Shown here: piece by piece, positions 1 through 64,000 of the stretch | Layout of the letters: each line of letters begins with the position of its first letter | How positions within the stretch are numbered: position 1 is the first letter of the stretch | Source of the DNA: an uncultured delta proteobacterium | GTDB taxonomy: Bacteria > Desulfobacterota > Binatia > UBA9968 | Direction of reading: 5' to 3' | Assembly: GCA_963745835.1 (NCBI GenBank) | Contig: CAVUZH010000014.1 | Span: 256,001 to 320,000, forward strand | DNA length: 64,000 bases | The notes under the pieces: model-generated | Databases searched by the model: none | The model's input: the letters and a program-made list of their open reading frames with translations, nothing else | Told to the model about the DNA's origin: nothing | Position numbers and translations under genes: made by a program

Positions 1-2
1 TT

Positions 3-914
3 CTACATGGAATCGTTGGTGGCTGGGTCACTGAGCGGCCGAACAAAAACAGTCATACCGTCGGCATCGATTATTTCCACTGCGATTCCCGTTTGAATTG
101 GCAGATCGCGCGGGATGGCAACGGCGCGCCAGAGCTCACCGCGAACGCGAATCAAACCTTCCGGCGCGAGATGACTCTCGGCCACGCCCTTACAGCCTAT
201 AAGCGTCTTTGAGCCTGTCCGAATGGAAACCTGGTAGACGCTTCTGAGCCATGGATAGAGAATCCAATCTTTCAGCATCCAGGCAACGAAACAAATCACC
301 GCACCTGAAAACGATATCATTTGGTAATGTCGAAGGAGCAGCAACACCAGGGCCGCCATGCACCACCCCGGAACTTGAAATAGTAAGTATCTAAACCAGG
401 TAGGCATCGCCGGCGGACTACTCCTTGAATCCGGCGATTCGGGAGGGCGTTCTGGGCGAATACGACTTAGTTCGAACACCGGATAACGCGCGGCGATAGG
501 CTCAAACGTCGCCAGCGGCGAATCGAAGGGCAGCGGAAAAAAGCGCCAAGCCATCCACTTGAATCGACTCAAATAAGATTGCAATACGGCAGGCTTTTCG
601 TTGTCCGGGACTACTCGCAAGGAAAACTCCATTCGTAGTCTTCCTCGCGTTAACAATATATTTCGGCTCGCGCGGGCGTTACGCGCCCATTGCGTATTTC
701 CGCGGGTGGCGACTAAAAACAACTTACCGTTGCTCTGCAGAAGATTCACAGGTACCGAGCGCGTCTCGCCCGTTCTCCGGCCGGGTACGGACAATAAAAA
801 ACTGTAAGGCATGCTCAATCCACGCTTCGTCAGTGAGCCGTAGACCCGATTTATCGCGCGGGCGATCGATCCGGGACGAATGAAATGCGGCGGGGTTACT
901 CGTGTTTGGGCCAT
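3..914 (-). CDS. Deazaflavin(F420)-dependent nitroreductase-like (Ddn/DUF385) domain fused to an NfeD-like membrane + OB-fold domain
   Basis: N-half has LLSVPGRRTGETRSVPV, RGNTQWARNARA and RYPVFEL, typical of Ddn-family split barrels. C-half has two hydrophobic helices, then GCKGVAESHLAPEGLIRVRGELWRA...VEIIDADGMTVFVRP (NfeD-C pattern). Confidence 0.7.
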   Translation of the reverse strand: MAQTRVTPPHFIRPGSIARAINRVYGSLTKRGLSMPYSFLLSVPGRRTGETRSVPVNLLQSNGKLFLVATRGNTQWARNARASRNILLTRGRLRMEFSLRVVPDNEKPAVLQSYLSRFKWMAWRFFPLPFDSPLATFEPIAARYPVFELSRIRPERPPESPDSRSSPPAMPTWFRYLLFQVPGWCMAALVLLLLRHYQMISFSGAVICFVAWMLKDWILYPWLRSVYQVSIRTGSKTLIGCKGVAESHLAPEGLIRVRGELWRAVAIPRDLPIQTGIAVEIIDADGMTVFVRPLSDPATNDSM

Positions 915-954
915 CTCTGCCGGTTGCCGCAGGCAATCACCGAACTGCGTTCGT

Positions 955-1437
955 TTATAACGCGAGGCGAACTCTAATGGCGCCGACGATTTCGCCGGGC
1001 CTCATGCCGGCGTCAATCTGCAGCGCAGCCTCGGGTTCCTCGAGCGTCTGAAATTGACTTCGAACCAAAGCCGGATTCATGAAGTGCCCGGTGCGGTGCT
1101 TCAAGCGATTTTCGATCAATTCGGGATTTGCTTCTAGGTGTATCAAAATCACCTCCGGGCTGATTCGAAGCATTCGCCGGTACGACTCCTTCAGGGCGGA
1201 ACACGCTATGACCGCATTCTCGCCTCGATCGATTGCCGCACGAATAGTATCCCTGATTGCTAGAAGCCAAGGGAGACGATCCTGGTCATCGAGCGGCTCG
1301 CCCCGTCTTAGTTTTTCTATATTAACCAGCGGATGAAAATCGTCGCCCTCGTAAAACTTCCAATGCAGCTCGGCGGCCAATAGCTTTCCTATGGTAGTTT
1401 TGCCGGAGCCGGTTACACCCGTGATCACAATTATCAT
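955..1437 (-). CDS. gntK: Gluconokinase (GntK/IdnK family)
   Basis: GVTGSGKTT P-loop, EGDDFHP, GEPLDDQDRLPWL, ACSALK, GHFMNPALVRSQFQTLEEP. Start moved to ATG 1437 (MIIVITG). Confidence 0.9.
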   Translation of the reverse strand: MIIVITGVTGSGKTTIGKLLAAELHWKFYEGDDFHPLVNIEKLRRGEPLDDQDRLPWLLAIRDTIRAAIDRGENAVIACSALKESYRRMLRISPEVILIHLEANPELIENRLKHRTGHFMNPALVRSQFQTLEEPEAALQIDAGMRPGEIVGAIRVRLAL

Positions 1438-1607
1438 GTCGATCCGATCGTAGCATCTGGTGATGGACCGAGACAATTCGAAATGGCAGGGACGGATCAG
1501 TGACACCGATCCTTGTCAGGGACGTGCGGAATAGTAGATTTTTCTAGTCGCTGTTTTGTGGAAGCGATGGCGATTTGTTTGATAGACGCGGCAGAAGAAT
1601 ATCAATG

Positions 1608-1638
1608 TGCAGAGGCCGGGCTAAACCCGGCCTCTGCA
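1608..1638 (-). terminator. Probable intrinsic terminator hairpin downstream of the peptidoglycan-binding gene
   Basis: Perfect 13-bp stem TGCAGAGGCCGGG-ctaaa-CCCGGCCTCTGCA; the U-tract is weak. Confidence 0.6.
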
Positions 1639-1695
1639 TGCAAGCGAGCATTGCGCGAACGCAACGTTTAACCATCTATACCTACATCCCGGTGT

Positions 1696-2196
1696 TTACC
1701 GGCTAGGCGATTTATCCGTGGAACTCCCCGCCCCACTACCGGTTGATCCTGATGACCCCGATGAGCCCGTCGCTCCCGATGAACCGCGCGACCCGCTCGC
1801 ACCTGACCCGCTGGAAGACTTACTGCTCACGCCCAAAGCCTGGGCGGTCTTTTCATCAACAGTTCCAGTCATGGTCAAGCCTTCTTTCTTTTGAAAAGCG
1901 CGAATAGCCTCACGCGTTTTATCATCCATCACACCCGAGGTTCCCGCATCGTGACCTTTCGCCTTTAAGGCTTGCTGTACCTGCTTGATCTCTGAAGATG
2001 ACATTCCTTCTGTGCCTTTCGGGACCTCCCTTCCACTGGGAGGTAACTGCTGTTCGCGACCCGGTGTGGTCGGAGTGCGCTCAAGATTCGGCGGTACGCT
2101 TTTTTCCCCGGGCGCACTCTGCGAGAATACCGGTGTTGCAGCCAACCCGACCCCAAAAATTACCGCTGCTGTTAACGCTGATTTTTTCTTTCCCAT
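1696..2196 (-). CDS. Exported peptidoglycan-binding domain protein (PG_binding_1) with a Ser/Gly-rich tail
   Basis: Signal peptide; IKQVQQALKAKGHDAG..GVMDDKTREAIRAFQKKEGL..TGTVDEKTAQALG; AGGAGG RBS. Confidence 0.85.
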   Translation of the reverse strand: MGKKKSALTAAVIFGVGLAATPVFSQSAPGEKSVPPNLERTPTTPGREQQLPPSGREVPKGTEGMSSSEIKQVQQALKAKGHDAGTSGVMDDKTREAIRAFQKKEGLTMTGTVDEKTAQALGVSSKSSSGSGASGSRGSSGATGSSGSSGSTGSGAGSSTDKSPSR

Positions 2197-2256
2197 TATC
2201 TATTTCCTCCTTTTTACGTGAACAATTTCCAGAACGTTGCGCCCACCCTAGAAAAC

Positions 2257-2271
2257 GCAACCGCTATGCCA
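2257..2271 (-). promoter_or_regulatory. sigma54 (-24/-12) promoter
   Basis: Minus strand reads TGGCATAGCGGTTGC (GG-N10-GC), about 60 nt upstream of the start at 2196. Confidence 0.7.
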
Positions 2272-2623
2272 GTGACCCGCATGGGGCACAGCTGAAACGA
2301 TGCTAGATCGGAAACCTACTCCTTGCGGTGATCTCTCGATTTCTCGCGCGGTTAAAGGGTCTCCGCTGCACGCCGCCGGTGCTAGAGGTGGGACAGATGC
2401 TAGGAAGGATTTCACAATCGAGACAGCCGGGCGCTCGTTGCGATGCTAAATCGAGACATGACTCCAGTTAGGATGTCGCGTATTTCATGCACCGCTGGAT
2501 GAAGGCGGATTCATCCGGCGCTTTCTCTCACGTAATATAATTCGGGGTTACTCTACCGGGCACAATCTTCAAACGACTTGCTATGGCTGATAAAGTATCG
2601 GCTAAATATCTCCGTGCATAAAG

Positions 2624-3268
2624 ATGATAACGAGCATTATCTTTGATCTCGATGGACTCTTGGCCGATACTGAGCGCCTTCACTGTATGGCATATCAGGA
2701 GGCCCTACACGCTCACGGCGCCGCCGTCAGCGATCATGAATATGCCGAGCACTGGGTTCGCAGCGGCAGAGGAATCACCGAATGGATTAGCGAACGCGGG
2801 TTAACTTTGGATCCGATTGCGCTGCGCGCCCATAAGTCCCGCTGCTATTTGGATCTGCTGAGATCGGAGCTGCGCCCGATGGAAGGCGCGCTGGCGCTCT
2901 TAGAGCAATTGTATAGCCGAAAAAAACTGGCGCTCGCCTCATCTTCTTATCCGGATGCGGTAGAGGGTGTCTTGGCCGGTCTCGGTATCGCTCATTATTT
3001 CCAGGTAATCGTCACCGGCTTGGATGTGGCGCAGGTCAAACCAGCGCCGGATATATTCCTGGCCGCGGCCCAACGGCTTGGCGCGGCACCGTCGCAATGC
3101 CTGGTTTTGGAAGACGCCGAGAAAGGCGTAATCGCGGCAAGCCTCGCCGGCATCCGCTGCATCGCCATACCGAACCATCATACCCGCCATCATGATTTCT
3201 CGAAAGCGACTCGGGTCTGCAGTTCTCTAAAGGAAATCACTTTGGAATTGCTGGATGCACTGGAGTGA
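2624..3268 (+). CDS. HAD-family phosphatase (beta-PGM/CbbY-like)
   Basis: FDLDGLLADTE motif I, ASSS, KPAPDIF, LEDAEKG. Confidence 0.9.
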   Translation: MITSIIFDLDGLLADTERLHCMAYQEALHAHGAAVSDHEYAEHWVRSGRGITEWISERGLTLDPIALRAHKSRCYLDLLRSELRPMEGALALLEQLYSRKKLALASSSYPDAVEGVLAGLGIAHYFQVIVTGLDVAQVKPAPDIFLAAAQRLGAAPSQCLVLEDAEKGVIAASLAGIRCIAIPNHHTRHHDFSKATRVCSSLKEITLELLDALE

Positions 3269-3287
3269 TTCGCTGGCTGCATGCGCG

Positions 3288-3659
3288 GTCATTATCCGGA
3301 CGGAGATCTATGATCGATCGCCCTTGAACGCTGGAGCCATGAGATAGTGACACTGCTCGGCGATGCACCGCACCCAATGACCCCGGATCTCGATCAAGGA
3401 GCGTGTCAGGCTCTCGAAGATGCGCCGTCCTGACCCGCTGCTTGAGAAAGCCAGCGATCCTGTTTCGGCGCTGCGCAACTACGAAAGCCGTCGCATTCGG
3501 CGCGCCAATAGTTTCGTGCGGGCATCCCGAATCTTCGGAAGAATGTTTCAGTTGAAAGGGGATCTCGCCTGCCGAGCGCGGGATCGGGTCCTCGAATCCG
3601 CGCTCTATCACCGCCTTCAGCTAAACGCCTTGCGACGCTTGGCTGAATTTGCTCCGTAG
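3288..3659 (+). pseudogene. Frameshifted C-terminal remnant of an FAD-dependent monooxygenase
   Basis: Pieces in shifting frames read VIIRTEIYDRSPL / RWSHEIVTLLGDAPHPMTPDLDQGACQALEDA / AVLTRCL / EKASDPVSALRNYESRRIRRA. This is a decayed GDAAH..GQGA..A.EDA motif with no N-terminal FAD domain. Confidence 0.75.
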
Positions 3660-3704
3660 CGTTCACTGCGATGCTGAGTAGATAAAGAACAAACAACTGA
3701 ACGA

Positions 3705-4685
3705 TCACTGCTTGGGTAATTCTCTCAGTGCCTCGGATAAGTAGCTTTGATCGACGAACTTGGCGGGATCGGGCAACGGCCCTTTCATGCCAGTTTGGTC
3801 GGCATAGATACGGATGTTGTATTTCATTCCTTCGAGCGTGACCGCGCCATCGGCCGGCCAGAGATGATTCTGCGTATAGAACTCCCATCCTTTGCGCGCG
3901 TGAGTCGGTTTGAGCTGAATTTCTCGCGACAAAAACTCGATGGCCGGTTCCTTATTGTCATGCAGCCAGCGCAGCGCCTGAACAACCCCCTTCATGAAGC
4001 GCACCATAACCGGCCGATTCTTTTCCGCCCACGAGCGTCTGGTTGCGATAACGTTAGTTTGGAAATTGGGAACACCATCGATGATCCGACCGATGATATT
4101 GAAACCTGCCTCCTCCGCTGCATAATTCAGCGGCACGGCGACGGTTGTGGCGGCGATCTGCCCGGACTGCAGTGCGGCCAGGTTGGCGGAAGAGCCTCCG
4201 GCAACGATTAGCAACTTATAATCACGCGGATACTCAAGCCCCTTGACCTTCAATGCTTCGCGCAACGCGGTGATGGTGCCGCCGGTTAAAGACGCCGTGC
4301 CGAAGGTCGCGCCGCGTAAATCTTCGTAGCTTTTGTAGTTCTTGCCGGCAATGATGAATTGAGCGGTCCCGTTGATGACACCCCCGGTAATGACAAAATC
4401 GAGACCGCGCTCGGCTGCTTCAATATAAGGCTCCGGTCCTCCCGAGCCAAAATGCAACGAACCTGCCGCCAGGGCCTGGACTGTCATCGGCATTCCGCGC
4501 AAGAGAACCAGTTGAACATCGAGGCCCTGCTGCTCAAAGAAACCTTTCTTGGTGGCGACCCAGAGAGGACTATAGCCCAGCGTCTTGCTCGATGCGCCAA
4601 GATAGATTTTGGCTTTCTCTTGAGCCACCGCTGTCGAGGCCGTCAGCATGATCGCCAGCAGCGCGATACCAAGGTGGATTACCAT
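3705..4685 (-). CDS. ABC-type substrate-binding protein, NMT1/THI5/TauA-like
   Basis: Signal peptide; PLWVATKKGFFEQQGLDVQLV; DLRG; C-terminal FVDQSYL. Confidence 0.85.
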   Translation of the reverse strand: MVIHLGIALLAIMLTASTAVAQEKAKIYLGASSKTLGYSPLWVATKKGFFEQQGLDVQLVLLRGMPMTVQALAAGSLHFGSGGPEPYIEAAERGLDFVITGGVINGTAQFIIAGKNYKSYEDLRGATFGTASLTGGTITALREALKVKGLEYPRDYKLLIVAGGSSANLAALQSGQIAATTVAVPLNYAAEEAGFNIIGRIIDGVPNFQTNVIATRRSWAEKNRPVMVRFMKGVVQALRWLHDNKEPAIEFLSREIQLKPTHARKGWEFYTQNHLWPADGAVTLEGMKYNIRIYADQTGMKGPLPDPAKFVDQSYLSEALRELPKQ

Positions 4686-4947
4686 GCAACCTCAATTCAG
4701 GAGTTATCTCCCTGAGCATCCGAGCCATTGGCTCAAACTTGATCCAAACCATTCCCCGTTTACAACGAACGGTAGGGTCAGAGCAAGTTGCGGGGCGATG
4801 GTGTTAACAGTAGAGCTCGATTCTTGACTCGCATGCTCGGCGTCGAATAGGTTAGCTTATTCACAAATGTTAGGGCATTTAAGCAAGCGCGCATATCGAT
4901 GACGGATTTTTATAACGGCTAGCGCGTTTTGTCAGTGCTCCGGAGGA

Positions 4948-5811
4948 ATGATTATGACAAATAAAACTGTTGCGCTGCTTCATCCCGGCAATATGGGAAC
5001 GACGATCGGCGTGGCTGCAGCGACCAGCGGAGCTCGCATGATCTGGGTCTCAGAAAGGCGCAGCAAGGCCAGCCAGGATCGCGCGCGGGAGTCGCGGTTG
5101 CGGGACGTCAAAACCTTAACCAATGCAGTCAATGAAAGCGATATCATTCTTTCCGTCTGCCCGCCGGATGCCGCTCTCGACCTCGCCCGCGAGGTCGCGC
5201 AACACCGGTTCAAAGGGATCTATGTTGACGCTAACGCGGTTTCTCGAGCTACCGCTCAGCAGATCTGTGAAATCGTCACTAGAGCCGGCGCCAATTTCGT
5301 TGATGGAGGGATCATCGGTTCACCGGTCAAACGGCCGGGAACAACGCGGATGTATCTGTCCGGTGAGCATGCACCCGAAATCGCCGCGCTCTTTGCTGAT
5401 AGCATGCTGGACGCAAAGACCATCGGCGCTGAGCCGGGCGAGGCTTCCGCTTTGAAAGTCGCTTATGCCGCCTGGACAAAATGCACGGATGCGCTGCTTC
5501 TGGCGATCCGAACTTTTGCGGCGTCCGAGGGGGTGGACCGGGCGCTGCTCCAGGAATGGGCCATCTCGCAACCCGACCTCGAGCGGCGTAGCGAGCGAGC
5601 CGCCGCAGTAGCAACCCCGAAGGCATGGCGCTACGTCGGTGAGATGAAAGAAATCGCCGCAACCTTCGAAGCCGCCGGCCTGCCTACGGGCTTTCACAAC
5701 GCCGCCGCTGAGCTCTGGGAGCGACTCGCGCCGTTCAAAGATCAGACCGAGCCGCTTCCGGCAATCGCGGACGTGATCGACAGCTTGCGAGCCAACGGCA
5801 AACAAAAATAA
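4948..5811 (+). CDS. NAD(P)-dependent oxidoreductase, 6PGDH/HIBADH-like with DUF1932 C-terminus
   Basis: LLHPGNMG, ILSVCPP, YVDANAVS, FVDGGIIG, ASALKVAYAAWTK, KAWRYVGEMKEIA. Confidence 0.85.
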   Translation: MIMTNKTVALLHPGNMGTTIGVAAATSGARMIWVSERRSKASQDRARESRLRDVKTLTNAVNESDIILSVCPPDAALDLAREVAQHRFKGIYVDANAVSRATAQQICEIVTRAGANFVDGGIIGSPVKRPGTTRMYLSGEHAPEIAALFADSMLDAKTIGAEPGEASALKVAYAAWTKCTDALLLAIRTFAASEGVDRALLQEWAISQPDLERRSERAAAVATPKAWRYVGEMKEIAATFEAAGLPTGFHNAAAELWERLAPFKDQTEPLPAIADVIDSLRANGKQK

Positions 5812-5961
5812 ACAATCCTTGGCTAGCCCAGTCAGCGTTGGCACTTGGCAACCGTTGAAAGGTTGTTGACGAGCTTTAGCTCACACGGTAGTGTGCGGCA
5901 GTTTTTTGACGTACCTTCTCATTTCGAAGACGCTGGCGCGACATCAACATGGAGGTCGACA

Positions 5962-6981
5962 ATGAATCGTAGACGCAATTATCCCATTTCAGCGTTTGTA
6001 AGCCTTTCGCTGGGCGCGCTTCTCCTGTTGGGAACGGCTCACGCGCAAGAGAGCCTAGATCAATTACACAAAAAGGCGCTCCAGGAAGGCGGCTCGCTTA
6101 CCTTCTATGGGACGTTGGCGCAAATCAATGCCGAGAAGGTTCTTCCAGCATTTGAAAAGCGCTTCCCGGGTTTGAAGGTTAACCACGTTGACGCCACTGC
6201 CGACAAGCTGATCGCCCGGGCGATTACTGAAGCACGCGGCGGGAAAACTTTTGTCGATGTCTTCCAGCTGAATTTGGAGAACTTAGGGCAAGCCAACGAT
6301 CAGGGCTTGCTCGCAGATCGATTACCGCCTGAAGCGGCGGCTTATCCCGCCAACTTAAAAGGATCCTACTACGTAGCTACAGATCTCCAATTCATCATCG
6401 CAGCATGGAATATCAATCTGGTAAAAAAGGACGAAGAACCGAAACAATTTGAAGACTTCGTCGATGCGCGATGGAAAGGCCGCCTGATTGCCGAACCGCG
6501 GGATGTCGAGCTTCTCGTTGGTCTCAAGCAGAAATACGGCAGCGAAGAAAAGGCGATCGCTATTCTCAAACAGATCGCGGTGAACAACGTCGAGTTTCAT
6601 AAGGGCCATTCGGAGCTCGCCGAATTTCTTGTCGCCGGCCAAGGCGCACTGTGTGTCACCTGCTATGCTCATCATTTCCCAACCAGGATGAAGCGGGGAG
6701 CGCCTGTGAATTTCATGCTTACCGAAGGCATGGGAAATGTCATTGCAGTGGCGATGGCGAAGAATGCGCCGCATCCAAGTACGGCGTTGCTATGGTACCG
6801 CTGGGTCCTCACTGAGGAAGGACAAAAAGCCATGGCCCTGGGCGGCCGCATACCCGCACATCCGAAAGTCGAACCTACCGACAAGGTGCGACCTGAAAAG
6901 ATTTATCCCTTGACGGTTGCCGACTACAAGGAGTTCCCGAGGTACAACAAACTTTGGAAGGAAATCTTCAAGCTTCGCTAG
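5962..6981 (+). CDS. ABC-type extracellular solute-binding protein (Fe3+/polyamine/thiamine class)
   Basis: Start moved to ATG 5962 after GGAGG. Signal peptide; FEKRFPGLKV, WKGRL, KNAPHPSTALLWYRWVLTEEGQ. Confidence 0.8.
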   Translation: MNRRRNYPISAFVSLSLGALLLLGTAHAQESLDQLHKKALQEGGSLTFYGTLAQINAEKVLPAFEKRFPGLKVNHVDATADKLIARAITEARGGKTFVDVFQLNLENLGQANDQGLLADRLPPEAAAYPANLKGSYYVATDLQFIIAAWNINLVKKDEEPKQFEDFVDARWKGRLIAEPRDVELLVGLKQKYGSEEKAIAILKQIAVNNVEFHKGHSELAEFLVAGQGALCVTCYAHHFPTRMKRGAPVNFMLTEGMGNVIAVAMAKNAPHPSTALLWYRWVLTEEGQKAMALGGRIPAHPKVEPTDKVRPEKIYPLTVADYKEFPRYNKLWKEIFKLR

Positions 6982-7136
6982 ATTGATAACGCGGCCGGTA
7001 TGAGAGCTGCGGTCCGTGGGCATAGACCAGGGCTGAGAGCGAACAAGGCAGCATGATCTTTCGGATAACGTTGCCGATCGTTTCGCTGCTTTCTGCTCAG
7101 TCCGACTTAATCGAACCGTTCAAGGAGTAGCTGCGT

Positions 7137-8120
7137 ATGGGCTTAATGGTGCATGGCGAATGGCAGGACGACGATGCGATCCCGAGCGACGCGCGTGGCA
7201 ATTTCATCCGAGCCGCTTCTCGGTTCCGTCGCTGGATCACGGCCGATGGCGCAGCCGGACCCTCCGGCGACGGCGGTTTTAAAGCCGAACCTGGCCGCTA
7301 TCATCTATTCGTTTCTTACAACTGCCCCTGGGCGCATCGCGCAATCATCATGCGCAAGCTCAAGAAACTCGAAGATGTCGTTTCGATGTCTCTCGCCGAC
7401 CGACCCAAGACCGAAGGCTGGTCCTATTCCCGCGGAATAGACGATCTCCAACCATCTGCCGACGGTACTTTTCGCCTGCATCAAGTCTATAAAGCGGCTG
7501 ATGGCGATTACAGCGGCAAAGTGACCGTGCCAACCCTGTGGGACCGGGAGCGTCGCACTATCGTCAACAACGAATCATCGGAAATCATCCGCATGCTAAA
7601 TTCTGCGTTCGCCATGTGGACCGACGTGAAGTACGATTTTTATCCCGAAGGACTGCGTCACGAGATCGATTCGATCAACGATTTTGTTTACGAACACTTG
7701 AACAATGGCGTTTATCGCGCTGGCTTCGCCCGAAGCCAGCAGGCCTACGAAGAAGCGGCGCGAAAAGTATTTCACGGACTCGATACCCTGGACGAGAGAC
7801 TAGGCAGGACTCGTTATCTTGCCGGCGAACGAATCACCGAGACGGACTGGCGTGCCTTTCCCACCCTGCTGCGCTTCGATCTGGTTTACTACAGTCATTT
7901 CAAATGCAATTTGCGCCGGATTCAGGACTATCGTCATCTGGTAGAATATTTGCGCGAGCTTTATCAGTGGCCGGGAATCAGAGAGACCTTCGATCTCCAG
8001 AAGATCAAGGCCGGATACTACAGCCAGCGAAACATCAATCCCACCGGTATCGTGCCGATCGGACCCGATCTAGCTCACCTCGAACAGCCGCACAAGCGTG
8101 GATCTAACGTCTCGATTTAG
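7137..8120 (+). CDS. yqjG: Glutathionyl-hydroquinone reductase (Xi/omega-like GST, YqjG family)
   Basis: GRYHLFVSYNCPWAHR, VTVPTLWD, IVNNESSEIIRM, NNGVYRAGFA, RFDLVYYSHFKCN, NPTGIVP. Confidence 0.9.
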   Translation: MGLMVHGEWQDDDAIPSDARGNFIRAASRFRRWITADGAAGPSGDGGFKAEPGRYHLFVSYNCPWAHRAIIMRKLKKLEDVVSMSLADRPKTEGWSYSRGIDDLQPSADGTFRLHQVYKAADGDYSGKVTVPTLWDRERRTIVNNESSEIIRMLNSAFAMWTDVKYDFYPEGLRHEIDSINDFVYEHLNNGVYRAGFARSQQAYEEAARKVFHGLDTLDERLGRTRYLAGERITETDWRAFPTLLRFDLVYYSHFKCNLRRIQDYRHLVEYLRELYQWPGIRETFDLQKIKAGYYSQRNINPTGIVPIGPDLAHLEQPHKRGSNVSI

Positions 8121-8231
8121 CCACCATCAAACCTCGCTCCCTCGCTTTCTCCTCTGATCTCGAGGACGGATATTCCGATAGCGCTTACCCTTAGGCTAAT
8201 CCGCGGGCTAATCCACCACGAATGGCGATGG

Positions 8232-8260
8232 TGTAAACCTTCCGCCGCAGAGCGCGTCTA
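8232..8260 (+). promoter_or_regulatory. Candidate ECF sigma-factor promoter
   Basis: TGTAAAC-N16-CGTCTA (AAC/CGT ECF pattern) 35 nt before the Spy-like gene. Confidence 0.5.
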
Positions 8261-8294
8261 ACCATTCAAATTCTTTCAACCCGAGGAGGGCTCT

Positions 8295-8822
8295 ATGAAA
8301 AAGGTTCGTTCGTTTATCGTTGGCACTGCCATTTTAACCGTGGCCACCGGCGCAGTCATGTCATCGCCATGGGCCACGTTCGCTCAGAATGAATCAGCAG
8401 GCAAAGGCGGTTTTGCGCACCGTCAGCGGATGCATCGCATGTCCGGCGCTGACGCGCCGCTGATCAGCATCGCGCTGAAGCATCGCACAGAATTGAATCT
8501 CTCGAACGAGCAAGTTGCAAGTCTGGAGAAGATCAGAGCTCACTACCAAGACCAGGGCGCTCCCCTTCAACAGCAGTTGCGAGCCTTCGAGGGCGAGATC
8601 TCGGAATTGCGCCAGCAAAGCCCGGCTAACTTGATCCAGATCAAGTTAAAGATCGAACAATCTGAGAAGCTTCGCTCGGAGCTGCGTTACCTGCGCGAAG
8701 AAGCGTTGGAAAACGGCAAATCGATCTTAACGGCAGCGCAGAAAGATCAGTTGAAGAACCTGGTCGGTTCGGATCATCGTGGGTTGCGAAAAAGACAGGG
8801 CCAAACTCCTAAACAAAGTTAA
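8295..8822 (+). CDS. Periplasmic Spy/CpxP-like helical protein
   Basis: Signal peptide, His/Met-rich segment, ELNLSNEQ...ILTAAQKDQL (LTxxQ motifs); GGAGG RBS. Confidence 0.75.
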   Translation: MKKVRSFIVGTAILTVATGAVMSSPWATFAQNESAGKGGFAHRQRMHRMSGADAPLISIALKHRTELNLSNEQVASLEKIRAHYQDQGAPLQQQLRAFEGEISELRQQSPANLIQIKLKIEQSEKLRSELRYLREEALENGKSILTAAQKDQLKNLVGSDHRGLRKRQGQTPKQS

Positions 8823-8838
8823 AGGTGGATCTTACAAG

Positions 8839-8873
8839 CAACCAGGCCCGAGGAAATCCCTCGGGCCTGGTTG
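8839..8873. terminator. Bidirectional terminator between convergent genes
   Basis: Perfect 15-bp stem CAACCAGGCCCGAGG-aaatc-CCTCGGGCCTGGTTG. Confidence 0.8.
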
Positions 8874-8894
8874 TTAACTCGCAATGATTCGATC

Positions 8895-9461
8895 CTAGGG
8901 AATTTGCGCCGACGTTCCAACTTTCCATAGGTACAGTGTGCGGGCATGAGTCAACTCGCCTGACGGATCCGACTTAGGATCGACATTTTCTACCTTGTTA
9001 GGGACCCATTCGTCGATATCGAAATCATGCGCGACCACCCGCGAGCCCGGCTGTAGCTGCTGCAACTTCGGCCGCATCTGATTGTTGAACCACTTGAACA
9101 TATAGAGTGTTACCACCGTCGCGTCGGAAATATCGACCGTGAGTCCATCCGCCGCACGGAACCGGACCAAGTGGCTAACATTTTCTTCGGCGGCTTTGCG
9201 GGTAGCATCCGCCACCAGCTTCGGGTTCATATCGATTCCGACTCCGCGAGCGCCATACTTCTTCGCCGCCTGAATCAGAATCCGGCCATCGCCGCTGCCC
9301 AAATCATAGATGAGGTCGTCTTTCTTCACTTCTGCGAGCTCGAGCATCCGGTCGACCACTATCATCGGCGACGGGACAAAAGGGATATCCTGCGCCCAGG
9401 CGGGGATGCACAAACCCAGAACCATAGCAGTTACAAAAACCCTCTTCACCAAGTGTTTCAT
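8895..9461 (-). CDS. Class I SAM-dependent methyltransferase with signal peptide (paralog 1)
   Basis: DIPFVPSP, YDLGSGDGR, GVGIDMNP, GSRVVAHDF. Start moved to ATG 9461; AWA|Q cleavage site. Confidence 0.85.
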   Translation of the reverse strand: MKHLVKRVFVTAMVLGLCIPAWAQDIPFVPSPMIVVDRMLELAEVKKDDLIYDLGSGDGRILIQAAKKYGARGVGIDMNPKLVADATRKAAEENVSHLVRFRAADGLTVDISDATVVTLYMFKWFNNQMRPKLQQLQPGSRVVAHDFDIDEWVPNKVENVDPKSDPSGELTHARTLYLWKVGTSAQIP

Positions 9462-9486
9462 CGTAAGTATCTCTTTCCTTGAAGAT

Positions 9487-10587
9487 TTAGATTGCATAGA
9501 GCGCGCGGGCGTTGTCGCTGAGGATTTTACGTTTCACGTTTTCCGGCAAATCGGTTCGTTGCCTAAAGAGCTTGATCGCATCGATGTCGCTCGATATATC
9601 CGTATGGCCGTAATCGGTACCAACCACCAAGCAGTCCTCTCCCGCCTCATTTACGATATAGGGCAAATCGTCGGAGTTCTCGCAGGTCACGAACATACGA
9701 TACTCGCGCGCGATGTTGTCCCGCCATTCGCGCCCTAAAGTCTTGAAGCGGTTCTTAGCTTCGTGCAACACCCAAGGCAGCCACTGCGAACTGGCTTCGA
9801 CAAAGCCCCATCTCAGCTTGGGGAACTGGTGTGGTATTTCGCTGAGCAGTACATCATTGAAAGCCGCCACTGTCGGTATTCTAAAACGATGCAAGGTGGC
9901 GGCAATCGGCACCGGATGGCGATAGAGATCATTGAGCCAGGCGCTGCCATTGGCAATGTGAACGGCGATAGCCATGTCGAGCTTTTGCGCTTCGTCATAG
10001 ACCGGGTAGAAATAGGGATCCGCCAGCAAGCGCGTGCCTTCCACCGGGCGCATCAGTACCGCGCACGCGCCGTTCTCCTTGGCAAAGCGAATCTGATCCA
10101 GCGCGTCGGTCATGCTCAGGGTCGGCGCCATACAGGACCAGCGCAGGCGACCTTTGCCCTGGCGCCAAATATCAGCCAGCCAGCGGTTCCAACTTTTGCA
10201 CAGCGCAACCTCTACCGGAACCCGTTCAGTCGCAGACTCAATGAACATCGTGTTGTGCAGCACCTGAATGTCCACGCCGCTCTGGTCCATATAATCTATG
10301 CGCAAGTCGACATTGCCCATTTCACGAGACTCTTGGACGTCCGCAAACTTGCGACCGACCTGATGAGAACGCCGTTCCAACTCTTCGGCAGAAAAAGCCG
10401 GGAAGCGAAATCCTCTCACTTTCCCGTCGATAAGCCAGAATTGCAGCTTGACGCCGGCATCTTCGCGGCTCTCCAAAGGTTGCGGTCGATACTGCCGGTC
10501 CGATGGATCAAGATAGTCCCAGGTATGATCCGACTCGACGACGTGAGCATCGGCATCGATGATCAGATCAGTCGCAGTGCTCGCCAT
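9487..10587 (-). CDS. Amidohydrolase-family protein (Amidohydro_2)
   Basis: IIDADAHVVE, IAVH, FPKLRWGFVEA, GTDYGH, ILSDNARALY. Start moved to ATG 10587 after GGAGG. Confidence 0.88.
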   Translation of the reverse strand: MASTATDLIIDADAHVVESDHTWDYLDPSDRQYRPQPLESREDAGVKLQFWLIDGKVRGFRFPAFSAEELERRSHQVGRKFADVQESREMGNVDLRIDYMDQSGVDIQVLHNTMFIESATERVPVEVALCKSWNRWLADIWRQGKGRLRWSCMAPTLSMTDALDQIRFAKENGACAVLMRPVEGTRLLADPYFYPVYDEAQKLDMAIAVHIANGSAWLNDLYRHPVPIAATLHRFRIPTVAAFNDVLLSEIPHQFPKLRWGFVEASSQWLPWVLHEAKNRFKTLGREWRDNIAREYRMFVTCENSDDLPYIVNEAGEDCLVVGTDYGHTDISSDIDAIKLFRQRTDLPENVKRKILSDNARALYAI

Positions 10588-10806
10588 GTTCGTTTCCTCC
10601 GCAGGTATATTCAATCTTCGAACATATGGGATGCTGCGCGGGCATGTCAACCCGTTCACCGCGCGATGAATAAACGTGGGACCAGCAGCCGATTTCCTCC
10701 GGCCGCTCGCGATGAACCGCCTTCGGTTTACTCCTCCATCTCGTTGGAATTGATTCCACTCCGACTTTGAACAGTAGAATCTTTTACCTCTATGGCTTGC
10801 CCGGCC

Positions 10807-10836
10807 TTGAACGTTGAACGTTTGAATCGGTGAACG
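10807..10836 (-). repeat. Degenerate GTTCAA tandem array in a 3' UTR
   Basis: Minus strand CGTTCAC-CGATTCAAA-CGTTCAA-CGTTCAA, 8 nt after the stop at 10845. Confidence 0.55.
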
Positions 10837-10844
10837 GGATTTAT

Positions 10845-11666
10845 TTATTTTGTCCGTGTCGCCTTCCAACTTCCCGACCCGCTCTTCCCTTCTATGACAT
10901 TCCCGTTGACCCGGCCGGTGTACTGATTGCCGCCGGCGGTGAAAACGATTTGATCGCCGATCATCTTGCCGTTACTGATCTGCGCAACGCTGTTGCCGGT
11001 CTTGATCGTGCCGGAAAGCATCTGAAAGGTTTGCTTCAAGCTCAGCTCTCCTTGCGGTAGTTGCCAGGCCCCTTCTACCTTGGCCGGGACAATCCATAGA
11101 AGGGCGGTGCACCAGTGATCGCACTCGCCTCCGACCGTGGCGCTTTCGTCCGCTTCCCACTCGGCCATCGTAAACGAGTTCGAGACGATGCGCGTTCCGG
11201 GCTTGAGATCGAGAATCTTTGGCCGGAGTTTCAAATTTATCTGCGGCAGAAGAAACATCGTGATCACCTGGGCTTCAGAGAAATCGCTTTCAAACAGGTC
11301 GGCTTTGACAAACGTCGCCTTGTCGCTCACGCCCGCTTTGGCGGCGTTGCTCTTCGACAGCTCGACCATGTCCGGATTGTATTCGATGCCGTGCGCGCGC
11401 AGGCCGCGCTTGGCCGCGGTGATCACGGTGCGCCCGTCACCCGAGCCCAGGTCAATCAGATAATCCTTGGGCGTCACTTTGGCCATGTCGAGCATCTTAT
11501 CGACTAATTCCTGAGGCGTCGGCACCCACACCACATCTTTACCCTGTTGGCCGACTCTGGGCTCGTAGCTTTGGCTTTTCGGCTGCGGCTGAGCACCGGC
11601 ACATGCGGCGAAAACCGAAACCCAAAGCGCCAAAAGCAACGGCCGAGACCTTCGAAAAATATTCAT
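10845..11666 (-). CDS. Class I SAM-dependent methyltransferase with export/lipoprotein-like signal and C-terminal beta domain (paralog 2)
   Basis: GKDVVWVPTP, IDLGSGDGR, GIEYNP, GTRIVSNSF; N-terminal RR plus hydrophobic stretch ending FAAC. Confidence 0.88.
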   Translation of the reverse strand: MNIFRRSRPLLLALWVSVFAACAGAQPQPKSQSYEPRVGQQGKDVVWVPTPQELVDKMLDMAKVTPKDYLIDLGSGDGRTVITAAKRGLRAHGIEYNPDMVELSKSNAAKAGVSDKATFVKADLFESDFSEAQVITMFLLPQINLKLRPKILDLKPGTRIVSNSFTMAEWEADESATVGGECDHWCTALLWIVPAKVEGAWQLPQGELSLKQTFQMLSGTIKTGNSVAQISNGKMIGDQIVFTAGGNQYTGRVNGNVIEGKSGSGSWKATRTK

Positions 11667-11709
11667 GATGATCTCCTGTGTTCAGTTCGATGAATCCAAA
11701 AGCATAAGT

Positions 11710-12534
11710 TTATTTACCGGCGCGGCTGGCTTTGAAACTGCCGCCGGACTTCGAGTTTCCCTCGATGGTGTTACCGCTGATCCGGCCCTGATATTCCGTG
11801 CCGCCAGCCGAGAATCTGATCTGATCGCCGGTGATCTTGCCGTTTAGCGGTAGAACTTTGTTGCCGATCTTTAAGGTGCCCGAGACCATCTGGAACGTTT
11901 GTTTCAAAGTGAGCTCTCCCTGCGACAGCTGCCAGGTACCGTCCACTTTGGCGGGAACGATCCAGAGATATGCCGTGCAATAGGAGGCGCAGTCATTTTT
12001 GACGTTGGCAGTTTCATCCGCCTGCCATTCGCCCATGGTAAACGAATTCGAAACCACTCGAGTGCCTGATTTAAGATTGAGCAGCTTGGGACGCAACTTT
12101 AAATTGATGTCCGGCAGCAAAAACATCGTGATGACCTGCGCCTGGGAGAGATCGGCTTCGAACAAATCCGCTTTCATGAAGGCGGATTTGTCGCTAACAC
12201 CTTCCTTCGCCGCATTGCGTTTGGACAGCTCCACCATATCGGGATTGTATTCAATGCCGAGCGCTTTGGCGCCGCGCTTCGCCGCGGTGATGACGGTGCG
12301 GCCATCGCCCGAGCCAAGATCGATCACATAATCCTGCGGCGTCACCTTGGCCATGTCGAGCATCTTTTCCACCAGCTCCTGCGGCGTCGGCACCCAGATC
12401 ACGTCTTTACCCTCCTGGCCGACTTCGGGTTTGAATTCCTGCTTGGCCGGCTGCGCCTGAGCGGCGGCGCCGGCGCTCAGCGCCGCCAGAAACAGCGCGA
12501 AAAAAACTCGACGCCAGACACGCGATGCGTTCAT
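11710..12534 (-). CDS. Class I SAM-dependent methyltransferase with signal peptide (paralog 3, tandem duplicate of paralog 2)
   Basis: GKDVIWVPTP, IDLGSGDGR; colinear with 10845-11666. Start moved to ATG 12534 after AGGAG. Confidence 0.88.
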   Translation of the reverse strand: MNASRVWRRVFFALFLAALSAGAAAQAQPAKQEFKPEVGQEGKDVIWVPTPQELVEKMLDMAKVTPQDYVIDLGSGDGRTVITAAKRGAKALGIEYNPDMVELSKRNAAKEGVSDKSAFMKADLFEADLSQAQVITMFLLPDINLKLRPKLLNLKSGTRVVSNSFTMGEWQADETANVKNDCASYCTAYLWIVPAKVDGTWQLSQGELTLKQTFQMVSGTLKIGNKVLPLNGKITGDQIRFSAGGTEYQGRISGNTIEGNSKSGGSFKASRAGK

Positions 12535-12749
12535 GTGGATCTCCTGTTTTGTTTGGTAAAATTCCAAATCTGGAGAGTCGCACGCGAACGGGAAAATGTC
12601 CAGTTTGCCGCTGATTCACTTTAAGCAATGCCGTGCGGTGGACAATGATTCCTATTTGCTTCCACCATTCTTTCGATATAGAAAAATTGCTGCGAACCAG
12701 CAGCCGGTTCATCGAACCAAATCACCCAGCCACTTAGGAGGACATTCAC

Positions 12750-13904
12750 ATGCGGCAACGATCCGACTATCCGACATTTTCCGATCAGGAGGTCGCCAGC
12801 AGACATCAATCGGTTTACCGGCTCATGGAACAGGAGAACGTCGATGCGCTTCTCGTCTACGGCAGCGGGCGCTACGCCTCGGACGTCTATTGGTTAAGCG
12901 ATTGGCCGAGCAGCCGCGAAGCCTATGTGCTTTTTCAAATCGGCAAAGAGCCGGTGATCCTGATGCAGCTGTTCAACCATTTTCCAATGGCCAAAGTGAT
13001 GTCTGTGATTAAAGACGTGCGCTGGGCCGGAGCGAACACCACCATCAGCGTCCTCGAACTCATCCGTGAGCGCGGCTTGGAGTCCAAGAGGATCGGTCTC
13101 GTCGGTTCGATTCCATTTCAAGTCTATGTGAAGATCGCGGAGCAATTTCGCGGCGCCGCCTTTAGCGATCTCAGCGGCAAATTGCGGATGATGCGCACCA
13201 TCAGGAGCGCGGAGGAAATCGAGCGTATCCGCTTTGCTTCCAAGCTAACCGATGAATCGATTGAGGCATTGTCCACTGACCTCAAAGCCGGAATGCGCGA
13301 GGACGAGATTGCCGCGCTGATCGAGCCAGCTTACCTCAAGAGAGGCGGTTACGCCGGTATTCACTTTATGAGCAGCATGCCGATGCGCGATCCGGATTTC
13401 CCGGTACCGGCGCAGTTCCAGTCCAGTCGCAAGCTGCAAAAAGGTGATTGCCTGATTACCGAAATCAGCGGCGCCTATTCAGGCTACAGCGGGCAGATTC
13501 ACCGGACGTTTTCCATCGGCGAGGGGCCCACCCCGGAATGGCAGAAGATGCACGCCGCGGCCGTCGAAGCCTTCCAAGTTCTTGCCGGGGTGATTAAGGA
13601 CGGCGCCACCACCACCGAAGCCGAAGAAGCCGCGGAGATCATTCACCGGCGCGGTTACAGCACTTATGACGATCTGGTCCACGGCGTTAACCAGTATCCG
13701 CCGATCTTTCAAACCAAAACCAGAAAGCGACATGATTCGAAGGAAATGGTTTTTCGCGAAAATATGGTAATCGTCATCCAACCCAACCTCATCACCGAAG
13801 ATGAAAAGATGGGACTGCAATTCGGCGAAACCTTGGTGGTCACGAAAAAAAGCTGCGAGACTTTGAATGCCTATCCGCGAGAATGGGTTACCTGTCTGGG
13901 GTAA
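12750..13904 (+). CDS. M24 / creatinase-like 'pita-bread' fold protein
   Basis: Creatinase_N-like start (NVDALLVYG), RTIRSAEEIERIR, GDCLITEISG.YSGYSGQIHRTF, FRENMVIVIQP. Confidence 0.8.
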   Translation: MRQRSDYPTFSDQEVASRHQSVYRLMEQENVDALLVYGSGRYASDVYWLSDWPSSREAYVLFQIGKEPVILMQLFNHFPMAKVMSVIKDVRWAGANTTISVLELIRERGLESKRIGLVGSIPFQVYVKIAEQFRGAAFSDLSGKLRMMRTIRSAEEIERIRFASKLTDESIEALSTDLKAGMREDEIAALIEPAYLKRGGYAGIHFMSSMPMRDPDFPVPAQFQSSRKLQKGDCLITEISGAYSGYSGQIHRTFSIGEGPTPEWQKMHAAAVEAFQVLAGVIKDGATTTEAEEAAEIIHRRGYSTYDDLVHGVNQYPPIFQTKTRKRHDSKEMVFRENMVIVIQPNLITEDEKMGLQFGETLVVTKKSCETLNAYPREWVTCLG

Positions 13905-13924
13905 CACGAAACGTACAGAGGAGG

Positions 13925-14803
13925 TTACGGCACCAGGGATATCGCGATCGTTCCGCCGACGACAGATAACGCGCCAGCGATGGTGCGCAAGCTTAAGCCT
14001 TCGATGCCGCGCAGGAACAGCCAGGTGCCCAATAAAATCCACAAGGGACTCGTGGCGACGATCGGCGAGACGATGACCACCGCGCCGGCGCTCAGAGCGG
14101 CAATTACCAAGACGATTCCCAAAGTTTCAAACACACCGGCGAACAAAAACGCGCCCATCGACTGCCGGTTCCAGACCGGTTGCTCTGCTCCTTGCCTGGG
14201 CAAAACGACATAGCTAGCAAGCCACGGGAGCGCGACGACACCGATTACCGCGGCGAGATACAGGGGTTCATTGGCCAGACCCAGTGCATAACGACGCAGC
14301 GGATGGCTGATCCCTGCCAGAAAAGCAGCGCCGAGCGGATAACCGATATGCCGCCAGCGAAAGGTTGTGCGTTGCGCTTCGGTTTGCCATGAGATCAATG
14401 TAATCCCACCGACGATCAGGACCGTGCCGGCGATCACCGGCACAGTCGCCTGTTCGCCAAGAAAGATGATAGCCAACGATGTGCTGAACAGTGGATGCGC
14501 GCCGCGCAAGGTCGTGCCGCGCGAGGCGCCGATGTAATGGATACCGGCGTAGGTGAACAGCCGAATGATCGGCTGAAGCGTCCCGGTAAGAGCAAACAGG
14601 AACAACACCCACCACGATACCGCGGGAATACCGCCGGTCAGCAACACGGCGGCCGACAGTGTCACTGCATGAATCGTGACCGAGACCAGGGTGACCGTGA
14701 TCGGCGTCGAGTAACGCAAGCCGCGCTTGGCGGCTATTCCCGAAGCGGCGTAAGAAAGGGATGCCGCCAGGGCGATAAGTTGAGCTGGAATGTCGAACCA
14801 CAT
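13925..14803 (-). CDS. DMT/EamA-family transporter
   Basis: About 10 TM helices in two EamA repeats (IGASRGTT, PLF...FLGE; VVIVSPI). Start moved to ATG 14803. Confidence 0.85.
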   Translation of the reverse strand: MWFDIPAQLIALAASLSYAASGIAAKRGLRYSTPITVTLVSVTIHAVTLSAAVLLTGGIPAVSWWVLFLFALTGTLQPIIRLFTYAGIHYIGASRGTTLRGAHPLFSTSLAIIFLGEQATVPVIAGTVLIVGGITLISWQTEAQRTTFRWRHIGYPLGAAFLAGISHPLRRYALGLANEPLYLAAVIGVVALPWLASYVVLPRQGAEQPVWNRQSMGAFLFAGVFETLGIVLVIAALSAGAVVIVSPIVATSPLWILLGTWLFLRGIEGLSLRTIAGALSVVGGTIAISLVP

Positions 14804-14841
14804 TGAGCTGCGCGGAGCTGCGAGAGTGGCAAAGGCGAAGA

Positions 14842-15849
14842 TTACTTTTCCATTTCGCGGCGAATCGCATCGGCAAATTGACTGGTGCTGGCGGATCCGC
14901 CGAGATCCCGGGTCAGACACTCGCCTCGGGCTAGCACGGCGTGCAGCGCCATCCGCAGGCGGGCAGCAGCCTTCGGTTCCGAAATGTAGTCGAGCATCAT
15001 GGTGGCGGCCAATACGATCGCCGTCGGATTGGCGATGTTTTTTCCTTTGATATCCGGCGCGCTGCCGTGAACACTTTCAAAGAGCGCATGGGTATCGCCG
15101 AGATTGGCGCCGGGAACTACTCCCAGCCCGCCGACCAACCCAGCCGCCAGATCCGAGACGATGTCGCCGTAAAGATTCTCCAGCAATAGGACATCGAGAC
15201 GGGTCGGATCCAAAACCAGTTGCAGGCAGGCGTTATCGACGATTAGATCGCTAAAACCGATCTTTTTGTATTTTTGTGACATATCTCTGGCGCATTGTAA
15301 GAATAGGCCGTCGGTGAGCTTCATGATGTTGGCCTTGTGCACCGCGGCGATTTTTTTTCGGCCGTTGGCGACGGCATAATCAAAAGCAAACTTGGCGATA
15401 CGCGTAGAAGCCTTTTCGGTGATGATTTTCAGACTCTCCATCACCCCGGGCACCACTTCGTGCTCGATACCCGAATAGAGCCCCTCGGTATTCTCGCGAA
15501 CAACGATCAAATCGACATTTTCATAGCGGGCTTTGACACCGGGAAGATTTTTAATCGGCCTGAGATTGGCGTAGAGATCAAAACTCTGGCGCAGTTCGAC
15601 ATTGACGCTGGCAAAGCCTTCGCCGACCGGTGTTGTCACCGGTCCTTTGAGAGCGACTCTGTTTTTGGCAAACGAGTCCATCATCTGCTTCGGCAACGTG
15701 GTTCGGTGTTTTTTCAATGCGTCGGCGCCGGCCAGGTGGCTGTCCCATTCGATGTTAACTCCCGCGGCTTCAATCAGTTTTAAAGTGGGTTTCATTACTT
15801 CGGGGCCGATTCCGTCGCCCGGTATCAACGTGATCCTGTGTCTTTTCAC
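14842..15849 (-). CDS. Isocitrate/isopropylmalate dehydrogenase family, most like NAD-dependent IDH
   Basis: PGDGIGPEV, ALKGPVTTP, VRENTEGLY, VHKANIMKLTDGLF, NLYGDIVSD, FESVHGSAPDIKGKNIANPT. Confidence 0.88.
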   Translation of the reverse strand: MKRHRITLIPGDGIGPEVMKPTLKLIEAAGVNIEWDSHLAGADALKKHRTTLPKQMMDSFAKNRVALKGPVTTPVGEGFASVNVELRQSFDLYANLRPIKNLPGVKARYENVDLIVVRENTEGLYSGIEHEVVPGVMESLKIITEKASTRIAKFAFDYAVANGRKKIAAVHKANIMKLTDGLFLQCARDMSQKYKKIGFSDLIVDNACLQLVLDPTRLDVLLLENLYGDIVSDLAAGLVGGLGVVPGANLGDTHALFESVHGSAPDIKGKNIANPTAIVLAATMMLDYISEPKAAARLRMALHAVLARGECLTRDLGGSASTSQFADAIRREMEK

Positions 15850-15951
15850 TCGCAGTCCTTCCGTGTCATGAATGCTGCAGGCGGTAATCCTTTAATTTAT
15901 ACACGATCCGCCCGCCAAATAGCAGCGCATCGTTCTCACATGATGCAGACG

Positions 15952-15981
15952 TTGACATTATCGTTCACCGTCAGCTAGCGT
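15952..15981 (+). promoter_or_regulatory. sigma70-like promoter with an overlapping TGACA-N11-YGTCA dyad (MFS paralog 1)
   Basis: TTGACA-N18-TAGCGT; same layout as 20458-20487. Confidence 0.5.
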
Positions 15982-16106
15982 GAAGTTGATCCAAAAGAGC
16001 ACAAAAACCAAACGATCCTTGCGCAGTTAACCGCTCCAGGGCGCGCGTCAGTTCCAAGCAACCGCGTCGTGAAGATGACTGTCGTCGGGCCGGACCATCA
16101 CACGAT

Positions 16107-17408
16107 ATGTTTGACAAAATCACGGCTCGATCCAAGGGATTTTTTTACGGCTGGTGGATGGTGGCCGTGGGTTGCGGCATGCGCATGCTCGGCGGCGGCT
16201 TTCATCTCTACGGCTTTACGATTTTTTTCTTGCCGATCACCCAAGAGTTGGGCTTGACTCGAGCGGCGACTTCCCTGGTCTTCTCGTTAGCCCGGGCTGA
16301 AGGCGCCATCGAAGGGCCGTTGGCGGGTTACTTAATCGATCGCTTCGGGCCGCGCCCGATGATGCTGGCGGGGGTGATCTTGTCAGGCGTAGGTTACATG
16401 CTGCTCGCCGGAGTCGAAACCTATTATGGCTTGATCGCGATCTATCTGGGCGTGATCTCATTATCCTTCTCGGCCGGCTTCATGCATTCTCCCATGGTCC
16501 TCGCCAATAGCTGGTTCATCCGGCGCAGGGCCTTGGCGATGACCTTGATCAGCAGCTCCATCGGTATCGGCGGTACTCTGATCACACCACTGCTGGCCTT
16601 CAGCGTCCAGACCTGGGGTTGGCGTTATGGAGCTTTTTTGTCCGGCCTCGGATTGATCCTGATCGGCGTGCCTGTGGCGCTCCTGGTCAAACGTTCACCC
16701 GAAAGCATGGGCTTGGCGCCCGACGGTGCCGCGCCGGAAGAGAAAGACGCGACGGCGGTCAAAACCACACGTAAAGCTAACCGGCACGTTAATGAGGATG
16801 AAATTGAGTTCACTCTTCGGCAAGCGATGCGCACCGCCGCCTTCTGGATCATGATCCTGGCCACCACCACGCGAGTTGGCGTGTTCAATGCGATTACGGT
16901 TCACTTCGTGCCGATCATGGTCTGGAAAGGCGCGAGCGAGCAGCGCGCCGCGGCGCTGCTGGCGACGATGGCGCTGATGAGTTTACCATCGCATTTGCTG
17001 GTCGGCTGGATTGCGGATCATGTCAGCAAACCACGGCTGATGGCGGCTTGCATGGGCGTGGGCGCGCTGTCGATTGCCTTCTTGGCCTATGGCGAAGGAG
17101 AATGGTCACTCTGGATGTTCGTTCTACTCTTTACGATCATGGAAGCAATCTTTCCGGTCGGCTGGGCAACCGTAGGCGATTTTTTTGGCCGAAAATCTTT
17201 CGCGACGATCCGCGGCACGATGAGTTTTTTCTACTTATGGGGACCTGCGCTGGGGCCTGTCATCACCGGCGCGATCTATGATCGATATCAAAGTTATGCG
17301 CCGATGATGTCGGTGTATATCGCGCTGTCGGTGATCGCGGGCTGCCTCTATGCAATGATGGCCCCGCCGAAGCGCGCTAACCTGTCGGCTGCTGAATCAG
17401 CCTCATAG
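16107..17408 (+). CDS. MFS transporter (paralog A1)
   Basis: FFYGWWMV, GYLIDRFGPR, GWIADHVSK, GDFFGRKSFATIRG; about 12 TM helices. Confidence 0.9.
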   Translation: MFDKITARSKGFFYGWWMVAVGCGMRMLGGGFHLYGFTIFFLPITQELGLTRAATSLVFSLARAEGAIEGPLAGYLIDRFGPRPMMLAGVILSGVGYMLLAGVETYYGLIAIYLGVISLSFSAGFMHSPMVLANSWFIRRRALAMTLISSSIGIGGTLITPLLAFSVQTWGWRYGAFLSGLGLILIGVPVALLVKRSPESMGLAPDGAAPEEKDATAVKTTRKANRHVNEDEIEFTLRQAMRTAAFWIMILATTTRVGVFNAITVHFVPIMVWKGASEQRAAALLATMALMSLPSHLLVGWIADHVSKPRLMAACMGVGALSIAFLAYGEGEWSLWMFVLLFTIMEAIFPVGWATVGDFFGRKSFATIRGTMSFFYLWGPALGPVITGAIYDRYQSYAPMMSVYIALSVIAGCLYAMMAPPKRANLSAAESAS

Positions 17409-17469
17409 GTTTCGCTGCACTCGTTCGGATCGCTTCAACGTACTGAAGCGTACGCCTTATATTACTGTA

Positions 17470-17650
17470 GTCATACTCGATGATAGATATTGCATTGTCG
17501 TCCAAGAAGCTTGCTGGTTAGAGGACCTTACGTACGCGATTCCGTTAGAGGATCTAGCTGAGACTGTCCCGACCAGCAAAAGAACGGAGTCAAAAGTTCT
17601 ATGGAAAGTTGTCCCGTCGAGGACCGATATAAGGCTAACGTTCCGTTCAC
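17470..17650 (+). ncRNA. IS110 bridge RNA (5' stem-loop, target-binding loop, donor-binding loop); ends approximate
   Basis: Guides CGTACGC (17531-37) and AGCTGAG (17556-62) match the target. ATGGAAAGT (17601-09) and ATATAAG (17627-33) match the donor junction. Each pair lies in an internal loop closed by stems. Confidence 0.88.
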
Positions 17651-17690
17651 AGCTATTGGAGTAAAGTAAGCAAAGAAGGAGGACAACAAA

Positions 17691-18917
17691 GTGCCACGAT
17701 ATTATCTGGGAGTAGATTGGGCAGACCGAGTACACCAGCTCTACGGTGGCGACGAGAACGGGATAAAGGTAATGGAGATGAAAGTCCAAGAGAACCCTGA
17801 AGGGCTGGCGGAGTTGGCGCATTGGCTCAATCAGAGCAGAGCTGAGCAGGTGGAGCTGTGGGCGGCGATCGAGAAGCCGCACGGGCGCATTGTGGATTTT
17901 CTTTTGGATCATGGGGTAGTGGTTTATCCGGTCAATCCCAAGGTCTTGGATCGTGCTCGGGACCGGTTTCGCATGAGTCAATCCAAGAGCGACCCCTTTG
18001 ACGCTTGGGTACTGTCGGATTTTCTTCGGACCGACCACGGTCACCTCAGGCCCCTTCGGCCAAGCTCTGAGCAGGCCCAGGAGCTTAAGCTGCTTACCCG
18101 GGATCAGCAAAGAATGGTGCGTCACAAAACGCGTTTGCTCAATCAGCTCAAGTTCACTCTCAAGGAGTACTATCCTCGACCGGTGGAGGTTTTTGGGGAT
18201 CTGGAGGCTCGTATAGCAGTAGACTTTCTCAAGCAGTATTCGACGCCAACGGCGCTCTCGAAGCTTAGCCGTAAGCAGTGGAGCCGATTTGCCCAGCAGC
18301 ATCCTCATCTTGGTAAAGCACGCAGTGCCAAGCTGTGGGAGGAGCTGAAAAAGCCGCAACTTGTGGTTCCCGATCACGTCGTCAGAGCCAAGGCGCAGTT
18401 GCTCGAAGTGCTGCTCGATCAGCTTGAGGCTTCGCTGCGAAGCATAGAGAAGTACAGCGACAAGGTCGAACGTTTTTTCGCCTCTACACCGGCCGCTAGG
18501 CTTGTGGAGAAGCTGCCGGGAGGGAAAAGCGGAACGTTGCTGCCGGCCCTTTGGGCCGAGCTGGGAGATGCCCCAGCTCGATGGGAATCCTTTAAGCACC
18601 TTCAGGCCGAAGCGGGAGCAGTCCCGGTGACCAAATCGAGTGGCAAGAGTCGCATTGTTGAGTTTCGGTTTTCTTGTAACAAACAATTGCGCTACGCCGT
18701 CTACTGGTTTGCTTTTATCTCGATAAACCGCAGCCAGTGGGCCAAGGCCTTTTATCGAGACCAACGGGCCAGAGGACACAGCCATCCCCAAGCACTTCGG
18801 GCTTTGGGAGCGAAGTGGTTGAAAATTATTTTTGTGCTGTGGAGAGATCATAAACCTTATGACGAAACCCATCACTTGGCCAACATTGCACGACAGAAAA
18901 TGCGCCAGGCAGCGTGA
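17691..18917 (+). CDS. IS110-family DEDD recombinase/transposase
   Basis: D9 (LGVDWA), E61 (IEKP), D101/D104 (KSDPFDA); C-terminal AGAVPVTKSSGKS catalytic-Ser motif; GTG start after AGGAGG. Confidence 0.95.
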   Translation: MPRYYLGVDWADRVHQLYGGDENGIKVMEMKVQENPEGLAELAHWLNQSRAEQVELWAAIEKPHGRIVDFLLDHGVVVYPVNPKVLDRARDRFRMSQSKSDPFDAWVLSDFLRTDHGHLRPLRPSSEQAQELKLLTRDQQRMVRHKTRLLNQLKFTLKEYYPRPVEVFGDLEARIAVDFLKQYSTPTALSKLSRKQWSRFAQQHPHLGKARSAKLWEELKKPQLVVPDHVVRAKAQLLEVLLDQLEASLRSIEKYSDKVERFFASTPAARLVEKLPGGKSGTLLPALWAELGDAPARWESFKHLQAEAGAVPVTKSSGKSRIVEFRFSCNKQLRYAVYWFAFISINRSQWAKAFYRDQRARGHSHPQALRALGAKWLKIIFVLWRDHKPYDETHHLANIARQKMRQAA

Positions 18918-18934
18918 AATAAAATCGATGGGGC

Positions 18935-18957
18935 TTGACAGGGCTCATAGAAAGTCT
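18935..18957 (+). promoter_or_regulatory. -35 half of the IS110 circle-junction promoter
   Basis: TTGACA (18935-40) + 15 nt + CT joined to TATATT (17458-63) gives TTGACA-N17-TATATT. Confidence 0.85.
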
Positions 18958-19049
18958 CAGCTCATCCAACTTCGCGCGCCTTGCCTCTGAGGTCTTTTGA
19001 GCAGCCTCAGTCAAGCTCCCAGGACCTACTCTCGTCAGGTAGATTCATT

Positions 19050-20442
19050 GGTAGCGTCAAGAGTTGTGTGTAAAATCTTCGACGGGGTTTATACTCCAGT
19101 TAGTATTCAAGTGATGAAACACAGCGAAGACGATTCTTTGTAAACTCTGGGTATGAGCCATCACCCCCATGGGGCGAGTTCTTCGTCTGACTTCTCGAAA
19201 GGTCCGTTCGATTAAGTTGGTGGTCCTTAAGCGGCTCCACAGCTTAGAGTTCTTGATGGCAAAGAAGCTCAGCAGCTGATCGAAGTCTTTCTTTAAGCAA
19301 GCCACCGCTCTGGGATAAGCCTTTCTCCAACGTGAGGAAAATCGCCAGTAAGCCTGAGCCGCTTCTCGGCGATTGGCCGCATGGCTGATCCGGTTTAAAG
19401 CCGTCTTGACCGCCGGCTGGTCTTTCTTTTTCACTTTATCTAAGACGTTTCTGGTTTTGTGCGCCCAGCAGCGCTGTAGCAGGGGCTTGGGATAAATGAT
19501 CTGTAAGGCGTGATGCAGTCCCGTGCCGCCATCAGTAGCCATCAACTGGCACTGGCTCCCTTTGAGTCCTCTTCTGTAGAGATCGGCTAAGAAAGCTTCC
19601 CAGCAGGCCGCCGACTCACTGGCGGCCGGGTAAAAGTCGATCATTTCATGATGGCCTTCGACGGTGATGCCGAAGGCGCAAAGGAGGATTTTCTTTTGCA
19701 CCTTAAGCGCTCCCTTGCTCTTTAACACCACACCATCGAAGAACAGATAGCGGTAGCGATCCTGGAGCGAGCGGTCGTGATAACGACTGACCTCTTGATC
19801 CAACCCCCGCGCAATGCGTGAAATGGTCGAGGCCGAGACCTTCTCGCCCAAAACCGGCGCCAGTACCGCGGCAGCTTTGCGGGTGGACAGTCCCAAACAA
19901 AAACACGCCAACAGAACCCTATCCACTGAGCGGCAGCGCCGGGCATAGCGCTCAAAGAGCTTGGTCGGAAAACCGCCTTTGCGGCGGCGCGGCACTAACA
20001 GTTCTAAATCACCCATCTCGGTCAGCAGATGCCTTATGTAATACCCATTGCGGTAGTCCGGTCGATCCAATGCATGCTCGTAACGAGACAGCCCTAAGTA
20101 CTCGGCCATATCTTCTTCGAGCTGCTTCTGCACCAGTTCTTTGAGCACCTGGAGCGCCATCGGTTTAAAGTCTCCCTCCCAATCAAAACCGTTGATCTCA
20201 TTAAGAGCTCGCGATACATTTCTTGACGTTGCTTGATCGAGCAGCATCGGGGTGCCCTCCTCTTGTTTGTGTTGGTTGCACAACTCTGGAGTTAGCACCC
20301 CTTCTATTTTTTCCCAATCTAAAAATGACTTAGGCTTTTCCCTTAACCACCTCCCAATCCTCTCTTCTCGCCCAAATGTGAAAGTCATTTTCTCCCATCC
20401 TCTCTCCCCAATTCGAATTTACACACAGATCCATACATCACC
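19050..20442 (-). mobile_element. IS256-family insertion sequence, complete
   Basis: 8-bp TSD GATTCATT at 19042-49 and 20443-50; imperfect ~28-bp IRs GGTAGCGTCAAGAGTTGTGTGTAAAATC / GGTGATGTATGGATCTGTGTGTAAATTC. Confidence 0.92.
19057..20247 (-). CDS. IS256 (Mutator-like) DDE transposase
   Basis: YRNGYY.R.L.T.MG.L.L.VPR, LGLSTR, YLFFDG, ATDGGTGL, QRCWAHKTRN, RTTNLIER. Start moved to ATG 20247 after GAGGAGG. Confidence 0.93.
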   Translation of the reverse strand: MLLDQATSRNVSRALNEINGFDWEGDFKPMALQVLKELVQKQLEEDMAEYLGLSRYEHALDRPDYRNGYYIRHLLTEMGDLELLVPRRRKGGFPTKLFERYARRCRSVDRVLLACFCLGLSTRKAAAVLAPVLGEKVSASTISRIARGLDQEVSRYHDRSLQDRYRYLFFDGVVLKSKGALKVQKKILLCAFGITVEGHHEMIDFYPAASESAACWEAFLADLYRRGLKGSQCQLMATDGGTGLHHALQIIYPKPLLQRCWAHKTRNVLDKVKKKDQPAVKTALNRISHAANRREAAQAYWRFSSRWRKAYPRAVACLKKDFDQLLSFFAIKNSKLWSRLRTTNLIERTFREVRRRTRPMGVMAHTQSLQRIVFAVFHHLNTNWSINPVEDFTHNS

Positions 20443-20457
20443 GATTCATTACGCGCG

Positions 20458-20487
20458 TTGACATCATAATCATGTGTCAGCTACTTT
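20458..20487 (+). promoter_or_regulatory. sigma70-like promoter with a TGACA-N11-TGTCA dyad (MFS paralog 2)
   Basis: TTGACA-N18-TACTTT, 7 nt from the IS256 TSD. Confidence 0.55.
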
Positions 20488-20564
20488 TATGAATGCTACA
20501 AATCCCGGCTCTAACGCTCTCTGAGGCCGTCCTTCCAATATTAAGCTCTGCCTTTGATTGATCG

Positions 20565-21833
20565 ATGCTTCGCGAACTTCGCGACCGGCTGGCCGGTCTA
20601 TTTTATGGCTGGCGCATGGTCGGCGTCAGTTGCGCTATCCGCCTTCTCGGCGGCGGGCTACATGCATACGGTTTTACCGTTTTCTTTCTACCCATCACTC
20701 AAGAGTTAGGCCTCTCACGGGCCGCGACTTCGTTGGTTTTCTCTCTGGCGCGCGCTCAAGGCGCGATTGAAGGACCGGTGGCTGGCTATTGTATCGACCG
20801 GTATGGACCGCGGCCGGTAATTTTTGTCGCAACTCTTTTGGCCGGTATAGGCTATATGCTCCTGGCCGGAGTGCACAGTTATACCGCTCTGCTGATTGTC
20901 TACATGGGGATCATCTCGCTCTCCTACCAAGCCGGGTTTATGGATGCCACCATGGTGGTCGCCAACAGCTGGTTTATTCGCAAACGAGCTCTGGCCATGT
21001 CGCTCACCAGCGGTTCCATCGCGCTTGGCGGCACCCTGTTCACTCCGTTTCTCGCTTACGCCGTGCACACGTGGGGTTGGCGCAGCGCCGCGATCGGCGC
21101 CGGAGTGGCCTTTCTTCTCGGTGGTCTGCCCCTGTCCATGCTGCTGCGCCGCTCGCCGGAGAGTATGGGCTTGTTGCCGGATGGCGAGCCGTTGCCCAAA
21201 ACACCCGACGCAAAAGGATCAACCCACCCCGGTGAGGAAGCAAATTTTTCTCTGCAGCAAACCTTACGCTCGCGCCAGTTCTGGTTGCTCGCGGTCGCCA
21301 CGACGCTACGCGTAGTTTGCTCCAGCTGTGTCCTGGTCCATTTCGTGCCAATCCTGGTTTGGCGCGGTTTGACCGAGCAGCGCGCCGCCTTTTTCCTGGC
21401 GTTTATCGCTTTGCTCGGCATGCCGGCGCATCTCACAATCGGCTGGCTCGGCGATCGCCTTAACAAGCCCAGGCTAATGGCCACGTGTATGATCATTGCA
21501 AGCTTGTCGGTCTATTTGCTGTTTTCATACACCGTGGAATGGCAACTCTGGCTGGCGCTGGTGCTCTTCACCGTAGTGGAAGGGCTTTTTCCCGTTACGT
21601 GGGCGACCGTAGGCGATTTTTTTGGCCGGAATAATTTCGCCAAAGTTCGCGGCAGCATGAGCTTTCTTTACATGTGGGGTAGCGTCATAGGTCCGGTGAT
21701 GGCCGGCGCTGTGTACGATCGCACCCAAAGCTACAGTCCACTGATGTGGGCACTGATCAGTTTGTGTTGGGTGACAGCGCTCATCTATGCTGTACTGGTC
21801 AAACCGAGCTCCCGTTCTTCTTCTCTTAGCTAA
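20565..21833 (+). CDS. MFS transporter (paralog A2)
   Basis: Colinear with 16107-17408 (YGFTVFFLPITQELGL, AIEGP, RSPESMGL, WATVGDFFGR). Confidence 0.9.
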   Translation: MLRELRDRLAGLFYGWRMVGVSCAIRLLGGGLHAYGFTVFFLPITQELGLSRAATSLVFSLARAQGAIEGPVAGYCIDRYGPRPVIFVATLLAGIGYMLLAGVHSYTALLIVYMGIISLSYQAGFMDATMVVANSWFIRKRALAMSLTSGSIALGGTLFTPFLAYAVHTWGWRSAAIGAGVAFLLGGLPLSMLLRRSPESMGLLPDGEPLPKTPDAKGSTHPGEEANFSLQQTLRSRQFWLLAVATTLRVVCSSCVLVHFVPILVWRGLTEQRAAFFLAFIALLGMPAHLTIGWLGDRLNKPRLMATCMIIASLSVYLLFSYTVEWQLWLALVLFTVVEGLFPVTWATVGDFFGRNNFAKVRGSMSFLYMWGSVIGPVMAGAVYDRTQSYSPLMWALISLCWVTALIYAVLVKPSSRSSSLS

Positions 21834-21836
21834 CTT

Positions 21837-22286
21837 GTGAATCAATTGAGCAAGCACAACGGCATCAAGTTCATTCATAAATGGCTACCGGTGCTCCTGT
21901 GGGCCTGCGTCATATTTTTATTTTCCACCGAGCACTTTGCAGCGCCGCAATCTTCGCGGATTTTGGGACCGCTGCTGCACTGGCTCTTCCCAGGCGTCAC
22001 TCCGGAACAAGTGTCGTTCGTGCAATTTGTCGTTCGCAAGCTCGGTCATTGGTTCGAATACTTTGTCCTAGCCGTATTGCTCTATCGCGCTTTATACGCA
22101 GAGAGTAGCGGCAAAAGTTCCATGCGCCCCGCGGTATTGACCATATTTCTTGCGCTCGTCTGGGCAATAACGGACGAGTTTCATCAGTCTCTGGTGCCAA
22201 GTCGAACCGCAAGCATTGTCGACGTTACGATCGACGGCTTCGGGGCGGTTTGTGGAACTTTTTGGAGATATCTGCGCTTCAGATGA
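21837..22286 (+). CDS. VanZ-family membrane protein
   Basis: VRKLGHWFEYFVL and AITDEFHQSLVPSRTASIVDVTID. Confidence 0.88.
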   Translation: MNQLSKHNGIKFIHKWLPVLLWACVIFLFSTEHFAAPQSSRILGPLLHWLFPGVTPEQVSFVQFVVRKLGHWFEYFVLAVLLYRALYAESSGKSSMRPAVLTIFLALVWAITDEFHQSLVPSRTASIVDVTIDGFGAVCGTFWRYLRFR

Positions 22287-22438
22287 GCGAGAGAGCCAAA
22301 TGGCGTCGTAGCGCGCCGGAGGAATTGTCTCTACGGGCCGAAAAAACTTGACAACCTAACGGTAACTATCCACGATGCTCAGGACGGTGATTTCGCCTGA
22401 AAAATCTTGATTAAGCAACTCATAATCCTCTTCTCTCG

Positions 22439-22978
22439 ATGACATTTTTAACTCGTTTGGCCGGCCTGCTCATTCTCCTTAGCCTTTCCTCTGCTTGCTC
22501 GAGCTCCGACAGCGGACCGGCAGTCACTGCCACAAACTTCATGCCGCCGGAACTCCTGAAGGGAGCCTCATATTCGCCGTCGGCTATGGAGGCGTTGAGC
22601 CGCGGCCTTGCCGTTATCACTCCTTCAGGAGCGGCGCTGCAAGACGTTTATTACGAATTTGATAGCGTCGATCTGAAAGCCGAGGCCGAGGCTATCCTCA
22701 AGAAGAATGCCGAATGGATGAAAGCCAATCCGTTGGCCCGGGTTGAAGTCGAAGGACACTGTGACGACGTCGGATCAGCCGAATATAATCTGGCGTTGGG
22801 CGCCAAACGCGCTCAAACGGCCAGGGATTTTCTTGTGCAGGAAGGCATCGCGCCCGATCGACTGGTCACGATCAGTTACGGCAAAGAAGCGCCCGCGTGT
22901 TTCGATCCGAACGAAGACTGCCGGGTCAAAAACCGCCGCGCCCGTTTTGTGACGTTTACCGAGCTGCCAACTTCGTAA
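22439..22978 (+). CDS. pal: Pal/OmpA-family peptidoglycan-associated lipoprotein
   Basis: Lipobox SSAC; VYYEFDS, VEGHCDDVGSAEYNLALGAKRA, ISYGKEAP, NRRA. Confidence 0.85.
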   Translation: MTFLTRLAGLLILLSLSSACSSSDSGPAVTATNFMPPELLKGASYSPSAMEALSRGLAVITPSGAALQDVYYEFDSVDLKAEAEAILKKNAEWMKANPLARVEVEGHCDDVGSAEYNLALGAKRAQTARDFLVQEGIAPDRLVTISYGKEAPACFDPNEDCRVKNRRARFVTFTELPTS

Positions 22979-23000
22979 ATCCCAGAATGTCAGAAGACTT

Positions 23001-23154
23001 TTCACGGAAGAGGCGGAGAGAACGCAGAGGGTCGTTTCCAAAACTCCCGCAGCGCCTCCATATCGTCATGCTCGGATCTTAACACTGCAGAGAGTTCGCA
23101 CGGATTTCGTTTCGAGACTCTGCGAGTCGCCGGCCTCTGCGCCTCAGCGGTAAA
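23001..23154. repeat. Degenerate inverted REP-like pair between convergent genes
   Basis: TTCACGGAAGAGGCGGAGAGAACGCAGAG at 23001, and the inverse CTCTGCG...CTCTGCGCCTCAGCGGTAAA ending at 23154. Confidence 0.5.
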
Positions 23155-23215
23155 TAACTCTGATTCTTGCACCAGCAAAGACACAGAGTACGCACGGTTG
23201 AGATTCCTAATTCGC

Positions 23216-25795
23216 TCACTCATAACCGATGGCGGAGACGATCGGCGTGGCGGCGGCTTGTTTGGCCGGCCAATAGCCGGCTAGCAGGCAAAGAATCACA
23301 GATATAAAAATCGATAGCGCCGACAGATGATAGGGATAGTAGTATTCAAAGGTCCAACCGGTCAGTACTTTCGTGTTATAAACCACGTGATGGTAGGACA
23401 TGATGGTGCCGGCGATCAAACCCAAGAACCCGCCGATGAGACCGATCCATGCAGCCTCGAAGATAATCATCCGGCGAATTTGAGCTTGCGTCGCGCCGAT
23501 GGCGCGTAACACGCCGATCTCTCGCGCGCGATCCAGAACCGAAGCCAACAAAGTGTTGATGACGCTAAAGACCGCCACGACCACGGCAACAATTTCGACG
23601 GCATAGTTGACCACGAACGATTGCTCCATGATACGCACCACCGACTCTTTTAGCTGCCGATGTGTGCTGATGAACAGCTCGTACTGCTCGCCATAATCTT
23701 CCTTGATCTTTTCAATAACGACGCTTTGATCGGCGCCTGGTTCCAACCATATATCAAACGCGTCTACCAACTCGTCCTGCCAAAACTTCTTGTACAAACC
23801 GCGATCGATCAAGACGCTGCCGATATCGGAAGAATAATCGATGTAAACGCCCAGCACCTTGAAAGCAATGAGACCGGCCGGAGTGGCAAGCTCGATGGTG
23901 TCGTTGGCGCCCTTGCCGAACTTGCTCTGGAAGCTCTCGCTAACGATAACGCCCTTACCCGCGGCCATTTCGCTCAACGCTTTCTTGCCGTCTCCTCCGG
24001 GAGTCGGCAGACTGCGCACGCTAGCGGATTCCACCGCTGAAAACGATTCGATCAGAATCGGCATTCCATTGTACGTCGAACGGATCAAACGATAGAGATC
24101 GACGATCTTGACACCCGGCACCGATTTAAGACCTGGTAAGGGATCTTCCCTAAGCGGCACATTTTTTGGCCCCGCCGTGCGCGCGCCGGAGCTGACGATC
24201 AGGTCAGCGGTGACCATTTGATCGATCCAGGCGAGCAGGGATCCACGCACGCTGTTAACGAATGCGGCGATGGTGAAGATTGCGGCAAGGCTAATCACGA
24301 TCGTAGCCACCGTGATGCCAGATCTGATCGGGTTTTTTCGCAGGCTATCGGATGCGAGCCTGGTTTCCGCCCAGGAAAAGCCGGGAATAATTATGTCGGC
24401 GCGCCAGAACCACTTAACGCAGGAGTTGATGATCAGCGGGCAAAGAAATGCCAAGCCAAGCAGTAAAATCAGCATGCCGATCACCCCAGCGCTGAACTGT
24501 CGGATGGGGCTCTGCAGAATGGCAGCGAAAAAAATAAGCATTGGAGATAGCACAAGGCAGATTACGCCAAGGCGGGTAGCCAAGGAATTTCTACCGTGAA
24601 ATCCGGGACGCCAGGCGGCTTGCCGGGCATTTTCCAACGGACTCATGCGCACGGCTTCGAGGGCGGGATGAAGGGCAGCGAGGACGGCCACTCCGACGCC
24701 GCTGGCAACTGCCAACGCCAGCTCTTGCAAGGTCAATCCGCCGGCTGTCAGGGCAATCGACGAAAACAGATTGCGCACAGTTTCGCCGACTGCGACCAAC
24801 GCCGCCTGGGCCAGCAGCCATCCAAACACGCAGCCCGCCAGCGCGCCGACGAGAGCAAGGATTAGAGCCTCTGAGATAATCCAGCGGAGCAACTCACCGC
24901 GTCTCATGCCGATGCAGCGCAAGGCGCCGATTTCTCTTTTTCTCTGCACCACCGAAACCGATACGGTGTTGTAGATGAGAAAGAATCCGACAAACAGCGC
25001 AATCAGACTGACGAAGAATAGACCGACCCGAAAAGACGTTAATAAGGATTCGATCTGCTCGCCCCGTTTGCGCGGCCGTTCAACATCGGCCATTCCTTGC
25101 AGACGCTGACGTAATCTCTGCTGCACATCTTCGGCGGTTGCGCCTGGCTCGATGGTGAGATCGACGATATCGAGCTTTCCCTGTTTGCCGAATGCCCTCT
25201 GTGCTACCGGTAGATCCATCAAAGCAAAGTTGCCGCCGAATACTTTGGCGGTTCCTTCCTCCTTCAACAACGCGCGTACCGTATAGGTCTGCTTCCCTCG
25301 GCTGGTGATCACGGTGAGCGGAGACTCCAAGTTGAGATCGAGACGGCGGGCAAAAGTTTCAGTTACGGCAATCGAGTCAGGCGCGGCAATGAAATCAAGC
25401 GCCTGGTCGAAATCAAAGCCGGCGCCGGTAAACTGATGATCGCGGATGGCAAAATCGGTCAGCAAGTCTACGCCATAAACATAAAGGCGTTCGGCTGCCG
25501 CGCTTACAGGTAAGAAGCCATCCACGGCCGCGGCCGCATCCTGGACGCCGCGCGTATCCCGAATCACCGGGAAAAGATCTTCACGAATGCCGCTTTCACC
25601 ATTAGCGACCTGCAACACAGCCTTGCCGGCAATCTGATCGATGGTCGACTGAAACGATGTGGTCAGGGATTTATTGACGATGGCGATAGCAACGATGACC
25701 GCCACACCCAAAGCGATGCCGAGAAACGTCAAGAATGTTCTCAGCCGGTGCAGTTTCAGATGGCGCCATGAGACGGTTTCAAGCAAGCGCAACAT
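23216..25795 (-). CDS. ABC transporter permease, double MacB/FtsX-like domain
   Basis: LTFLGIALGVAV, VVQRKREIGALRCIG, LDRAREIGVLRAIGAT. Confidence 0.9.
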   Translation of the reverse strand: MLRLLETVSWRHLKLHRLRTFLTFLGIALGVAVIVAIAIVNKSLTTSFQSTIDQIAGKAVLQVANGESGIREDLFPVIRDTRGVQDAAAAVDGFLPVSAAAERLYVYGVDLLTDFAIRDHQFTGAGFDFDQALDFIAAPDSIAVTETFARRLDLNLESPLTVITSRGKQTYTVRALLKEEGTAKVFGGNFALMDLPVAQRAFGKQGKLDIVDLTIEPGATAEDVQQRLRQRLQGMADVERPRKRGEQIESLLTSFRVGLFFVSLIALFVGFFLIYNTVSVSVVQRKREIGALRCIGMRRGELLRWIISEALILALVGALAGCVFGWLLAQAALVAVGETVRNLFSSIALTAGGLTLQELALAVASGVGVAVLAALHPALEAVRMSPLENARQAAWRPGFHGRNSLATRLGVICLVLSPMLIFFAAILQSPIRQFSAGVIGMLILLLGLAFLCPLIINSCVKWFWRADIIIPGFSWAETRLASDSLRKNPIRSGITVATIVISLAAIFTIAAFVNSVRGSLLAWIDQMVTADLIVSSGARTAGPKNVPLREDPLPGLKSVPGVKIVDLYRLIRSTYNGMPILIESFSAVESASVRSLPTPGGDGKKALSEMAAGKGVIVSESFQSKFGKGANDTIELATPAGLIAFKVLGVYIDYSSDIGSVLIDRGLYKKFWQDELVDAFDIWLEPGADQSVVIEKIKEDYGEQYELFISTHRQLKESVVRIMEQSFVVNYAVEIVAVVVAVFSVINTLLASVLDRAREIGVLRAIGATQAQIRRMIIFEAAWIGLIGGFLGLIAGTIMSYHHVVYNTKVLTGWTFEYYYPYHLSALSIFISVILCLLAGYWPAKQAAATPIVSAIGYE

Positions 25796-26466
25796 CAGAA
25801 ATCTTTCTCGATGAGGCCGTCATGCAGGCAAATGGTTCGGTCGCCGACCTTGGCAGCCTCGGGGCTGTGGGTGACCATGACTATGGTACAGCGATCCTCC
25901 TGGTTGATCCGGCGCAAAAGGTTGAGAACAATCTCGCCGTTTTTTGAATCCAGGTTGCCGGTGGGTTCGTCCGCCAGGATAATCGGCGGCTCGAAGGCTA
26001 AAGCTCGAGCGATCGCCAATCGCTGGATTTCCCCACCGGACAACGCTTCAGGCAAGTGGGATCGGCGATGCGCCAAGCCAACCTTGTCGAGAAGAAACTG
26101 TGCTCGCTGAGCGGCCTTCGCTCTAGGACGGCCATCGAGCACGAAAGGCAGAGTGATGTTCTCCAGCGCCGTCAGAGTCGGCAGTAGATTAAAAAATTGA
26201 AATACAAAGCCGATCTGGGTTCGGCGGAAAAGGGTCACTTGATCATCCGCCATTTGCGATATGATCCGCTCACCCACCAGAACATCTCCAGCGCTGGGAC
26301 GATCCAGGCCGCCCATAAGATGCAACAGCGTGCTCTTCCCCGACCCGCTCGGGCCCATGATCGTCGAGAACTGACCCTGCGGAATATCGACGGTAATTCC
26401 GGATAAGACGGTAACTTCGTTATCGCCCTGGCGGTAGGTTTTGCGAACGTCGAGGCAGCGAATCAT
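25795..26466 (-). CDS. ABC ATP-binding protein (LolD/MacB-like)
   Basis: GPSGSGKST, GFVFQFFNLLP, LSGGE, ILADEPTGNLD, VTH; stop overlaps the permease start. Confidence 0.93.
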   Translation of the reverse strand: MIRCLDVRKTYRQGDNEVTVLSGITVDIPQGQFSTIMGPSGSGKSTLLHLMGGLDRPSAGDVLVGERIISQMADDQVTLFRRTQIGFVFQFFNLLPTLTALENITLPFVLDGRPRAKAAQRAQFLLDKVGLAHRRSHLPEALSGGEIQRLAIARALAFEPPIILADEPTGNLDSKNGEIVLNLLRRINQEDRCTIVMVTHSPEAAKVGDRTICLHDGLIEKDF

Positions 26467-26478
26467 GCGGTGCGATGA

Positions 26479-26850
26479 TTAACTGACGCGGCAGAGTGTA
26501 GGAGCGGTGACAGCCGGAGAATCCGTCCCGCTTTTCTGAATCGTTTCCAGCTCTTCAAGATTTCGCTTGACCGCTGCGCTGAAGGAGGCCAGCTCGACGC
26601 CCAGATAGACCGGGCTGTAGGGCTCGATCTTTTCCAGTCCCATGCGCCAAAGCTTGATCGCTCCGGCGGGTACGCCTTGCTGTAATTTGAAATAACCTGC
26701 GGCGATTTGAATGATGCCTTGATAGAACTTCCGATCTTCGCCGCGCTCCTCCAACCAAAGCTCCTCCAAGGTTTCATGACACTCAAAGAAGAGCTGCTGA
26801 TTAAACTCGTCAATACCTTTTTGAAGGCGCGGATCGTCTTGTGCTTCCAT
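26479..26850 (-). CDS. DUF309 domain protein
   Basis: FNQQLFFECHETLEELW and FYQGIIQIAAG. Confidence 0.88.
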   Translation of the reverse strand: MEAQDDPRLQKGIDEFNQQLFFECHETLEELWLEERGEDRKFYQGIIQIAAGYFKLQQGVPAGAIKLWRMGLEKIEPYSPVYLGVELASFSAAVKRNLEELETIQKSGTDSPAVTAPTLCRVS

Positions 26851-26954
26851 CAGATGCGTTCCCTAATCGACTAAGCAGCTCCCACAGTGGCAACATCGTC
26901 CACAGCTTGTATAGTCAGTAGAGGATCCAAGAGTCAGTTAAGATTGCGAACTTA

Positions 26955-28244
26955 ATGGTACAGACTAACGCGAAAAATGAGCTCACGCTAGATATCGACG
27001 CGCTTTCATATGGCCCGTATGGAATCGGGCGCCATCAGGGAAAGGCAGTGATGATTCCCAAGACAGCGCCCGGCGATACCGTCGCCGCGCGTATTGTCGA
27101 AGCGAAGGAGCGATATTCGGTCGGCGAAATAGTCCGGATACTAAGGCCATCATCCCTGCGTCAGGAACCGCCCTGTCCGTATGTAGCTCAGTGCGGCGGC
27201 TGTCCCTGGCAGCACGTGGGCTACGAGAGCCAGCTAGGCGCAAAGCAGAAGAGTGTTGAAGACGCGCTGCGGCGCATCGGCAAACTCGAGGGATTCGAAC
27301 TCAAACCGATCATTGCTTCCCCGCTTACCTATAACTACCGGCGACGTATTCGCTTGCAACGGGATGGATCCAAACGTCTGGGCTTCTTTACTTCGTTTTC
27401 GCACCACATGATCGAGATTGACAGGTGTTTGATCGCCGATGACAAGCTCAATGGTCTCATAGAACAGTTGCGGCGGTGGAGCGAGGAGTTGATCACCGAT
27501 ATCGAGCATCTGGAGGTTGTCACCGGCGATCAACCGAACGAAATCGTCATCGTAGGGCAATCAGCAGGCGCGTTTAACTCGCGCGACAGGTCGACCTGCG
27601 GACGCTTGCTGGAAGAAAACCAGTTGATCAATGGCTTGATTGTGCGCGGGCGTGACTGGCGCCAAAGATGGGGAGAAGTGGCGGTATCAGTAATTCCTGA
27701 AGACGGCCTGTGCGTGCGAGTCGATGGCGACGTATTTACCCAAGTCAACAGCCAAGGCAATCGACAACTTCTCAAGGAACTGTTGGCGGCGGCCGATTTC
27801 AATCGCGACGATCGCGTGCTCGAGCTATACAGCGGCGCTGGGAATTTTACCCAGTCCATCGCCACGCGAGTCGGCAACGTCGTCGCGGTGGAAGGCTATC
27901 GTCCTGGCTTGGAAAGCGGCAAGCACAGCGCGGAAGCAAAAGGGATGACCAATATTCACTGGATCTGCTCGCCGGTTCCCGCCGCACTGGGGCAACTGAA
28001 AAAGCAGCGCCAGCGCTTCTCAAAAATCGTTCTCGACCCGCCGCGCAGTGGCGCCAAAGATCTGGAAGGCGACCTGGCTGCGCTCGGCGCCGAAAAGATC
28101 CTCTACATCTCATGTAACCCGACTACGCTCGCGCGCGATCTCGCCGCCCTGACCAAACAGGGGTACTCACTGGTAACTGTCCAGCCTGTCGATCTATTTC
28201 CACACACATTCCACGTCGAGGCCATTGCAGCGCTGGTGCGATAA
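26955..28244 (+). CDS. rlmD: 23S rRNA m5U methyltransferase RlmD/RumA
   Basis: TRAM domain, CPYVAQCGGC Fe-S motif, FTQVN, LELYSGAGNF, LDPPRSGA, YISCNPTTLARD, DLFPHTFHVE. Confidence 0.92.
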   Translation: MVQTNAKNELTLDIDALSYGPYGIGRHQGKAVMIPKTAPGDTVAARIVEAKERYSVGEIVRILRPSSLRQEPPCPYVAQCGGCPWQHVGYESQLGAKQKSVEDALRRIGKLEGFELKPIIASPLTYNYRRRIRLQRDGSKRLGFFTSFSHHMIEIDRCLIADDKLNGLIEQLRRWSEELITDIEHLEVVTGDQPNEIVIVGQSAGAFNSRDRSTCGRLLEENQLINGLIVRGRDWRQRWGEVAVSVIPEDGLCVRVDGDVFTQVNSQGNRQLLKELLAAADFNRDDRVLELYSGAGNFTQSIATRVGNVVAVEGYRPGLESGKHSAEAKGMTNIHWICSPVPAALGQLKKQRQRFSKIVLDPPRSGAKDLEGDLAALGAEKILYISCNPTTLARDLAALTKQGYSLVTVQPVDLFPHTFHVEAIAALVR

Positions 28245-28390
28245 ATCCGCCTGAAGTCCACATTGACAATCCGGACCTGCTCCATCTATTGTCGGTACGC
28301 CGTAGGTTGCGCAAACACTTACAAAGCTCACTAATCGGATATTGAGACCTAGAAGAAGCTGCGTTCTAACTACGTGTTGAGAGAAGCACC

Positions 28391-29383
28391 ATGATCGACT
28401 GCAAAAGTCTCTGTCACCGAATCGCATCTTTGCTCATCTTTGCACTGATTTCGACTGCTGGTCATCTTCATGCGGCCGACAAGCTCGTCGGTCTTCACTC
28501 CGCTCAAGTCATGTCCCAGTCGATGCCGTGGATCGCGCAGGAAGCCGGGCTATTCAAGAAATACGATGTCGACTTCCAACTGATCTTCATTTCGTCATCC
28601 GGAGTTGCGACCGCCGCAACCCTAGGCGGTGATGCGGAGATCGCATTGACCGGCGGCATCGGCAATGTGCGCGCATACGTTCAAGGCGCCACCGATATCG
28701 TCTTTATCGGAGGCGTGAAAAACATCTTGACTCATAGTCTCCTCGGCAAAGCCGACATCAAACGACCGGAAGATCTCAAAGGTAAGAGGGTAGGCGTTGG
28801 CCGCATCGGCAGCAATACGCATTATTTCGTCGTCCAGGCGCTCAGGCGATTCGGCATGGACGCCAACAAGGATATTCAACCCATTCAAACCGGCGGCGGG
28901 CCGGAGACGCTGACGGCCCTGGTCAGCGGCGGCCTGGATGCGGCGGCGATGACGGCGCCTGCCGACGTTAGAGCGGTAGCGCAAGGCTATCGCTTCGTCA
29001 TCAATGGCCCCGAACTGCGCATTCCTTATGCGGCAACATCCTTCGTGACCCTGCGCTCCTTGCTCAACAAACGTGGCCCGGTGTTTGGACGATTCATGCG
29101 CGTGATGGCAGAGGCATCGAGAATCCTGCATACCGACAAACCGTTTGTTTACAAAGTGCTCGGCAAATATCTACGCGTTAGCGACACCAAGATTCTCGAT
29201 GCTTCTTATCAGTCAGAGATCGCGGCCCTAGAGCAGCGTCTGGAAATCCGCGAGTCAGCGCTGCAAGCAACCTTGGATGAAATAGCCCAGAGCGATCCGC
29301 GCGCCAAATCGGTTAAGCCGCAGGAACTGATCGACCGCAGATATTTGATCGAACTGGAGAAGAGTGGTGTATTTGGAAAATAA
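28391..29383 (+). CDS. ABC-type substrate-binding protein, NMT1/TauA-like
   Basis: Signal peptide; PWIAQEAGLFKKYDVD; EDLKGKRVGV; LIDRRYL. Confidence 0.85.
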   Translation: MIDCKSLCHRIASLLIFALISTAGHLHAADKLVGLHSAQVMSQSMPWIAQEAGLFKKYDVDFQLIFISSSGVATAATLGGDAEIALTGGIGNVRAYVQGATDIVFIGGVKNILTHSLLGKADIKRPEDLKGKRVGVGRIGSNTHYFVVQALRRFGMDANKDIQPIQTGGGPETLTALVSGGLDAAAMTAPADVRAVAQGYRFVINGPELRIPYAATSFVTLRSLLNKRGPVFGRFMRVMAEASRILHTDKPFVYKVLGKYLRVSDTKILDASYQSEIAALEQRLEIRESALQATLDEIAQSDPRAKSVKPQELIDRRYLIELEKSGVFGK

Positions 29384-29427
29384 GCGGAGGCGATCAACCA
29401 ACGGCATAAGGCGAGAAAGAAATAGCA

Positions 29428-30423
29428 ATGCAAAACCAAGCCATCGACATTCATCATCACTATGTGCCGAAACAGCTGATCGAAGAAACCAAGCGTCACG
29501 GCAAAGCGCTCGGAGTCGACATCACTGAAGACAAGGGCAGCCACGCTCTTTCCTTTGCCGGCAGCAAACCACATAGATTGCAGCCGGCATTAATGGATGT
29601 CGAACGACGGATTGAAATCATGGACGAGGGCCAGGTTGAGCTTGCGACCCTGGAAGCCAATACAAACAGCCTTGGCTACCGGCTCACCGGCGAGCATGGG
29701 GAAACTTGGTGCAGACTTTACAACGACTGCATGCACGATTTAGTCACACAAGAACCCGACCGCTTTGCCGGCATGGCCACCGTTCCGCTCCAGGATGCGG
29801 CGCGGGCAGCCAAGGTGCTGGAGCATTCCATTATAGATATGAAATTCCGCGGCGCCTTTATCGGCACCAACGTCAATGGCCAATACTACAACACCAAAGG
29901 GTTCGATCCGTTTTGGGCTAAAGCACAGGAACTCGACGTGATGATTGTGATGCACCCGGAGCACATCGCCGGAGCCGAGCGAATGGGCGCTTTCGGGTTA
30001 AACGCCGTGTGCGGCAATCCAGCCGACTCGACGCTATCCCTTGGCTATATGTTGTACAGCGGCTTGTTCGATCGTTTTCCTGATTTAAAATTATGCGCTC
30101 TCCACGGCGGCGGCTTTTTGCCGTACCATCTCGGTCGCTTCGACAAAGAATTCGTGACCGGCCAAAATGTTCGGCCGGCGCAATCGGCCAAGCCGCCCAG
30201 CGCTTATTTAAAGAACCTCTATTTCGACACGCTGGTATACGACGTCGATACCCTGGAATACCTGAGATCCAAAGTCGGCAACGACCGTCTCATGGTCGGG
30301 ACCGACTATCCGTATACGCTCGGCGATTGGCTCGCGGTGGAGAAGGTGCAAGCCTTGAGTTGCTCCGAATCCGACAAAGACGCTATCTTGCAGGGCAACG
30401 CGCGGCGGCTACTGAAATTATAG
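29428..30423 (+). CDS. Amidohydrolase family, ACMSD/aromatic decarboxylase-like
   Basis: IDIHHHY, MATVPLQD, VMHP, FDRFPDLKLCALHGGGFLPY, YFDT, GTDYPY. Confidence 0.88.
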   Translation: MQNQAIDIHHHYVPKQLIEETKRHGKALGVDITEDKGSHALSFAGSKPHRLQPALMDVERRIEIMDEGQVELATLEANTNSLGYRLTGEHGETWCRLYNDCMHDLVTQEPDRFAGMATVPLQDAARAAKVLEHSIIDMKFRGAFIGTNVNGQYYNTKGFDPFWAKAQELDVMIVMHPEHIAGAERMGAFGLNAVCGNPADSTLSLGYMLYSGLFDRFPDLKLCALHGGGFLPYHLGRFDKEFVTGQNVRPAQSAKPPSAYLKNLYFDTLVYDVDTLEYLRSKVGNDRLMVGTDYPYTLGDWLAVEKVQALSCSESDKDAILQGNARRLLKL

Positions 30424-30429
30424 AAAATA

Positions 30430-30542
30430 CGTTCCAGCCGTTCCAATCGTTCCAGACGTTCCAACGTCGAATACCTGAATCCCTTCCTTGGTCCTTCCGT
30501 CTTAACGATTGGAACCATGGAACCGCTGGAACGATTGGAACG
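30430..30542. repeat. Two inverted arrays of a 9-nt CGTTCCARN unit between convergent genes
   Basis: CGTTCCAGC CGTTCCAAT CGTTCCAGA CGTTCCAAC (30430-65); the inverse ATTGGAACC ATGGAACC GCTGGAACG ATTGGAACG (30508-42). Confidence 0.8.
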
Positions 30543-30549
30543 GTCTTTC

Positions 30550-31545
30550 TTATCTGTATCGTTTTCCCATCTCTTCGAAGAATCCTTCCTTCTCGAGCTC
30601 CTGAAGAAATGTTAAATCAACAAAGTGCTCCGGTTTGGCGGTTTTCGCCTGGGGCACGTGCGGCGCCGACATGTCGATAAGATTCTGAATACCTTTCATC
30701 GTTGGATACGGCTTCTTCGGCGTTCTTTTCAGATAATGCTCATAGGAATAGTCGAGCACCTCCTGATCGCTGGTACGCATGTAGCGCGCGAGGGTTCTTA
30801 ACGTCGGTTCTTTGTTGGCAAAGACAAAGTAGATCCCCTCGACATAGGCCTTGAGCGCCGACTTGACGACTTCTCGATTGGCTTTGATGTAGCTGCGCGA
30901 GGTCGCCAACCCGCTACCCTGAACTTCAAATCCGATGTCGGCCATCTGGATGATTTCGACAAATCCCGCTTTCAAAGCTTGCGGCACTTCCGATGGGTTG
31001 AAGAAAGTCGCGTCGATACGTGCAGTGCTCATGGCGGCGAGACGCTCGGGGCCGGTGCCGGTGGGCACGAACACCACATCTTTGCTGGGTTCGAGATTGA
31101 ATTTTTTGAAAAGAATCAGCGCCGCGTTATGCGTGGCCGATCCGAAGCCGCTAATGCCGAATCTTTTGCCCTTGAGTTGTTCCATCCGCGTCATCGTTCC
31201 GGGGCGAGCGAAAACGCTTTGATCATAGGAGTTCTCCACCGAGCCTACGAGGACGATATCGTGGCCCTGCAAATTGGCGATGATGACGTTGCCGATCGTA
31301 ACCAGGGGTGGATCGCCGCCGGTGAGGGCCTGAATCGCTATCTGTCCGCCACGTAGAAATATCAGCTCGACATCGAGTCCATGCCTGCGAAAGATCCCTT
31401 CGTCTTTGGCCACCCAGAGCTGCGCCTGTCGCGAGCTGATCGAAGGATAACCGATGCGGATCTTAGGGATCGATTGAGCCTGAACGCCGGTCCAGAGAAT
31501 CAATTGAAGGAGCGCGCCAATCAAGATGATGAGCTTTAATTTCAT
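30550..31545 (-). CDS. ABC-type substrate-binding protein, NMT1/TauA-like
   Basis: Signal peptide; LWVAKDEGIFRRHGLDVEL; QLKGKRFGISGFGS; FVDLTFL. Confidence 0.85.
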   Translation of the reverse strand: MKLKLIILIGALLQLILWTGVQAQSIPKIRIGYPSISSRQAQLWVAKDEGIFRRHGLDVELIFLRGGQIAIQALTGGDPPLVTIGNVIIANLQGHDIVLVGSVENSYDQSVFARPGTMTRMEQLKGKRFGISGFGSATHNAALILFKKFNLEPSKDVVFVPTGTGPERLAAMSTARIDATFFNPSEVPQALKAGFVEIIQMADIGFEVQGSGLATSRSYIKANREVVKSALKAYVEGIYFVFANKEPTLRTLARYMRTSDQEVLDYSYEHYLKRTPKKPYPTMKGIQNLIDMSAPHVPQAKTAKPEHFVDLTFLQELEKEGFFEEMGKRYR

Positions 31546-31652
31546 GACTGTGTGCCATGTCCTTACGACAGCCTGGCATTCGCGTCAAGCGCGATGCATC
31601 GTATGTTGACAGGTCTGTTTACCGTGTGTTTACTTGCGGGGGAGGTTGCACC

Positions 31653-32612
31653 ATGGGAATAAAGCAGACAGTTTTATTGGCCGCTACTCTGTTCATCACC
31701 ATCGCCTCGCCGGTTTCGGCGCAGTTCAAAAAGGTTCGATTCTCCGTCAGCGCGGCCTCTATCGCCGAGGTGCCGTTTAGGATCGCTCATGTAAAAGGCT
31801 TCTATCGTGACGAAGGGCTCGATGTCGAAGTAATTATGATTCGCGGCGCGGTCGGCATGCAGGCGCTGCTCGGCGGCTCAGTCGATTATACATCTTCTTC
31901 GGGTTCGACCATTGCCGCCGCTGTGCGCGGAATTCCTGTCAAGCTCGTCTTCATTGCATCCGCCAAACCTCAATTCGATCTCGTGGTACAACCGCAGATT
32001 CGAACGATTCAGGATCTAAAAGGCAAAGTCGTCGGCATTTCGTCACGCGGCGGAGCGGTCGATCTGTTGATGCAATTGCTGCTGCAGAAAAACGGCCTCG
32101 CACCGAACAAAGACGTCACCACCATCGTGGTCGGCGCGCAGGAAGAAACGGTTCTCGCCCTCAGGGCCGGGCGTATCGCCGCTGGCCTGTTCACACCGCC
32201 GCGGCCATTGATCTTGCAGCGCGAGGGTTTCACCCGGCTCGCTTACAGCGGCGATTACATGCCGACCTATCCAAGCGGTGGAATCGGCGCGACTGACGAG
32301 AAAATCAAAACCAATCCGGCGGAGGTGCTTGCGTTCGTCAAAGGAAGCGTGCGCGGGCTGCACTTTGCCAGACAAAACCGCGCCGAGGCGATGAAAATTT
32401 TGAGCGATTATTTCAACATCAAAGACCAGGCGCTGGCGGAAGCGTTTTTTGAACTGTACTTGAGCCGGCTTCCAGCCGATGGCGGCGCCGATGAGGCCTG
32501 GATGAAAGGCGCCATCGACTTCACTCAGAAGAGCCTGGGCGATAGCGGAAAAGATATCTCTATCAATCAGGTTTTCGATTTCAGCTTCGTCAAGAAAGCG
32601 GCGCGACAGTGA
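31653..32612 (+). CDS. ABC-type substrate-binding protein, NMT1/TauA-like
   Basis: Start moved to ATG 31653 after GGAGG; KGFYRDEGLDVE; DLKGKVVGISSRG; VFDFSFV. Confidence 0.85.
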   Translation: MGIKQTVLLAATLFITIASPVSAQFKKVRFSVSAASIAEVPFRIAHVKGFYRDEGLDVEVIMIRGAVGMQALLGGSVDYTSSSGSTIAAAVRGIPVKLVFIASAKPQFDLVVQPQIRTIQDLKGKVVGISSRGGAVDLLMQLLLQKNGLAPNKDVTTIVVGAQEETVLALRAGRIAAGLFTPPRPLILQREGFTRLAYSGDYMPTYPSGGIGATDEKIKTNPAEVLAFVKGSVRGLHFARQNRAEAMKILSDYFNIKDQALAEAFFELYLSRLPADGGADEAWMKGAIDFTQKSLGDSGKDISINQVFDFSFVKKAARQ

Positions 32613-32633
32613 CACTATGACGAGCAAAATGCG

Positions 32634-34244
32634 ATGACCCATTATCCCGTGCTCATCGCCGGCGGCGGCCCCGTCGGCATAGCGCTGGCCATCGAATTGG
32701 GCTGGCGCGGCATCCCCTGCCTGGTGGTCGAGCAAAGCGACGGCACGGTCGAATTTCCGACCACCAATCTCGCCAACACCCGCACCTGCGAACACTTGCG
32801 GCGCTGGGGCATCGCTGATCGCATGCGCTTTGAGTCCGGCTATCCCACCGACTATCCGCGCAATTATGTGTTTGTCACGCGCATGGACGGCTTTGAAATC
32901 GCCCGCTTCGATCATCCGGGCAACGGCGCTCCGGAGTCGCGCTCGCCACATAGTCCCGAGGGAAGACTGTGGATTTCAAAACCCTACTTCGACCCGGTGC
33001 TGCATGCTCACGCGAACTCGCTGCCGCAAGTCGAGATTCGATACCAGACTTCTTTCGCATCGTTTGAACAAAACACGGGTGGAGTCTTAGCCGAAATCCT
33101 CGACCAGAAAACCGGACGCAAGGAAACCATCAGCGCGGATTATCTGGTCGGTTGCGATGGTGGGCGCAGCAATATCCGGCGCGCGCTGGATATAAAATAT
33201 CAAGGAGTTTTCTCACAGGGGATGAACGTCGCTGTATTGTTTCGATCGCCGCTATTGCACCACATCAAGTTTGGTCCGGCGGTGCAATATCAAATCATCA
33301 ATTCTCAAATCAACGGCGCCATCGCCGCAGTAGACGGCAAAGAGTTGTGGCGGCTAAACGTGCGCAACATCAAGCAGGAGGACCTGGAATCTTTCAATGC
33401 GCCGGAAAAACTCCGCTATGCCCTGGGCGAAAGTATTCCTTTCGAATTGCTTGCCGTGCGCCCCTGGACCGGTCATTGCGTGGTCGCTGAAAAATATCAA
33501 CACGGCCGGGTTTTTCTCGCCGGTGATGCGGCTCATCTCAACTGGCCGGCGGGCGGCTTCGGCATGAATACCGGTGTCGGCGATGCTGTCGATATCGGAT
33601 GGAAATTGGCGGCGGTGCTCCAAGGTTGGGGCGGCCCTCGTTTGCTCGACAGTTACACAGTGGAGCGCAAGCCCATCGCCATGATCAACGTCAACGAAGC
33701 TGCCGAGATGCGCGCCAGCTTCGACACCCAAACGCCTTTTTCGCCCAAGATTGGGGACGACAGCGATGAAGGAAAACAATTTCGCGAAAAAGCGCGGGCG
33801 GCAATTCTGCAAACCCGAGCCAAGGAATTTCAGCATGATTCAGCCGGCATCGAACTAGGCTACCGGTACGAAAACTCGCCGATTTGCGTTTCAGACAGCA
33901 CCGAGCCGCCGCCACTTGATCACGGTATGTATGTGCCATCGACTTGGCCGGGAGCGCGCGCGCCACACGTAAGGCTGCGGGACGGGCGCTCGACGCTCGA
34001 TCTGTTCGGCAAAGGTTTCACATTGATGAATCTGTCCGGCAGCGACAGCACGATTACCCTGACGGAGGCCGCGAGCCGGTTTCACTTGCCGCTTGTAACG
34101 CTCAAGATCGACGAACCTAAGGTGCGCGATATTTATGAGTGTAATTTAGTTTTGGTTCGTCCCGATGGTCATGTTGCATGGCGCGGCGATATATTGCCGG
34201 AGAACGCCGCGGCGATCATCGACCAGGTGCGCGGTGCAATTTAG
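32634..34244 (+). CDS. FAD-dependent aromatic-ring monooxygenase (PheA/TfdB-like)
   Basis: IAGGGPVG, YLVGCDGGRS, RVFLAGDAAH..PAGGFGMNTG, PGARAPH, LVRPDGHVAWR. Confidence 0.92.
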   Translation: MTHYPVLIAGGGPVGIALAIELGWRGIPCLVVEQSDGTVEFPTTNLANTRTCEHLRRWGIADRMRFESGYPTDYPRNYVFVTRMDGFEIARFDHPGNGAPESRSPHSPEGRLWISKPYFDPVLHAHANSLPQVEIRYQTSFASFEQNTGGVLAEILDQKTGRKETISADYLVGCDGGRSNIRRALDIKYQGVFSQGMNVAVLFRSPLLHHIKFGPAVQYQIINSQINGAIAAVDGKELWRLNVRNIKQEDLESFNAPEKLRYALGESIPFELLAVRPWTGHCVVAEKYQHGRVFLAGDAAHLNWPAGGFGMNTGVGDAVDIGWKLAAVLQGWGGPRLLDSYTVERKPIAMINVNEAAEMRASFDTQTPFSPKIGDDSDEGKQFREKARAAILQTRAKEFQHDSAGIELGYRYENSPICVSDSTEPPPLDHGMYVPSTWPGARAPHVRLRDGRSTLDLFGKGFTLMNLSGSDSTITLTEAASRFHLPLVTLKIDEPKVRDIYECNLVLVRPDGHVAWRGDILPENAAAIIDQVRGAI

Positions 34245-34253
34245 AAAGAAGAA

Positions 34254-35201
34254 ATGCTGAACAAACGTTTATTGCTTCTGACAACCCTTGTAGTGTCTTT
34301 AACTGCGAGCGCAGCCTTTGCCCAGCTCAAGAAGGTTCGCCTGGCGATCCCCACCGTTGATATCGTCACCTTGCCCTTGAAGATGGCGCAGGCGAAAGGG
34401 TTTTACCAAAAAGAGGGGTTGGAGGTGGAGATCATCTTGATAGCCGGCGCCTTGGGTGTTCGCGCCGTGCTTGGAAATTCGGTGGAATTCTCCACCGCGT
34501 CCGGATCGATTTTAGCCGCGGCGGCGCGCGGCGTACCGGTGAAACTGGTTTCCGTGATCACGGCCAAACCGACCTTTGATCTGATCTCCGAGCGGCAAAT
34601 TCAGAATTTTCAGCATCTTAAAGGAAAGCAGATCGGCATCTCCACCCGCGGCGGCACATTCGAGCACATCACCCGACTCATCCTCGAACGCAACGGATTA
34701 AGCCCGGACAAGGACGTCACTATTCTGGCGCTCGGCAGGCAGGATGATCTTCATCTCGCCCTTAAAACCGGTAGAATCTCGGCAGCGATCTACAGTCCGC
34801 CGCGCAGCCTTATGCTTTACCGAGATGGTTTTCACAAACTCGCCTTCTCGGGCGATTACTTGCCGCACTATCCCATCGGTGGCATCGGAGTCACGGACGA
34901 TTTAATCAAAAAGCGGCGCGGCGATATTCAAGCTTTCGTAATAGCCACTCTAAGAGGAATAGAATATTATCGCCAACATCGAAGTGATTCGATAAAATTT
35001 ATCGCCTCCGAGCTAAAAATGAGCGATGCATCTTTGGCCGAACAAATGTTCGACTGGCATCGCACCGTGCTTGCCGACGAGCGCCGTCCTAGCCAAGCGT
35101 GGATCAATGGCGTACTCGATTTCACCAGGAAAAGCCTGGAGCTAAGTAGTTCCATCTCGGCCGATCAGGTATTCGATTTCAGTTTTGTCGATACGAAATA
35201 G
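34254..35201 (+). CDS. ABC-type substrate-binding protein, paralog of 31653-32612
   Basis: AQLKKVR, KGFYQKEGLEVE, GVPVKLV, LAFSGDY, QVFDFSFV. Confidence 0.85.
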   Translation: MLNKRLLLLTTLVVSLTASAAFAQLKKVRLAIPTVDIVTLPLKMAQAKGFYQKEGLEVEIILIAGALGVRAVLGNSVEFSTASGSILAAAARGVPVKLVSVITAKPTFDLISERQIQNFQHLKGKQIGISTRGGTFEHITRLILERNGLSPDKDVTILALGRQDDLHLALKTGRISAAIYSPPRSLMLYRDGFHKLAFSGDYLPHYPIGGIGVTDDLIKKRRGDIQAFVIATLRGIEYYRQHRSDSIKFIASELKMSDASLAEQMFDWHRTVLADERRPSQAWINGVLDFTRKSLELSSSISADQVFDFSFVDTK

Positions 35202-35219
35202 TCGGTCTAAACCGGCTTT

Positions 35220-35249
35220 GTTCAAGGTTCAACGGTTCCACGTTCAACG
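35220..35249 (+). repeat. Degenerate GTTCAA tandem array in a 3' UTR
   Basis: GTTCAAG GTTCAAC GGTTCCAC GTTCAAC G, 18 nt after the stop at 35201. Confidence 0.6.
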
Positions 35250-35302
35250 TCAGAAACTCACTCGACGAGTATCGTGCTACGTGGGGTATAAATCAAAACC
35301 CC

Positions 35303-35363
35303 AAAAGATCTCAGAGCCGAGCGATGATCCCAACTCAGCATATGAATCTTTTTTAGCAACCTG
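35303..35363. repeat. Internally deleted, decayed copy of the ~120-bp palindromic repeat
   Basis: CAAAAGATCTCAGAGCCGAGCG resembles CAAAAGACCTCAGAGGCAAGGCG; ends ATCTTTTTTAGCAACCTG. Confidence 0.5.
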
Positions 35364-35376
35364 CCGAGGACAAAGC

Positions 35377-36504
35377 ATGAAGCACGGATATAAAGCGATG
35401 GATTCCGATATGCACGTCGTTGAGCCGTGCGATCTGTGGCAAGACTACATAGATAAAAAATTCGCCGATCGCGCGCCAATCGGTCTCAACCGGCATAAGC
35501 GAGATCTTGGCGTCCAAGTCGAAGGTAAGATCATGCCCCGCGCTCCGGAAAAGCCAATTCCTGCGCTGCGTCCGATCCGTGAAAAGATTCTAGCGCAGCG
35601 ATACCCTGAGGAAGAGGCGCGCAATTTCGATAACATCGCCCAATTGCGGGCGATGGATAAAGAGGGGCTCGATGTGGCAATTCTGTATCCCAGCCGAGGT
35701 TTGTTCGTGCTTGCGGTGGACGGTTTGGACCCCGAGTTGGCCACGGCCATTGCCAAAGCCTACAACGACTGGATGTCGGATTTCTGCCAAGTGGCGCCGC
35801 AACGAATGTATGGCGCCGCCATCGTCGCACCCCACGATGTCTCTTCGGCGGTCGAGGAAACTCGCCGCATAGTGAAAGAGCTGGGATTTAGAAGCATTCT
35901 CATGCGGCCCAATCATGTAAACGGCCGGAAGTGGAGCGATCCTTATTACGATCCGCTGTGGGCAGAGTGCCAGAGGCTGGCTATTCCCGTCGGCTTTCAT
36001 GAGGCGGGCCGGGTCTTCTTGCCGCAGCCCGCGTTGTCACAGTTCATCCCAAGCTTCACGATGTTCAACACACTATCATTTCCGATGGCCAACATGCTGG
36101 CTTGCGCGGACATGATTTACGGCGGGGTCATGGAACGTTTCCCCAGACTAAAAGTCGCGTTCCTCGAAGGAAACTGCTCCTGGATCCCATGGCTGTTATG
36201 GCGCATGGGCGAATATGCCGAGCTCACCGGCGCGGCCGAGCATCCAGAGCTCAAGCTCGAACCGCTAGAATATTTTCAACGCCAGTGTTGGGGTGCGGTG
36301 GAATGCGACGAAGTGACGGCAAAGAATCTTCCCGATTTCGGCTTGGAAGACAATATCGTTTTCTCAACCGATTATCCGCACCTCGACGTCAAGTATCCGC
36401 ACGCCGTGGAAACTTTCTTGAAGCTGCCGTTCAGCGATCAAACCAAACGGAAGTACCTATGGGAAAATTGCGCGCGGCTTTACGGATTCGATAACGACGG
36501 ATAA
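35377..36504 (+). CDS. Amidohydrolase-family protein (Amidohydro_2)
   Basis: MDSDMHVVEP, MDKEGLDVAILYPS, VGFHE, ERFPRLKVAFLE, FSTDYPH, ENCARLY. Start moved to ATG 35377. Confidence 0.88.
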   Translation: MKHGYKAMDSDMHVVEPCDLWQDYIDKKFADRAPIGLNRHKRDLGVQVEGKIMPRAPEKPIPALRPIREKILAQRYPEEEARNFDNIAQLRAMDKEGLDVAILYPSRGLFVLAVDGLDPELATAIAKAYNDWMSDFCQVAPQRMYGAAIVAPHDVSSAVEETRRIVKELGFRSILMRPNHVNGRKWSDPYYDPLWAECQRLAIPVGFHEAGRVFLPQPALSQFIPSFTMFNTLSFPMANMLACADMIYGGVMERFPRLKVAFLEGNCSWIPWLLWRMGEYAELTGAAEHPELKLEPLEYFQRQCWGAVECDEVTAKNLPDFGLEDNIVFSTDYPHLDVKYPHAVETFLKLPFSDQTKRKYLWENCARLYGFDNDG

Positions 36505-36569
36505 TTCTGATGGGAAAACAACTGTCAAGGCGCGCCATGTTTAGTAACATCCGGTTGTTTGAAGAACAG

Positions 36570-37850
36570 TCAAGCCGCCTCTTCACTCCTCCGCCCTGGT
36601 ATCGTGAACGCAAACAGCACAATCGTGACCGCCAACAGCGCCATCGCGCTGATGCCCAATGACCAGTGGATACCGATCAAGCCGCCGACCACCCCCACGG
36701 TCACTCCGCTAAACGCCTTGAGGCCATTGCTCGACATATTGAATAGCCCGATCAGTCGGCCGCGCAGTTGCGCCGGAGCCCTGAGCTGCACCAGTGTTTG
36801 CGCCATCGACATGAAAGCCAGATTCAACAGCCCTGCGCAGAACAACAGCATAACGCCCAAGCCATAACTATCGGTAGCGGCGAACCCGATTATGGTGACG
36901 CACCACAGAATCGAGCAGACCGCTGCATTCCACGGGCTGGCTTTGAGTAGGCCTCTTCCTTCGAGCAGCAGGCCGCCGAGAACCGCGCCGGCGGCGTTGG
37001 CGCCAAGCAGTATGCTGTACGCCCAGTCCTGCTTATCATGACCAAAGTCATGCGCGAATCCCGGCATCTGCGCTTGGAAGGCATTGCCGACCAGAAGAGA
37101 CGTGGCGCCGCCCAGAAGGATCATCGAAAAGATCGTGCGATTGGCCGACGTCTCTCGCAGCAACTGAATCGCGCCCTGCACCGTAAGCCGGGGCGCCCTA
37201 CCGCTCATCCCCTCATCCCGATTGTGGCCTGTATAGGGAAAAACAAACATCAAAAACAGCATCGGCAGGAACATCAAAGTGTTGATGAATAGCCCTGCCG
37301 GCGCGCCAAACAGCAACATCGTCGCGCCGCCCACCGCCGGACCGAAGAGAATGCCCAGCTGTCGCGCGGTGGAATTGAGTCTGACCGCGCTCTGCAGGTA
37401 CTCTCGACCGACGATGTCATGAATGATCAACTGGCTGCTCGGTCCACCCAGCACTCCAGCCATGCCGTGGATGACCAGCAACACACAGGCGTGCCAAACC
37501 TCGATGGTATCGGTGAGAAATAGAATAGCCCAGGTCAGCGACACCGTCGCATAGAGGAACTGGGAGGCTTGGATGACCCTCCTGCAATCGTGGCGGTCGG
37601 CCAGCGCGCCAAAGTAGACCGCGAAAAAAAGGAATGGTGTCCAGTGACTGATTACGGCAAACCCGCCGAGAACCGGTGAATGAAATTTTTGAAACAGCAG
37701 CCAGTAACTGATCACGTGCTCGATGTTGTCGCCCATGGTCGAGAACAGGTTAACCAGAAAATATCTCCGGTAGTCGCGATGATGCAACGCCGCAAACGCG
37801 ACTTTCCTGTTTGAATCGACTGATGTCGGGGATTTCTGCGGACTTGTCAT
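36570..37850 (-). CDS. MFS transporter (MFS_3/DHA3-like, paralog B1)
   Basis: FAALHHRDYRRY, GALADRHDCRR, LQSAVRLNS, APAQLRGRLIG. Confidence 0.88.
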   Translation of the reverse strand: MTSPQKSPTSVDSNRKVAFAALHHRDYRRYFLVNLFSTMGDNIEHVISYWLLFQKFHSPVLGGFAVISHWTPFLFFAVYFGALADRHDCRRVIQASQFLYATVSLTWAILFLTDTIEVWHACVLLVIHGMAGVLGGPSSQLIIHDIVGREYLQSAVRLNSTARQLGILFGPAVGGATMLLFGAPAGLFINTLMFLPMLFLMFVFPYTGHNRDEGMSGRAPRLTVQGAIQLLRETSANRTIFSMILLGGATSLLVGNAFQAQMPGFAHDFGHDKQDWAYSILLGANAAGAVLGGLLLEGRGLLKASPWNAAVCSILWCVTIIGFAATDSYGLGVMLLFCAGLLNLAFMSMAQTLVQLRAPAQLRGRLIGLFNMSSNGLKAFSGVTVGVVGGLIGIHWSLGISAMALLAVTIVLFAFTIPGRRSEEAA

Positions 37851-37944
37851 TTAACAGGAACTCCAAACGTTGATGTGTTGCACATTCAGTTTAGCGCTTA
37901 GAGTGGGCAGACTTCTCCGCAACGACCATCACTCCACGAAATCT

Positions 37945-39219
37945 TCAGCTGAACTCGCTCCGATGCTGGCCCGGCATGAAAAACGCAAACAGCCCCAACG
38001 TGACCGCCAGCAGGGCCATCGCGCTCAATGCCAGCGACCAGTGAACGCCGATCAATCCGCCGACCACGCCGACTGTGACACCGCTAAATGCGCGCAGGCC
38101 CATACTGGCCATCGAGAACAAACCGATGACCCGGCCACGGAGGTGACCCGGCGCGAGCAGCTGCACGATAGTCTGAGCCATCGAGTAGAAGGCAAGATTG
38201 AGAATGCCGGCGACAAATAACAGCATCAGCGACAGGTTATAGTTGTACGAAAGCGCAAACGCGGTAATGACGAGACACCAGAGAATAGCGCAGACAATCG
38301 CTGTTTTGACCCGCGGCTGAAGCCACCCCTTCCCTTCCAGCAAAAATCCACCGAGAACTGCGCCCGCAGCGTTAGCCGCCAGCAAGGCGCTGTACGCGAA
38401 ATCGGCTTGCTCGGTGCCGAGGTCATGGGCGAATTCCGGCATTTGCGCTTGGAAGGCGCTACCGACGAAAAACGATGCACAGCCGCCGAGTGCTACCATC
38501 GTGATGATCGGTCGGTTGCCTGAGACTTCGCGCAGGGTGTCGAGGGCATCGCGCCACCCAACGCGGCGGCGCGACGGCGCCGCAGCTTCTCGAGAATGGC
38601 CGGTGTAAGATACGGTCAATAACCAAATAGTCAGGGGCAAATAGATCAAGGCATTGACGAACAGCCCCGCCGCCGGTCCGAGCAGCAGCATCAAGGCGCC
38701 GCCCACGGCGGGGCCGAAAAGAACCCCCATCTGCCGGCTCGTGGCATTAAGACGCACAGCGCTTTGTAAGTGCTCGGTGCCAACGATATCGTGGATCAGC
38801 AGCTGACTGCCTGGGCCCCAGAGCACGCCGGCCATTCCGTGGATAGTCAGCAGCACGCAGGCATGCCAAACCTCGATGGTATCGGTCCAGAACAGAAACG
38901 CCCATGCGGCCGACACGCCCATATACATGAGCTGGGCCAGCTGAATCACTTTGCGGCAATCGTAGCGATCCGCCATGGCGCCGAAGTAAACCGAGAATAA
39001 GAGAAACGGCGTCCAGTGAACCAGCACGGCAAAACCGGCCAGGGTCGGTGAGTGAAACTTCTGATACAGCAGCCAATAACTGATGACATGCTCGATATTG
39101 TCAGCCATCATCGCGAGCATGGTGCCGATGAAATAAACCCGGAAGTCCTTGTGATGCAGCGCGGCAAAGGCAACTTTTTTGGGTGCAGCTGAATCCTCCC
39201 GCTCAACGGCGCTCTTCAA
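37945..39219 (-). CDS. MFS transporter (MFS_3/DHA3-like, paralog B2)
   Basis: Colinear with 36570-37850 (DNIEHVISYWLL, FQAQMP.FAHD); TTG start uncertain. Confidence 0.88.
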   Translation of the reverse strand: MKSAVEREDSAAPKKVAFAALHHKDFRVYFIGTMLAMMADNIEHVISYWLLYQKFHSPTLAGFAVLVHWTPFLLFSVYFGAMADRYDCRKVIQLAQLMYMGVSAAWAFLFWTDTIEVWHACVLLTIHGMAGVLWGPGSQLLIHDIVGTEHLQSAVRLNATSRQMGVLFGPAVGGALMLLLGPAAGLFVNALIYLPLTIWLLTVSYTGHSREAAAPSRRRVGWRDALDTLREVSGNRPIITMVALGGCASFFVGSAFQAQMPEFAHDLGTEQADFAYSALLAANAAGAVLGGFLLEGKGWLQPRVKTAIVCAILWCLVITAFALSYNYNLSLMLLFVAGILNLAFYSMAQTIVQLLAPGHLRGRVIGLFSMASMGLRAFSGVTVGVVGGLIGVHWSLALSAMALLAVTLGLFAFFMPGQHRSEFS

Positions 39220-39274
39220 ATCAATGGCAACTCCGTAATTGGAAATTATTGACTGGCGCTTGAAAACGCCATCA

Positions 39275-39386
39275 CAGGCAGGTCAAAGAGATCTTAGATG
39301 TGAGTCTTCGCTAAAGTTGGATCCGTAAACAATAAGGTTGCATGGGATGAGCACAACTTGACCGATAGATCACTTTGAGCAGCCTG
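39275..39386. repeat. Decayed full-length copy of the palindromic MITE/REP-like repeat
   Basis: IR CAGGCAGGTCAAAGAGATCT vs rc CAGGCTGCTCAAAGTGATCT (17/20); shares AAGTTGGAT and TTTGAGCAGCCT with the IS110 target repeat. Confidence 0.65.
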
Positions 39387-39524
39387 CTAAATTGGACAGT
39401 AATGGATATCAAAAACCTATGCAAACCGCAGCTCGGTTTCGCTTCGTTCAAAGATGCCGGTCTCATTAGTGATTTCGCTGGAATCAGAATCAACGATCTC
39501 TCACACTAAGATTTTCGATTTGGG

Positions 39525-40163
39525 ATGAAATTTCTTTTCTTTGCTGCTTTACTCCAACTACTGACCGCCTGTTCAGCGCCGATCATGCAATTAGATTCTC
39601 ACGCCGCCGAAAAGAATGCCAAAAGAATTTTTGTCGTCCACAATAACTGGCATGCCGCTCTGGTTGTGCGAAGGGTCGATCTGACCGAAGACCTCGTTCC
39701 CGAACAAGCCGACTTTCCCGAAGCGGAGTATCTCGAAATAGGCTGGGGAGATCGAGATTACTTCCCAGCGCCAGAGGAAAGTGTTGGACTAGCGCTTAGG
39801 GCGGCATTCTGGTCGCGCGGGAGCGTGCTTCATGTCGTCGGCTTCAGGGGCGCCGTTAGAGATTATGTTACCGACGGTGAGATCATCGAACTCGCTCTTT
39901 CGCCCGAAGCTTTCCGGCGGCTGAGCGAGTTTTTATCTGCCAGCTTCTCGAGAGCGGATCCGTCTATCCCAGCGCAGTCGCAGCCCGGCCTGGTTCCATA
40001 CGCTCGGTTTTATCCCGCATCCGGGAGATTCAGCATCCTTAGAACATGCAACACTTGGATAGCGGAAGCCCTAAAAAGCGCCGGGATTGATATCAGTCCC
40101 AGATATGTCATCACAGCTGCAAGCCTGGCTCGCCAGGTCCGAGCGCATCAGGTGAAAAATTAG
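39525..40163 (+). CDS. DUF2459-like lipoprotein
   Basis: Lipobox LTAC; WHAALVV, YLEIGWGDRDYF, FYPASGRFSILRTCNTW. Confidence 0.8.
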   Translation: MKFLFFAALLQLLTACSAPIMQLDSHAAEKNAKRIFVVHNNWHAALVVRRVDLTEDLVPEQADFPEAEYLEIGWGDRDYFPAPEESVGLALRAAFWSRGSVLHVVGFRGAVRDYVTDGEIIELALSPEAFRRLSEFLSASFSRADPSIPAQSQPGLVPYARFYPASGRFSILRTCNTWIAEALKSAGIDISPRYVITAASLARQVRAHQVKN

Positions 40164-40352
40164 ACTTCTTTCTATTCGCACACCCGTTCGAGTTGTCTGT
40201 GCGCTGGCAGCTCGCCTAGGAAACATCGTGAGCTAATCTCGACCTTGGCAGCTGCAGTCGCCTGGGTTAAGATATAATTAACCTAGGTCGTGGGTGCCCA
40301 TTCAATCCAGCAATTTGTCATGTGAAACCTTGAGAGATTGTCGAACCCCACA

Positions 40353-41378
40353 ATGAAGCCAGCAAGAACTCGTTTACCAGTTGTTTTGTTTCTGATGGTT
40401 GCCTTGATTGGCAGCTGTCGCACCGGTACAGTTCCACAAACACCTCCGGGTTCGGAGCAAACTCCAGAAATCGCAGGCCTCGAATCATCTCACCCCGCCA
40501 CCGACGAACCTGCATCGGAACCGGCAATCACACCGGCAAAGATTCCGCCGGTGACACCGTCGCTAGCACTGCGGCAACTGCCGGAATCGCTTCTTAGCGC
40601 GCCGGAGAAAGAAAGCGTCGCGCCGGCAATCCAGTACGACACGGTTCTGACAAAACGATCAGTTCAGATAGCCGCCCATTCAGGCTGGCAGTATCGGAAC
40701 AACCGCCAAAGGCAAATTGTCGGCTTTGAGTTCTCCAATAGCGGCGGCAATCGAATTCTTCCCCAGCGTCGTGATATTAGCAAGAATCAACTCTACACCA
40801 GGGATTTCCAATTCCGCTTCGATGATCGTGCTAGGCAGGACGTGCACCTATCGGTTACCGACTGGGTCGCTTCCCGCGATAAGCAGTTTAGACTCAGCGA
40901 GCTGATGAACAGCGTGATGCTGTTTTTTCCGAGGAACTATTTACCGGCTGTAGTCACGGTGGGTGATCGAAACATCGTGACCCTGCCCACCGGCGAGGAA
41001 GTCGAGTTCGACGCTCACACGCATGAAGTCAGCGGTGGTGTGTTTTCGGAAGCGGCGGTTGATCCGAATCCGGACAAAAGCTTACGGCAATTTCCCGCTA
41101 TCCGTTATACTGGTTCAGGCGTCATGGTTCGCGCCGATGCCCGAGGATCGGATCCTAGACTTGGAAATATGGCGACTATCACAACCGGATCACCTCCCCC
41201 AGATTGTGTTCAGGGCGAAGCGTGCAAACGATGCGAAGTATCGGCTAAAGAGATTTGGGCACAGAGCGGTGCCGCTCGGTTTAGATTCGCCCATGATGAG
41301 GATTTCCACAATTATCTACTATCGAGGTGCGCCTTCGGCCTTCCAATGAAAACCGCTTCCGTCGTTACGTCCCGCTAG
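40353..41378 (+). CDS. Hypothetical lipoprotein
   Basis: Long ORF, lipobox IGSC, Pro-rich linker, globular domain with four C-terminal Cys; no family recognised. Confidence 0.7.
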   Translation: MKPARTRLPVVLFLMVALIGSCRTGTVPQTPPGSEQTPEIAGLESSHPATDEPASEPAITPAKIPPVTPSLALRQLPESLLSAPEKESVAPAIQYDTVLTKRSVQIAAHSGWQYRNNRQRQIVGFEFSNSGGNRILPQRRDISKNQLYTRDFQFRFDDRARQDVHLSVTDWVASRDKQFRLSELMNSVMLFFPRNYLPAVVTVGDRNIVTLPTGEEVEFDAHTHEVSGGVFSEAAVDPNPDKSLRQFPAIRYTGSGVMVRADARGSDPRLGNMATITTGSPPPDCVQGEACKRCEVSAKEIWAQSGAARFRFAHDEDFHNYLLSRCAFGLPMKTASVVTSR

Positions 41379-41464
41379 ATCACTGCTTCTCTGCAACCGC
41401 ACGTTGCCTATCCGGCCAGCCTTGGATCGGCTATCCAGCTCTACTCCGATCACAGAACGGAGTT

Positions 41465-43129
41465 TTAGTCCGGCCCTGTGTCCAGCCCAATCTGATTCTC
41501 AACGGATTTTATGCCTTCGACGCTTTGCGCCGCGCGCTGCGCGGCAAGTCGCTGGCGCGTGGTCGGAACACGCCCCCGGAGATAAACCGTGCCATTCTCT
41601 ACCGACACGCTGATTCCTCTCAAAGCGCGATTGTCGATCGCCCTCTCGACTTGCATCTCCAATGCGCGGTCTGTAACGACCGTCTCATTGCGCGGCAAAC
41701 CAGCCGGTGACGGCGTGGGTGAAGGAAGAGATCTTCTCCCGGGAATTGGCTGCCCAGTATCCGGCGGCTTTCGGCCTGTTGTTGAATTCCGCTGTCGTTC
41801 AATAGGAGCGGGAGGTTCGAAATACTGTTCCTGGGGCTGTTCAGCTATGTTAGGCTTTGGGCTTTCTGTCAAGGCTTGCTGCTCGATTGCGGGAAATTGA
41901 GGCGGCGGAGCTTCAGGAGCGCTTTTTTCCTGCCAGGGATCCGCTGTTGATCTGTCGCTAGGCGCCGTCGGCTGCGCCGGCACGGCATCGTTCGTTTGTG
42001 TAGCGGTAAATCCCTTGAAGCCCTCAGTCAGCGCCGCTAAACCTCCCCACATCTGTTGGGAGTAGAACAAAATGGTCGCAAGCCCTAGGACGATGCCCAG
42101 TGAAAAAAAACCGGTTCCATATCCAGCCAGTTTTTTTTCGCTGCGAAGGTGAGCGGGTTTTTCCTCAAGACCAATCATGAAAAAGTCGGATTCGGGCGAT
42201 GCTGGCGTACGAAAGCCGGGGCGGGCCGAGGTGCGTTTCGAACGAAATCCTTCTAGCTTTTCGATCGAAGCTTTTGGTGAACCCAACATAGGCGGAGGCG
42301 CAACCTCCGGGGCCGATCCTTGCTGGTTAAGACGCAAATCGCGAGCGACCTCATCAATCGTAGCGGCAGATACAGTTTTCTTAGAGGCAGCGAAGCCGAT
42401 CAGCAAAGCGTTATCGCAGATGATATTTATAATCCTGGGGATACCTCTGGAGTGCGCGGCGATTTTCTCTACCGCCGAAGCATGGAACAGGTCTTTACGC
42501 GAGTACCCGACCGCTTTGAGTCTGGCTGAAATGTACTCACCGACCTCATTACTGGGAAGTGGATCGAGCCGGCAACGTAGCGCAACGCGCTGTTTTAGTT
42601 GCCGGAGTTCAGGCTGGTCGAGCTTGCGCTCGAGCTCAGGCTGCCCCATCAAGACAATCTGGAGAAGCTTCTGAGTGTCGGTCTCGAGATTGGAAAGAAG
42701 CCTGACTTCCTCGAGCATTTCAATGCTGAGTTCTTGGGCCTCGTCGATCAAGAGCGTAACAATATTACGCTCTTTTAACTGCTTAATAAGGTATTCATTC
42801 AACTGCGCGATCATCGCCAAGCGATCGTTGGTACGGTTGGTCAACCCGAGATCGCTTAGGATAAGACGCAGCAGCTCTGAGAGACTAACATGCGGGTTAT
42901 AGATATATGCGGTTTGCACGTGTCGGCCAAAGCTCTGCATCAAACGCCTAAGGAGGGTCGTTTTACCGGTCCCAGCTTCTCCCGTAATGACGATAAAACC
43001 TTTGCGCGCCTCGATGCCGTAGCGCAAAGTAGCGAATGCTTCCTGATAAAGCTCGTTGGTATAATTAAACCGCGGATCCGGTGTGAGGCTAAATGGGGCT
43101 TCGGTGAAGCCAAAATATTCGTTATACAT
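41465..43129 (-). CDS. ExeA/GspA-like AAA ATPase + TM + C-terminal BON domain
   Basis: MYNEYFG..PFSLTPD, GEAGTGKTT, LIDEAQ, LMGQPEL, GIPRIIN; BON-like ISVSVENGTVYLRGRV...VEGIKSVENQI. Confidence 0.88.
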   Translation of the reverse strand: MYNEYFGFTEAPFSLTPDPRFNYTNELYQEAFATLRYGIEARKGFIVITGEAGTGKTTLLRRLMQSFGRHVQTAYIYNPHVSLSELLRLILSDLGLTNRTNDRLAMIAQLNEYLIKQLKERNIVTLLIDEAQELSIEMLEEVRLLSNLETDTQKLLQIVLMGQPELERKLDQPELRQLKQRVALRCRLDPLPSNEVGEYISARLKAVGYSRKDLFHASAVEKIAAHSRGIPRIINIICDNALLIGFAASKKTVSAATIDEVARDLRLNQQGSAPEVAPPPMLGSPKASIEKLEGFRSKRTSARPGFRTPASPESDFFMIGLEEKPAHLRSEKKLAGYGTGFFSLGIVLGLATILFYSQQMWGGLAALTEGFKGFTATQTNDAVPAQPTAPSDRSTADPWQEKSAPEAPPPQFPAIEQQALTESPKPNIAEQPQEQYFEPPAPIERQRNSTTGRKPPDTGQPIPGRRSLPSPTPSPAGLPRNETVVTDRALEMQVERAIDNRALRGISVSVENGTVYLRGRVPTTRQRLAAQRAAQSVEGIKSVENQIGLDTGPD

Positions 43130-43502
43130 AAACCACTGCCATGTTTAGACTAACAAGCCTAACCCGCCGGGCAACCCACCACAAGCACGGTCCCCAGAAC
43201 AGCTTAGCAGTATAAGCTATCGGCTTTTGTATCATATCAAAACGGCCTCAGGTTAGTTTTATTCTTAAAACTTAGCCTGATAATCAATGGGCGCCACCGC
43301 TGGCATAATCGGGATCGCAGTCTAAGCAATCTGCCTGAGAATTAGACGCAGCCGACAACAATCAGTGGTATTGGTGAGCCACAACTTTTTCGACTTTGCG
43401 GGCCGCGTAGAATGTTCACGAGAAAAAGCGATCGCTTATTGCATTGGGGAGTCAGCGGATCATTATTGGCACGGCATCATGCAACAACTTAGTTTTACGA
43501 TT

Positions 43503-45968
43503 TCACTGGAGCTCGCCCAATCCCCACTGGCTCGCAAAATTGGGATCACGAACATGCCAGACCTGTCGGTGAAGAAGCATCATGCTTTCTGAATCTCGCA
43601 GCAGATGCGTTCTATTGGACCGGCTGAGAGCCGCCGGCCCGTCCCTCAGAGCGAAATCACGCAGATTTCGATTTCGCTCGATGGTTTCCCTTGCCTTGGG
43701 TTTTTTGCCGCGCAACAGGCCAACGTGGACGGCATTGGCGTAGGGATCAACCACCGCCTGAACAAAGCTATCCATCTGCTGGTTCTCTCGCCGTTTTTCT
43801 AGATACGTCTGAAGATATTTTAAAACCCGCGGCGAATTAATTTCCTCCGGGATCAGAAAGAGCCGCCAGCGGCGCATCAGCCGCCCCACGGAAAGACGGC
43901 TGGAGTAGACTGATAACGGTACTGCGAAGAGCAGCGAGATACCGACCGGCAAGAGCCAGACCGAAACTGCTGGATTTAGCCAGTACATACCGAATACCCA
44001 GCTAAACGCCAATAGCGTTGCGAGACCATGTAGTCGAGACGCGTCGCGCCAGCGGGTTTCATTATCGGTGCGAAATTGCGGCCCCCATTTTATCTGTCTG
44101 CCCATCAGAGTCACGACAACGAATTGGCTGTGAAACCACATTCGGATGGGTGCGAGTAAAGTGGACACCATAATCTCTAGACATACGCTGATACACAACG
44201 GCAGAAGGCCGCCAAACAGATGCGTCTGGCGATCTTTGACAATCACCAGGAGACTCAAAAGCTTAGGTAGAAACAGTAGTACGGCAGTGGTCGTCAGCAA
44301 GGCTACCGCCCAATCGGGATTCCAACGCGGCCAAAGCGGAAATAGGCTGGGTTCACTTGAAAAGTAGACCAGAGGCAGAACCGTCTGGGCCGCAAGCTCT
44401 ACCGTATTGAGGATCAAAAACACAAACCAGAGCAAAGCCGAAGCATAAGCCATGACGCCCATTGCCAGAATGGCGCGGTGCCCGCCGCGGATCCCATCCG
44501 CCAGCAGTAAGCGCAAGTGTTGCAGATTGCCTTGACACCAGCGCCGATCGCGCTTGAGTTCGTCGGCAAGCGTCGGCGGCGACTCCTCATAACTGCCGCC
44601 TAGATCATAAACCACCCAAACTTCCCAACCGGCCCGGCCCATTAGCGCAGCCTCGACAAAATCATGACTGAGAATTTCTCCGCCTAGTGGAGCGTGACCC
44701 GGCAGACGAGAAAGGCCGCAATGTTTGATGAATGGCGCCGTGCGAATAATGGCATTATGGCCCCAATAATAACCCTCACCCAGTTGCCAAAAACGCTGGC
44801 CTGCCGTGAGCATGGGGCCATACGCCCGGCTCGCGAACTGCTGCAATCGTCCAAAGAGGGAATCACAGTTAACCGTGGTCGGAGCCGTTTGAATGATTCC
44901 TGCTTGAGGGTACTGCTCCATCATTTGAGCCAGCCGGACAACTGTTTCGCCGGCCATGATGCTGTCGGCGTCGAAGACGATCATGTGATCATAGTTTCGT
45001 CCCCAGCGGCGCAGGAATTCGGCGATGTTGCCGCTCTTACGCTTAACGTTATTGCGCCTGTGCCGATAAAAAATTCTGCCAAAGCCCTGCACCGAGGCGC
45101 AGAGTTGTGCCCACGCGATCTCCTCTTCGGCTTGCCTGACCGAATCACCGGTATCGCTCAGCACAAAAAAATCAAAACTTGCAAATTGCCTTGTCTCGGC
45201 AAGTGAGCGATAACTCGCCTCCAGACCGGCAAATACACGCGTGACATCTTCGTTGCAGATGGGCATGAGCACGGCAGTGCGCGAGCGCAAAGGTTGCCGC
45301 TCGTCGATCGGCAAATCAGCGCGGGTAAATTCGTTTTTGCGCGTCCAGAGCATCCAGAATCCGGCCACTGCGCTCCAAAAGCCCAGCGAAATCCACGAAA
45401 ACAGGATCGCGAAGAGCACCAAAATAGCGATCTCAGATGCCTTGAGCCATGGGTACGGAAAGGTATGGCTTAGAGACCAGGTGGCAATCGCTGTCTGTAT
45501 TATGATCAAAGCAATCAACACCATACGCCGAGATGCAGCGGCGGCGCGCCACCCTACCATAGTTCCTTCGGTAGACGCTGAGCCAGTCCTCTCCCGATCA
45601 TCGTTGCTGGTTGTGCCGCGCAGCCTGCGCCACAGAGTCACCAGCGGATTGCGTTCTACCCGATTCGGTAACATCGACAAGCGCTTGATCTCGGGCATCG
45701 CCAGGGCATGAATATTCCGCCGAAGCGCGTTCAAATCGGTTAGAGTGACGCCGCGGTCGCGTCCATCTTTAGCCCATCTGTGATGGAACCGTCTTCGCCT
45801 GTTCAGCTCGCGTATTCCCCCACGCGAATCGTGCTCCTTTTGCCTGCTGATAACCCCGTCGCCGTTTGCCGCGATGTTTACTTCGCGAATCCCATTCGCC
45901 GGCGCGGCAATCTCAGACAATGATTCGTTCGCCGTTGAAAAACTGGGCTGATAAATATTCTTGCTCAT
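43503..45968 (-). CDS. mdoH: Periplasmic glucan biosynthesis glucosyltransferase MdoH/OpgH
   Basis: MPICNED, RKSGNI, FDADS, YWGHNAIIR, LSHDFVEA, RDRRWCQGN. Start at ATG 45968 overlaps the mdoG stop (ATGA). Confidence 0.95.
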   Translation of the reverse strand: MSKNIYQPSFSTANESLSEIAAPANGIREVNIAANGDGVISRQKEHDSRGGIRELNRRRRFHHRWAKDGRDRGVTLTDLNALRRNIHALAMPEIKRLSMLPNRVERNPLVTLWRRLRGTTSNDDRERTGSASTEGTMVGWRAAAASRRMVLIALIIIQTAIATWSLSHTFPYPWLKASEIAILVLFAILFSWISLGFWSAVAGFWMLWTRKNEFTRADLPIDERQPLRSRTAVLMPICNEDVTRVFAGLEASYRSLAETRQFASFDFFVLSDTGDSVRQAEEEIAWAQLCASVQGFGRIFYRHRRNNVKRKSGNIAEFLRRWGRNYDHMIVFDADSIMAGETVVRLAQMMEQYPQAGIIQTAPTTVNCDSLFGRLQQFASRAYGPMLTAGQRFWQLGEGYYWGHNAIIRTAPFIKHCGLSRLPGHAPLGGEILSHDFVEAALMGRAGWEVWVVYDLGGSYEESPPTLADELKRDRRWCQGNLQHLRLLLADGIRGGHRAILAMGVMAYASALLWFVFLILNTVELAAQTVLPLVYFSSEPSLFPLWPRWNPDWAVALLTTTAVLLFLPKLLSLLVIVKDRQTHLFGGLLPLCISVCLEIMVSTLLAPIRMWFHSQFVVVTLMGRQIKWGPQFRTDNETRWRDASRLHGLATLLAFSWVFGMYWLNPAVSVWLLPVGISLLFAVPLSVYSSRLSVGRLMRRWRLFLIPEEINSPRVLKYLQTYLEKRRENQQMDSFVQAVVDPYANAVHVGLLRGKKPKARETIERNRNLRDFALRDGPAALSRSNRTHLLRDSESMMLLHRQVWHVRDPNFASQWGLGELQ

Positions 45969-47494
45969 GGCTCTAACAAATAGCTCCAAGTCTCGGTAAG
46001 CGTGTCATTTTCGTTCCGTAGAAATGCCCGGAGCTGTAGCGCTTTGTCCTTAGGCGGCTTAACCTGAAAGGCAGCGCGCCAGCCGCCGGTGATCGGATTT
46101 CTGACAGTACTCTGCTGAACTAATTGAGCATCGGCGCCAACGGTGAGCACCGCCTTTACCGGAGCAGTGTCCGGCAAACTTTTTAGCTTAGCACCTTCAA
46201 AATCCAAGATGATCCTTTTTAGATCATCTTTATCTCCGACTCCGACACGGGTGGCCGTTACTCGGCCCGACGCCGCATCGAGGGGTTCTTCGGTTTGGAA
46301 GTTAATCCGGTACGCAAGATCCAGCGGTTGACCCACTGCCGGCATGCTCCGTGGAACCCAGTAAGCTACGATGTTGTCGTTAGTCTCTTTCTGGCTTGGG
46401 ATTTCCACAAGCTTTATTTGCCCTTTGGGCCAGGTGCCTTTAGGAGTGATCCAGGCGTTGGGGCGCATCTCATGACGCGTTTCCAAATCTTCGTAGTTCG
46501 AATAACTGCGATCTCTTTGCAGCAGGCCAAAGCCTCGCAGGTTGTCGACATCGAAATAGCTGACCTGTAGTCTCATCGGATTGATGAGTGGCCGCCAAAT
46601 CCATTCTCCGCCAGCCGAAACCATCATGAGTCCATCGGAATCATGCACCTCTGGCCGCCAGTCGTTGTTCGGACGCGGCTTCTCCTCACCGTACAAAAAC
46701 ATACTGGTGAGAGGCGCAACTCCCAACTCTTTGACCCTCTTTCTTTCGAACAGCCGAGCTTTCACATCGACCGCGGTCCGATCTCCCGGGCGAACGACAA
46801 ACTCGTAGGCGCCGGTTAAGCTTTGACTATCGAGCAAAGCTAAAACTTTAACTGCGCGCGCCTGCGGTGTCGGTCGCTCGAGCCAGAATTCTCTAAACGT
46901 CGGAAATTCCTCACCCGTCGACAAGGCGGTGTCAATGGCCAGCCCGCGCGACGAAAGACCGAACACCTGCTTCTTCGCCACCGCGCGAAAATAACTGGCG
47001 CCGGCGAAGACTATGACGTGATTGTATTCGTTCCTTTTATAAAGCGGGTAAGCGATGCGGAATCCGGCGAAGCCGAGTTCAGGCGGGATCTTCTCGGCAA
47101 ACTTATTCTTCCCATAAGTGAATTGTTTCGGCGAGAAAGCGACTTTGCGGACGCCCTGCGAATCAAATGTATTCACCGTAACACTATGGGTGTAAAAAAG
47201 TCCGGGATGTATAAACTGTACTTGGAAGTTGCCACTGTCCTTCCACAGGCTTTGCGCAGTATCGAAACGAATGTCGCGATATTCGTCGTAACTTATTTGC
47301 TTGAGAAAATCCGGTACCGGCGGGGGTGGCTTGAAGGGCTCCGCGGCGAGCTTACGCGCGGTCTCGGCTACCTGCTCAAATTCGAATACACCGTTAGCAG
47401 CGGCTAAGGAGCAATTCAACAGAAAAGCCAGCGATATAAAAAGACTGCAGCACAGGATCTGACGTCGGTGACGAAACGAACGTGGCGGCATCAT
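45965..47494 (-). CDS. mdoG: Periplasmic glucan biosynthesis protein MdoG/OpgG
   Basis: YDEYRDIRF, GASYFRA, GEEFP.FREFW, APLTSMF, RPEVHDSDGL, GFGLLQRDR, ETNDNIVAYW, TETWSY. Confidence 0.93.
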   Translation of the reverse strand: MMPPRSFRHRRQILCCSLFISLAFLLNCSLAAANGVFEFEQVAETARKLAAEPFKPPPPVPDFLKQISYDEYRDIRFDTAQSLWKDSGNFQVQFIHPGLFYTHSVTVNTFDSQGVRKVAFSPKQFTYGKNKFAEKIPPELGFAGFRIAYPLYKRNEYNHVIVFAGASYFRAVAKKQVFGLSSRGLAIDTALSTGEEFPTFREFWLERPTPQARAVKVLALLDSQSLTGAYEFVVRPGDRTAVDVKARLFERKRVKELGVAPLTSMFLYGEEKPRPNNDWRPEVHDSDGLMMVSAGGEWIWRPLINPMRLQVSYFDVDNLRGFGLLQRDRSYSNYEDLETRHEMRPNAWITPKGTWPKGQIKLVEIPSQKETNDNIVAYWVPRSMPAVGQPLDLAYRINFQTEEPLDAASGRVTATRVGVGDKDDLKRIILDFEGAKLKSLPDTAPVKAVLTVGADAQLVQQSTVRNPITGGWRAAFQVKPPKDKALQLRAFLRNENDTLTETWSYLLEP

Positions 47495-47688
47495 CTTGGT
47501 TCTATATACACTCCATCGGCTGCGTGGCAGGCATAAACGCCAGCGCGCCCATCTGACAGTCGATCTAAGACAGCGATTTAGATTGGGAAAAAGTTTTGGT
47601 CTGTAGGCTTCCCTACCGCTTCAAAGGCAGAACCCCAGCTCAGAGCCGCCAGCGCAGCATCACAAGCTCTCGGCACCCCAAAGTTTCC

Positions 47689-48120
47689 TCACGATGCAAG
47701 CCGGATGAGATCAGCATACTGCTCGCCGCGGTCATTCTTTATTACCTTGATCAAAATAAGGTCGCCGTAGCGTAAATCATCGACCGGCATCTCGCGCTCG
47801 CGATTATAGACGACGGTCGCGGGATCGTATTTGATGACCGTCATGCGGCCCTCGGTTGTACGGAGTTGGATTTCGCGGCGATTCTGATCAACCTTTTGCA
47901 CGGTCCCTGTCATTTCGTCGGCGGCTCGCGGCCGCGCGATCTCAGGATGGCTTTCCGGCCGGCGGTCTAACTCCCGACGATCCAAGTCCCGGCGGCTAAC
48001 ATCGCCGGGATCATCGATCGCACGCCGTGGTAAAAGCGCGATGCTCTCGCATCCAGCCGACGTCAACACAAACATCAGCGGCACAACTGCTATTACCTTT
48101 GCTCTAAACTTCTGCTTCAT
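47689..48120 (-). CDS. Hypothetical lipoprotein with a small beta (OB-like) domain
   Basis: Start moved to ATG 48120; lipobox SAGC; GTVQKVD...VDDLRYGDLI. Confidence 0.65.
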   Translation of the reverse strand: MKQKFRAKVIAVVPLMFVLTSAGCESIALLPRRAIDDPGDVSRRDLDRRELDRRPESHPEIARPRAADEMTGTVQKVDQNRREIQLRTTEGRMTVIKYDPATVVYNREREMPVDDLRYGDLILIKVIKNDRGEQYADLIRLAS

Positions 48121-48145
48121 ATCGATATCCCCGACGATCAGTCGA

Positions 48146-48160
48146 GCAATTAGAATGCCA
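48146..48160 (-). promoter_or_regulatory. sigma54 promoter
   Basis: Minus strand TGGCATTCTAATTGC, 26 nt upstream of ATG 48120. Confidence 0.7.
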
Positions 48161-48409
48161 GCATCAGACATCGCAATTTGCGGCGCTTGTGTATGTCGCC
48201 TGAAACAGCGCGCCAGTTGGCAGCAGCAACTTGACCCAAAGCTGAGACACTAAGTTGATTGACTGCCGCGAAAACAGCCGGACTGTGAATGGTAGCGAGC
48301 CTCCACCTGAAGACAAATCCAGTCACTACTAAATTAACGCTGAGTAGTTTGCGCAGACGAATCCACGCTCCCTAGTTTAGATATTTAAAATTGGAACTCA
48401 GGCGGGGCT

Positions 48410-48679
48410 TTAATCAATCTTTTGCAGCTCTTTCTCTTCGAGGATTTGAGTGGAATCGTCGGCAAGCTTAACTTCGTACAGCGTTATACCTCGCGGATGG
48501 ATATCGCCGGCAACATGCTTCGGGAACTCGCCAATGTAAACGCCGTCGCTGACTTTGCCGCGCAACGAGTTTTGCCCTTTCAGTACAACTGCATCGCCTT
48601 TTCTCAATTGAAACATAAATGCAAAACTCTCGTCGAGTCGCGGATCATCGATCTTAATCGTTTCCATGTAAGTTATCAT
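48410..48679 (-). CDS. Small hypothetical protein
   Basis: 89-aa ORF with protein-like composition in an otherwise empty gap; alternative start at 48667. Confidence 0.55.
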   Translation of the reverse strand: MITYMETIKIDDPRLDESFAFMFQLRKGDAVVLKGQNSLRGKVSDGVYIGEFPKHVAGDIHPRGITLYEVKLADDSTQILEEKELQKID

Positions 48680-48753
48680 CGCTGGTTTTTACCTTTTTTC
48701 AAGATGTGCAAATGCAGATCGATCGAGCTCACCGTGTGCAGCACGCAGGCAAG

Positions 48754-48768
48754 TGGCATATAGATTGC
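48754..48768 (+). promoter_or_regulatory. sigma54 promoter
   Basis: TGGCATATAGATTGC, about 110 nt upstream of the SDR gene. Confidence 0.65.
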
Positions 48769-48878
48769 GTTTTTTGAATGGTTTCCCGAGTCCTGCGCAT
48801 AATTAAGCAGGTGATGTCTGTGCAACGATTGCGGAATGTTAGTTTCGCGTCCGATCCATACTGTTATCGGTCGTCGTC

Positions 48879-50000
48879 ATGGAGGAGATCATGAGAGTCA
48901 CTTCGCAGAACAGGCTCCCGCTACCATTGAGAATTGCCGCAGTCGGAGTCGCCGCAGCCGGTTTCTCCTACGCTTTGGGCCGCTACCGTAGAATCGATTT
49001 CTCCCGGAAGACTGTGCTGATCTCGGGAGCATCACGCGGGCTTGGTTTAGAACTGGCTCGCCGTTTTGCAGCGCAACGCGCCAACGTCGTGTTACTGGCC
49101 CGCGATCAGGGCCGGCTAACAGAAGCCGCTCAAGAACTCAGAAGATACGGCGTTGACATATCGACCCGACAGTGTGATGTGACGCAAGCCGATGAAGCGC
49201 GGCGCGCCATTACGTCCGTCATCGATGAGTTCAAAACAATCGATGTACTGGTTAATAACGCCGGTATCATCCAGGTCGGGCCTGCGGAAAACATGAACCG
49301 AGACGATTACGCCGACGCGTTGGCAGTGCATTTCTGGGCTCCGCTCAACCTGACAACTGAAGTGCTTCCGTATATGAAGGGGCAAGGCAGTGGCCGCATC
49401 GTCAATATTACCTCAATCGGCGGCAAGGTCGCGGTGCCTCATCTGGCGCCTTATGTCGCCAGTAAATTCGCTTTTGTCGGCTTCTCCGAGGCGATGCGGG
49501 TAGAGCTGATAAAAGACGGCATTTACGTGACCACAGTGGTTCCTGGTTTGATGCGCACCGGCTCTCACATCAACGCGTTTTTTAAGGGGCAGCATCAAAA
49601 AGAGTTCGCACTCTTCAGTATCGCCAACGCGTCACCGTTGTTCTCTACAGCTTCGGAACGAGCGGCCCGGCAGATCGTGGAAGCGTGCCGGTACGGCAAA
49701 GCCGAATTGATTATTACGCCTCAGGCGCGCCTTCTTCATCTCGCCAATTCTTTATTCCCAAACATTACCGCGGAAGTTCTAGGATTGATTTCACGAGGCC
49801 TGCCAAGCACCCGGCCCGGCGAAGGCAACGCTTTGAAACGGGGCTGGCAAAGCCACTCTTTTATGGCACCATCAGTACTTACCCGCACGGCCGATCGGGT
49901 CATCCGCCGCAACCAAGAAGAGCCGCGCTCTGCATCGCATACGAATGCGTCAAACGGATTTCTCAAAGTCTCCGGGCCAGAACGCGACAGAAGCGGCTAG
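48879..50000 (+). CDS. Short-chain dehydrogenase/reductase
   Basis: SGASRGLG, NNAG, YVASK, PGLMRTG. The true start may be ATG 48891 after GGAGG. Confidence 0.92.
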   Translation: MEEIMRVTSQNRLPLPLRIAAVGVAAAGFSYALGRYRRIDFSRKTVLISGASRGLGLELARRFAAQRANVVLLARDQGRLTEAAQELRRYGVDISTRQCDVTQADEARRAITSVIDEFKTIDVLVNNAGIIQVGPAENMNRDDYADALAVHFWAPLNLTTEVLPYMKGQGSGRIVNITSIGGKVAVPHLAPYVASKFAFVGFSEAMRVELIKDGIYVTTVVPGLMRTGSHINAFFKGQHQKEFALFSIANASPLFSTASERAARQIVEACRYGKAELIITPQARLLHLANSLFPNITAEVLGLISRGLPSTRPGEGNALKRGWQSHSFMAPSVLTRTADRVIRRNQEEPRSASHTNASNGFLKVSGPERDRSG

Positions 50001-50293
50001 GATCGGATGTATCTCGGGAGAAACTTTATTAAGAACTGCGCGATCACCTGCAACAAAGGAGTCATGCCCCCATGAAGTAAAAACTCCCACGGACCAGGCG
50101 GCTATGACGGCTTTGAACGATGAGGCTGGAGAATAAATCTAAGAAGCCAAAAGCAGAGAAGACACCTCTATGCGCCTGCACTCACGCCACCCATTTTCTC
50201 AGCCGGTGCCGCAAGCGGGTAAAACCCCCGGCGAAACAATGCACGGAGTGCCTGCAGGATCATAGCCGTTACCCGGGCCCCTCCTTGATCCAG

Positions 50294-51715
50294 CTAAAAA
50301 CAATCTCGCAACGCCTGCCGAGCGGCAAAGTAACCGCACATTCCGTGCACGCCGCCGCCGGGTGGGGTTGATGCCGAGCAGAGATAGAGTCCGCGTGCTG
50401 AAGTCGAATACAGCTTCAAGGTGGGCCGTAAAAACAATTGACCTAGAGTGGGGGCGCCCCCGTTAATGTCGCCACCGATCAAGTTAGGGTTGCGCCGTTC
50501 TAGATCGGCGGGCGCAGCAACGCTGCGCGCAAGAACGGTATCGCGAAACCCCGGCGCGAAGCGCTCAATCTGAGCTTCGATGCGCGCGGTCATATCGAAT
50601 GCGGATCCGTTTGGCACGTGACAATACGTCCATAGAGTATGCTTTGATTCCGGCGCCCGCGATGAATCGAACAACGACGGTTGTACCGCCAAGACAAACG
50701 GATGCGCTGTGTGATCGCCTCGCCAAGCGGCGCGCTCCGAAACTGCTATCTCCTGCAATGTGCCGCCCAGATGAACCGTTGCCGCCCGCGCGCACGCCTG
50801 CGCTTTCCAAGGAACCGGGGCGGAAAGCGCCCAGTCGATTTTAAAAGCACCCATGCCGTAACGATAACGCTCAAGCCTTCGTCGATAGCTCGGCGATAGT
50901 CGATTCCCGGCAAGTCCCAGCAGTTGCTTTGGCGTCATGTCGAATAAAATTACTCTGCAGGAGGGAAGTTCATCCAGCGTTTGCACCGGCGTGTTGGTGT
51001 AGATCTCGCCGCCTTTCGATCGGAGATACAGAACCAGCGCGTCAGCCAGCGCTTGTGCCCCTCGCCGCGCTATGGGCCAGCCGAGCGCATGTGCCGTCGT
51101 CCCCAGCACCAGGCCGAAGGCCGCCGAACCCCACGCTTCTAGCGGCAACATCGAATGCGCAGACAGACCAGCGAGGAGCGCTCTGGCCCGCTGCGCCTCA
51201 AACCAGCTCTCGGCAAAGCTCCGCGCCGGGCGGATTGCTAAGAGGCCGAATCGGGTCATGGCTAGGGGCCTATTTGGCCATCTGAGCGGCGCGAGCAGAT
51301 CGGCGTCGAGGCCGTGCCATGACTCGATCATCGGACGCATCAACCGCTGATAAGCATCCCCATCTCCACCGAGTCCGGCGGCTGTGTCGTGCAACGATCT
51401 TTCAAGCATGACAGCCGAGCCATCGTCGAGAGGATGGGCGAGCGGCGCCGGCGGCTGTACCCATTCCAGGCCGTATTGAACCAGAGGCAATGAACGAAAC
51501 AGCGGTGAGCCGATTGCCAATGGATAAACTGCCGAGCAGACGTCATGGACAAATCCGGGCAAGGTTAATTCTTCCGAACGCATTCCGCCGCCGATCTTGT
51601 CTGCCGCTTCGTACACAGCCACCGATTTACCGCTATCGATCATTGTAATCGCGGCGGCAAGCCCATTTGGGCCGGAGCCTACAACGACGGCATCGTATCG
51701 CTGCGATTGAGCCAT
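50294..51715 (-). CDS. FAD-dependent oxidoreductase, phytoene dehydrogenase-like
   Basis: VVGSGPNGLAAA, PGFVHDVCSA, QIERFAPGF, LYLCSASTPPGGGVHGMCG. Confidence 0.9.
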   Translation of the reverse strand: MAQSQRYDAVVVGSGPNGLAAAITMIDSGKSVAVYEAADKIGGGMRSEELTLPGFVHDVCSAVYPLAIGSPLFRSLPLVQYGLEWVQPPAPLAHPLDDGSAVMLERSLHDTAAGLGGDGDAYQRLMRPMIESWHGLDADLLAPLRWPNRPLAMTRFGLLAIRPARSFAESWFEAQRARALLAGLSAHSMLPLEAWGSAAFGLVLGTTAHALGWPIARRGAQALADALVLYLRSKGGEIYTNTPVQTLDELPSCRVILFDMTPKQLLGLAGNRLSPSYRRRLERYRYGMGAFKIDWALSAPVPWKAQACARAATVHLGGTLQEIAVSERAAWRGDHTAHPFVLAVQPSLFDSSRAPESKHTLWTYCHVPNGSAFDMTARIEAQIERFAPGFRDTVLARSVAAPADLERRNPNLIGGDINGGAPTLGQLFLRPTLKLYSTSARGLYLCSASTPPGGGVHGMCGYFAARQALRDCF

Positions 51716-51979
51716 TCAGCTCCGGTGCAGTTCAGCAGGATTAACCGACGGTTGAGAATTCCAGTTGGAGGAATTTTGACGCGTTACATGCGGCGAGGAT
51801 GCAGTGGGGATTCTATGGCACGATTGCAGAAGCGATATGATCTTTGCACGCCGGGCATTTCTCTTCTCCGGCGTGCATAAAATTTCCACAACCCTTTGGG
51901 CCATGTGTCGGGTGATCACAAGGGCAAGCCGTTTTGAGTTGATCGGCAGCATCTTTGCCTGTCGGATCGTATTCCATTG

Positions 51980-52438
51980 CTAATGCTGGGTAGCCTTTCT
52001 GAACTCGGTTTTTTCAAGTCCCGAGGAGGCGCGTTCGGCGATGTATCGGACATCTTCCTTCGTATGCTGTAGCGCATCCTCCGGCACTGGTTTTACCTCG
52101 GTAACTTTGCGCTTGCCAATGGTCAACGCAATCGCGCCGGCAACACAGTAGACCAACCCAACTATGCCCAGGCTGCCCCAGAGTGGTATCGGTGTGTAGG
52201 TTGAAACGAGAAATACGATCATGAGAGTCAACAAAATGAATCCCACAACCAGCAAAAAGCCGCCGATCCCGAGCGATACGCCCGCCTTAATGCCCTTGCT
52301 CATCTCTTGCTTAAGCTCAAGCTTGGCTGCAGCAATTTCTTTAGTTATCAAAGTCTGAGCATCCTGGAAAATTCCAGAAATCAATGATCCAAACGACTTG
52401 TTGTCGTTACGACTGCCAGTAGTTTCTAATCGATCCAT
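51980..52438 (-). CDS. Small two-TM membrane protein, holin-like Phage_holin_3_6/DUF1469 family
   Basis: SFGSLISGIFQDAQTLITKEIAAAKLEL + 2 TM + PVPE..LQHTKEDV; AAGGAG RBS favours ATG 52438. Confidence 0.8.
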   Translation of the reverse strand: MDRLETTGSRNDNKSFGSLISGIFQDAQTLITKEIAAAKLELKQEMSKGIKAGVSLGIGGFLLVVGFILLTLMIVFLVSTYTPIPLWGSLGIVGLVYCVAGAIALTIGKRKVTEVKPVPEDALQHTKEDVRYIAERASSGLEKTEFRKATQH

Positions 52439-52472
52439 ACACATCTCCTTTTTTTAACTGTCTAATTAACCG

Positions 52473-52487
52473 GCAACTTTTATGCCA
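52473..52487 (-). promoter_or_regulatory. sigma54 promoter
   Basis: Minus strand TGGCATAAAAGTTGC, 35 nt upstream of the start. Confidence 0.72.
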
Positions 52488-53251
52488 CATCATGGATAAA
52501 TCATCATCAAACGCGCACACGTCGGACGCAGGTAAAGCTGTCACCATCGCGGGACATAGGAAGGTCTTTTGTTTCACAATTGGAGCAAGCTCTTAGCTGA
52601 CCGATCGAACTCTCTTACGTACGTTCCATCAATATGCAAAGACAAGAAGGTTTACCGGAATCCGGATGAATTTGATCAGCGACCGAGAGTATGATGATTC
52701 ATTCTATTACTTGGACCACTCCTAATTGTATAAGATCAAGCATTTTTCTAGAGCAGACAACCGTCTCCGATTGTCCAAACCGATCCACCATCGGTGCAGG
52801 AGATCAGTTTTTCGCCCGAGTTTGTAGCGATACCGCTCAACAACCGAATCGCTGCGATACTCGATCATGAACCAGGCGATGTCCCAGAGCCAACTGAGCG
52901 TTTTCGAGTCACGCGCAATTTCACAATGCCTGGCAGAAAACGCGACAATTCCTGCCCAAGGATTCGCACCAAAGACAAGGCCACATCTGAGCGATTTGCC
53001 AGATCTCAAGCGCTGTTTTGAGACTCATGCACGTTGAGCTGCCGTAAAGCGGGCCTACGACATCGCCAAGAGAATCAACACCTCCGCGGCAACGACCGAC
53101 TCGGCAAAATCAATTCTCTTCGGTCAAGACGGGCGGTCGCAACGTCTGGATCACGCAAGATCCAGCCGAGCCGCGCTACGAGCGGCTTCGAGCCTGGACT
53201 CGTATGAGCACTTGAGCGATTATCGTTCGAACTAGAAGTTGGAGGTCGAAC

Positions 53252-53572
53252 ATGTGGTATATCGTCCTTTCCCGATCTTTGCCCGAAAAAGAAGCAGACA
53301 AGCAGAATCATTACGAGGAGGATCGGCTGTGGTTGGATGATCAACACAGGGCCGGAAGATTACTTTTTTCCGGCCCTACTACAGATGGGGGGTTCGGAAT
53401 TTATATTATGCTTGCATCGAGTCTCAGCGACGCAGAGAAAATCGCAGCTCAGGATCCGCACCATCTTCGAGGTATTCGCAAGATGCAAGTGTTGGAATGG
53501 CGAGCGCATCGCGCCTTCCGGCTAAACGGGCGAACTATCGAGGATCTAGAGCAAATTGCCAAGAACCATTAG
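53252..53572 (+). CDS. YciI-like protein
   Basis: GRLLFSGP, GIYIM.ASSLSDAEKIAAQDP; GGAGG RBS. Confidence 0.8.
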   Translation: MWYIVLSRSLPEKEADKQNHYEEDRLWLDDQHRAGRLLFSGPTTDGGFGIYIMLASSLSDAEKIAAQDPHHLRGIRKMQVLEWRAHRAFRLNGRTIEDLEQIAKNH

Positions 53573-53754
53573 CGCAATAGATCACCAAGATCCTCTGAAA
53601 AGCTACGGATACACTAGTCGAGAGACAACCGGTTTGGGCTCCAAGCAGTAAGGCAGGTTGCGAGCCGTTTCAGCAAGCTGTTCCTGGCGAGGCAAGTGCA
53701 TGTGAATCAATGTTCGTAACGCTATCGTTGGGGGAAGGCGGCGTCGAGAGTTTG

Positions 53755-56172
53755 TTAAACTGCACGCAAAGCTATGTTTTCAGCCGCTAAGCTATCGCTA
53801 ACCGCAATTGCAAGCTCGCTGCGCACTTCCATCCAGTCGTGTATGCGATCGGTCCAGGCGCGCAGCTCCAGTCCGAGCGAATCCGGCCCGAGTTTTACAA
53901 CCCATGCCTTGGGAGGAGGGTCGCGGCTAATAAGCGGATGTTCGTTGGCCGCGCGCTCAAGTAAGGCGATGATTCGGCGCGGATCGGCGATTTGTGCCAC
54001 CGCCAATTGCAGCTCAATACTGCGCCGACGATTTGAAAACGTCCAGTTGACGACCCGCTCTGATATCAATTTGCCATTGGGAACGATCACCTCGGCGCCG
54101 GCCGGTGTGCCGATAATGCTCGCGCGAATACCAATCCTTTGAACCACCCCCGAGGCGTCATCGATCTGCACGATATCGCCGACGTTAACCGGCCGCTCAA
54201 ACAACAAAATGAGACCCGAGACAAAATTATTAAAGATGTTCTGCAAGCCAAAGCCGACACCGACGCTGAAAGCGCCGGCAAGTATCGTAACTTTCGTCAT
54301 ATCCACGCCTAACGCCGCTACCCCTGCAAAAAATCCAACCAGCACAATGGCATAGTTGATCATAGTGGAAATCGCATAAGGCAAACCGCGAGTCAGATGA
54401 ACTCGTGGAAATACCTCTTCATCAAGAACAAAACGAACGAAGCGCGAGACCAGAAGAGCTGCCCAAACCGTGGCGCCAAAAACAACTATGTCGCCCAGCG
54501 AAATTCGCAGCGAGCCGACAACTAATCGTTCGGTCATAAAGTCACTGATCGCGCTGAACAAACGGTCGCGTAACAACAGGCGATTGAGGATGTGAAGAAC
54601 CCACAGTAGGACCGCCGTCCATTGTAGAATCCGATAAATTCGACGGCGAAGCAGTGCGCCATGCTTGGAGATGATACGGAGCATTCGGAGCGGTCGCAGA
54701 CTGAACGCGATCATCACGAGGCTATCAATCAACTCGACGATGGCATAAAGAATCAGCGCAAAGTAGCCGCTGCTCAGAAGCGCATTTCCGAGAAGGCTAG
54801 CGAGCGTCATATATCCGGTGGCGTTGGCGATGAAAGCCGCCGCGGCCATTATCAAAGCCAGACTCGCCGCGACCTTGACGATCTTGCTCAGTCGACCAAA
54901 GCTGGTGTTCTGAATACCCAGCCGATCGACAGAGCGAAGCAGCCAAACCAGAAACGCCATCAACCCCAACGTTTCGCCGAGCAAAAGCAGGCGAGCCGCA
55001 AGTTCTTCGGCAACAAGAATCGCGCGGACCTGATCGACAACATAAAATGTTGCGAGACCGAACAGCGCTGGATAAAGATCGCGTGCGATAAGCCTGCGTA
55101 AGATGATTGCGGTGGGGATCAGAGCCAGTGTCCCGAGACACGCCCAGAACAAACGCGGCGCCTGCGGATAGATCCAGCGGCTGAAAAACATTGAAAGGAG
55201 GAAAGCGGCGGCAATCGGTGTTTCACAGACAATGGCTGAACAGCCGATCCCGACATCTTCTAGCCGCGGCTCGACTCGTCGGCGCAACCATAGAAAGCCC
55301 GCGGCTATACCGATAAAAATTCCGGCATGAATCAGAAAGGACGGTGTCTGGCGCGCCGCATAGGCGCTCAGTGCTTGCCATTGGGCCGCAATCGAAGTGC
55401 TACTCTCCGTTCGAAGCTCGTGGGTGCTGTCCAAACCTAGTTCGATGCTCCAAATCGGTTCGCTGTCCGGCGTAAAAAGACGGTCCAGCGCATTTTCGCG
55501 TGCCTTTTCGATCAAAGCTAGGGCGTCGGCGATGCGACCATCTTGAGCAGCCACCCGATTTTGTAAGCTCAAGGCGCGTCCGCTGTAACCCTCAATGTCT
55601 TTGCGCGCCTTTTCAGTTTCAGTGAGAACGGCCTGAATTCGACCGAGAACTTCCGCGGGAACATTTGCGAGCTTAGCCGCCTCGAGAGTTTCTCGCCAAA
55701 CTTTACCAAGTTCGTCGAGTTCGGCTATCTCGCTTTCGAGCCGGCTCAGGTAGCCGGTTAGTTGCCGGTTCCAGGCGGCGAGATTGCGCCGCAACGGTCG
55801 CCATTCCGACTCCAGGTAGCTAAGCGTCTGGATCGACGGTCGCTGCGCCAAGATCCTGCGGGTCTGACGAAGACGCGCATCGATCTCACGAGTCAATAGC
55901 GGAAACTGCTGCACCACCGCCGGCATCGTTCGGCTATCAGGAGCCTCGGCCATCCGTTCACGCACTCGCGCCAGGGCTGCCTCGGCTTCTCTGGCTATGT
56001 CGGGCAATGGAATCGCTGCCGGGCTCGCTACTGCGGTAGCAGAGTCTGTCCCTGCAACAGAGTGCGAAGTGGTAGCTGGCTGGCCGCGTTCAGCAAGAGC
56101 CCCCACCAGTATAGCGGCGACCACGCCGCCTGCCAGCAACTTTCGAAGTTTTCCCCTAGATTGAATTCGCAT
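53755..56172 (-). CDS. Large MscS-family (MscK-like) mechanosensitive channel
   Basis: Periplasmic coiled-coil, many TM helices, GAFSVGVGFGLQNIFNNFVSGLILLFERPVNVGD, VPNGKLISERVVNWT. Confidence 0.92.
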   Translation of the reverse strand: MRIQSRGKLRKLLAGGVVAAILVGALAERGQPATTSHSVAGTDSATAVASPAAIPLPDIAREAEAALARVRERMAEAPDSRTMPAVVQQFPLLTREIDARLRQTRRILAQRPSIQTLSYLESEWRPLRRNLAAWNRQLTGYLSRLESEIAELDELGKVWRETLEAAKLANVPAEVLGRIQAVLTETEKARKDIEGYSGRALSLQNRVAAQDGRIADALALIEKARENALDRLFTPDSEPIWSIELGLDSTHELRTESSTSIAAQWQALSAYAARQTPSFLIHAGIFIGIAAGFLWLRRRVEPRLEDVGIGCSAIVCETPIAAAFLLSMFFSRWIYPQAPRLFWACLGTLALIPTAIILRRLIARDLYPALFGLATFYVVDQVRAILVAEELAARLLLLGETLGLMAFLVWLLRSVDRLGIQNTSFGRLSKIVKVAASLALIMAAAAFIANATGYMTLASLLGNALLSSGYFALILYAIVELIDSLVMIAFSLRPLRMLRIISKHGALLRRRIYRILQWTAVLLWVLHILNRLLLRDRLFSAISDFMTERLVVGSLRISLGDIVVFGATVWAALLVSRFVRFVLDEEVFPRVHLTRGLPYAISTMINYAIVLVGFFAGVAALGVDMTKVTILAGAFSVGVGFGLQNIFNNFVSGLILLFERPVNVGDIVQIDDASGVVQRIGIRASIIGTPAGAEVIVPNGKLISERVVNWTFSNRRRSIELQLAVAQIADPRRIIALLERAANEHPLISRDPPPKAWVVKLGPDSLGLELRAWTDRIHDWMEVRSELAIAVSDSLAAENIALRAV

Positions 56173-56255
56173 AGGATGTCGGTCAGCGCATTTGCAACGG
56201 CAGATGCGAGCCTCTCCTTTTACACACGTTTGCTGTTCGGAATTGCGATTACGGA

Positions 56256-57215
56256 TTAATGGTCGCTTCCGATCTGCAAAACGATCTTTCCTCTTCCGTG
56301 ATGTGAATCGAGGCGGTCATGGGCCTTACCGACCTCCTGCAGACGAAGCACCGTGTCGATGACGGCACGAACCTGCTTTCTTTCAAATAGTGGCCGCATC
56401 TCCTCCAAGCGCCGGCGCTCGCGCATCAAGAAGGTGCCGTGCAACGTGATGTTTTTCTGATAAAGCAGAGACAGATCACCTTGCGGCGGCAAGACACAGG
56501 CGACCCGACCGAACGGTCGGACCGCAGGCAAACAACGGGCTACAATATCGATTCCTTCAATGTCAAATGCGGCATCTGCGCCATAGCCATAGGTTTCCCG
56601 AAGCGTCATCTCGGCCGCATCATCTTTGCGATAATCAATGGTCACGTCAGCGCCCAACTCTCTTAGAAAGTTTTGATTGTCAGCGCTCGCGCTGGCCAGA
56701 ACTCTCGCCCCTGCGGCTTTGGCAAATTGAACTGCAAAGGAACCGACCCCTCCCGCGCCGCCATGAATCAGAATGGTTTCGCCGGGCCGAACCGCTAACC
56801 TGCGGACTACCGCCTCCCAAGCCGTCCCCCCGGCAAGCGGAATCGCACTGGCTTCGACAAATGACAAACCGGTCGGTTTGCGCGCGACGATCGCAGCGGA
56901 TGCGACATTGTAATCGGCGTAACTCCCATGTGGGTTGCCAATGATTTCCGGAGTGTAGTAGACCTCGTCGCCTATTTTGAAATCGCTTATGCCGTGTCCA
57001 ACCTCTTCCACGATGCCGGCAACGTCATAGCCTAGAATCACGGGCGGATCTAATTTGGCCCAACCACCATCCGCTCGCAGCTTTGCGTCAACGGGATTGA
57101 CCGCCGAAGCTACAACACGGACCAGAACTTCGCCACAGCCGGGTTCAGGGCGCTCTAATTCGTGCATTTCAAACAGATTCGATCCCCCGAACCGTGGCAG
57201 AACCATTGCGCGCAT
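56256..57215 (-). CDS. MDR-family NAD(P)H oxidoreductase (quinone reductase-like)
   Basis: AVNPVD, ILGYDVAG, ILIHGGAGGVGSFAVQ, GRGKIVL. Start moved to ATG 57215. Confidence 0.9.
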   Translation of the reverse strand: MRAMVLPRFGGSNLFEMHELERPEPGCGEVLVRVVASAVNPVDAKLRADGGWAKLDPPVILGYDVAGIVEEVGHGISDFKIGDEVYYTPEIIGNPHGSYADYNVASAAIVARKPTGLSFVEASAIPLAGGTAWEAVVRRLAVRPGETILIHGGAGGVGSFAVQFAKAAGARVLASASADNQNFLRELGADVTIDYRKDDAAEMTLRETYGYGADAAFDIEGIDIVARCLPAVRPFGRVACVLPPQGDLSLLYQKNITLHGTFLMRERRRLEEMRPLFERKQVRAVIDTVLRLQEVGKAHDRLDSHHGRGKIVLQIGSDH

Positions 57216-57305
57216 GTTCGATCCTTTCAATTGAAGGCGTTGCGAAGCCGATGAACGATGCTTGCTAAAACTGGAGTTGTCTTAATTATAGCAAGAGCAA
57301 TTAGC

Positions 57306-57320
57306 GCAATCGATGTACCA
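57306..57320 (-). promoter_or_regulatory. sigma54-like promoter
   Basis: Minus strand TGGTACATCGATTGC (one deviation from TGGCA). Confidence 0.5.
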
Positions 57321-57488
57321 TGCAGCTCAACACGGAGTGCGACCTATTCTTTAGCAATGATTCATCGTCCCAAGGATCTCAATATCGAGACACGACGGGG
57401 CAGTCCTTATCATGTATGGAATCGACGTATTCGCATCAAACGAATCACCACTGCGCGCTTGGTCTATGCTCGTTTAGATAGGTACCCA

Positions 57489-57503
57489 TGGCATGCACGT
57501 TGC
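57489..57503 (+). promoter_or_regulatory. sigma54 promoter
   Basis: TGGCATGCACGTTGC, 29 nt upstream of the cytochrome c start. Confidence 0.72.
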
Positions 57504-57531
57504 TCAGTCATTGATATAAGGAGGAGGGTAG

Positions 57532-57957
57532 GTGACGAAAATATTTCTAACTTTAGCGTTTAGCTTGATGACTTGGTGGCTGGCAACCGCCGCTGACCGC
57601 AACAACAAGGCCGGCAACATCGAGGATGGAATCTCCCGCGGGAAATACCTCGTCGAGCGGGTGGCGATGTGCATTCAGTGTCACACGCCTCGTAATCAGA
57701 CGGGGGAGTTGCTTGAAACCCGATATCTACAGGGCGGGCCGGTTCCGGTTTCAGCGCCGCCCAACTTCAGGATCGATTGGGCGTATAAGGCTCCAGCGAT
57801 AGCCGGACTACCCGGCTATACGATTCAAGATGGTATCAAATTATTAACTGAAGGAATTACACCGGACGGGAGAGTCCCCAAAGCCCCTATGCCCAGGTTT
57901 CGATTAACGCGAGCCGACGCTGAAGCTATCGTCACCTATTTGAAATCGCTTTCCTAA
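57532..57957 (+). CDS. Monoheme cytochrome c
   Basis: Signal peptide, RGKYLV..CIQCHTP, PMPRF distal Met, AIVTYLKSL; AGGAGG RBS, GTG start. Confidence 0.9.
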   Translation: MTKIFLTLAFSLMTWWLATAADRNNKAGNIEDGISRGKYLVERVAMCIQCHTPRNQTGELLETRYLQGGPVPVSAPPNFRIDWAYKAPAIAGLPGYTIQDGIKLLTEGITPDGRVPKAPMPRFRLTRADAEAIVTYLKSLS

Positions 57958-58270
57958 ACATATCCCGTTCCTGTCGTGTGTCTACTCTTATACATTCCCG
58001 TATTAGAAAAGGCAGCGCGATTCGAGATCGGCGTCCGACTTTCGTTGAAAATTTCGCGGTTAATCGACATGTGCACCCATACCAGCGGGAACACCGGCTA
58101 CCTGGTTCGCCCAGATTAAACGGCGAGATCGCGGTATTTGACTATAAACCGGCTACGATCGGCGAGTTCGTGTTTAAAGCCAGAGGCCGGCGGATTAAAC
58201 CGGTAAGTGGTCGCCGACACCTTGTGGTGAGCAGAGGGTTTTCCGGAATAGTCCAATGCGCGGGATCGTT

Positions 58271-58504
58271 CTAGCTACGCCCGGGCAGCTGCTGTACCAT
58301 CAAGCCGAGTTCGGCGGTCTCGAGTCCGATCCTTCGCGCTTCCAAATAACAAGCATGGCATACCACCATGTCGAGTAGCCTCATGCCATCCTCTTCGCTT
58401 AGTACGCGATAAGCATTGCCCGTCAGAGGCCCTTCACAATGGTCACAGAGTATTTCGTTCACGGATAATCGCTCGCTTGTGATATCCCACAGTTGGGAAG
58501 TCAT
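58271..58504 (-). CDS. Small putative zinc-finger protein
   Basis: CDHC...CHAC pair in 77 aa. Confidence 0.55.
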   Translation of the reverse strand: MTSQLWDITSERLSVNEILCDHCEGPLTGNAYRVLSEEDGMRLLDMVVCHACYLEARRIGLETAELGLMVQQLPGRS

Positions 58505-58659
58505 GCATGAATACTAGGAAGCAATTGGTCCTCCACTAGTGACGTGCTTGTTTCAAAATCCTAGAGAGACTTTAGTAATTACATTGACGCAACTAACGTT
58601 GATCTCATTCCTGCAATATCAATGATTCGTAATGAGGCTAACCAACGATCAAGGATCAG

Positions 58660-58923
58660 TCACGTCTCAACGCCTGTATCAGCAGTTTTAGCCTTACCGG
58701 CATTCTCCCGAAGTCTATTGTCAACCCATTTTTTCGCTTCTTGGATGATATGGGTTTCGGCGCGCTTCTGGGTTTTGAACGTGTCCTTCGGACCGGTGAT
58801 GAGAACGTCACGAAAGGTTATGTGTTGGTTGAATTGGATATGCGCTCTTACATTCCAGAAGCGCGACTCAGAGTCAAAGTCAGCTTTTACAAGAATCAGG
58901 TGATTGCGGTAACGTGCGGCCAT
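58660..58923 (-). CDS. Small hypothetical protein
   Basis: AAAGGA RBS; beta-beta-alpha-like pattern (FKTQKRAETHIIQEAKKWVD). Confidence 0.6.
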   Translation of the reverse strand: MAARYRNHLILVKADFDSESRFWNVRAHIQFNQHITFRDVLITGPKDTFKTQKRAETHIIQEAKKWVDNRLRENAGKAKTADTGVET

Positions 58924-59240
58924 GCTTATCCTTTCGTGATCGCTCGTGGCTAGAATAGCTTCTATCTACACTATTAGCTACTTCCCGGCTACAGAAAAGC
59001 AGAACGTACAAACCCTAATAATGTGAAAACCCAATGAGCCAATGACTTGCCACGATAAACACGGCGGACTTGCTCTAGTGTTGATGGACGCCATAGCCAT
59101 CTGCTTATCCCCGTATCAAGCTTATCGACGTATAAACCCGATAAATCCGTTCTACCAGCGTGAGCAGGCGAGATTGCCGCTTGGCGGCCGCAGGAGGAGT
59201 GCCTGCTGCTCGAAATACTAACAATAGAGCGCTACAAAGC

Positions 59241-59256
59241 AGGCACAAAGGTTGCA
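59241..59256 (+). promoter_or_regulatory. sigma54 promoter candidate
   Basis: AGGCACAAAGGTTGCA, about 220 nt upstream of the ATPase start at 59476. Confidence 0.55.
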
Positions 59257-59475
59257 CCCCTGTAACCTTGCTCAGTGTCTCTAGACGCAATAAAGAGACT
59301 GCAATCCGGTTCGTACATCGGAGTCGTTCTGTGCTCAGTGCCAGCCGACGTCTGCTTTGTATTCTGGTTCAGCGGTCCTGATTGACGTAGGCCCCAGTAG
59401 AGGCCGAGCTGAGTTGTTCCATTAGGAGATTTCAACGAGAAGCATCGGTCATCGCTAATCACCTAAGCTAACGGC

Positions 59476-61134
59476 ATGTACGAACAGCACTTTGGATTTC
59501 GCGAATCGCCCTTCAGCATAACTCCTGATCCACGATTTTTTTACGCCAATTCCGTTTATCTGGAGGCGTATGCAAACCTTCGCTATGGTATCGAAGCAAA
59601 AAAGGGGTTCATTGCGGTTACCGGGGAGGTAGGAACCGGAAAAACAACGCTGTTACGTAAGCTGATGCTCAGCTTAGACAAGACGATCCAGACGGTGCTG
59701 GTTTTCAATACTGATGTTACTTTCAATGAGCTGCTCCGGGTAATTTCGCGTGAGCTCGGCTTACAAACGGCCGGAAAAGACCGGCTTGGCATGATAGAGG
59801 CACTAAACGACTATCTGATCGAACAACTTGAGCATGGCCGAACCGTCTGCATGCTCATAGATGAAGTTCAGAATTTGAGCGACGAATCGTTGGAGGGATT
59901 GCGGCTGCTGTCGAATCTCGAAACAGATCGCCAAAAGCTTCTTCAGATCGTCCTAATGGGTCAACCTGAACTTCAGGCCAAACTCGATCAGTCACACCTG
60001 AGGCAGCTCAAACAGCGAATCGCAATTCGGTCGGAACTCGCTCGGTTGCGAGATGACGAGGTAGGTTCTTACATCAATTTTCGGATCCGGGTGGCCGGCT
60101 GTGACAATCCTGAGCTATTCCACAGTGACGCCGTTGAGAAAATTGCGTTCTATTCAAAGGGCATTCCACGGCTAATCAATGTAATTTGTGATAATGCTTT
60201 AGTGATAGCGTTTGCTGGTTCGGAGAAATATGTTTCTCCAGAGGTTATCGGCGAAGTGGTTCGCGATCTACGGATCGCCCCGGAGAACCAGCTTATCGAT
60301 GACCAAACCAACCAGCTTATCCCTAACCAAACCGACCGCGCCCGGGGCGTTGCAGAACCAGCTGCGAGCGCCGAAATACCCTCGAGCGAAACGACAGTTC
60401 CGATCTCCAAGCGCAAGCCGATAGGTACGTTAGCAGCCGCTGCCGCCGCTTCTTTAGCGATCGCCATCCTACTCGGATTTGCTTCCTTCACCGATCCTGG
60501 AAAGTTTTTCACAGGCGCTAGTGAGTCTCTAAACGGATATCAGAAAAATTTAGCCGAGTGGGCTTTACTGGTAACCGGCCAACATGCCAACCAGCCTAAA
60601 AGGATGAACGTGAAAATAGCCGATACGCGACAGCAAACCGCCGAAATTAGTGGCAAATCGAATGATCATCGGCTAACGATTCAAAACGGCTCGACGGTTT
60701 TTCAAATCGCCACTGACGCATATGGCAGTAGGAGCGCGATACTGGGTATTGACCTTATTAAAGAGTTCAACCCGGACATTGCCAATCTAAACTGGATTAA
60801 TGCCGGACAGGACCTTTTACTACCTGCGCTGAATGAGGAAACATTGTTGCGTCAGCAGCCGGACGGTTCTTTCCGTCTCATCGTGGCATCGTTTCTGTCC
60901 CGCAGAGAAGCCGAGGAATTCGCTGAGCGGATTGTGCGGGATGGTTTTCCAGTGGTCGTCACAGTTCGACCGGTCTCGAATAACCTGGTGTTGCACCGGC
61001 TCGAGATAAATGGATTGAAGAATCGCGAAGACGCTAAGCAACCCATCCAGATCGGCTTCACAAACCGTTGGCTACGATTCACTCCAACACCGACAATCGA
61101 AACTCAAGCAAATCAAACAATATCGGGCTATTAG
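59476..61134 (+). CDS. ExeA/GspA-like AAA ATPase + TM + LysM-like and SPOR-like domains
   Basis: GEVGTGKTT, LIDEVQ; LysM-like TIQNGSTVFQIA..YG...NPDIANLNWINAGQDLLLP; SPOR-like LIVASFLSRREAE...GF...KNREDA. Confidence 0.86.
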   Translation: MYEQHFGFRESPFSITPDPRFFYANSVYLEAYANLRYGIEAKKGFIAVTGEVGTGKTTLLRKLMLSLDKTIQTVLVFNTDVTFNELLRVISRELGLQTAGKDRLGMIEALNDYLIEQLEHGRTVCMLIDEVQNLSDESLEGLRLLSNLETDRQKLLQIVLMGQPELQAKLDQSHLRQLKQRIAIRSELARLRDDEVGSYINFRIRVAGCDNPELFHSDAVEKIAFYSKGIPRLINVICDNALVIAFAGSEKYVSPEVIGEVVRDLRIAPENQLIDDQTNQLIPNQTDRARGVAEPAASAEIPSSETTVPISKRKPIGTLAAAAAASLAIAILLGFASFTDPGKFFTGASESLNGYQKNLAEWALLVTGQHANQPKRMNVKIADTRQQTAEISGKSNDHRLTIQNGSTVFQIATDAYGSRSAILGIDLIKEFNPDIANLNWINAGQDLLLPALNEETLLRQQPDGSFRLIVASFLSRREAEEFAERIVRDGFPVVVTVRPVSNNLVLHRLEINGLKNREDAKQPIQIGFTNRWLRFTPTPTIETQANQTISGY

Positions 61135-61684
61135 CCTGCGGCTGCCGAGGATTCTCCGTAGCCACCCTTCTCGCCAATCACCCAGTTCTGTCACATCCCC
61201 AGGGTTCTAAACCACAAAACACGAACCACCTCTCAACGATCATCCTGGTTGCCTCAATACCTCGTAGCTGTGCTTCCACGCACGGTATTAACACACCGAC
61301 ATGAATCCGGCATAACGGCGAGTTGCTGATCGCCGATGCTCATCAATTGTTACGAGTGAGTCCAGGTAGACGCTGAGGCGTTTGAACTGTGGGCCTACTG
61401 CACCTGCATGCACCTCGGGCTTTTGAATCTCAGGTGAAGGCTCCCAAAAACATTCTTGACAACCGTCGCAACAGTGTGCGAACAATGTCTTGCTGTTTTA
61501 TTACGACCCCGATTGCGCCGAGATTATAAAATGATATTAAACCTCTAAGCCGACGAAGAGAGCATTCGCTTGTCGATCGGCGAGCAGATCGCTGAAAAAT
61601 GTTAGCGCAGCTCCGATTATCAGTATAAAGGCCCTGAGCGCTTAGGTCTTAAAGTCACCGTACCGGATTGGCATCGGCCTTTTT

Positions 61685-63196
61685 ATGTACAACGAACACT
61701 TTGGCTTCCTAGCGCCACCGTTTAGCGCCACGCCGGATTCACGAATATTTTACGATAACGAATTGTATCGCGAGGCCTTTGCCAATCTGCGTTACGGCAT
61801 TGAATGGAGAAAAGGTTTAATCCTGCTGACCGGCGACGTCGGCACAGGAAAGACCACCCTGCTCGATAAGATCATTCGCGATTTGGGCTCGACCATTCAG
61901 GTTATCTTCATCTCTTACGATCAACTCAATTCAACCGAGCTGATCCAGCTAGTTTCCCGTGAGCTAGGCCTGGTGGGCGATCCTCAGGACCGGGTTTCGA
62001 GCATTGAGCAGCTTCGCCACTACTTGATCGCACAGTTTCGCAAGTGCCGCATCGTTGCGCTACTCATCGATGAAGCGCAGAACTTGAGCGATGAGACATT
62101 CGAATCGATTCGTTTTCTTTCAAACTTTCAATATGGCGGCGAAAAATTACTACAGATCGTATTGACCGGCCAACCTGAGCTTCAAATCCGACTGAAACAC
62201 CCCAAGCTACACCACCTCAAGCAACGCATCGTCATTCACAGCCGTCTTACTCCTCTCACCAATGACGAGGTCAGTCGTTATATTAGCTTCAGAGTTCGTG
62301 GCGCAGGATTTCGCGGTAAAGATTTATTCGATGCGGAGGTACTTGCAGATGTCAGCTTGTTTTCCGGCGGTATTCCTCGATTGATTAACATTATCTCCGA
62401 TAACGCACTACTTCTTGCCTATGCCGACGGCAAGAAAACAGTCACCACCGAAATAGTTCAAGAGGTTGCCCGCGACCTTGGATTAGCGAATCGTCCCGAG
62501 CCAAACCGTGGCGCTGCTTTCACGGCACCGGACATACGCCACTTCACCCTTCAAACCACCCCGGCTACATCGTCCAGTCATACCGCTGTTATCCAACCGC
62601 CACGGCGCAGAAGTTTAGCATGGGTACCCATGGGCTTAGTCCTGGCTTTGCTTGCCCTTGGTGGTGCCGGCGGAGCCTTGTATTCTCAGCAGATTAAAGG
62701 GTATCTCGGGCAAGTGCCGCCCCCCGACAATCGTGCGGCGGCAACGCTTGCTGAATATCAAAATCGTCCAGTGAGGTCTCGAACCAGCGAGCCAGAGCTT
62801 GCTTTGGCCCTGCGCGAAGGTGTAACCGTGGTGCGCGCGAAGCCGGAGGATCTTCCGAAAGATCATGCTGCACCGTCCTCGGCCCCCAACTCCGAGCAAC
62901 CCCCACCACAAGAAAGCTCGCCCAAGAAGAGAGATTCGCGTTTGGGAACCTTTGAAGTTGTTGGACAATCATCGTTTGTCCGCGGTAGCCCTCGGGCAGA
63001 CGCCAAGATTATAGCTACGCTCGAACCGTCGACACGGATAAAGGTAGTCAGCGCCAAAGGAGACTATCTTCAGGTACAGACGGTTTTCGAAGGCAAGACA
63101 ATTCGCGGTTATGTTCATCGCGAAGATGCTTTTTTTGAACGGCCAACCAAAGATAAGCGGCCACCGAATGGGAATGTCGTTTCCGGTGTGAATTAA
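61685..63196 (+). CDS. ExeA/GspA-like AAA ATPase + TM + bacterial SH3-like domain
   Basis: GDVGTGKTT, LIDEAQ; SH3b-like FVRGSPRADAKIIATL..STRIKVV...DYLQV...GYVH. Confidence 0.86.
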   Translation: MYNEHFGFLAPPFSATPDSRIFYDNELYREAFANLRYGIEWRKGLILLTGDVGTGKTTLLDKIIRDLGSTIQVIFISYDQLNSTELIQLVSRELGLVGDPQDRVSSIEQLRHYLIAQFRKCRIVALLIDEAQNLSDETFESIRFLSNFQYGGEKLLQIVLTGQPELQIRLKHPKLHHLKQRIVIHSRLTPLTNDEVSRYISFRVRGAGFRGKDLFDAEVLADVSLFSGGIPRLINIISDNALLLAYADGKKTVTTEIVQEVARDLGLANRPEPNRGAAFTAPDIRHFTLQTTPATSSSHTAVIQPPRRRSLAWVPMGLVLALLALGGAGGALYSQQIKGYLGQVPPPDNRAAATLAEYQNRPVRSRTSEPELALALREGVTVVRAKPEDLPKDHAAPSSAPNSEQPPPQESSPKKRDSRLGTFEVVGQSSFVRGSPRADAKIIATLEPSTRIKVVSAKGDYLQVQTVFEGKTIRGYVHREDAFFERPTKDKRPPNGNVVSGVN

Positions 63197-63330
63197 GACC
63201 ATCCTAACGCGCCTGTTCACCGATCACAGGATTAACAAATACCCACTGTTAACGCACCACCAGTTCGATCGAACCTTTACGAATACGGATCTGCCCAACT
63301 TGACGTTTTTGTCCTTCGTACCTGTTGAGC

Positions 63331-64000
63331 TCACTTGTCCGCGACTGGACTCATAAACGTCTTAAAGAGCCGGACCGCCAGGTCTGGGCTATCCTCACCA
63401 AGCAACCCAACCGCATAGAGAATATAGGAGGTATCCAAATAGACCTGCGGGCGCTCCGGACGGAGGACTGTCGCATCCAGCTGCCCTTTCCCGGAACCGC
63501 GCAGGATCATTGAACCATAAGGGTTGTGTACGAATACGCCGCCAGTTGCGATGAGCCGTGGCGTATTGCGCAAGTCTTTGCCGTAGTGTACCCAGGCCTC
63601 ACCCGCGGAAGTCACAATCCTTTCTCGTTTGCCCACATGACGCTCCACAGCAATATCTACGGCGAGGCGCGCCAATACAGCGTCGGCAACCGTGTGCCAC
63701 TTTTCCTCGGGAATACGAGCGGTTTTTTCGCTAATCTCGTTGATGTAGCGGCCGATCTGATCGCGCGAGACTTGTAACTGAGGAAACATTGAACGCCATT
63801 CCGCACCGAAGCGATCCGGACCGACCTGCTCCAGAAGAGTGGCGGCGTTAAAACGAATGCCCAGATCTCCTTCCACGGTTCTCTTGGCGTACGGCTCCGG
63901 GAGTCCTTGGGTTATCACATTTTCGCCGGCGGGATAGCCGTAGCCGATCGAGTGCACATCCGTGGTCGCGCCACCTACGTCAACCACGACCATCTCGCCA
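63331..64000 (-). CDS. glmL: Glutamate/methylaspartate mutase accessory (reactivase) protein, 3' part; the start lies beyond the window
   Basis: VVDVGGATTDVHS, GLPEPYAKRTVEGDLGIR, AVERHVG, GKDL....LIATGG, YILYAVGLL. Confidence 0.85.
   Translation of the reverse strand, partial: GEMVVVDVGGATTDVHSIGYGYPAGENVITQGLPEPYAKRTVEGDLGIRFNAATLLEQVGPDRFGAEWRSMFPQLQVSRDQIGRYINEISEKTARIPEEKWHTVADAVLARLAVDIAVERHVGKRERIVTSAGEAWVHYGKDLRNTPRLIATGGVFVHNPYGSMILRGSGKGQLDATVLRPERPQVYLDTSYILYAVGLLGEDSPDLAVRLFKTFMSPVADK

Follow-up and report, generated by a model that had tools for sequence, protein, structure and literature searches.

A predicted bridge-RNA-guided IS110 element nested in an older IS5-type MITE in a Binatia genome

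We conclude, with a probability of about 90% for the explanation as a whole, that the IS110-group insertion sequence at positions 17458..18957 (+) of the window is a bridge recombinase element of the IS621 type that lies nested within an older, IS5-type MITE. The window is the whole 64,000-nucleotide stretch analysed, C14:256001-320000, from a genome of 7.28 Mb made up of 25 contigs. The reading draws on the boundaries of the element, its fidelity to one site, the match and covariation of its guides with that site, a pre-insertion allele in a congener, the structure of the MITE, and the ends that the MITE shares with IS5 elements, each of which was observed directly.

The element is 1,500 bp long with one CT core, and CT stands at both of its junctions (17456-57 and 18956-57). 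It has no long terminal repeats, and its empty site is scarless, as seen in the uninterrupted allele of the congener L072. Its non-coding ends differ in length (233 bp on the left vs 40 bp on the right). Between them lies the recombinase gene (17691..18917, +), encoding 408 aa that match PF01548 (E 7e-31), PF02371 (E 2e-10) and, above cut-off, NF033542; the residues D9, E61, D101 and D104 and a C-terminal SG motif (S317) were read from the sequence. The closest named relatives of the transposase are labelled Candidatus Binatia.

In the predicted fold, the 233-bp left end forms two hairpins, both containing internal loops, and the overall folding z is -0.7; we conclude that this fold, taken alone, is no evidence for a bridge RNA. 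The predicted bridge RNA (17509..17648, +) comprises the two hairpins, with a target loop and a donor loop, and four guide segments occupy them in order. In the first hairpin loop, a left target guide (17531-17537) reproduces the 7 bases left of the core and a right target guide (17556-17562) the complement of the core plus 5 right bases; in the second, 17604-17609 holds 6 of 7 left-donor bases and 17627-17633 the complement of the core plus right donor, matching the element ends (all +). When the left end was doublet-shuffled 100,000 times, the pair of target guides appeared in 18 of the shuffles. The right guides include the CT core, and neither left guide of the window copy pairs with it; some relatives keep C or CT at the left-guide core position, and the left target guide of the window copy is shifted by one base from the register seen in several relatives.

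A perfect -35 hexamer, TTGACA, lies at 18935..18940 (+), and a -10 hexamer with a 5/6 match lies at 17458-17463 (+); the two are joined only across the circle junction, where the spacer is 17 bp. Both hexamers recur in the relatives examined, and we infer that the joined ends would form a sigma-70 promoter. By analogy with work on IS621 and ISEc21, from which the circle, the activity of the promoter, the expression of the RNA and strand exchange are all carried over, the element would leave as a circle and the promoter at its joined ends would drive the bridge RNA. The donor loop would then base-pair with the junction of the circle, and the target loop with the 14 bp that lie immediately beyond the conserved stem of the MITE; the recombinase would exchange strands at the shared CT. 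The contigs of 4 public runs, which are poorly suited to show a circle junction, contained none for this IS110; one RNA-library contig, possibly DNA in origin, spans 17450-18650. Element-skipping joints in public-run contigs were considered as products of excision and rejected, being accounted for by other, empty MITE copies.

Guides and sites change together among the relatives of the element. The protein relatives occupy 29 loci, all with the same right end (29/29), and in 16 elements, that of the window among them, the target loop could be parsed and a right flank was present. Across these 16, the right guide pairs with the site at 74 of 80 positions, with three additional G-T wobbles, against a permutation mean of 43.3, and 0/20,000 permutations reach the observed value. 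The left guide, scored in whichever of three registers fits best, in the data and in the permutations, agrees at 86 of 105 positions in 15 elements (L006 was dropped for its short flank), against a permuted mean of 56.5 (0/20,000). Kin elements are not independent in such a test; when collapsed to distinct guides, the scores are 41/45 for 9 right guides and 75/91 for 13 left guides, both still 0/20,000. The left guide of L008 matches its own site at just 2/7. The donor loop and element ends are constant across relatives, and transposases are 65-95% identical to the query in all full-length relatives but one, while the guides change with the site. The first-pass annotation had proposed that the IS110 is programmed against the repeat, and this is borne out: the guide loops match the site and change with it.

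When the 29 loci are sorted by right flank, into classes of our own making, three fall in the MITE, nine in BoxC-like sites, seven in a C-rich hairpin class, four in a CTGAG class, two in a class formed by L007 and L017, and four elsewhere. The same MITE site is used by L001, L022, L023 and L087. We counted site patterns in the relatives' own genomes, with reversed-pattern controls giving 0. BoxC-like patterns numbered 19, 2, 10, 15 and 60, those of the C-rich hairpin class 20, 6, 0 (the genome of L015) and 5, and those of the CTGAG class 102, 25, 35 and 18; the MITE core matched at 26 and 21 positions. The flank of L007 matches at least 40 times in the genome of L017 but in its own genome only at itself, and the motif of L003 is at control level. 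Four further guides were checked: the site of L112 is multicopy (7 matches vs 1 in the control), and the other three sites are not established as such (L002, 4 vs 2; L101/L113, 1 vs 0; L107/L114, 1 exact match to the guide-predicted site). We conclude that most, not all, tested target sites of the clade are multicopy repeats.

The sites of L011, L012, L018 and their kin fit the reverse complement of the BoxC consensus as excerpted from PMC4666352; the BoxC pattern has 0 matches in the window's genome, and BoxC is not the target here. A bridge-RNA search of 90 family genomes found a match in 23, with about half of the loci repeating earlier ones and therefore not counted again. In a tree of 17 proteins, from which L003 and L018 were left out for stops in the frame used, the C-rich hairpin class falls in two well-supported clades; only 5 of the 14 inner branches are well supported, and the tree therefore fixes neither how many times retargeting took place nor in what sequence.

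The position of the target relative to hairpins in the MITE bears on how the site is recognised. A family-wide hairpin with a 5-bp stem and a variable loop of 4-8 nt, intact in 78 of 120 copies, lies at 17439..17454 (+) in the window, where its 3′ arm runs into the left target (17449-17455). The CGCTTCA/TGAAGCG hairpin (17431-17450, +) beside which the target had been placed earlier is real, but belongs to a subfamily of 17/120 copies and is not family-wide. We give slightly less than even odds to a supplement to the main reading, in which pairing sets the address and a hairpin in the target DNA is also needed or strongly helpful; as a corollary, the clade would move among hairpin repeats as better substrates, not only as harmless sites. 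The 3′ arm of the MITE's one conserved stem lies inside the left target, which is the geometry described for ISPpu10 in the available part of a preprint (10.64898/2026.03.19.712850). When 14 rejoined sites were folded, the core lay in or beside a hairpin in 10 of 12 non-MITE sites (L002 and L009 are unclear), and the single exact guide-predicted site of L107/L114 also sits in a hairpin. Against this, the geometry is not kept, since BoxC-like and related hairpins include the core and right target and not the 5′ side; the stem is invariant, and hence shows no covariation; and perfect target and subfamily hairpin nearly coincide here (13/16 perfect targets carry it), making the two inseparable in this genome.

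Rejoining the flanks 17387-17457 and 18958-19006 with one CT gives 120 bp with the ends described in the first-pass annotation, but the true unit is about 148 bp. An iterated nhmmer search of the genome (three rounds) returned 155 matches, or 152 after overlap removal, of which 120 are near full length, upholding the claim of a multicopy repeat; the copies cover 0.23% of the genome. The conservation of flank profiles extends past the ends first given: the left end starts 2 bp further out, and a second terminal repeat lies about 24 bp past the former right end in 50 of 111 anchored copies, with 0 at the mirror position. YTAR precedes the CAGG terminal repeat with which the unit starts, and the unit measures 144-151 bp in 49 of the 50 copies. 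Identical 4-bp sequences flank the outer ends in 16/50 copies against 5.9 expected (0/2,000 shuffles), and YTAR stands on both sides in 20/50; no target duplication is found at the ends of the 120-bp unit.

The window copy is without both outer ends. Its left part (17387..17457, +; profile positions 1-72, E 6.7e-12) has decayed outer terminal-repeat bases and ends in the CT core at 17456-17457, and its right part (18958..19006, +) begins with the right target (18958-18962) and extends to the inner terminal repeat, the outer 24-bp end being absent. The description of the repeat as palindromic holds loosely (median folding z of -2.8 in 25 copies, by a crude doublet shuffle), but a consensus fold made from 49 copies keeps only the 5-bp stem. 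Two decayed relatives lacking the target had also been noted in the window. That at 35303..35363 (-; local E 1.8e-6) is an internally deleted copy, outside the genome-wide list; that at 39275..39386 (no strand assigned; local E 0.017) shares little beyond a MITE-like tip, is doubtful as a family member, and may belong to another family with IS5-type ends.

Because the copies average 70% identity, with a median nearest neighbour at 88%, we consider the family old in this genome; of 151 genomes drawn from the class, 17 contain a match. The midpoints of 104 of the 120 copies fall outside crude ORF calls, which cover 79% of the genome. This intergenic placement is compatible with the notion of a "safe harbour", in which the IS110 would benefit from a supply of harmless intergenic sites, and is no demonstration of selection.

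We surveyed 30 loci with DUF772 genes from the family. Seven (L041, L047-L051 and L053) are elements of 1.3-1.4 kb with MITE-like ends on both sides and YTAR flanks, and an eighth, L057, has a MITE-like end on one side; L047 belongs to the IS5 family by NF033581. The IS1182 elements L042 and L039 have tips similar to those of the MITE and different flanks. The first-pass annotation had suggested a MITE/REP-like family with IS5/IS1182-type ends, and had looked to an autonomous IS sharing the termini; of this, MITE and IS5 stand, REP does not, and IS1182 is limited to the tips, while such autonomous elements exist in relatives, one in the same genus, but none was found in this genome. Here, there is one DUF772 gene, whose ends are of another kind, and the best tblastn match to an IS5 partner spans 54 aa. 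Since the repeat has a target duplication and ends common to intact IS5-family elements of relatives, we conclude that it is, on these sequence features, an IS5-type MITE that carries an additional outer terminal repeat and duplicates a YTAR target. An IS5-family transposase would have spread a non-coding derivative of its own ends, of about 148 bp, into YTAR sites, giving about 150 copies that have since diverged. Because no such partner was found in the genome, and the nearest neighbour is at least 98% identical for only 2 of 128 copies, mobility of the MITE is either past or presumed.

We regard it as unlikely that the repeat is instead a REP or a structured non-coding RNA family, with no derivation from IS5. 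Such a reading would accommodate the missing cognate transposase, the age and divergence of the copies and the conserved inner stem. However, the terminal repeats and 4-bp duplications resemble those of intact IS5 elements, copies show no strand bias relative to flanking genes (34 vs 30), and two intact copies have no match in Rfam, nor has 16000-21000 of the window or L031-L033. REPs are GTAG/CGTC-tagged and 20-40 bp long in the portion of PMC3733652 consulted; they are tetranucleotide-tagged palindromes without terminal repeats or duplication, whereas this repeat is about 148 bp long and has both.

The element is faithful to one position within the MITE. BLAST detected three full copies in the genome, one of them with a frame break, and an 89-bp left stub; the window copy is 99.1-99.6% identical to the other two full copies. 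All four copies or stubs occupy members of a single repeat family, where they share both the CT and the orientation, against a background of 802,956 CT sites on both strands. The first-pass annotation had asked whether every copy lies in such repeats, and had named a single-copy site or copies elsewhere as contrary findings; the site is multicopy and 4/4 copies lie inside the MITE. Further IS110 copies in contigs of public runs X10 and X15 have left flanks that are other MITE variants. The 14-mer proposed at first pass has 16 exact matches in the genome, 16/16 within repeat copies; allowing one mismatch gives 17 sites, 16 of them within repeats, and allowing two gives 60, of which 32 are. Three of 19 perfect targets are occupied, and the stub sits in a one-mismatch site.

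A very improbable alternative is that insertion is loosely specific, with survival only in neutral repeats, or that the protein alone reads the site. The repeats are indeed mostly intergenic, and the 28 two-mismatch sites outside repeats are all empty. However, survival cannot fix one base and one orientation, and guide loops vary with the site among relatives whose transposases stay within the range of identity given above. Least probable of all is that IS110 and MITE form one composite moved by an IS5 transposase, their shared position reflecting one old, copied insertion: a nested element flanked by terminal repeats could in principle move whole, and the position is identical in all copies, but host MITE copies differ by 16-21% and the IS110 by <1%, a contrast that refutes it for these copies, the window host lacks both outer ends and is uninterrupted at the same locus in a congener, and no IS5 partner was found in the genome. 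Because the host MITEs are 79-84% alike while the IS110 copies are 99.1-99.6% alike, we conclude that the IS110 copies are separate insertions into pre-existing MITE copies.

Comparison with congeners is consistent with nesting of an IS110 element in an older MITE at this locus. The MITE overlaps an MFS transporter gene (16107..17408, +; MFS_1, E 5e-38), whose last six codons and stop lie inside the left end of the repeat; the earlier claim that this end supplies the end of the gene (AAESAS-stop) is thereby confirmed. In four same-genus orthologues without the left part of the repeat, the stop comes 7-9 codons earlier, after other residues, and in a fifth, that of L072, an uninterrupted repeat gives the C-terminus AAETAS-stop. 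L072, with an MFS gene 98% identical, has the MITE whole at the same locus and neither IS110 nor IS256; the MITE is absent from L073, L075 and L076, and L074 has a remnant. The intergenic sequences of L072-L076 are too divergent for a clean MITE-empty site. Since one congener has a whole MITE with neither IS, and the others have none or a remnant, the comparison places the MITE first, apparently giving the MFS gene its last codons, with IS110 entering it later. An IS256 also entered nearby, 43 bp beyond the MITE, either before or after the IS110.

The same MITE houses a second guided element, outside the window. The genome has five other IS110 genes, two of which belong to an IS1111-like element with a 338-aa transposase (NF033542), inside the 330-350 aa range of the IS1111 group, a long non-coding right end of about 310 bp and a subterminal repeat identified by eye only. 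Its remains, two full copies and two internally deleted ones, split the MITE terminal repeat at the same point in 4/4 cases, three at the outer right end and one at the left end. Its right end contains segments matching both sides of its site, and in a relative, L117, both guide segments and the site have changed together. A third IS110 (C5, C15) and an IS110 on C13 were rejected as tenants, not being in this MITE. We conclude that two unrelated guided elements appear, from these junctions, to use the same MITE at two positions.

More speculatively, the clade of the window's IS110 may be a repeat-hopping specialist. With scaffold and donor constant, its guide would have been rewritten many times, nearly always onto the host's abundant hairpin repeat (the MITE, BoxC-like repeats and at least three other families), and the same repeat class would have been reached more than once, because the enzyme would favour hairpin-forming sites or take new guides from such repeats. 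Meanwhile the MITE would have been attacked by two unrelated guided elements, one breaking its terminal repeat and possibly helping to stop its spread. We hold this extended account tentatively and think it more probably wrong than right.

The mechanism itself is known, and this case adds a well-documented instance in which a bridge RNA targets a resident repeat. The sections of the literature consulted already describe IS110-family entry into REPs (PMC11208160, PMC1525189, PMC3184786) and into attC sites, transposon ends and IS3 genes, each group having its own site (PMC11187229), as well as guide-site concordance across natural IS621 orthologues (PMC11208160). Neither this MITE nor IS110 in Binatia or in BoxC is the subject of any paper found in the literature search, which also gave no described family matching the MITE; published target catalogues may list such elements. 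This MITE, this IS110 clade, the double use of one MITE and the BoxC-like targets thus seem unrecorded in the literature searched. The clade offers about ten naturally occurring pairs of guide and site that share a constant scaffold and so make testable both the natural rewriting of bridge-RNA guides and the role of target hairpins beyond pairing, together with a 408-aa uncharacterised bridge recombinase with a 7-base right guide.

As excerpted from PMC11208160, IS621 of Escherichia coli has the same DEDD and Tnp20 recombinase domains, CT core, left-end bridge RNA with target and donor loops, guide order, junction promoter and insertion into a multicopy intergenic repeat, and the parallel drawn at first pass with IS621 targeting of REPs is apt. 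The differences are that the protein here has 408 aa, whereas PMC11187229 places the IS621 branch at 315-330 aa and the IS110 subgroup at 395-455 aa; that the target is in an IS5-type MITE, not a REP; that the right guides pair over 7 bases; and that the left guides do not cover the core, which all four guides of IS621 pair in the account cited (PMC11208160). We conclude that core pairing by all four guides characterises IS621 and not the family at large. A fixed position in an intergenic repeat and a CT core are also reported for ISPpu10/ISPpu9 and ISRm19 in the excerpts used (PMC1525189; preprint 10.64898/2026.03.19.712850). In that preprint, as far as available, the REP-targeting ISPpu10 group likewise has a right guide stricter than the left and a short stem over the left target, and a target stem-loop aids ISPpu10; its homologues keep one REP and one 5′ stem-loop, whereas the clade described here has moved among several unrelated repeat families with varied hairpin geometry. 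The MITE resembles MITEPye1 (PMC11578231) and Nezha and Chunjie (PMC3184786), as excerpted, in being <200 bp, gene-less and intergenic, with autonomous-IS-like ends and 4-bp duplications, and differs in its IS5-type ends, its third, internal terminal repeat and its about 150 old copies. The BoxC or TM-ECO triplex repeat has no link to mobile elements in the consulted part of the E. coli account (PMC4666352); relatives here carry guides for BoxC-like sites, tying such repeats to a guided transposon.

IS110-family elements aimed at other mobile elements have precedents. IS4321 and IS5075 reportedly target the terminal repeats of Tn21, and the second element described here likewise splits a terminal repeat. 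ISEc21 targets IS3-family genes, and natural redirection of guides has been described for ISMch6 vs ISEc21 in the available text of PMC11187229. Unlike in these systems, the host here is non-autonomous and is used by two unrelated guided elements at two positions.

The ~148-bp IS5-type miniature transposon (MITE) that hosts the IS110-group element also receives an IS1111-like element in the source genome. This element, together with two internally deleted remains, is found at four loci (C22:70.3-71.7 kb, C19:502.6-504.0 kb, C22:64.8-65.3 kb and C3:491.0-491.5 kb), all of which sit in a terminal repeat of this MITE family. The guide segments of the IS1111-like element match its site in the terminal repeat.

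In the source genome, an 89-bp left stub of the IS110-group element (C14:580170-580258) breaks off within the target loop. Both the rest of the element and the right half of the MITE are missing behind it; this stub probably marks a deletion or rearrangement. In the related genome G088, a MITE copy (L087:1452-1738) carries a ~180-bp remnant consisting of the left end alone, joined to the right target at a CT within the donor loop. This remnant would be either a decayed mini-element comprising only the bridge RNA or an aberrant recombination product. Two further relatives (L104 and L106), with guides of the CTGAG class, lie directly behind left parts of the MITE, positions that suggest nesting of repeats within repeats. 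In two records (L003 and L004), which contain identical related elements, the right guide continues to fit the right flank, but unrelated-looking sequence stands in place of the left end and its guide.

The tandem MFS genes in the window (16107-17408 and 20565-21833) are separated by a short gap, and in several congeners (among L072-L076) the orthologous gap holds a different repeat or remnant. The gap appears to be a spot of repeat turnover. An intact-looking IS256-family element (window 19050-20442; 443-aa protein, PF00872), flanked by an 8-bp duplication, lies 43 bp beyond the MITE and is missing from the orthologous site in congeners.

Elsewhere in the source genome, elements at C13:646801-646933, C22:294005, C22:300983-301140 and C15:57381 share the IS5-type tips of the MITE, with a different, AT-richer interior, and are probably further MITE subfamilies. 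A DUF772 element with a frame break at a contig end (C24:392.0-393.6 kb) has ends unlike those of the MITE; we take it to be IS1182-like.

Follow-up and report, generated by a model that had tools for sequence, protein, structure and literature searches.

A probable bridge-RNA-guided IS110 element, distantly related to IS621, in a dispersed repeat of a Binatia genome

The window, meaning the whole stretch of 64,000 nucleotides analyzed here, contains an IS110-group element (17458..18957; this and all features described below lie on the + strand), which measures 1500 bp with one CT counted and is present in its own genome in three copies of 99-100% identity. The element body opens with TATATT (17458-17463), and a core CT stands at either border: the left copy (17456..17457) was placed by comparing filled with empty sites, which hold a single CT, and the right copy (18956..18957) by flank comparison and homologs. 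All 62 parsed homologs carry CT at both ends. The borders enclose a non-coding left end of 233 nt (17458-17690), a recombinase gene encoding 408 aa (17691..18917), and a right end of 40 nt including the core CT (18918-18957), in which the left donor (LD), ATAGAAAGT, lies at 18947..18955. A long non-coding left end combined with a short right end is the layout described for the IS110 group in PMC11208160. Long terminal inverted repeats, judged by eye, are absent. For a neighbouring Mutator-type transposase gene, an inverted-repeat search around the gene gave no terminal pair.

The recombinase gene is preceded by an AGGAGG ribosome-binding site, read from the sequence at 17677..17682, 8 nt before the GTG start. 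Its product carries the residues D9, E61, D101, and D104 (DEDD) as well as S317-G318, and it matched PF01548 (RuvC-like DEDD domain; E 7.3e-31, residues 6-162), PF02371 (Tnp domain; E 2e-10, residues 271-356), and, by a small margin (149.1 bits, cut-off 140), the NCBIfam model NF033542 'IS110 family RNA-guided transposase'. In an alignment of 60 sequences, E61 and D101 were invariant, while D9, D104, S317, and G318 were conserved in at least 90%; the corresponding serine/glycine of the IS621 Tnp domain are S241/G242 (Hiraizumi et al. 2024, PMC11208158). The AlphaFold2 model of the protein (pLDDT 95.1) was compared with the PDB using Foldseek, and the top 10 matches were all IS621 or ISCro4 chains (E 2.4e-12 to 4.3e-11, TM 0.70-0.73 on target), the best being IS621 8wt9_A (E 2.4e-12, TM 0.71 on target) and ISCro4 9t56_A (TM 0.73), followed by TIGR-TasR and Nop5. 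The protein belongs to the DEDD/Ser recombinases of the IS110 family.

The three genomic copies share their flanks and orientation, and all of them occupy one position of a dispersed host repeat of about 125 bp. They are identical across 17456-17701, a segment that includes the whole RNA region, and the recombinase ORF is intact in two of the three, with 2 amino-acid differences between the intact pair, whereas the gene of the third copy is frameshifted. A left-end remnant of 90 bp was also found at C14:580170-580259 of the same genome. The left target (LT, CGTACGC, 17449..17455) and the right target (RT, CAGCT, 18958..18962) were defined from the flanks of the copies and from empty sites. The left half of the host repeat, which carries the target, spans 17387..17455 (nhmmer 17387-17458, model positions 6-77; the flanks of the three copies align), and the right half spans 18952..19007 (nhmmer match, model positions 71-126). 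This repeat gave 168 nhmmer matches and is present some 170 times in the host genome; its unit has inverted ends and differs from a classical REP. An inverted repeat, CGCTTCA/TGAAGCG or alternatively CGTAC/GTACG, lies just 5′ of the left target and overlaps it.

The uninterrupted 14-nt target was found in 16 exact and 19 one-mismatch copies in the element's own genome, against 0.07 expected by composition, and all 35 of these empty sites fall inside the repeat family. The existence of empty, uninterrupted targets confirms the element boundaries. The first-pass annotation, which had placed an element at 17456-18957 whose removal restores the target, is thereby borne out by the 16 exact sites, and its description of an intact ortholog with a 408-aa IS110 recombinase agrees with the two intact genomic ORFs, the Pfam and NF033542 matches, the conserved DEDD and Ser-Gly residues, and the IS621/ISCro4-like predicted fold. 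Some contigs join 17455 to 18956 and skip 1500 bases; joints skipping 1500-1510 bases were considered as excision events and set aside, their simplest source being other, empty copies of the repeat.

Outside this genome, a DNA search of a plasmid collection with the element gave no match, and a protein search of the same collection returned relatives of at most 36% identity, all annotated as IS110 family transposase. Within a phylum sample of 401 genomes including its own, two genomes had a match at E <= 1e-60, a count that is no evidence of rarity, since IS copies often remain unassembled in draft genomes. A literature search for IS110 together with Binatia, with supplementary ortholog tables outside its scope, gave no match.

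The left end contains two consecutive loops holding segments that correspond to the target and to the ends of the element itself. The target-binding loop with its closing stems (17511..17579) emerged from the consensus fold, and is closed by TTGCTGGT (17511-18) with ACCAGCAA (17572-79) and by GGAC (17523-26) with GTCC (17566-69); helix 1 was 97.1% paired with 3 compensatory pairs. Within it, the left target guide (LTG, CGTACGC, 17531..17537) is identical to LT, stops short of the core, and covaries with the flank. An inner hairpin (17538..17554) formed by GATTC (17538-42) and GGATC (17550-54) contains one G-U pair (helix 2, 91.0% paired, 1 compensatory pair), and is followed by the right target guide (RTG, AGCTGAG, 17556..17562), the reverse complement of CT plus CAGCT (18956-62). 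Immediately after RTG, the trinucleotide ACT (17563..17565), present in 51 of the 52 distinct elements, is complementary to the donor AGT at 18953-55 and may act as a target-loop handshake guide, a concept introduced by Hiraizumi et al. 2024 (PMC11208158).

The donor-binding loop (17582..17648) has an outer stem of GAACGGA (17582-88) and TCCGTTC (17642-48) and a short inner stem of GTT (17596-98) and AAC (17637-39), corresponding to helix 3 (96.4% paired) and helix 4 (88.1% paired, 2 compensatory pairs). The left donor guide (LDG, ATGGAAAGT, 17601..17609) reproduces 8 of the 9 bases of the left donor and has one G-T wobble (A>G); among 47 parsed elements this segment reads ATAGAAAGT in 44 and ATGGAAAGT in 3. 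An inner hairpin (17611..17624) of GTCC (17611-14) and GGAC (17621-24), with helix 5 fully (100%) paired and 1 compensatory pair, separates it from the right donor guide (RDG, ATATAAG, 17627..17633), which is the reverse complement of CT plus TATAT (17456-62) and was present in 47/47 parsed elements. The following GC (17634..17635), likewise found after RDG in all 47, is complementary to the target GC at 17454-55 and represents a candidate donor-loop handshake guide; 49 of 52 elements have C as the last target base ahead of the core. Both right guides include CT, whereas the two bases after LTG are GA and those after LDG are TG, at places where the core reads CT. Of the 52 natural pairs, 10 have an LTG that stops ahead of the core, 26 one that reaches over a single core base, and 8 one that spans both core bases. 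Both loops had been described in the first-pass annotation, the target loop with CGTACGC and AGCTGAG around the GATTC/GGATC hairpin and the donor loop with a wobble-bearing left guide and ATATAAG around GTCC/GGAC, and all of these motifs were located where it had placed them.

The consensus fold of the homolog alignment yields both loops. Across 42 sequences (identical sequences merged; L083 and L110 dropped, with no donor-loop end found) and 35 pairs, 95.4% of cells were paired, compared with 24.9-51.4% when the partners were slid, and 7 pairs showed changes on both sides, a number reached in 0/500 shuffles. Maintenance of stems through compensatory changes is expected of a folded single strand. 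RNAalifold instead paired GUU (17596-98) with the GGC after RDG, and the GUU/AAC pairing was preferred for its two compensatory pairs. The single-sequence folding energy of the whole left end was no better than that of shuffles (z -0.87), so the two-loop structure rests on the comparison of homologs. A search of Rfam 15 over 17000-19400 at E <= 1 matched no family, indicating that the RNA family is either missing there or too distant. The check by RNAfold and covariation that had been proposed earlier gave stems that covary in homologs and a folding energy within the range of shuffles. The 5′ part of the left end contains a weak candidate stem-loop (17478..17502; local fold -6.3 kcal/mol, z -0.32) that is not conserved in the alignment: 70 of 200 shuffles folded as well, nine sequences gave z values from -0.32 to +1.03, and the consensus prediction found no conserved stem there. 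The 5′ stem of the first-pass annotation (17478-84/17494-500) is one of two registers, the local minimum-energy fold pairing 17479-86 with 17495-502, and it was not upheld. The bispecific bridge-RNA architecture that the annotation had recognized did hold, with the two-loop layout as in Durrant et al. 2024, the stems kept, and the guides covarying.

Covariation of guides and flanks was examined at 99 homologous loci, 62 of which were parsed; removal of 10 duplicate rows left 52 distinct guide/flank sets. The 37 loci left out lacked a recognizable target loop (21), left end (9), or right end (4), or had a left flank shorter than 13 nt (3). Among the 52 distinct elements, the target loop carries 36 different guide pairs and the targets number 43; the cognate match averaged 7.69/9 bases for LTG and 4.73/5 non-core bases for RTG. 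The summed match of 646 compares with 417.8 +/- 13.1 (maximum 477) when targets were permuted, and 0/5000 permutations reached 646; in a first set of 14 loci, none of 20,000 permutations reached the observed match. The homologs are mutually related and many have C-rich targets, so that not all guide/flank pairs are independent. Donor-loop guides and element ends stay constant across homologs while the target-loop guides follow their own flanks. In L040 (85% protein identity), for example, the guides are altered at two places and the flanks ...AAGTACGC and CCGCT... fit both changes (LTG 9/9, RTG 5/5), and L038 and L039 (97%) share the guides of L040, their flanks agreeing at the changed bases and mismatching at one further position per guide (8/9, 4/5). 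Contigs of X15 and X16 contain a 95-96% identical copy that also has C>A at 17531 and flanks ...AGTACGC (X16: ...AAGTACGC). Matches of LTG below 7/9 occurred in 5 of the 52 natural pairs, such as L012 with 3/9. The first-pass annotation had named a failure of guides to covary with flanks as evidence against its reading; the opposite was found in 52 elements.

Motifs resembling promoter boxes are located at the two ends of the element. TTGACA (18935..18940) is a candidate -35 box and TATATT (17458..17463) a candidate -10 box, which together would form a junction promoter in the circular form; TTGACA, 17 nt, and TATATT follow one another across the joined right and left ends in 15 of 18 rows. 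The contigs from RNA libraries cover the whole element, with no discrete left-end RNA visible, and may reflect DNA carry-over. A right-end-to-left-end joint was seen in none of the contigs of X15, X16, X18, and X1, of which X18 and X1 leave parts of the element without cover, gaps that are uninformative; the absence of this joint says nothing about circles, because these runs are contigs, which drop rare forms.

By analogy with IS621, the element would be excised as a circle in which the right and left ends, joined at CT, create a sigma-70-type promoter (TTGACA, 17-nt spacer, TATATT). This promoter would drive an RNA of about 180 nt from the left end, probably with the recombinase mRNA behind it, and the RNA would fold into two stem-closed internal loops, the second of which would carry guides to the junction formed when the element's ends meet, ATAGAAAGT-CT-TATAT. 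Recombinase dimers, one on each loop, would bring target and donor together, and the serine and the DEDD site of the partner subunit would cut beside the CT core, with strand exchange leading to one orientation of landing. Transcription, RNA-protein binding, chemistry, and present-day activity may resemble those of the studied relative. With its anatomy, protein family and fold, guide covariation, stem conservation, three site-specific insertions, and empty sites, all observed here, the region 17456-18957 is most probably a mobile element of the known IS110 type that uses bridge-RNA-guided recombination (probability about 0.92).

Other explanations of the same observations were considered. The four guide matches could have arisen by chance within the left end of an ordinary IS110 element, as the motifs are short (7-9 nt) and each arises in 1-10% of shuffles. 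In 100,000 dinucleotide-preserving shuffles of 17458-17690 they appeared singly in 986, 2098, 9681, and 2745 cases, but any two together in only 579, and the product of the single-motif rates is about 5e-7 before the right order and loops are required. The same positions, moreover, track the flanks in 52 distinct elements (0/5000 permutations), and chance is refuted by shuffles and permutations as far as computation reaches, leaving it with a negligible share of belief. It is also conceivable, though very improbable, that the internal copies of flanks and ends act as DNA, serving as sub-terminal sites recognized by the protein or through pairing of strands, with no guide RNA. Covariation of segment and flank alone does not separate RNA from DNA, and the contigs give no transcript; the guide segments are nevertheless placed in loops whose stems survive through 7 compensatory pairs, the predicted fold is closest to two recombinases solved in complex with bridge RNA, the NF033542 model for RNA-guided IS110 transposases was passed, and the conserved promoter motif points into the guide segment.

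A somewhat stronger, although still unlikely, alternative is that this is a true bridge-RNA IS110 element whose lineage has become immobile, a recently immobilized relic in which, for example, the left guides lost core pairing and the LDG acquired its wobble, or the host silenced the element. The frameshift in one of three copies, the 90-bp remnant, an LTG that spans only 7 bases and no core, an LDG that deviates from the ATAGAAAGT form of 44/47 parsed relatives, and the lack of a circle joint in the contigs of four runs are in line with this view. On the other hand, the identity of the three copies over 17456-17701 and the near-identical intact ORFs (only 2 amino-acid differences) speak for recent copying. 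The register without core pairing is shared by 10 of 52 natural elements that nonetheless sit at matching targets, the A>G change in LDG retains a G-T wobble, and 16 perfect empty targets are still available.

Returning to the preferred reading of a guided mobile element, the RNA scaffold of the homologs is almost invariant, LTG is offset from it by 0, 1, or 2 bases, and LDG never covers the core. A tentative and rather doubtful extension is that the soil clade to which these long IS110 recombinases (about 408 aa) belong reads the core dinucleotide differently from IS621, in which case the core would be recognized by the right guides and by a fixed handshake G demanding C before the core. If true, bridge recombinases would gain a second programming rule, simpler than the first, along with an orthogonal enzyme, and a data set for reprogramming would already exist in the 36 natural variants of the target loop that share one scaffold.

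IS621 inserts into REP sequences, and a natural target within a dispersed genomic repeat is a property that it shares with the present element. Further common features with IS621 of Escherichia coli (PMC11208160, PMC11208158) include the RuvC-like DEDD domain, the coiled coil, and the Tnp domain with a Ser-Gly loop, as well as, following PMC11208160, the CT core, an RNA encoded in a long left end with the target loop ahead of the donor loop, and guides of which the left ones are identical to the top strand and the right ones are its complement. Immediately 3′ of each right guide, the handshake positions hold bases that match the opposite partner (PMC11208158). In IS621 the joining of the ends restores a promoter, to which the candidate motif TTGACA-17 nt-TATATT would correspond here. 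However, the two proteins show 17-19% identity in structural alignment (phmmer E 4.4e-08, partial alignment), and the present protein has 408 aa compared with 326 aa in IS621, the extra length being located between two long helices (model residues ~163-227). In addition, the LTG (7 nt) and LDG skip the core, whereas in IS621 the core takes part in all four pairings (PMC11208160); such full core pairing characterizes IS621 but does not define the family. Variation among orthologs is noted in PMC11208160 (Durrant et al. 2024), where thousands of orthologs were predicted.

ISCro4/IS622 of Citrobacter rodentium (PDB 9t56) resembles the element in fold (TM 0.73 on target) and in the logic of a two-loop RNA. 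According to the preprint of Perry et al. 2025, ISCro4 belongs to the IS621-like clade and is 88% identical to IS621, and the 72 orthologs screened there were drawn from the broader IS621-like clade, whereas the present element lies far outside. It appears to work like IS621 and yet falls outside the IS621-like clade (IS621, ISCro4/IS622). Many identical intergenic repeat targets, together with an inverted repeat that reaches into the left target from its 5′ side, are likewise known for ISPpu10 (10.64898/2026.03.19.712850) and ISPpu9, Pseudomonas putida IS110 elements in REP; the targets of those elements are REP sequences, while the repeat targeted here is the ~125-bp unit with inverted ends.

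The IS1111 group, whose guide RNA goes by the name seekRNA, has in common with the element the recombinase family and an RNA-guided choice of target. It differs in having the RNA in the right end and longer sub-terminal inverted repeats (PMC11208160), in contrast to the left end of 233 nt and right end of 40 nt found here.

The element is a new, remote relative of IS621 within a kind of system already known, and it opens no new question, since its class of mechanism has been known since 2024. It adds a well-documented ortholog far from the bench-studied IS621 clade, and shows that a bridge-RNA element is fully readable from its sequence, from core, donor, and target to the candidate handshake bases and the candidate junction promoter. 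For the host, it accounts for three insertions and one remnant in the ~125-bp repeat family, and the 16 further exact sites represent potential landing pads in the genome. For the IS110 family, one RNA scaffold on which the target guides were swapped 36 times in relatives provides natural evidence for programmability, and the guide variants of these relatives constitute a useful starting set for searches for orthogonal bridge recombinases.

The 1500-bp element bounded by CT was read from the window sequence at 17456-18957, as the first-pass annotation had placed it, and this confirms the observation; its interpretation as a true bridge-RNA element of the IS110 group is supported. Its sole long open reading frame (17691-18917, plus strand) encodes a 408-aa recombinase and begins at a GTG codon preceded by an AGGAGG site. 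An MFS transporter gene ends upstream at 17408, and a Mutator/IS256-type transposase gene (443 aa; PF00872, E 1.4e-87) lies downstream at 19057-20388 on the minus strand, about 50 bp past the right half of a host repeat; a default-setting search detected no terminal inverted repeats around this gene. A search of the element's own genome assembly (7.28 Mb, 25 contigs) showed three full copies, at 99-100% identity and with identical flanks and orientation, together with one 90-bp left-end fragment. The 14-nt uninterrupted target is found in this assembly in 16 perfect copies and in 19 more with a single mismatch (0.07 expected), and all 35 empty sites fall inside one repeat family, in one orientation. 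This repeat, of approximately 125 bp, has imperfect inverted ends of about 18 bp and internal hairpins, and is dispersed genome-wide: nhmmer gave 168 hits, spread over 20 contigs, and 143 of these hits cover almost the entire repeat. In appearance a MITE or REP-like unit, the repeat is the landing pad of the element, which in the window splits it into halves located by nhmmer at 17387-17458 and 18952-19007. Since the flanks of the copies, the empty sites, and the split of the repeat agree, the element boundaries are exact to the shared CT. The contamination listed for the bin is 9.33%, and the spread of element copies and repeat family across many contigs fits a single organism.

The window copy and the copy on contig C3 are intact and differ by two residues, while the third (C16:89929-91430) carries a 1-bp deletion, at the equivalent of window position 17917, that frameshifts its recombinase. 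The RNA region is identical in all three full copies, and the frameshifted copy could therefore still move in trans. The fragment, a solo left-end remnant on contig C14 (580170-580259, outside the window), comprises the first 90 bp of the element and ends just past the left target guide (LTG), in a host repeat copy with one mismatch in the left target; the sequence resumes at CATCG of the repeat, so that a deletion has removed the remainder of the element together with 5 bp of the right target. In the window, the target region at 17430-17455 contains the inverted repeats CGCTTCA/TGAAGCG and CGTAC/GTACG. They are mutually exclusive, and the latter overlaps the left target; as CGTACG is palindromic, the LTG could pair with either strand there. 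These inverted repeats recall the target stem-loop of ISPpu10 reported in a preprint (10.64898/2026.03.19.712850).

The left end had been proposed to fold into a 5' stem followed by two stem-closed loops, with guide motifs at defined positions. A consensus fold of 15 left ends recovered both loops with their closing stems and inner hairpins, and all the named motifs were located, but the 5' stem found no support either in the consensus fold or in local folding against shuffles. Across 42 distinct sequences and 35 specified pairs, standard pairs filled 95.4% of cells, compared with 24.9-51.4% when partners were slid, and seven pairs showed changes on both sides, a number reached in 0 of 500 shuffles. 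With a mean column identity of 84%, conservation of the scaffold is strong, and covariation is therefore limited, though consistent. The single-sequence fold energy of the left end was unremarkable. Under the pairing rule of Durrant et al. 2024 (PMC11208160), the bottom strand is the partner of the left guides, which thus read as the top strand, and the top strand is the partner of the right guides. Decoded in this way, the LTG is CGTACGC, the right target guide (RTG) is complementary to CT+CAGCT, the left donor guide (LDG) is ATGGAAAGT against a donor of ATAGAAAGT, with one G-T wobble, and the right donor guide (RDG) is complementary to CT+TATAT. Two further complementarities, absent from the first-pass annotation, were observed: ACT, the base triplet that directly follows the RTG, complements AGT before the core in the donor, and GC, the dinucleotide that directly follows the RDG, complements GC before the core in the target. 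This arrangement corresponds to what Hiraizumi et al. 2024 (PMC11208158) name handshake guides. Among 100,000 shuffles, the four guide motifs appeared singly in 1-10% and any two together in 579, and the single rates multiply to about 5e-7; these counts exclude a chance origin of the four motifs.

Covariation of guides with flanks in homologs, suggested earlier as a check, was assessed in loci from species genomes (29) and metagenomes (the best 80 of 238); 99 loci were examined and 62 were parsed at both ends, giving 52 distinct guide/flank sets. Each of the 62 carries CT at either end. The 52 sets comprise 36 distinct pairs of target-loop guides and 43 distinct targets, and are not independent, because many targets are C-rich and related. 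Cognate matches averaged 7.69 of 9 bases for the LTG and 4.73 of 5 non-core bases for the RTG. Target-loop guides tracked their flanks, with a summed match of 646 against 417.8 +/- 13.1 (maximum 477) when targets were permuted, a value reached in 0 of 5000 permutations; for the first 14 loci alone, none of 20,000 permutations reached the observed match. In the donor loop, guides and element ends are nearly constant, the RDG being identical in 47 of 47 parsed elements and the LDG being ATAGAAAGT in 44 and ATGGAAAGT in 3. Such a pattern is as expected if the target loop were reprogrammed in nature and the donor loop tied to the element's own ends. Locus L040 (85% protein identity) illustrates this correspondence, with two guide changes that both fit its flanks, AAGTACGC and CCGCT (LTG 9/9, RTG 5/5). 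L038 and L039 (97% identity) have the same guides, and the changed bases fit, with one other mismatch per guide (8/9 and 4/5). In public runs X15 and X16, contigs with a copy at 95-96% identity carry C>A at 17531, the same change as in these relatives, and the flanks of this copy end in ...AGTACGC (X16: ...AAGTACGC). Against the guide/flank rule, the LTG match is below 7/9 in 5 of the 52 pairs, with only 3/9 in L012; these poorly matched pairs may reflect insertion off target or chimeric assembly. One MAG has the same element variant at two sites (L013 and L014), where the LTG fits 8/9 and 6/9, and this may be a case of natural insertion at an off-target or half-matched site. At L018 and L019 (65% protein identity), unrelated sequence stands in place of the left end and of the left portion of the target loop; the RTG is kept and still fits the right flank.

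In IS621, as described by Durrant et al. 2024 (PMC11208160), the core takes part in all four guide pairings, whereas the present LTG, of 7 nt, and the LDG both stop before the core. Among the 52 natural pairs, the LTG register stops before the core in 10, includes one core base in 26 and both in 8, is ambiguous in 3, and is poorly matched in 5. In all of them the loop is 10-11 nt long. Of 52 targets, 49 have C immediately before the core, facing a fixed G after the RDG. These differences from IS621 are variations within the known scheme.

The recombinase matches PF01548 (DEDD_Tnp_IS110; residues 6-162, E 7.3e-31) and PF02371 (Transposase_20; residues 271-356, E 2e-10), and passed NCBIfam NF033542, 'IS110 family RNA-guided transposase' (149.1 bits, cut-off 140). 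Alignment with 59 relatives (28-78% identity) showed no variation at E61 and D101, and conservation of at least 90% at D9, D104, S317, and G318. These residues correspond to the DEDD motif (D11, E60, D102, D105) and Ser-Gly loop (S241, G242) that Hiraizumi et al. 2024 (PMC11208158) give for IS621. An AlphaFold2 model (pLDDT 95.1, pTM 0.87) was closest to the PDB structures of IS621 recombinase (8wt9_A, E 2.4e-12) and ISCro4 (9t56_A), with TM-scores of 0.70-0.73 on target at only 17-19% identity, followed by TIGR-TasR and Nop5 proteins; by sequence search alone, IS621 (E 4.4e-08) and ISCro4 (E 7.4e-09) were matched weakly. The sequence is far removed from that of IS621 and has about 80 more residues, which the model places mainly as short helices between two long helices, at approximately 163-227. 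With 8668 cluster representatives at E <= 0.001, this is a very large family; near relatives, at 70-100% identity, originate in soil-type metagenomes, where they are labelled just 'transposase', and the closest in named genome records belong to MAGs labelled Candidatus Binatia or Deltaproteobacteria.

Joining the right and left ends at the core creates TTGACA (18935-40), a 17-nt spacer, and TATATT (17458-63). Of 18 rows, 15 share this arrangement, one has an 18-nt spacer, and the other two have no left end. In IS621, a sigma-70 promoter is rebuilt across the joined ends, according to Durrant et al. 2024 (PMC11208160), and we infer that the present element may use its candidate junction promoter. 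The element or part of it is contained in 20 of the 24 listed public runs, six of the 20 being RNA; these metagenomes and metatranscriptomes come from soil, rhizosphere, and ice. Among the contigs of four runs, those from RNA libraries of two studies bear related copies, one X16 contig covering 17468-18963, although such contigs give no transcript ends and may derive from DNA; no circle junction turned up among the contigs of the four runs. The paper collection searched contains no literature joining 'IS110' with 'Binatia', and the element may already be listed in ISfinder or supplementary catalogues. The element is probably still mobile, and is a new, divergent member of a scheme that is itself already known.
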